A DNA stretch of 24,889 nucleotides from Clostridiales bacterium (GCA_012800685.1 JAAZIT010000242.1:1-24889), one strand, 5' to 3'. Counted from the first letter of the stretch, positions 1 to 24,889 are shown. The notes: generated by a model from the sequence alone, not told the origin. Made by a program: numbers and translations.

Positions 1-888
1 CAATCGGACAACCCTTTGTTTTTTGGTATGATAGGAATGCACGGAACTAAGAGCGCAAATGTTGCTGTCAAGGATTGTGATGTATTATTCTTAGTGGGCG
101 CAAGAGTTGGAGACAGGGCAATTAGAACTCCAATTAGTCTTGAGAAAAGCACAAAGATTATACATATAGATATAGACCCCGCTGAAATAGGTAAGAATGT
201 TTCAGCTGATATTCCTCTTGTTGGAGATGCAAAGCTTGTATTAAATCAGATGCTTGAGCTTGCCAAACCACTTGAACATGATAAATGGATTGAACATTTA
301 AATGGACTTGTAAAAAAGCCAGTTTATGCTGAGGCCAAAGAAGGTACAATTAACCCTAAAAAGTTTATTGCAGAGCTTTCGGAGGCAATGCCTAATGACA
401 CAACAGTTGTAGCTGATGTTGGACAAAATCAAATTTGGACAGCGGCCAGCTTTAAGATTAAAAACGGAAGATTTTTAACCTCTGGTGGCATGGGAACTAT
501 GGGATATTCAATTCCTGCGGCTGTAGGGGCGAAAATTGCCGATCCATCAAAACAGGTTGTTTCAATTTGTGGTGACGGTTCATTTCAAATGTCGTTTATG
601 GAGCTTGCAACTGCAATTCAGCACGGTGTCAAGGTTAAGTTTGTTGTTATGACAAACAATTATTTAGGAATGGTTAGGGAGCTTCAGCAGAACAATTATC
701 ACAACAGACTAGTTGCGGTTTCTCTTGACGGCTCGCCTGATTTTATCGCCGTAGCAAAGGCTTATGGGATTCCTTGCATGAGAGTAACCAATGAAGAAGA
801 GGCGAAGGTAGCAATTGAGAAATTATCAACCTCTGACGAAAGCTTTTTTGTTGAATGTTATGTGGACGAGCTTGCAACAACGCTTTAA
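1..888 (+). CDS. ilvB: Acetolactate synthase large subunit (5'-truncated by the window edge)
   Basis: Frame is open from base 1 (QSDNPLFFGMIGMHG). Contains GMHG, ADVGQNQIW, TSGGMGTMGY, the ThDP-binding GDGSFQM...NN motif, and lies directly upstream of ilvN/ilvC. Confidence 0.95.
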   Translation, partial: QSDNPLFFGMIGMHGTKSANVAVKDCDVLFLVGARVGDRAIRTPISLEKSTKIIHIDIDPAEIGKNVSADIPLVGDAKLVLNQMLELAKPLEHDKWIEHLNGLVKKPVYAEAKEGTINPKKFIAELSEAMPNDTTVVADVGQNQIWTAASFKIKNGRFLTSGGMGTMGYSIPAAVGAKIADPSKQVVSICGDGSFQMSFMELATAIQHGVKVKFVVMTNNYLGMVRELQQNNYHNRLVAVSLDGSPDFIAVAKAYGIPCMRVTNEEEAKVAIEKLSTSDESFFVECYVDELATTL

Positions 889-981
889 ATCAACGTGTTA
901 CTTTTTATGCTATATAAATGTGATATTTATTCATAACTAAGTGATACAATTAATTTTGTACAAAAGGAGTGTTTTAACTCT

Positions 982-1479
982 ATGAAACATATTATATCTG
1001 TCCTTGTAGAAAACCATGCTGGTGTCTTATCCAGAATATCGGGACTTTTCTCAAGGCGAGCCTTTAATATTGACAGTTTAGCTGTGGGCGTGACAGACGA
1101 TCCAAAGGTTTCTCGCATTACAATTATTGTGGACGGAAATCAGCATACAGTTGAACAGGTTGAAAAACAACTAAATAAGCTTATTGATGTTATTAAGGTT
1201 AAGCGTTTTGATAGGGATGAGCATATTGCAAGAGAATTAGTTCTTATTAAGGTATTGGCTTCTTCTGAGAAACGTGCTGAAATAATGACTGTAGCAGAGG
1301 TTACTGGTGCGGAAATTATTGATATATCTTTGACAACTATGACTTTACAGCTTGCTGATACATATGCACACGTTCAAAGGCTTGAGGAAATTGTTCGTCC
1401 ATATGGAATTTTAGAGGTTGTGAGAACTGGTACTATCGCAATTCAAAAGGGTGCTGAAGCAATTACTCATAAAAAGTAG
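982..1479 (+). CDS. ilvN: Acetolactate synthase small (regulatory) subunit
   Basis: ACT-domain N-terminus (VENHAGVLSRISGLFSRRAFNIDSL), C-terminal EVVRTG, RBS AAGGAG upstream. Confidence 0.96.
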   Translation: MKHIISVLVENHAGVLSRISGLFSRRAFNIDSLAVGVTDDPKVSRITIIVDGNQHTVEQVEKQLNKLIDVIKVKRFDRDEHIARELVLIKVLASSEKRAEIMTVAEVTGAEIIDISLTTMTLQLADTYAHVQRLEEIVRPYGILEVVRTGTIAIQKGAEAITHKK

Positions 1480-1521
1480 TTTATACTAGCATTAACCTCA
1501 AAGAGAGGCAAGGCTATATAA

Positions 1522-2580
<1,059 letters not shown>

Positions 2581-2595
2581 TTTTTAATTAAATAC

Positions 2596-2628
2596 AAAAA
2601 AGAGACTTTTTTATAAAGTCTCTTTTTT
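2596..2628. terminator. Bidirectional intrinsic terminator between ilvC and the GH74 gene
   Basis: AAAAAAGAGACTTT (2596-2609) / AAAGTCTCTTTTTT (2615-2628) inverted repeat with A and T tails between convergent genes. Confidence 0.9.
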
Positions 2629-2735
2629 ATTTAATAGTAAAATAGCTTGTACAATTTGTAATTAGGAATAATCAACGGCTCTCTTTTGTTAAATTAATTA
2701 TATTTAAAAACTAAATATAATTAATCAGGGTATGG

Positions 2736-5129
2736 TTAACTTTCCTCTCCGTATAAGGCGCCACGAGCATTTGTGGCAAGATAAAATCTTCCAAATTTTC
2801 TAAAATCCCCATCTATAGAGGTTATTCCGCCAAACATTTGGTTATCGTTATTTATCCTAGCCCAGCTTTTGCCATTGTCGAGTGAACGCCAAAATCCATA
2901 TTCATTAAATAGTATTCCACTAATATAAAGAGCAGGAGTTTTATCATCAAGCCCTTTTCCAAATCCTACGGTTTTAACAAAATCACCGTGTGTAGTTATT
3001 TTTGTAGCATGACAGCTTTTATCTGAGAACTCAAGTTTCCAAAGGCCATTTTTATGGAGTGCAAGGTATGCCACTCCTTCTTTATCCGGCAAAAATCTAA
3101 TTTCACATTTTTTAAATCCGTCGATTCCTGAAAAGAAATAATCCTTTGGAAATTCGTTATTTGCTTCTATCTGATAAAAGCTATCACCCTTATCTTGGCT
3201 TAAATAAATTTGTCCGTTTTCACCAAAGCCATAAAATACGTTAGGGTTTACCCAATCAGAAAAGAATTTAATGCAAAGCTTTGGATTATAGTTAGGATTA
3301 AGTTGGTTTGTGAAGTTAGGTTCATTCCTACAATCTAGGTTAGAATTAGAGCTAGAAAATGTTTTAGCGCTAGAAACCTCATTATTATTTAAATCAAATA
3401 CCTTAACCTTTTTATATGTCTTTGTGGACATATCATATTTAACGCTTAAATCAACTGAAAGATTAAATCTGTCTCTTGCAAGAGTCCAAAGTATAGTTGC
3501 ACCGTCACTAGACATGGCTACCCAGCCTCCATTAACATTTGGCTGTTTTAGCTTTAATACTGCACTATCTATCTCATCAGAAATATTTTCAGGATAACCT
3601 AAGTGAGAAAAATTATCCCCTCCATCTGTGGTATAAATAAGTCCTCCCTTTGTAATTCCAGTCCAGTTTCCACGAGCTGTTACTACAAAAATATCAGGGC
3701 TTGAAGGTAAATAATCGGCGTTTATACAGGTAATATATCTATTGTTATTCTCGTCTGCAAATGAATTTTCACAAGGTTTATTAAGTTGACGGAAAGCAAA
3801 TCCACCTAGGTCGCCAATAATATCAAGCACTAGATTTTTTCCACTTGGAATACCATAAATATTTAAGTGAACTGTTTCTTCAATTCCAGTATTTAGGGTC
3901 TCCCAAACAATATCTTTCGGTTTTGCGCTAAAATTAAAGGATATAAAAACTCCAGTTCCAGAGTTAAAAATTGCCATATCCTTATTAAAAGGATTAACCT
4001 TTAAGTTACTCATCCAGTGAATTGGAAGTCCCCCACCATTGTATTCGGGTTTTTGGTATGGAGTGGTTATAATAACATTTTCGATGTAATCTTTAGAAAG
4101 TATAAATTCAAAAGTTTCGCCCATGTTCTCTGAAGCTAAAATAAAATTATCTTCTCCGCCACAAGCTGCCACGGTAATACGCTTATCTTTTATGGATATT
4201 CCGCCTAAACCAGATTGAAATAGTCTATTTGGATTACTATCTTTTAAATGATTAAGGTTTGGGGTTATATCTTTAAAATTAACGATTTTTCCGTCTATTA
4301 TGTTATAAAGACCAATTCTTCCGTCAAAGCCACCACCATTATCACAAGCGAAGCTATTCCATTTTGCAAAGCTATCCTTATGAGAGCATGAAAACGAGAT
4401 AACTATATTATTAGAATTGACTGAAATACCGACTGGAACAAAACCTTTATAAAAACAGCGGGCATCGTCAAGAGTTTTTGGAGTAGGGAGAGATTTAAAG
4501 GTCTCTCCCTTGTTATATGACACGTAGAGAGTATCTCCACGGTTGTTAGTTATAGAATTTGTTTCACCGGTACATGCTACAATCATTATGTCTTCTTTTT
4601 GACTAAGCCAAATAAAAGTAATGTTGTTTTCAGGGAAATCGAGCTTTTCCCAGCTATCTCCTAAATCCACGGATTTAAAAAAACCACTACCTTGAGAACC
4701 AAAATACAAAGTATCATCTTTAAAGGCTAGTCTTTCATCTGTTGACCTTGCTGCAAAATTTCCGTCAACTGGAAATGGAACTGGCTTTTCTAAAAAGCTA
4801 TTACCCATATCTTCGGAAATTAGAAGGCTGCAACCGTCATTCTTATGTCTATAGGCACTATCACCACATATTGCAAAAAGTCTATTACTATTATAATAGT
4901 CAATGGCTATGGACAAAGGTCTGTTTAAATGATGTTGAAATTCAGTGAAAGAGTCCATTAAGGATATCCATTGTCTTTTTTCAAAGGAAAATCTATATAC
5001 ACCACCTATGTCAGTTCTGGCATATAGTATATTAGGAGAAGTGGGATGAAAAACGAAACCTGTGACAAAGCCACCTCCTGGAGTTGATAAACTGTTATAA
5101 TTATATGAAACTGGATTTAATTTATTCAT
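2736..5129 (-). CDS. GH74 xyloglucanase-like double beta-propeller glycoside hydrolase, no signal peptide
   Basis: GGGFVTG, YARTDIGG (D40) and IGDLGGF (D440) match the two GH74 catalytic Asp motifs. GIEETV motif and BNR/Asp-box repeats (SVDLGDSW, SYNKGETF, TTDGGDNF, SLDNGKSW). Start moved to ATG 5129 because AAGGAGG lies just upstream. Confidence 0.85.
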   Translation of the reverse strand: MNKLNPVSYNYNSLSTPGGGFVTGFVFHPTSPNILYARTDIGGVYRFSFEKRQWISLMDSFTEFQHHLNRPLSIAIDYYNSNRLFAICGDSAYRHKNDGCSLLISEDMGNSFLEKPVPFPVDGNFAARSTDERLAFKDDTLYFGSQGSGFFKSVDLGDSWEKLDFPENNITFIWLSQKEDIMIVACTGETNSITNNRGDTLYVSYNKGETFKSLPTPKTLDDARCFYKGFVPVGISVNSNNIVISFSCSHKDSFAKWNSFACDNGGGFDGRIGLYNIIDGKIVNFKDITPNLNHLKDSNPNRLFQSGLGGISIKDKRITVAACGGEDNFILASENMGETFEFILSKDYIENVIITTPYQKPEYNGGGLPIHWMSNLKVNPFNKDMAIFNSGTGVFISFNFSAKPKDIVWETLNTGIEETVHLNIYGIPSGKNLVLDIIGDLGGFAFRQLNKPCENSFADENNNRYITCINADYLPSSPDIFVVTARGNWTGITKGGLIYTTDGGDNFSHLGYPENISDEIDSAVLKLKQPNVNGGWVAMSSDGATILWTLARDRFNLSVDLSVKYDMSTKTYKKVKVFDLNNNEVSSAKTFSSSNSNLDCRNEPNFTNQLNPNYNPKLCIKFFSDWVNPNVFYGFGENGQIYLSQDKGDSFYQIEANNEFPKDYFFSGIDGFKKCEIRFLPDKEGVAYLALHKNGLWKLEFSDKSCHATKITTHGDFVKTVGFGKGLDDKTPALYISGILFNEYGFWRSLDNGKSWARINNDNQMFGGITSIDGDFRKFGRFYLATNARGALYGEES

Positions 5130-5269
5130 GTTGCAAACCTCCTTCATCTTTTCAGTTTCTAATTATAGATTACTACACGGAAATAACAATAATTAGGGTC
5201 TTTTATTAAGATTATGTAAATTGTGAAATAAGAAGTTGCAATATGAAATAGTATAAATAAATTAAACTG

Positions 5270-5923
5270 TTATTTTCGTGATTTGTTATAATCACATATA
5301 TCGGAAATTGGACATTTTTCACAGCGCTCTCCTCTAGCTTTACAAATATCCCTGCCAAAGATTACTATGCGATGACAAAAATCTGAGGATTTTTCAGGTG
5401 GAATAATTTTTCTAAGGTCATCTTCAACCTTTTTTGGTATTTTATTCTTAGTTAGTCCAATTCTTCCTGTTATTCTTATAAAGTGGGTATCAGTTACTAT
5501 CGCAGGCATATGATGAACATCACCCATAATTAAATTAGCTGTTTTTCTTCCTATTCCAGAAAGTGTGGTTAGCTCCTCGAGCGTATTTGGAATTTCTCCA
5601 TTGAAATTTTCAATAAGCTGTTGGCACATCTCTTTTATAGATTTAGCTTTTGTTTTATAAAGTCCACAAGGTTTTATAATTTCTTCTATATCCGAAATTT
5701 CTGCTTCGGCAAAGTCTTTAATTGATGTGTATTTTTCAAAAAGTGGTTTCGAAACGATATTTACACGAGCATCAGTACATTGAGCAGAAAGCCTTCCGGC
5801 TATCATTAACTCATGGGGTTTTGAGTATGTTAGCGAACAAGAAGCATCAGGGTAGTATTCCTCAAGTCGATTACAGACTTCGATTGCCTTTTGTTTTGTG
5901 GTATAAGTCTTGGGTTTTGTCAT
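5270..5923 (-). CDS. nth: Endonuclease III (DNA glycosylase/AP lyase, 4Fe-4S)
   Basis: LSAQCTDARVN, HhH motif LSGIGRKTAN, TDTH, C-terminal CKARGERCEKCPISDIC. Start set at ATG 5923 (AGGAGG upstream). Confidence 0.96.
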   Translation of the reverse strand: MTKPKTYTTKQKAIEVCNRLEEYYPDASCSLTYSKPHELMIAGRLSAQCTDARVNIVSKPLFEKYTSIKDFAEAEISDIEEIIKPCGLYKTKAKSIKEMCQQLIENFNGEIPNTLEELTTLSGIGRKTANLIMGDVHHMPAIVTDTHFIRITGRIGLTKNKIPKKVEDDLRKIIPPEKSSDFCHRIVIFGRDICKARGERCEKCPISDICDYNKSRK

Positions 5924-6058
5924 AATAATCCTCCTATCGCAAAAATTGATTGTTTTATCTATTTTAAACGATTTTTCAACAAAAAGCAACCATGTTGGTT
6001 ATGTACTTTGTTGGTAAAAACCTATAGTTGTGGGCGAGTATTTTAGTAAAAAATCATA

Positions 6059-6087
6059 TTGAAATAAATATGTAGATATAGTATAAT
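6059..6087 (+). promoter_or_regulatory. Putative sigma-A promoter for the mraY-like operon
   Basis: TTGAAA-17 nt-TATAAT. Confidence 0.6.
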
Positions 6088-6147
6088 GAATAGTGTATTA
6101 TATAATAGAAATTACAATATTTAGAATAATTGAAAAGGACGATGACG

Positions 6148-7116
6148 ATGTTAAGTTTGCTTTTTAGCGACGAATTTAGAGGGGTGGGGCTGGCACTCAC
6201 GGTGGCTATGTCTTTTGCTATAACTTTTTTGGGTATAATCCTCTTTAAAGGAATGCTTCCAAAGGACCAAGGAAGGAAATATGCTCACAACGGTTCTCTT
6301 TCTGAGGGTAAACCACGAGGGGCGGGACTTATACTAATAACAACATTTACAATTTCATCGGTTTTATTAGTGAAGCTTAATTTAGAAGTGATTATTTACT
6401 TAGTTTTGATATTTTTGTCAATGCTAACTGGTTATTTAGATGATTCGTCTGAAAAACCATGGGGCGAGCTGGTTAAGGGGCTTTTAGACTTTGCTATTTC
6501 AGCTGCAACAGCTTTTGCATACTACCATTTCAATTCGTCAAACATTTCCATTGCTATGTTAAACATTGACATCTATATACATCCTGTATTGTTTGTTGTT
6601 TTGGGAACAATACTTGTCTGGGCTAGTATTAATGTGACAAACTGCTCTGATGGTGTTGATGGGTTATGCGGAACACTTACTACAATTTCACTTGCAACGG
6701 CTTTAATTATACTAACAAAGCTTAACATTGACAGGACATTTTCAACAATCCTTGTTATAATGATTGTATCAATTGCAGCTTACTTATGGTTTAACGCTTC
6801 TCCAAGCAAAATATTAATGGGGGATGCTGGTTCACGAGCTTTGGGAGTTGTTTTGGCAATTGCGTTCTTAAAAACAGGCTCACCAATTCTATTCATTCCA
6901 GCGGCAATAATTCTTATTATTGATGGCGGATTAGGTTTGTTAAAGCTTTCAGCAATAAGATTTTTAAAGATAAAGAACTTTATGAAGAACATTAGAACTC
7001 CAATTCACGACCATTTGAGAAAAAATAAGGGTTGGTCTGATACGCAAACAGTATACAGGCTTTCAATCATTCAGTTTTTGGTTTCAGTGGCAACTATAGC
7101 ATTGGTTTTTAAATAG
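6148..7116 (+). CDS. mraY: MraY-like polyprenyl-phosphate HexNAc-1-phosphate transferase (Glycos_transf_4)
   Basis: About 10 hydrophobic segments; GYLDD, NVTNCSDGVDGL, MGDAGS and PIHDHL motifs. Start at ATG 6148 (AAGGA 8 nt upstream); the ORF track starts at TTG 6130. Divergent, so the symbol is tentative. Confidence 0.72.
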   Translation: MLSLLFSDEFRGVGLALTVAMSFAITFLGIILFKGMLPKDQGRKYAHNGSLSEGKPRGAGLILITTFTISSVLLVKLNLEVIIYLVLIFLSMLTGYLDDSSEKPWGELVKGLLDFAISAATAFAYYHFNSSNISIAMLNIDIYIHPVLFVVLGTILVWASINVTNCSDGVDGLCGTLTTISLATALIILTKLNIDRTFSTILVIMIVSIAAYLWFNASPSKILMGDAGSRALGVVLAIAFLKTGSPILFIPAAIILIIDGGLGLLKLSAIRFLKIKNFMKNIRTPIHDHLRKNKGWSDTQTVYRLSIIQFLVSVATIALVFK

Positions 7117-7159
7117 GAATTTATAATGAATTAAGAAAAAGGGGTATTGGGAATTTAAA

Positions 7160-7783
7160 ATGATTGGTTTTTATAATTATTCAGTGATACTAACTTATAT
7201 TGGTTTGGCATCATCTGTATTTGGTATGACGCAAATATTTGAGGGCGATTATGCAATATGTTTTTTATGTCTGTTGCTTTCAGGAATATGTGATTTATTT
7301 GATGGAAAAATTGCAAGAGCAATGAAAAACAGAACGGATCAAGAAAAGGTTTTTGGAATTCAAATTGATTCATTATGTGATTTAGTATGCTTTACTGTTT
7401 TTCCTGCAATGATTGGTTATTCCTTTGGTCTAAACCACGGTCTAGGTCTAGTTTCGGCAATATTGCTTGTATTATGCGGTGTTATTAGATTGGGATATTT
7501 TAATGTTATTGAGCAAGAGCGTCAGCAAACTACCACCGAGAACAGAAAAGAATATCAAGGGCTTCCTGTAACATCAGTGTCAGTGCTTTTTCCGCTAATT
7601 TATTTAGCTAAAAATGCTGTGGGAAGTGCGTTTCCTTATATTTTCCAAAGCTTTATGATAATAGTATCATTGCTTTTCGTGGTAAAAATAAAGGTAAAAA
7701 AGCCAAGCTTGAGAGGGCTTTTGGTTTTAGCAACACTAGGAATTTTAATTTTAGTAGGTTTTTGGAAGGGTAATTTGTATTAA
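7160..7783 (+). CDS. pssA: CDP-diacylglycerol--serine O-phosphatidyltransferase
   Basis: CDP-alcohol phosphotransferase motif DLFDGKIAR...FGIQIDSLCD. Stop overlaps the psd start (TAATG). Confidence 0.85.
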   Translation: MIGFYNYSVILTYIGLASSVFGMTQIFEGDYAICFLCLLLSGICDLFDGKIARAMKNRTDQEKVFGIQIDSLCDLVCFTVFPAMIGYSFGLNHGLGLVSAILLVLCGVIRLGYFNVIEQERQQTTTENRKEYQGLPVTSVSVLFPLIYLAKNAVGSAFPYIFQSFMIIVSLLFVVKIKVKKPSLRGLLVLATLGILILVGFWKGNLY

Positions 7784-8646
7784 TGAATTTTAAGGATTTA
7801 GATGGCAACTGTTATTCTAATGAGACATCACAGGACAGGCTTTTGAAAAACCTTTATACAAAAATTTGGGGCAGGGCGATACTAAAGATTTTAGTATCAC
7901 CTGCTATTTCAAAGTTAGGCGGTTCTGTTTTAAACTCAAGACTTTCAGTTCCAATGATAAAAAGCTTTATAAAGAAAAACAATATTGATATGACACAATT
8001 TGAGGAGAGAAAGTTTAAAAGCTATAATGATTTCTTTACTAGAAAAATTAAGCAAGGAAAGCGACCTTTTTCTAATGACGAAAGGGTTTTAATTTCTCCT
8101 AGTGATTCTAAAGTAAGCTGTTATAAGCTTGATGATAATGCTAGTTTTAGTATTAAGGGAACAACTTATTCCTGCGAAAGCCTTTTAAAAAGCAAGAGCA
8201 CAGCCGAAAAATTTAGTGGAGGCTACGCTTTTATATTAAGGCTATCTGTTGACGATTATCACAGATACAGCTACTGCTGTAGTGGAATTAAATCCAATAA
8301 CAAGCATATTAAGGGTAAATTTCACACAGTTAATCCTATTGCCTTTGATTATTATCCAGTATTTAAAGAAAACACAAGAGAATATTGTTTAATAAAATCA
8401 AAGGTATTTGGTTTGGTTATGCAAATGGAAGTCGGAGCAACCATGGTAGGGAAAATATCGAATTTGCATAACGACAAGGGCATTGTTTTTAAAGGCGAGG
8501 AAAAAGGTAAATTTGAATTTGGTGGTTCTACAGTAGTTCTAATGGTTCAACAGGGAGCTATTCAAGAGCCTAAAATATTTTTAGAAAACACTTATCATAA
8601 TTGTGAGACTATTATAAAACAAGGACAAACCCTTGCGATAAATTAA
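7783..8646 (+). CDS. psd: Phosphatidylserine decarboxylase proenzyme
   Basis: SYNDFFTRK, SPSDSK, RLSVDDYHR, HTVNP, EVGATMVGKI and the FGGST autocleavage site. Confidence 0.93.
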   Translation: MNFKDLDGNCYSNETSQDRLLKNLYTKIWGRAILKILVSPAISKLGGSVLNSRLSVPMIKSFIKKNNIDMTQFEERKFKSYNDFFTRKIKQGKRPFSNDERVLISPSDSKVSCYKLDDNASFSIKGTTYSCESLLKSKSTAEKFSGGYAFILRLSVDDYHRYSYCCSGIKSNNKHIKGKFHTVNPIAFDYYPVFKENTREYCLIKSKVFGLVMQMEVGATMVGKISNLHNDKGIVFKGEEKGKFEFGGSTVVLMVQQGAIQEPKIFLENTYHNCETIIKQGQTLAIN

Positions 8647-8660
8647 GGAGGGAGAGCACT

Positions 8661-10631
8661 ATGCTTCGAATTAATGATTATGCCGCTTTTGATAGGGATA
8701 ATTACTATGGTGGTGATGATTTAGGGGTTAAGATCGTTGACGGTAAAACACAGTTTAGAACATGGTCGCCATGGGCAACTGGAGTATATCTAAAAGTTTT
8801 TGCTGATGGCACTGGAATGAATTTAGTGGAATCCTTACCGATGGAAAGGCATTGGACTGGTGTTTGGTTTGTTGAGATTTTAAGAAGTCTTGATGGCTAT
8901 TTTTACACCTTTTCATTTGAATTTCATGGTCGACGTGAAGAAACCATTGATATATATGCTAAAGCCTGTGGGGTTAACGGTGACAGAGGAGCAATAGTTG
9001 ACTTTTCAACCACTAATCCAAAGGGCTGGGACAAAGTAAAAAGTCCTATATGCGAATCACCTTGTGATGCAATTATTTATGAGACTCATGTGCGAGATTT
9101 TTCTATTGACCCAACAAGTGGGGTTTCTCTTGAAAATCGTGGAAAGTACTTAGGATTTACTGAAGAAAAAACTAGGAATGGCGAAATAAAAACTGGACTT
9201 GATCATTTAATTGAGCTAGGGGTTACTCATGTTCAACTTCTTCCGGTTGGGGATTTTGTAACGGTTGACGAATCTAAGCCACACAAGGCGCAATACAATT
9301 GGGGCTATGATCCTAAGAATTACAACTGTCTTGAGGGCTCTTATTCCACAGACCCTGAGGATCCTAAAAAAAGAATTACAGAATTTAAAGAGCTAGTGAT
9401 GGCTTTACACAAAAAAGGCATTGGAGTTATAATGGATGTTGTTTACAATCATACTTATTACACCGAGCTTTCAGCTTTTCACAAGTCTTTTCCATATTAT
9501 TATCATCGTAATAGAGACGGTTTGTTTTCTAACGGTTCAGGCTGTGGTAACGAAACAGCTTCTGAGCATTTAATGATGAGAAAATTTATAATTGATAGCA
9601 TAAAATTTTGGGCAACAGAGTACAAAATAGACGGATTTAGATTTGACTTAATGGCTCTTCACGATATTGAAACAGTAAACCTTATAAGAGGAGAGCTTAA
9701 CAAAATTAACCCTAACATCTTAATGTACGGCGAGGGGTGGACAGGTGGAGATTCGCTTTTAAGCGTCGACCAGCTTGCATTTAAGTGGAATTCTTATAAA
9801 TTTGGAGCTGTTGGTTTATTTAACGACAACATTCGTGATGCTATCAAGGGCGGAACTTTTAACGCTTATGAAGCAGGCTATGTAAGTGGAGATTTCAATG
9901 CAGCAGGTGTTATAAAACGTGGAATTGTGGGGTCTGTTCCTCACAGCCAGTTAGATACGCACCAAGACGCTTGTTGGGCTTATGAACCAACCCAATCTAT
10001 CAATTATTGTGAGGCTCACGACAATAATACCCTGTGGGATAAAATTTGCATTAGTGCAAATCACCAAGAAGAAAATATTAGGAAGAGAATGGATATGCTT
10101 GCAGCGGCAATATTAATGGTTTCTCAAGGTGTTCCATTTATTCAGTTCGGACAAGATTTCTTAAGAACAAAACCTAAAATTCTTCCAGTAGGAACTGAAC
10201 CTAATCCTTGTAATATTTTTGACGAAAATAGCTATAATGCTCCCGATTTTACCAATTCAATTAAGTGGGGGAGAAAAGCGGAATATTTTGATGTTTTTAG
10301 ATATTACAAGGCGCTAATTAAGTTAAGAAAATCATCAAAGCTATTTAGGCTCTCGACTAAAGAAGATGTTGAAAGATGCTTAAGATTTGAGTACCATGAT
10401 GATCCAAACTTAATTTGTTTTTCACTTAGAGATGAAGATGAGTGCTTTTACATCATTATAAATCCAACTCAAGAATTTCGTGAGGTATGGGTACCAGAGT
10501 ATATCTGGAATGAAGGTATGTGCACAATTTGCTGTGATGAAAGTGGTAAGGCTTTTAGAGAGCCTATTAACAAAAGGAATATCATTGTTACACCAATTTC
10601 GATGGTAGCAGTTAAGCGTGTTCTAAATTAA
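8661..10631 (+). CDS. pulA: Type I pullulanase (GH13), no signal peptide
   Basis: YNWGYDP signature, DVVYNH, DGFRFDLM (nucleophile), YGEGW (acid/base), NYCEAHDN. RBS AAGGAGGGAG lies 14 nt after the psd stop region. Confidence 0.92.
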   Translation: MLRINDYAAFDRDNYYGGDDLGVKIVDGKTQFRTWSPWATGVYLKVFADGTGMNLVESLPMERHWTGVWFVEILRSLDGYFYTFSFEFHGRREETIDIYAKACGVNGDRGAIVDFSTTNPKGWDKVKSPICESPCDAIIYETHVRDFSIDPTSGVSLENRGKYLGFTEEKTRNGEIKTGLDHLIELGVTHVQLLPVGDFVTVDESKPHKAQYNWGYDPKNYNCLEGSYSTDPEDPKKRITEFKELVMALHKKGIGVIMDVVYNHTYYTELSAFHKSFPYYYHRNRDGLFSNGSGCGNETASEHLMMRKFIIDSIKFWATEYKIDGFRFDLMALHDIETVNLIRGELNKINPNILMYGEGWTGGDSLLSVDQLAFKWNSYKFGAVGLFNDNIRDAIKGGTFNAYEAGYVSGDFNAAGVIKRGIVGSVPHSQLDTHQDACWAYEPTQSINYCEAHDNNTLWDKICISANHQEENIRKRMDMLAAAILMVSQGVPFIQFGQDFLRTKPKILPVGTEPNPCNIFDENSYNAPDFTNSIKWGRKAEYFDVFRYYKALIKLRKSSKLFRLSTKEDVERCLRFEYHDDPNLICFSLRDEDECFYIIINPTQEFREVWVPEYIWNEGMCTICCDESGKAFREPINKRNIIVTPISMVAVKRVLN

Positions 10632-10643
10632 TTTCTGTGTATT

Positions 10644-10678
10644 AAACAGCCTGTCTTATTAATAGGACAGGCTGTTTT
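10644..10678 (+). terminator. Intrinsic terminator after pulA
   Basis: AAACAGCCTGTC / GACAGGCTGTTT stem with T tail. Confidence 0.9.
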
Positions 10679-10939
10679 ATTTAAAAATGTTCCTGACATA
10701 TCACCCATGAAACAGATATATATATAATTATTCTAAGCGGTGAAAGGTTTGACATAGTGCATGGGTTTAATAAACACTTACAAATTAAATTAAAACTTAT
10801 TTATGCTAAAAGTTAATTTTGCTTTGAATTATTTATAATACTATTAGTTGTTTGGTGGACTTATTTTTATTCACAAAGCATTAATGAATATGTTGTATAA
10901 TAAGGTTTGAACGTAATACAAAAAGCTAGGAGATAACAC

Positions 10940-12757
10940 ATGACCCCACAAGAAATTCTTAAACAATACTATGGACACACTAATTTTCGTGAAGGACAGC
11001 TTGAGCTAATAAATGCTATTTTATCAGGGAGAGATTGTCTTGGAATAATGCCAACTGGTGCAGGAAAATCAGTTTGCTTTCAAATCCCCGCCATGCTTTT
11101 AGATGGAATCACAATAGTTATATCACCGCTTATCTCGTTAATGAAAGACCAAACGGAAGCATTAACTGATATGGGTGTAAATGTGGCTTGTATTAATTCA
11201 TCGCTAAGCTCTGCTCAATATTCACAAACCATGCACAAGGCTTATTTAGGAGAATATAAGATACTTTATGTTGCACCTGAAAGATTGCTTAGCAGTGGTT
11301 TCTTAGAGTTTGCTAATCAAGCCAATATCTCAATGGTAACTATAGATGAAGCCCATTGCGTTTCACAGTGGGGGCAGGATTTTAGACCAAGCTATTTGAA
11401 AATTCTTGATTTTGTAAGTTGCCTAGTTAAAAGACCTATAGTTTCGGCTTTTACAGCCACCGCTACAAAGGTTGTTAGAGATGATATAGTTGAAATTCTA
11501 AGGCTTGAAAATCCATATCTTTTAACAACAGGCTTTGACAGAAAGAACTTATATTTTGATGTAAAGCAGACAACAAATAAGTACAATGACCTTATTTCAG
11601 TTCTAAAGAAAATCGGCAATAAGAATGGAATTGTTTATTGTTTAGCAAGGAAAACAGTTGAAAAGGTATGTACTCTTTTAAACAAAGATGGTTATGAAGC
11701 AACAAGATATCATGCAGGGTTAAGTGCTGAGGAAAGAAGAAACAATCAAGATGATTTTCTATTTGATAAAAAAACCATTATGGTCGCAACTAATGCCTTT
11801 GGAATGGGAATTGACAAGTCCAATGTATCATTTGTGGTGCATTACAATATGCCTAAAAATATTGAAAGCTATTATCAAGAGGCTGGACGTGCCGGGCGAG
11901 ATGGAGAAAATGCCCAATGTATTATTCTTTACAGTAAGCAGGACGTTAGAACTAACAAGTTTTTAATTGAAAACAGCAATGAATCTGAAGAGCTAACTAT
12001 TGGAATGCGAAATGAGATTATTGAAAAGGACTTAAATCTCCTTAAGCAAATGACGTTTTACTGCACAACTCAAGAGTGTTTAAGAAACTGGATTTTAAAG
12101 TATTTTGGTGACAAGAGCGTTTCGTATTGTGGAAATTGTTCAAGCTGTTTAACCAATTATGAAACCATAGATATAACTATTGAGGCGCAAAAAATATTAT
12201 CATGTGTTTACAGAATTTCACAGCGTAGAAGATCCTTTGGAAAAATCATGATTACTGATGTTTTGCGTGGGGCGAAAAATGAGAAGGTTATTAAAAACGG
12301 ATTAGACACTCTTTCTACATACGCTTTAATGTCCGATGTTTCAACAAAAAGGATAATTCTGATAATGGACTTTTTAATTGAGCGTGGGTATTTATTTGTT
12401 GATGACATGAATTACAGTGTAGTCAAGCTAAATGAAAAGTCATTAGAAATTCTAAAGGACAGAATAAGTCTTGAGATGAAAATTCCTGTTGAAAAGAAAG
12501 AAAAAACACGTTCTATTGACACGGGTCATGGGAATAATCTTATGGAAAAACTTAAGAAAACCCGACTAAAGCTTGCATATCAAGAAAATGTTCCAGCTTA
12601 TATAGTGTTTTCTGATGCTACTCTTAAGGATATGTGTGGAAAGAAACCAGAGACTATTGAGGACTTCCTAGAGGTTGCGGGTGTTGGTAAAAGAAAAGCT
12701 GAAAAATACGGTTCTGTTTTTTGTGAGGTTATTAAGGAGTATTTAAGAGAGGCTTGA
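10940..12757 (+). CDS. recQ: ATP-dependent DNA helicase RecQ
   Basis: MPTGAGKS, DEAHCVSQWGQDFRP, ATNAFGMGID, QEAGRAGRDG, Zn-binding cysteines (CGNCSSC), RQC and HRDC (VPAYIVFSDATL) domains. Confidence 0.97.
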   Translation: MTPQEILKQYYGHTNFREGQLELINAILSGRDCLGIMPTGAGKSVCFQIPAMLLDGITIVISPLISLMKDQTEALTDMGVNVACINSSLSSAQYSQTMHKAYLGEYKILYVAPERLLSSGFLEFANQANISMVTIDEAHCVSQWGQDFRPSYLKILDFVSCLVKRPIVSAFTATATKVVRDDIVEILRLENPYLLTTGFDRKNLYFDVKQTTNKYNDLISVLKKIGNKNGIVYCLARKTVEKVCTLLNKDGYEATRYHAGLSAEERRNNQDDFLFDKKTIMVATNAFGMGIDKSNVSFVVHYNMPKNIESYYQEAGRAGRDGENAQCIILYSKQDVRTNKFLIENSNESEELTIGMRNEIIEKDLNLLKQMTFYCTTQECLRNWILKYFGDKSVSYCGNCSSCLTNYETIDITIEAQKILSCVYRISQRRRSFGKIMITDVLRGAKNEKVIKNGLDTLSTYALMSDVSTKRIILIMDFLIERGYLFVDDMNYSVVKLNEKSLEILKDRISLEMKIPVEKKEKTRSIDTGHGNNLMEKLKKTRLKLAYQENVPAYIVFSDATLKDMCGKKPETIEDFLEVAGVGKRKAEKYGSVFCEVIKEYLREA

Positions 12758-12911
12758 TTTTGAGCTAGTAAATAGGCATGATGGCTGTAGGTTAATGACT
12801 AATGAGAGATTGATTGTGAAAAGTCGATTGTGACTTGGTTGCTAGTGTCACTGGGTAATGCCAATGGAAAACTTAAGTTATAAATAGTATGTTAATTTCA
12901 AAAACAAGCCC

Positions 12912-12940
12912 TTGCTAAAAGTGAAAACATATGATATAAT
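12912..12940 (+). promoter_or_regulatory. Sigma-A promoter (extended -10) opening the lsa leader
   Basis: TTGCTA-17 nt-TGnTATAAT. Confidence 0.75.
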
Positions 12941-12969
12941 AATAAAAAATAAAGGTTTGGAGTGAGAGG

Positions 12970-12990
12970 ATGCGCATTATTTCTTGCTAA
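12970..12990 (+). CDS. Putative leader peptide (uORF) MRIISC of the lsa attenuator
   Basis: ATG CGC ATT ATT TCT TGC TAA, preceded by GGAG (12959-12962) 7 nt upstream and by the promoter. Codons 4-6 overlap a strand that pairs with the proposed antiterminator. Confidence 0.6.
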   Translation: MRIISC

Positions 12991-13189
12991 TAATTTAGGC
13001 ACATAGACGTTAATATTAACGCAGCTATTTTCAGCTGTAATTTTCGTATGTGTTTTTGTTGTGCCATTGCAAGAAAGTGCTAAATTCTCATAACTCATTA
13101 ATATAATTTAAAACTAGTTGTATAGCTACTTCTAGTTATATGATTAAATTTTGCTAATTATATTGGCATGGTTTGATTTTGTTTATTAT

Positions 13190-13230
13190 GAGCTGCAAGA
13201 ATTAACTTTCTTGCGGCTCTATTATTTTTT
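13190..13230 (+). terminator. Premature (attenuator) terminator immediately before the lsa RBS
   Basis: GAGCTGCAAGAA (13190-13201) / TTCTTGCGGCTC (13208-13219), one G-U pair, followed by TATTATTTTTT and then RBS GGGAGG. Confidence 0.85.
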
Positions 13231-13244
13231 GGGAGGACAAAATC

Positions 13245-14729
13245 ATGTCACTTATAAACATTTCAAATCTAACCTTTGCATATGAGGGGAGCTATGACAA
13301 CATTTTTGAAAATGCAAGCTTTCACATTGACACAGATTGGAAGCTTGGTTTTACAGGTAGAAACGGAAGAGGAAAAACAACCTTTTTAAATCTATTATTA
13401 GGTAAGTATGAGCATCAAGGTGAAATTACCTGTGCTTCTTCAATTACATTTGACTATTTTCCATCTAATGTAGTGGACAAAAGCGTAAATGGCATTGATG
13501 TGGTGGATAAAATCTGCCCCAACTATGAGTACTGGGAGTTATCGAGAGAAATGTCGCTTCTTGAGGTCTCCGATGAGGTGCTGTTTCGCCCATTTAACAC
13601 CCTTTCAAAAGGCGAGCAGACTAAAGTAATGCTTTCGGCATTGTTTTTAAAAGAGAACAGCTTTCTGCTTATTGACGAGCCAACCAATCACCTCGATGTT
13701 AGAGGTAGGGAATTAGTTAGCGAATATTTAAACAAGAAAAAAGGTTTTATTATTGTATCACATGACAGAGCCTTTCTCGACGGTTGCATAGATCATGTTC
13801 TATCAATAAATAAAAATGACATACAAATTCAAAAAGGAGATTTTTCCTCATGGCTTCAAAATAAGGAGCTTCAGGATAATTTTGAATTTTCAGAAAATGA
13901 AAAGTTAAAAAAGCAAGTAAAGAGACTTTCAACATCAGCAAAACAGGTGTCTGAATGGTCTGGAAAAAACGAAAAAACTAAATATCACACTAAAAACTCA
14001 GGTCTTCGCCCTGACAGGGGTTATTTAGGGCACAAGTCTGCTAAAATGATGAAGCGCTCAAAAACAATTGAGGGCAGAAAAAACGAGGCGTTTAACGAAA
14101 AATCAAAGCTTTTAAAAAATATAGAATCGACTGAAAGCTTAAAAATTCCCCATATAGATTATAAAACCAAACGGCTTATAGAACTTAAAAATATTTCCAT
14201 TTTTTATGACGATAAAAACATTTGTGAGAACGTATCCTTTGAAATAGCCAACGGCGATAGGATTAATCTAAAAGGGAAAAATGGGTCGGGGAAATCCAGC
14301 ATATTAAAGCTTGTTAAAGGTGATAATATTAATACTAAAGGAAATCTGTATCGAGGTGAAGAATTGAAAATATCATATGTTTCTCAAGACACTTCGGAAT
14401 TAATTGGTGACTTGTCAGAATACGCGGAAGAGTGTAATATAGATGAAAGCTTATTTAAGGCAATTCTACGAAAGCTTGATTTTTCTAGGATTCAATTCGA
14501 AAAGGATATATCCGATTTCAGTGAAGGACAAAAGAAAAAGGTGTTAATTGCTAAAAGCTTATGCGAAAAAGCACATCTTTATATTTGGGATGAGCCCCTT
14601 AATTATATTGATGTAATTTCAAGAATTCAAATTGAAAATCTTCTTCTTGAATTTAAACCAACAATATTATTTGTTGAGCATGATATAGCTTTTGCTAATA
14701 AAATTGCAACAAAGGTTGTAGAGCTTTAA
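13245..14729 (+). CDS. lsa: Lsa-family ABC-F ribosomal protection protein (lincosamide/streptogramin A/pleuromutilin type)
   Basis: Two ABC domains (GRNGRGKTT...IDEPTNHLD; GKNGSGKSS...WDEPLNYID), no TM helices. N-terminus MSLINISNLTFAYEGSYDNIFEN and linker GYLGHKSAKMMKR resemble Lsa(B)/Lsa(E) as I recall them (by eye). 494 aa. Confidence 0.85.
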   Translation: MSLINISNLTFAYEGSYDNIFENASFHIDTDWKLGFTGRNGRGKTTFLNLLLGKYEHQGEITCASSITFDYFPSNVVDKSVNGIDVVDKICPNYEYWELSREMSLLEVSDEVLFRPFNTLSKGEQTKVMLSALFLKENSFLLIDEPTNHLDVRGRELVSEYLNKKKGFIIVSHDRAFLDGCIDHVLSINKNDIQIQKGDFSSWLQNKELQDNFEFSENEKLKKQVKRLSTSAKQVSEWSGKNEKTKYHTKNSGLRPDRGYLGHKSAKMMKRSKTIEGRKNEAFNEKSKLLKNIESTESLKIPHIDYKTKRLIELKNISIFYDDKNICENVSFEIANGDRINLKGKNGSGKSSILKLVKGDNINTKGNLYRGEELKISYVSQDTSELIGDLSEYAEECNIDESLFKAILRKLDFSRIQFEKDISDFSEGQKKKVLIAKSLCEKAHLYIWDEPLNYIDVISRIQIENLLLEFKPTILFVEHDIAFANKIATKVVEL

Positions 14730-15055
14730 ATGTATAAATATACTATTTTAACTTCTTAAATATAGTATTTTTAAAATTTAAAATACAGAAATAGTTAAAA
14801 TGTGACAAATAACAACAGTTCTTTTATTATAAGTTTACACAAAATATACAATTGAGCTAGATTATACAATTCTTTTCTGCAAACATATATAGTATTAGTT
14901 TCTTTTACGAAAAAATTACAAAAATGCATAATTTGTAGAAATTGGATATCGTTTTCTTTAGTGTAATTTACAACAGATTTAATGAGTAAAATCAAAAAAG
15001 ACCTAGAAATCGTACTTTGGTTAAATATATCAATCAAAAAAACCTTTTAAAACTA

Positions 15056-15084
15056 TTGACATTGCAACTTGTTGTGTGTATAAT
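15056..15084 (+). promoter_or_regulatory. Consensus sigma-A promoter for the sugar transferase
   Basis: TTGACA-17 nt-TATAAT. Confidence 0.8.
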
Positions 15085-15168
15085 TTATATAATGTGACGT
15101 AGACTGTTAGGTTATGTAACATTGTGTAGACGCAATTCGATTTGTTTAATTTTCGAGAGGTGTAAAAA

Positions 15169-15894
15169 TTGAGAGAAAATAGTGCAACGGCAATCGAAGT
15201 TGAAAGAAATATTGATTATGAAAAAAGAAATATAAAAGTGACAACAAACAAAATAGTATACAACAAAGAAAAATCTTTCGCTAAAGAAAATAAAATCTAC
15301 AACAAGATAAAAAGAATGTTGGATTTAATTTTATCATTTGGCGCATTAATAGTGCTGTTTCCAATTCTATTAGTGATAGGTATAATTATTTTTTTGGGTG
15401 ATTTTCATAACCCTATTTTTGTTCAAGAGAGACTTACAAAACACGGAAAAAGATTTAAAATGTATAAATTTAGATCCATGTGTGTTAATGCCGAAGAAAA
15501 ACTTAAGGACCTTCATAAGCATAATGAGGTCGATGGACCTGCATTTAAAATGGACAACGATCCACGAGTTACTAAAATTGGCAAATTTATTAGAAAAACT
15601 AGTATTGATGAATTGCCACAGCTGTTAAATATTATAGCTGGTGACATGAGTATTGTTGGACCAAGACCACCACTTCCTAGTGAGGTGGAGCAATATACAG
15701 AATATCAAATGCATAGATTAGACGTTAAAACAGGGCTAACTTGTTTTTGGCAGTGTTCTGGAAGAAGCAATATTTCATTTGATGAATGGGTTGCTCTTGA
15801 TGTGAAATACATTAAAGAAATGTCTTTTGCAACGGATACACAAATACTTTTTAAAACCATAAAAGCCGTTTTAAAACGTGATGGCGCAAAATAG
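15169..15894 (+). CDS. Priming glycosyltransferase / polyprenyl-phosphate sugar-1-phosphate transferase (Bac_transf, CpsE/EpsE-like)
   Basis: KRMLDLILS, single hydrophobic segment, FKMYKFRSM, DPRVTKIGKFIRKTSIDELPQL, MSIVGPRP, GLTCFWQ. TTG start with GAGG upstream. Confidence 0.92.
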   Translation: MRENSATAIEVERNIDYEKRNIKVTTNKIVYNKEKSFAKENKIYNKIKRMLDLILSFGALIVLFPILLVIGIIIFLGDFHNPIFVQERLTKHGKRFKMYKFRSMCVNAEEKLKDLHKHNEVDGPAFKMDNDPRVTKIGKFIRKTSIDELPQLLNIIAGDMSIVGPRPPLPSEVEQYTEYQMHRLDVKTGLTCFWQCSGRSNISFDEWVALDVKYIKEMSFATDTQILFKTIKAVLKRDGAK

Positions 15895-15903
15895 AATACA
15901 CTT

Positions 15904-15953
15904 AGCATATTAGGTTATCCTATAAATGGGTATATTTAATATGCTTTTTTTTT
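15904..15953 (+). terminator. Intrinsic terminator after the sugar transferase
   Basis: AGCATATTA (15904-15912) / TAATATGCT (15937-15945) with an inner imperfect stem and a long T run. Confidence 0.7.
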
Positions 15954-15978
15954 CTTGAAAAGCTCTATTATATGGCTA

Positions 15979-16007
15979 TTGACTTTGAAACTGAAATTAG
16001 GTATACT
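15979..16007 (+). promoter_or_regulatory. Sigma-A promoter for nadA
   Basis: TTGACT-17 nt-TATACT. Confidence 0.75.
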
Positions 16008-16071
16008 TAATCTATATCAAAGTAATAGGAATTAGATTTTAAATATTTTTAATAATTTGGAGGCAATAAAT

Positions 16072-16989
16072 TTGACTATTAAAGAAGTACAGGAAAAAAT
16101 ACTTAAACTAAAAAAAGAAAATGACATATGCATTCTAGCCCACAGCTATCAAGCAAGAGAAATTACTGAAATCGCCGATTTTACTGGTGATTCATATGCG
16201 TTAAGCAAGCAGGCTAGTCAAGTGTCAAACAAAAATATATTAATGTGCGGCGTTCATTTTATGGCTGAAACAGTTAAGCTTATTTCCCCTGAAAAGCGAG
16301 TTTTAATATCTCACCCTGAGGCAGGATGTGCTATGGCTGAAATGATGGACAAGGCTCTGATTGGGCAAGTCAAACAGCTTTACCCTAATCATAAGGTGGT
16401 TGTATATATAAATTCAACTGCTGAGCTTAAAACTATATGTGATGTGTGCGTAACATCTTCATCGGCTGTAAAAATTGTTGGTTCTATGCCAGAGAAAGAC
16501 ATTTTGTTTATTCCTGATTGCAATTTAGGTGCTTATGTTCAGGAACAGTTACCAGAAAAAAACATTAAGACTTTATCTGGGGGCTGTCCAACTCATGCAA
16601 TTGTTGAAGCGACAGATGTTATTAAGGCTAAAGAGGAGCATCCTAATGCTTTATTACTAGTTCACCCTGAATGTCAGCCAAGTGTCTTTCATCTTGCTGA
16701 TTTTGTTGGTTCTACCTCTGCAATTATGGAGTATGCAAAAAAATCTAGTGCTAAGGAATTTATTATTGGTACTGAGATTAGTATAACCGAACATTTGCAA
16801 TTTGATTGCCCTGAAAAGACATTTTATAATTTGTCATATGCAATGATATGCAAAAACATGAAAATGACAACTCTAATGGACGTTTACAACTGTGTAAACG
16901 GAAATGGCGGGAAAGAAATAATACTTGATGACCAAACAATTAATCAAGCTAGAAAATGCATTGATGAAATGATAAAGCTCGGTGGCTAA
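16072..16989 (+). CDS. nadA: Quinolinate synthase A (4Fe-4S)
   Basis: ILAHSYQ, ADFTGDSYALS, CGVHFMAET, VVYINS, VHPEC, GTE and three cluster cysteines (AGCAMA, GCPTH, ICKNMK). Start set at TTG 16072 because GGAGG lies at 16059-16063. Confidence 0.95.
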   Translation: MTIKEVQEKILKLKKENDICILAHSYQAREITEIADFTGDSYALSKQASQVSNKNILMCGVHFMAETVKLISPEKRVLISHPEAGCAMAEMMDKALIGQVKQLYPNHKVVVYINSTAELKTICDVCVTSSSAVKIVGSMPEKDILFIPDCNLGAYVQEQLPEKNIKTLSGGCPTHAIVEATDVIKAKEEHPNALLLVHPECQPSVFHLADFVGSTSAIMEYAKKSSAKEFIIGTEISITEHLQFDCPEKTFYNLSYAMICKNMKMTTLMDVYNCVNGNGGKEIILDDQTINQARKCIDEMIKLGG

Positions 16990-17001
16990 AATCATAACTT
17001 T

Positions 17002-17030
17002 AAAGCAGGTACATTAGTGCCTGCTTTTTT
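17002..17030 (+). terminator. Intrinsic terminator after nadA
   Basis: AAAGCAGGTAC / GTGCCTGCTTT stem with T tail. Confidence 0.88.
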
Positions 17031-17073
17031 GTGGAAAAATACAAAATTTTTTTATAAAAAGCTAAAAAGCCTA

Positions 17074-17104
17074 TTGACTCTAACGTAGCGTTATAGTGTA
17101 TACT
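17074..17104 (+). promoter_or_regulatory. MerR-type promoter with 19-bp spacer and dyad operator
   Basis: TTGACT-19 nt-TATACT. The spacer holds the dyad TAACG-TAG-CGTTA (17081-17093), the classic architecture of MerR/Mta-activated promoters. Confidence 0.85.
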
Positions 17105-17125
17105 AATTTATAGGGAGATGAGATA

Positions 17126-17872
17126 ATGAAACTTTCAATAAGCGAAATGGCAAAGCTAACAGGTGTAAGTGTGCGCACACTTCATTATTATGATGAAATT
17201 AATCTTTTAAAGCCCTCTTATGTACAGGAGGAAAATGGGTATCGATACTATGATGAAAAGGCACTAGGTAGACTTCAAAAGATACTTTTTTATCGTGAGC
17301 TTGACTTTGATTTAAAGGAAATACTTGAAATTATTTCTAATCCTAGCTTTAACCAAAGCCTTGCTTTATCAAAACAAAAAGAGCTTCTTTTGTTAAAAAA
17401 GCAACGGCTAGAGGGACTAATTAATTTAATTGAAAGAATAAATAAGGAGGAAATTGATATGAGCTTTAATGAATTTGATAACAAAGACTATGAAAAGATA
17501 AAAAACCAATACGCTAAGGAGGCTATGGAGCGTTGGGGTGAAACTTCTGCATATAACGAAAATGTGGAGAAAACCTCTAAATATTCTAATGAGAAATGGG
17601 ATAAAATTAATAATGACATGATGAATATTTTTAAAGGATTTTCACGACTTTTTAATGAAAATGAGAAGCCTAGTGATATCAAGGCTCAAGAGCAGGTTGG
17701 AAAGCTCCGTGATTTTATAACCCAAAATCATTATAATTGTACTAAAGAAATTTTAAAAGGCTTAGGGCTAATGTATGCGGAGGATAAGCGCTTTAAGGAA
17801 ACTATTGATAAAACTGGTGAGGGTACAGCCAACTATGTAAATGAAGCAATCTTACATTACTGCAAAAAATAA
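17126..17872 (+). CDS. MerR-family transcriptional regulator with TipAS effector domain (Mta/TipA-like)
   Basis: N-terminal MerR HTH (ISEMAKLTGVSVRTLHYYDEINLLKP...GYRYY). C-terminal YAKEAMERWG, GLGLMYAEDKRF...GTANYVNEAI typical of TipAS. Confidence 0.92.
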   Translation: MKLSISEMAKLTGVSVRTLHYYDEINLLKPSYVQEENGYRYYDEKALGRLQKILFYRELDFDLKEILEIISNPSFNQSLALSKQKELLLLKKQRLEGLINLIERINKEEIDMSFNEFDNKDYEKIKNQYAKEAMERWGETSAYNENVEKTSKYSNEKWDKINNDMMNIFKGFSRLFNENEKPSDIKAQEQVGKLRDFITQNHYNCTKEILKGLGLMYAEDKRFKETIDKTGEGTANYVNEAILHYCKK

Positions 17873-17879
17873 CAGCAAT

Positions 17880-17912
17880 AAAAGCCTAATGATTTTTATT
17901 CATTAGGCTTTT
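17880..17912. terminator. Bidirectional intrinsic terminator after the MerR gene
   Basis: AAAAGCCTAATGA / TCATTAGGCTTTT perfect inverted repeat. Confidence 0.88.
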
Positions 17913-18095
17913 CAATTTAATTGATAAAATTAAATTTTTATATTGGTTTAACGTAAATTATAACCTAAAATAATTATAATTGTACGTAATAAATCCTATA
18001 AGATTTAGGGTTAATGTATTCGTAAAATAAGAGTTTTAAGAAAATCATTTATATTCGCTATTTTAATAATTCTATTTTTCTAAAACACATCTTAA

Positions 18096-18530
18096 TTAAA
18101 TGCTATAATCGCTCCAAACATCAGCCTTCTGATCTAAAATATCCTGTATAGTTATATTGTCTAAATAATCTGTAATAACCTTATACAATCCTCTCCAAAC
18201 ACCTATTGTAATACAGCCTTCAGCACGAGGGCAATCATTATGTTCATAATCCAAGCATGAAATTGGTGCTAGGCTCCCCTCGGTTACACGGAGGATTTCC
18301 CCAACTGTATATTTATTAGGCTCTTTAGCTAGCATATATCCGCCCTGATATCCACGATTAGTTCTTAGAAAACCAGATTTATTTAATAGTGGAACAATCT
18401 GCTCAAGGTATTTTTTAGATATTTCTTGACGTTCGGCAATGTCCTTAAGAGCGACAAACCCACTATTCTTATGTTGGGCTAAATCGATAAGCAGTCGCAA
18501 TGCGTATCTTCCTTTAGTGGAAATTTTCAT
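18096..18530 (-). CDS. Rrf2-family transcriptional regulator (IscR/CymR-like, three Cys)
   Basis: MKISTKGRYALR, IAERQEISKKYLEQI, RGYQGGYML, C-x7-C-x5-C. Start moved to ATG 18530 (AAGGA upstream). Confidence 0.93.
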   Translation of the reverse strand: MKISTKGRYALRLLIDLAQHKNSGFVALKDIAERQEISKKYLEQIVPLLNKSGFLRTNRGYQGGYMLAKEPNKYTVGEILRVTEGSLAPISCLDYEHNDCPRAEGCITIGVWRGLYKVITDYLDNITIQDILDQKADVWSDYSI

Positions 18531-18577
18531 ATTTATCATTCCTTTCAGTTGAAAAACAATCTCTAAAGCATAACCCA

Positions 18578-18606
18578 ATTATACCATAGGTTTAGTATGA
18601 ATTCAA
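18578..18606 (-). promoter_or_regulatory. Sigma-A promoter of the Rrf2 gene with possible autoregulatory box
   Basis: Minus strand TTGAAT-17 nt-TGnTATAAT. The spacer region GAATTCATACTAAACCTATGG resembles a CymR-type box. Confidence 0.65.
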
Positions 18607-18660
18607 GTGGGTAACTTAAGAATAAAAATAACATCATAACTTAGTATAAGCTGTTTTTAC

Positions 18661-19146
18661 TCAATAAGTTCTTACACCTAATATATGAATAAATCTAACA
18701 TTTTCATATACATAATCGTCAAGAGGGCGCATATATGCGTCATAGGTATGAGCGGCGACAAAAATCCTGTTGCCCATTTTCCCCACAATTACAGGGGTGT
18801 GGTAAAAATGTCCATTTTCATCTCCTAGCTGTAAAACGTCACCAACTTCTGCTTCACGCTGTGTAACTTCCTTTCCATATGGGCCAACACCTTTATTATT
18901 TACAAGAAAGTTATAAAGATACTCTACACCTGTCCAAGATGGGGTACGATTGTTTAATGAGTAATAGTACCACCCTATTGTTGGGGTTGGATTCATTACT
19001 CCTGCTCCAGCATAAATGCACTGGGAGGCAAAGTTTGTACAGTCACCTCCTAAATTTTCAAAATCATAATAAGCGGGATTACGTTCGAAAGCCCATTTTC
19101 TTGCATAATTTACTACTGATAATCTATTATATATTAATTCACGCAT
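18661..19146 (-). CDS. Stand-alone Amidase_6 (putative amidase) domain protein
   Basis: YNRLSVVNYARKWA, GGDCTNFASQC (Cys), GWYY, SWTGV, GDVLQL, YHTPVI (His), AAHT. RBS GGAGG. Confidence 0.85.
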   Translation of the reverse strand: MRELIYNRLSVVNYARKWAFERNPAYYDFENLGGDCTNFASQCIYAGAGVMNPTPTIGWYYYSLNNRTPSWTGVEYLYNFLVNNKGVGPYGKEVTQREAEVGDVLQLGDENGHFYHTPVIVGKMGNRIFVAAHTYDAYMRPLDDYVYENVRFIHILGVRTY

Positions 19147-19235
19147 TAGATAACCTCCAATTTATTTTAATACTATATAATATACATATGGTGAGGATTT
19201 TGGTTCTAATTTGTTTGTCTATATATATCTATCTA

Positions 19236-19264
19236 TTGACAATGTGACTTATTTCGACTATAAT
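19236..19264 (+). promoter_or_regulatory. Consensus sigma-A promoter of the thi operon
   Basis: TTGACA-17 nt-TATAAT directly upstream of the TPP riboswitch. Confidence 0.85.
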
Positions 19265-19276
19265 TAATATGTAATC

Positions 19277-19391
19277 AAACAGGGGAGTGCGTCCGATGTG
19301 GTCGCTACTGAGAGGGAGCTTAGCTCCGACCCTATGGGATATTTTATAATATCTTTATACCTGATTCGGATAATGCCGACGTAGGGAGTTT
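19277..19391 (+). ncRNA. TPP riboswitch (canonical)
   Basis: AGGGG...CTGAGAGGG-P3a-CCGACCCT...ACCTGAT-TCGG-ATAATG-CCGA-CGTAGGGA, upstream of thiC. Confidence 0.97.
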
Positions 19392-19413
19392 GCTGTGATA
19401 AAATATAATCATG

Positions 19414-19444
19414 GAACAAGCTTTTGTTGGCTTGTTCTTTTTTT
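19414..19444 (+). terminator. Riboswitch expression-platform terminator
   Basis: GAACAAGC (19414-19421) / GCTTGTTC (19430-19437) followed by a T run. Confidence 0.88.
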
Positions 19445-19540
19445 ATTGAACAAGTCTAACTAGTTTTAGTTTAGTGTGATTTTATTATTTCTCAGATAGG
19501 GTTTTCTGTATTGATTAACAACATCTAAAGGAATGATAAA

Positions 19541-20863
19541 ATGACTGGCGTAAAGACTTACAAAACCCAAATGGAAGCAGCCAAAAAAGGTATTATCACA
19601 AAGGAAATGGAGATAGTTGCTAAAAAGGAACAGATGGAAGTTGAGAAGCTAAGGGGACTTGTTGCACTTGGACAGGTGGCAATTCCTGCTAATGTTAGAC
19701 ACGCTTCACTCTCACCAGAGGGAATAGGCAAGGGCATGAAAACCAAAATTAACGTTAACCTTGGTATTTCAGGTGATGCAAAAAACTATGACCATGAATT
19801 TGAAAAGGTAAATATGGCTTTAAAATTTGGAGCAGAGGCTATAATGGATTTATCTAACTATGGAAAAACCAATAAATTTAGACAAGAGCTTATTAATATG
19901 TCTCCTGCAATGATTGGTACAGTTCCAATGTATGATGCCATTGGATATCTTGAAAAAGATTTGCTTGAAATAACAGCAAAGGACTTTTTAAAGGTTGTTA
20001 AAGCTCATGCTGAAGAGGGTGTGGATTTTGTTACAATCCACGCTGGAATTAACAAGCGTTGTGTTGAGGCTTTTAAGCGTGACAAGAGGAAGATGAACAT
20101 TGTTTCTCGTGGTGGAAGCCTGCTATTCGCTTGGATGGAAATGACAGGAAATGAAAATCCATTTTTTGAATATTATGACGAGGTTTTAGAAATTCTTCGT
20201 GAATACGATGTTACAATTAGTTTAGGTGACGCACTTCGTCCAGGGTGCATTGACGACAGCTCAGATGCTGGACAAATTTCGGAGCTAATTGAGCTAGGGT
20301 ATTTAACCGAAAGAGCGTGGGCAAAGGATGTTCAAGTTATGGTTGAGGGACCAGGACACATGGCAATTAATGAAATTGAAGCAAACATGAAACTTCAAAA
20401 AAGACTTTGTCATGAAGCACCTTTTTACGTTCTAGGTCCAATTGTAACAGATTGTTTTCCAGGATACGATCACATTACATCAGCTATTGGTGGTGCAATT
20501 GCTGCATCATCTGGAGCAGACTTTTTGTGCTATGTAACACCTGCTGAACATTTAAGACTTCCTAACATTGATGACGTAAAGGAAGGCATAATTGCAACAA
20601 AAATAGCGGCACATTCGGCTGATATTGCAAAGGGAATTCCAAACGCAAGAAACAGAGATAATGCCATGTCTGATGCAAGGCACAGGCTTAATTGGGACGA
20701 TATGTTTAAAATTGCATTTGATGGTGAAAAGGCTCAAAGATATTTTGAAGAAACTCCACCAGCAGACCGTCATAGCTGTTCAATGTGCGGTAAAATGTGT
20801 GCAGTTAGAACAACAAATTTAATTCTTGAAGGTAAAAAGGTTGAGTTTTGTACAGAAAAATAG
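19541..20863 (+). CDS. thiC: Phosphomethylpyrimidine (HMP-P) synthase, radical SAM
   Basis: [70 protein letters not shown]-terminal CSMCGKMC. Confidence 0.98.
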
Positions 20864-20895
20864 GAAATAACTATTAAATCATATATCATTTCTTT

Positions 20896-21045
20896 AGTGC
20901 GGATGAAGAGGAGCGTCTTTGTCTGTTAATTATGGCCAGAAAATCTGGTTCAGATAGCGATGGGAACTCGTGTTTCGAGGTGAGAGGGTGCTAAAAGTAC
21001 CGACCGAACTGATTAGCATCTGTGTTTTATACACAGTTATAGCAC
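20896..21045 (+). ncRNA. Candidate variant TPP-like riboswitch upstream of thiW
   Basis: Shares TGAGAGGG, P3a, CCGACC and CTGATT with the upstream TPP riboswitch. P1/P2/P4/P5-like pairings can be drawn, but the ATAATG loop and CGTAGGGA are absent. Confidence 0.6.
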
Positions 21046-21143
21046 CTTGTTGCTGTAATGGAATTTCATGTGGTTTTAACATGAATTGCTAGGGTTTGGC
21101 TTTTCCAATGCTTTTCAGATACTATTTGAAAAGAGGAACTTAA

Positions 21144-21887
21144 ATGAACCAAAAAACAAACAAAACATCCCAAGCAATGTTAAAAATGATTATGCTTGCA
21201 ATGCTAGTAGCAATCGGAGTAGTAATTTCGCCAATACTTAGGGTTGAGGGAATGTGTCCAATGGCACATCTTATTAATATAGTATGTGCGGTATTGTTAG
21301 GACCGTGGTACTCGCTTTTATGTGCTGTACTTATAGGAATTTTAAGAATGTTATTCATGGGTATTCCACCACTAGCCTTAACTGGTGCAGTGTTCGGAGC
21401 TTTTTTATCAGGTGTTCTTTATAGAGCATCAAAGGGAAAGCTTATATTCGCTGTAATAGGTGAGGTTATTGGAACTGGGATTATTGGTGCAATTGTATCT
21501 TATCCAGTCATGACATTTTTATGGGGAAGAGAAGGACTTACAGCATTTTTCTATATTCCATCATTTATAAGTGGAACTTTAATTGGTGGAGCTGTTGCAT
21601 TTATTTTCTTAAAAGAACTGGCTAAAAACAAACTTCTTGGCAAATTTCAGCAAGCGTTAGGTTCAAAGGTTTGTGAGGGAAGTATAAATGTTTGGAGCGA
21701 CTCAATTGGAATTGCGTTCTTAGGCATTATAGGATATCTTGCGGTATTAGTATTAAGAAACAGGCTAAATTTTAAAGGCATTGCCTTTTATGCACCACAC
21801 ATTATTTTAGTGCTATTTGTGGCATTTGCTGTTATATATTTAATAATAAACAAGAAAACAAAAAAGGAAAGCCCACAGACAAATTAA
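21144..21887 (+). CDS. thiW: ECF transporter S component ThiW (thiazole precursor), with C-terminal extension
   Basis: PMAHLINIVCAVLLGPWY, GIPPLALTGAVFGA, GEVIGTGIIG, FYIPSFISGTLIGG; located in the thi operon. Confidence 0.9.
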   Translation: MNQKTNKTSQAMLKMIMLAMLVAIGVVISPILRVEGMCPMAHLINIVCAVLLGPWYSLLCAVLIGILRMLFMGIPPLALTGAVFGAFLSGVLYRASKGKLIFAVIGEVIGTGIIGAIVSYPVMTFLWGREGLTAFFYIPSFISGTLIGGAVAFIFLKELAKNKLLGKFQQALGSKVCEGSINVWSDSIGIAFLGIIGYLAVLVLRNRLNFKGIAFYAPHIILVLFVAFAVIYLIINKKTKKESPQTN

Positions 21888-21899
21888 AGGAAGTATTAT

Positions 21900-22727
21900 A
21901 TGCTCATTAAAAAACTAAACTGTATAAAAAATTTAGAAAATGTTAAAATATCTTCTCCTCTCATTCATTGTATTACTAATCCAATATCTATAAATGATTG
22001 TGCTAATGGTGTACTGGCAGTTGGAGCAAGACCTATTATGGCAGAACATCCAGACGAGGTAAGCCAAATAACGAAAACTGCAAAGGCTTTAGCACTTAAT
22101 CTAGGAAATATTACTGATGCACGAATGGTATCAATGCTAATTTCAGCTGAAACAGCAGTTGAAATTGGTATCCCTTTTGTGATAGATACGGTTGGAGTGG
22201 CTTGCTCAAGCTTGAGGCTTAAATATGCAAGAAATATAATTAAAAAGTCAAGACCAACTGTTATAAAGGGAAACATAACTGAAATAAAAATGTTTAGCGG
22301 AAGTAATTATTCTCAAAATGGAGTTGACAGTCTTAAATCTGACAGCTTAGATTTAAGTGAAAATTCTTATTTGGTTTTAGAGACCGCAAAAAAGCTAGGC
22401 TGTATTGTTTTAGCTAGTGGAGAGATAGATATTATATCTGATGGTACTAAAGTAGTTCATGTTTATAATGGTACTAAGCAGCTATCTAATATAACTGGTA
22501 CAGGGTGTCTTTTAAATGTACTAGTGGCAAGCTTTCTTTCGGTTTCGCCTGATATTTATGGGGCTATTACAGCAAGTGTGGTTATGGGCATTTGTGGAGA
22601 AATGTCGGTAACAACCAAAGGCAGTGGAACATTTAAAGTAAATTTAATGGACGCACTTTCAAAACTTACAGAGGAGCAATTTTTAAAGTATTTTAACGCA
22701 AAGGAAGTTAATATTAATGGGCTATAA
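21900..22727 (+). CDS. thiM: Hydroxyethylthiazole kinase
   Basis: PLIHCITN, LAVGARPIMA, LNLG, IDTVGV, IKGNITEI, ITGTGCLL. Confidence 0.93.
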   Translation: MLIKKLNCIKNLENVKISSPLIHCITNPISINDCANGVLAVGARPIMAEHPDEVSQITKTAKALALNLGNITDARMVSMLISAETAVEIGIPFVIDTVGVACSSLRLKYARNIIKKSRPTVIKGNITEIKMFSGSNYSQNGVDSLKSDSLDLSENSYLVLETAKKLGCIVLASGEIDIISDGTKVVHVYNGTKQLSNITGTGCLLNVLVASFLSVSPDIYGAITASVVMGICGEMSVTTKGSGTFKVNLMDALSKLTEEQFLKYFNAKEVNINGL

Positions 22728-23361
22728 TTTTAGAAAAAATCTTGATACAACACTGTATTTAGTTACAGACAGCACGAATCTTGAGGAAAAAGTATTCCTT
22801 AAAAAGATTCAGAAGGCTTGTCAAGGTGGAGTTACACTTTTACAGCTAAGAGAAAAGGAACGCACAAGTCGTGAATTTTTAAGCCTTGCAAAAAAGGTAA
22901 TGGAAATATCACACAGATATAACATACCACTTTTAATTGATGATAGGATTGACATTGCATTAGCCGTGAACGCTGACGGAGTTCATGTGGGACAAAGCGA
23001 TATTCCGGTTTCAATTGCAAGAAAGCTTTTAGGTGAGGACAAAATTGTTGGTGCAACAGCAAAAACAGTTGACCAAGCTCAAGAGGCGTACAGTCAAGGT
23101 GCTGACTATTTAGGAGTGGGTGCAATTTATCCAACCACCACTAAGGTAATTACCGTTTTAACAAAGGTTGAAACTCTAGCCGAAATTTGCAAGGCTGTTC
23201 CTATAAAAGTAAATGCAATTGGTGGGCTTAACAGGGATAATATTTCGGTTTTAGAGGGAAGTGGAATTGACGGAATATGCGTTGTTTCTGCAATCATGAA
23301 GGCTGAGAAACCTTTTGAAGAAGCTGAGAGCCTTAGAGAACAAGTTGAGAAAATGAGGTAA
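22717..23361 (+). CDS. thiE: Thiamine-phosphate synthase
   Basis: LYLVTD, GGVTLLQLREK, IDDRIDIA, GVHVGQSD, GADYLGVGAIYPTTTK, AIGG. Overlaps the thiM end by 11 nt. Confidence 0.97.
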   Translation: MGYNFRKNLDTTLYLVTDSTNLEEKVFLKKIQKACQGGVTLLQLREKERTSREFLSLAKKVMEISHRYNIPLLIDDRIDIALAVNADGVHVGQSDIPVSIARKLLGEDKIVGATAKTVDQAQEAYSQGADYLGVGAIYPTTTKVITVLTKVETLAEICKAVPIKVNAIGGLNRDNISVLEGSGIDGICVVSAIMKAEKPFEEAESLREQVEKMR

Positions 23362-23370
23362 TGGAATAAA

Positions 23371-24171
23371 ATGAAAACAGTTTTAACTATTGCTGGCTCA
23401 GACTCAAGTGGGGGAGCTGGAATTCAAGCAGATTTAAAGACTATGACAGCCCATGGGCTTTATGGAATGTCTGTTATTACGGCTTTAACTGCCCAAAACA
23501 CTACGGGAGTTTTTGGGATTTTTGAAAGTACTCCTGAATTTGTTGGGAAGCAGCTTGATGCAGTATTCACAGATATTTTTCCTGATTCAGTTAAAATAGG
23601 AATGGTATCAAACCCTGAAATAGTCAAGGTAATTGCCCAAAGGCTAGAGCTATACAAAGCAAAAAACATTGTTCTTGACCCAGTAATGGTATCAACCAGC
23701 GGTTCAAAGCTTATGTCCGACGATGCCCAAAATGTATTAGTTTCGGAGCTTTTACCACTTGCTAGAGTTATTACTCCCAATGTTCCAGAATGTGAGATTT
23801 TGGCAGGGATAAAAATTCAAACAAGTAACGATATGGTTGAGGCTGGAAAGATTATCTTTAACAAGACAAAAGTTTCAGTTTTAGTAAAAGGTGGACACAG
23901 AGTAAATGATGCCAACGATGTTTTAATAAATGCTGAGGGTGCAAAATGGTTTTTTGGGGAGAGAATAGACAACCCAAATACTCATGGAACTGGTTGCACC
24001 TTATCATCAGCAATTGCTTGTGGACTAGCTAAGGGAAAAACTCTTTCAGAAAGTGTAATTTCTGCAAAGGCATATATTTCTAAAGCAATTAAAGACGGCA
24101 TGGATTTAGGAAAAGGCTCTGGCCCTTTAAATCACTGTTGTATAATTAACAAACCGAGTGTTGACAAATAG
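23371..24171 (+). CDS. thiD: Hydroxymethylpyrimidine/phosphomethylpyrimidine kinase
   Basis: LTIAGSDSSGGAGIQADLKT, VKIGM, DPVMVSTSG, TPNVPE, KGGH, HGTGCTLSSAIA. Confidence 0.97.
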   Translation: MKTVLTIAGSDSSGGAGIQADLKTMTAHGLYGMSVITALTAQNTTGVFGIFESTPEFVGKQLDAVFTDIFPDSVKIGMVSNPEIVKVIAQRLELYKAKNIVLDPVMVSTSGSKLMSDDAQNVLVSELLPLARVITPNVPECEILAGIKIQTSNDMVEAGKIIFNKTKVSVLVKGGHRVNDANDVLINAEGAKWFFGERIDNPNTHGTGCTLSSAIACGLAKGKTLSESVISAKAYISKAIKDGMDLGKGSGPLNHCCIINKPSVDK

Positions 24172-24189
24172 TCACTCATTTGTTACAAT
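24161..24189 (+). promoter_or_regulatory. Near-consensus sigma-A promoter overlapping the thiD stop codon
   Basis: TTGACA-17 nt-TGnTACAAT. Confidence 0.55.
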
Positions 24190-24193
24190 CTTA

Positions 24194-24237
24194 AAGGCAC
24201 TAGATTTCTTAGAAATCACAGTGCCTTATATTTTTTT
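24194..24237 (+). terminator. Terminator-like hairpin after thiD
   Basis: AAGGCACT / AGTGCCTT outer stem, GATTTC / GAAATC inner stem, then ATATTTTTTT. Confidence 0.75.
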
Positions 24238-24453
24238 ATGGTTAATAGCTTTTACTGTACAATAAAAAAACTCATCCATTGCTTCGGTACTAAGAGGCTT
24301 TGGAGAATTATTCCAATATTATCTATTTTTTCTTATTTTTCAGATGACAGGAATATGGTTGGTATTCCAATGGTTAAACTTTTAATATTATGTGTATCCT
24401 GTACGCTATTAGTTAATTCCCTAAAAAAGAATTATTAACATACTAAAGATACA

Positions 24454-24482
24454 TTGCAATTTTAAATAAATCATGTTATAAT
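24454..24482 (+). promoter_or_regulatory. Sigma-A promoter for the DUF1934 gene
   Basis: TTGCAA-17 nt-TGnTATAAT. Confidence 0.7.
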
Positions 24483-24521
24483 TACTAGACTTGTATTGAT
24501 TTATTGAAAGGGAAAACAGAA

Positions 24522-24889
24522 TTGAAAGAAAATGATGTAAATATTAATCTTGTAAGCACTCAATCTGACGGTGAAAACCTTGAAAGAACTGAGCTTTTTA
24601 CAAGAGGTAAATATAAAAAAACTGCTGATGGATATGTTATATCCTATGAAGAGTCTGAGGCAACTGGCTTTGAGGGCTCAATTACCTCTTTAGAGGTCTT
24701 TGGACAAAAAAAAGTTGTTTTAGAGCGTACTGGTTCAACTGAAAGCCAATTTATTATCGAAAAGGATAAAAAACATTTTTGTAGATATGGGACACCATAT
24801 GGGGATTTTACCGTGGGTGTAACTGCTGACGAAATCATCTCAAGTCTAGGTGAAAAAGGCGGAGATTTAAAATTTAAGTATGTAATAGA
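24522..24889 (+). CDS. DUF1934 domain protein (3'-truncated; not in the ORF track)
   Basis: TTG start after AAAGGG. Open to the window end: MKENDVNINLVSTQSDGE...YVISYEESEATGFEG...VVLERTG...YGTPYGDF...GGDLKFKY, matching the DUF1934 pattern (ISY.E, YxTPYG). Confidence 0.85.
   Translation, partial: MKENDVNINLVSTQSDGENLERTELFTRGKYKKTADGYVISYEESEATGFEGSITSLEVFGQKKVVLERTGSTESQFIIEKDKKHFCRYGTPYGDFTVGVTADEIISSLGEKGGDLKFKYVI

Follow-up and report, generated by a model that had tools for sequence, protein, structure and literature searches.

A canonical TPP riboswitch stands at the head of the thiC-thiW-thiM-thiE-thiD operon of a Clostridiales bacterium (GCA_012800685.1, JAAZIT010000242.1:1-24889; this whole stretch of 24,889 nucleotides is called the window below), and the question raised by this locus is what the 280-nt gap between thiC and thiW contributes to the control of the genes behind it. 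An earlier note, made from the sequence of the window, had proposed that the gap holds a TPP-like RNA with a rebuilt pyrophosphate pocket. As listed in Table 1, a promoter-like site precedes the operon. A scan of the gap found no promoter-like or terminator-like site there, so thiW is transcribed as part of the TPP-controlled message, and whatever control the gap exerts must be post-transcriptional, coming after transcription initiation. The TPP aptamer preceding thiC scores below the RF00059 gathering score of 54.3 bits because of a 34-nt insert after UGAGAGG, and at that threshold it would escape standard annotation (48.8 bits). The thiC gene of the window, which lies between the two RNAs in an arrangement that is unusual compared to relatives, answers to TPP only, and the place of the gap allows thiW-thiM-thiE-thiD to be regulated separately from thiC, as the earlier note had supposed.

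Table 1. Features of the thiamine locus and of the thiW leader in the window (positions counted from the first nucleotide of the window)
Feature	Position	Strand	Basis
Promoter-like site TTGACA-17-TATAAT, for the whole thiC-thiW-thiM-thiE-thiD transcript	19236..19264	+	12/12 consensus matches, sigma-70-like
Canonical TPP riboswitch aptamer	19271..19404	+	RF00059, 48.8 bits, E 7.6e-8
Terminator of the canonical TPP riboswitch	19413-19438	+	Terminator search
thiC, HMP-P synthase	19541..20863	+	Pfam ThiC_Rad_SAM, E 7.9e-193
Predicted distal 5' arm of long-range helix P0, UUGAGUUUU, within the thiC end	20841..20849	+	MFE fold
Hairpin A (stem 20899-20909 / 20916-20926; loop GGAGCG 20910-20915)	20899..20926	+	Covariation
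Insert hairpin GGCCAGA/UCUGGUU, between hairpin A and P1	20934..20950	+	Alignments of relatives
P1 5' strand AUAGCG(AUG), 20954-59(-62)	20954..20962	+	Duplex with 21048-56, -9.5 kcal/mol
P2, UGG with CCG	20961-63 / 21004-06	+	Homology with TPP aptamers
Pyrimidine-sensor core (junction G-A, A20966-G20980 mismatch, P3, T-loop)	20964..20986	+	
P3, CUCG / CGAG, loop UGUUU	20967-70 / 20976-79	+	Covariation
T-loop UGAGA	20981-85	+	Conserved block
P3a hairpin GGUGCU/AGUACC (20987-92 / 20996-21001)	20987..21006	+	Covariation
GACCG, directly 3' of P3a (C21004-G21006 = P2 3' strand)	21002-06	+	99/101 copies
Variable 'P4' domain: CUGAUU 21009-14 and hairpin CUGUGU/ACACAG	21007..21047	+	At the TPP P4/P5 place, not conserved
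P1 3' strand UGUUGCUGU	21048..21056	+	Pairs with 20954-62; aligns with CGNCGCUG of relatives
Expression platform	21101..21143	+	Local fold, -9.4 kcal/mol
thiW, predicted thiazole ECF S-component, long 247-aa type	21144..21887	+	Pfam ThiW, 1.8e-48
thiM	21900-22727	+	Pfam HK, 1.8e-63
thiE	22717-23361	+	Pfam TMP-TENI, 3.5e-60
thiD	23371-24171	+	Pfam Phos_pyr_kin, 1.3e-94

The gene content of the source genome appears consistent with a thiazole salvager, as read from an incomplete assembly. In this assembly, which is 81% complete, no convincing thiG was found (two partial matches, 27-32 bits), nor was TPK. A ThiT gene sits behind a weak TPP-like aptamer: this aptamer (24.5 bits, with a terminator; ~1500-1640 of L032, from source contig C254) precedes a ThiT-type thiamine transporter (C254:5999-6514) and has CACUGGUUUCGG at the canonical CCUGAU place. 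Two ThiW types occur behind the motif, one of ~170 aa and one of ~240 aa, whose additional ~85 aa at the C-terminus match no Pfam family; in the 247-aa ThiW of the window the ThiW domain covers residues 15-161. A third ThiW-like S-component is also found behind the motif, in which FPAMAPFQHF replaces FPVFGSKCAPVQHM of the ~170-aa type.

The element in the gap had no Rfam match, either at gathering or at E<=10 (2.9 kb; gap alone), and RF00059 gave no match at E<=1 on the motif in 20 homologous loci. The weak or partial RF00059 match that the earlier note had expected was thus not seen. A BLASTN search of the gap against 60 relatives returned one weak match only, and in the genome of that match a copy of the core immediately precedes thiW and follows two canonical TPP riboswitches. 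A degenerate pattern of the core (<=3 mismatches) matched 25 of 401 genomes of the same bacterial family, in 19 genera. As a control, the reversed pattern had 0 matches among these 401 genomes. A covariance model built from the pattern-found copies (model R1) finds full-length copies in other families of the order. The window copy matches the full model with 76.5 bits (E 1.8e-16), which is the lowest score among the members, and it has all elements of the RNA family: hairpin A with GGAGCG, GCGA(U)GGGAA, P3, GUGAGAGG, P3a, CGACCG and the closing P1. By an exact-pattern scan of one genome per species, the motif is present in at least 120 species. The hosts among the matches listed include Oscillospiraceae, Ruminococcaceae, Lachnospiraceae, Faecalibacterium prausnitzii, Gemmiger, Intestinimonas and Pseudoflavonifractor, together with Christensenellales, Peptoniphilaceae, Floccifex and Veillonella. 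In the same bacterial family as above, thiW is found in 85 of the 401 genomes, about 28 of which carry the motif; in those of the remaining thiW genomes that were examined, thiW is preceded by just one canonical TPP riboswitch. Three copies that were reached via ThiW and not via the pattern miss one U (GCGA-GGGAA) and keep all else, which argues that the pattern did not create the apparent conservation of the motif. As this leader escapes RF00059, more than 100 species carry it unannotated. A published description of the RNA was not found in the open-access full texts searched, subscription journals being outside the scope of that search. These results identify the element as a member, intact in the window, of an RNA family that is widespread in gut Firmicutes, apparently undescribed and, on our reading, derived from the TPP aptamer.

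The structure of the family was assessed in 101 copies aligned to model R1. Here, 98.6% of the cells were paired, compared to 79% in shuffles and to 48% or less when the register was slid by 1-3 columns, and compensatory changes were present in 16 of 18 pairs. Hairpin A has compensatory changes at all 9 stem pairs, and its loop, which is absent from the search pattern, reads GGAGC(G/U) in 99/101 copies. In P1, whose family form is ..CAGCG/CGCUG.., the five nucleotides preceding GCG can pair with those that follow CGC in 64-88% of the copies (shuffled partners, 40-64%), and several pair types occur. P3 also covaries, its outer pair being GC, CG or UA, and P3a has compensatory changes at 4/5 pairs. 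The unpaired pocket nucleotides (UGAGA, GGGAA, GACCG and the loop GGAGCG) are near-invariant over at least 120 species. Taken together, the covariation supports the predicted hairpin A, closing helix P1, P3 and P3a.

These results also bear on the possibility that the gap holds a pseudo-riboswitch, the product of random decay of a duplicated TPP riboswitch. The window copy has a relic-like CUGAUU block and the lowest score of the family, as such decay would produce, but the elements that define the family are all intact in it, and many genera share the family, with compensatory changes in its helices. Decay therefore has a negligible probability, and the leaning of the earlier note towards a real TPP-related RNA and away from simple decay is supported. 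A circular permutation of the TPP aptamer was rejected, since the block order does not match.

The element spans ~20899-21056 in the window and its expression platform runs to 21146; the gap folds more stably than its shuffles (z -3.4). The sequencing runs in which this sequence was found are all DNA runs. The sequence blocks singled out from the window alone are all there, namely TGAGAGGG at 20981-20988, GGTGCT/AGTACC, GACC(G) at 21002-06 and CTGATT at 21009-14, as are the hairpins CTGTGT/ACACAG (21020-25 / 21031-36), 20934-50 and 20967-79, and the GGGA before P1 is indeed missing. In contrast, most of the fold that had been drawn by hand has to be redrawn from the 140 homologues. The bases assigned to P1 (GTG 20897-99 with CAC 21043-45) fall to hairpin A, and the true P1 joins 20954-59(-62) to 21048-56; the 12-bp stem 20914-25/20951-62 does not exist, this region being part of hairpin A or of P1. 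For P2, the strand CCG 21004-06 was placed correctly, but its supposed partner CGG 20900-02 is covered by hairpin A and the true partner is UGG 20961-63. Both strands of P2 are invariant, and this helix was therefore assigned by homology with TPP aptamers. The insert hairpin at 20934-20950 is lineage-specific, and in the alignments a few relatives hold other inserts at this place.

Compared to the canonical TPP riboswitch (RF00059), the family shares the P1/P2/P3 topology, the J3/2 UGAGA T-loop, the P3 loop UGUUY, P3a, the GACC that closes P2, the location in thiamine operons and a probable OFF polarity. The aminopyrimidine-sensor arm that is kept resembles especially a local 'GACCGA' subtype of TPP aptamers. 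Model R1 cross-matches the pyrimidine arms of canonical TPP aptamers, which indicates that the pyrimidine half is homologous. In contrast, hairpin A with its loop GGAGCG and the conserved AGCG/CGCU core of P1 are new in the family, the P2 3' strand reads GACCG instead of GACCC, and the RNA follows a complete TPP riboswitch, the first gene behind it always being thiW, thiM or thiS. The pair beside UGAGA is A-G in 129/143 copies of the motif (A20966 and G20980 in the window), and G-C in 106 of the 112 canonical TPP aptamers located upstream in the same loci.

The P4/P5 arm of TPP riboswitches binds the pyrophosphate and gives selectivity for TPP. In the family, the region from GACCG to the P1 3' strand varies from 1 to 235 nt (median 43; 131 copies), and in 20/131 copies the 'P4' domain has 12 nt or fewer, which is too short for a hairpin. 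CYUGAY is found in this domain in 4/131 copies, the window among them, and the canonical P4/P5 signature CCUGAU...GCGUAGGGA in 0/131, the window having CUGAUU only. Since this domain is variable or absent and the full signature is never seen, the pyrophosphate arm is gone; judging from these alignments, a variable, dispensable hairpin stands in its place. The lack of a canonical pyrophosphate arm and of any Rfam family match agrees with the earlier note. However, its altered J4/5, L5 and J5/4, taken there as a rebuilt pocket, belong to this unconserved domain. The search for homologues thus returned a conserved family in which the altered junctions are not conserved, and the conserved novelties are hairpin A with its loop, the AGCG/CGCU core and the A-G mismatch.

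The genes behind the motif are nearly constant. Among the 133 loci with enough sequence, the first downstream gene encodes ThiW in 124, ThiM in 7 and ThiS in 2, and the usual operon is thiW-thiM(-thiE-thiD(-thiC)). A canonical TPP aptamer lies upstream in 20/20 loci scanned with Rfam (55-69 bits, above gathering, 100-250 nt away), and two of them stand in tandem in 3 of those 20. Some loci differ in arrangement. In a metagenome-assembled genome labelled Fusobacterium (L098), ~1.6 kb of unrelated sequence that resembles a mobile-element insertion separates the motif from thiW; in L145 the order is reversed, with a canonical-looking TPP aptamer 3' of the motif and before a ThiW-like gene; and in L146 approximately four tandem units of ~45 nt, each with AAAAGGAG, lie between the motif and thiW.

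A terminator is lacking in most leaders, which suggests that control is translational. In the window, the Shine-Dalgarno (SD) sequence AAGAGGAA (21131-38) is buried in a local hairpin (21103-38, -9.4 kcal/mol), in which UUCC 21103-06 pairs with GGAA 21135-38 and encloses the hairpin CUUUUCA/UUGAAAAG (21111-17 / 21126-33). The outermost helix of the MFE fold of the window, P0, pairs 20841-20849 with GGAACUUAA at 21135-21143, the thiW ribosome-binding site (duplex -11.4 kcal/mol). P0 is nested with the folded aptamer, and thus aptamer folding and burial of the ribosome-binding site would go together. In the family as a whole, complementarity between the 5' arm and the ribosome-binding site exceeds that of permuted partners (z -6). 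However, the distant 5'-arm/SD pairing is largely a matter of composition, as permuted or reversed arms reach -19 kcal/mol compared to -24 for the real ones. Burial of the SD by the distant 5' arm was therefore set aside, except for the extra ~4 kcal/mol and the proximal part, which are specific; the rest is reproduced by the controls.

Alternative pairings were found in the largest leader class. There, X', which comprises the P4 3' strand and the beginning of the P1 3' strand, can pair either with the P4 5' strand (X) or with a second copy of X just after P1 (X2). The X:X' pairing has -7.0 kcal/mol compared to -5.7 for permuted sequences (z -5), and X':X2 has -9.8 compared to -7.0 (z -11); the two are mutually exclusive, as is characteristic of switches. 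A specific complementarity (z -10.8) also links X2 to the leader 5' of hairpin A, and the predicted helices between X2 and the 5' leader have up to ~38 bp and run on into the SD. Pairing of the loop GGAGCG with X2, X or the P1 3' strand was rejected, having no specificity (z about +1). In the window, UUUUCCAAUGCU (21101-12) is complementary to the aptamer 5' strand AGCGAUGGGAA (20956-66; duplex -11.1 kcal/mol), but this 'anti-aptamer' is tentative, being not better than 17% of shuffles.

In 14/126 leaders, which belong to several lineages (e.g. L081, L044/45/93), the P1 3' strand coincides in part with the SD, spacer or start codon or lies directly beside it, and in two Veillonella leaders outside that tally (L082, L198) it contains AUG. 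The position of the P1 3' strand over the SD or start codon, the nested P0 and the SD hairpin of the window argue for OFF polarity, and on these predicted pairings the element is probably a translational OFF switch. Constrained folding with P1 favoured or forbidden showed no consistent difference in SD accessibility, and this neutral model was left out of the polarity argument. The terminator-type leaders (L036, L104, L116, L118, L163, L175, L177, L109) are idiosyncratic and were not taken as decisive for polarity; one of them, L036, is readable as an ON switch.

In the relatives, hairpin A is also preceded, at a distance of 20-70 nt, by a conserved purine box, GAAAGGA(A/G/U)G(U)G (e.g. L046, L049, L052, L057). 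This box comes right after the U-run in the terminator of the upstream TPP riboswitch, and a small hairpin stands 3' of it. RAAGGA is present in exact form in 71/140 leaders; the box is SD-like and has no consistent start codon. A leader peptide starting from this box was rejected, as neither start codon nor spacing is consistent. The box appears as the 5' arm of a long-range helix to the region before the real SD.

We propose, with a probability of about 55%, that the TPP aptamer gave rise to an undescribed riboswitch-like family, of which the element is a member and in which a thiamine-pathway metabolite other than TPP is bound and thiW translation is turned OFF. Such a metabolite would bind the kept pyrimidine pocket and lock P1, and locked P1 would keep the thiW ribosome-binding site paired. 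Without the ligand, alternative pairings would open the aptamer and free the ribosome-binding site; in most relatives the alternative would be the pairing of the P4 3' strand with the copy of the P4 5' strand placed after P1. The constant place before thiazole-salvage genes points to a second, different sensor of the thiamine pathway, and together with the upstream canonical TPP riboswitch the element would form a two-input gate on the thiazole-salvage and coupling genes. That the TPP aminopyrimidine half and the GGAGCG hairpin form a new class reading a non-TPP intermediate (thiamine/TMP, HMP-PP or a thiazole phosphate) seems somewhat better than an even bet.

As to the ligand, the kept pyrimidine pocket suggests a molecule with an aminopyrimidine ring, and the lost pyrophosphate arm and the place behind a complete TPP switch suggest that this is not TPP. 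The OFF-type platform and the operon end product TMP, which is made by ThiE, then point to thiamine or TMP. An OFF switch for one of these fits best, namely with the kept pocket, the lost arm, the OFF polarity and the end product, and we name it tentatively. Against it, such a sensor should also precede other thiamine genes, yet no gene but thiW, thiM or thiS comes first behind the motif. As Atilho et al. (PMC6478431) reason for the thiS motif, an exclusive link with the thiazole branch would indicate HMP-PP if the switch is ON and HET-P if it is OFF. An ON switch sensing HMP-PP (or HMP-P), which would make the element a functional but structurally unrelated twin of the thiS-motif HMP-PP riboswitch, is the main rival and rather doubtful to us. 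Such a switch would induce the uptake and phosphorylation of thiazole once the pyrimidine half builds up at low TPP; the genes (thiW, thiS, thiM/thiE) and the place after a complete TPP riboswitch are those of the HMP-PP class (PMC6478431), the aminopyrimidine pocket is kept, hairpin A could be a new phosphate sensor nearer to the pocket, as the shorter ligand would need, and L036 is readable as anti-termination upon P1 formation. However, the P1 3' strand is the SD, spacer or start codon in several independent lineages, where activation is impossible if the ligand stabilises P1, the nested P0 is compatible with the folded aptamer, and a pyrophosphate ligand sits oddly with an aptamer that has lost its Mg-pyrophosphate arm.

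End-product feedback on the thiazole branch, by an OFF switch that senses HET-P or cHET-P, would account for a first gene that is exclusively of this branch and for the OFF-type platforms, and it is the alternative that Atilho et al. name for the leaders of thiazole genes (PMC6478431). Yet the kept arm is the one that binds the pyrimidine ring, with UGAGA, the P3 loop and GACC conserved as in TPP aptamers, and we consider this ligand unlikely. TPP aptamers contact the thiazole little (2GDI-type structures). It is quite unlikely, too, that the element is a second, structurally divergent TPP sensor that sharpens the TPP response in a pseudo-cooperative tandem: tandem TPP-TPP arrangements are common (213 reported, PMC9481103), some loci have two canonical copies as well as the motif, and the OFF polarity is that of TPP switches, but the P4/P5 arm that gives TPP selectivity is absent or dispensable, a plain duplicate would suffice, and the distinct architecture is conserved across orders only before thiazole genes. 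A structured leader of TPP-aptamer descent without a small ligand, acting as a protein-binding, ribosome-standby, stability or translational-coupling element, is very unlikely. Sensing of a small molecule is deduced here from sequence, an SD-like purine box is conserved upstream in relatives, and the P0 5' arm in the window lies in the last thiC codons, so that thiC translation could open the thiW ribosome-binding site; against this, both the unpaired pocket, near-invariant in at least 120 species, and the mutually exclusive helices are what is usually seen in an aptamer that binds a metabolite. The preferred reading thus remains an OFF switch that responds to a thiamine-pathway metabolite other than TPP.

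TPP riboswitches are the most widespread riboswitch class, and to our knowledge HMP-PP is the only thiamine precursor with a known riboswitch. If the proposed reading is true, the origin of a second aptamer from the TPP fold through exchange of a single arm would clearly illustrate the modular evolution of aptamers, the family would report a new signal in the vitamin B1 metabolism of abundant human-gut bacteria that depend on thiazole salvage, and it would add another natural two-input RNA logic gate.

The HMP-PP riboswitch (thiS motif) is found in operons containing thiS, thiW and thiE and stands in tandem after a TPP riboswitch with its own terminator (PMC6478431); like the present family, it puts two-input logic on the thiazole branch. 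Its aptamer is very small, lies within the hairpin of a terminator and turns expression ON (Atilho et al. 2019, PMC6478431). In contrast, the family RNA is a multi-helix aptamer of 100-160 nt that is a homologue of the TPP aptamer, it has mostly translational platforms and looks OFF, and no terminator is present in the gap of the window. The earlier note was therefore right to set the element apart from the small terminator-embedded class, as this is a multi-helix junction of ~100-160 nt. The Breaker laboratory mentions unpublished TPP variants that favour thiamin or TMP and that may or may not include the present RNA (PMC9481103). Guanine riboswitch variants have switched to xanthine or 2'-dG (PMC9295807). 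With ligand-switched variants the family shares the concept that a known scaffold with a few changes next to the pocket and an altered gene context goes with a changed ligand. Variants of the FMN riboswitch are also ligand-switched. However, ligand-switched variants still match the model of their parent class, whereas in the family described here a whole arm has been replaced and a hairpin has been added.
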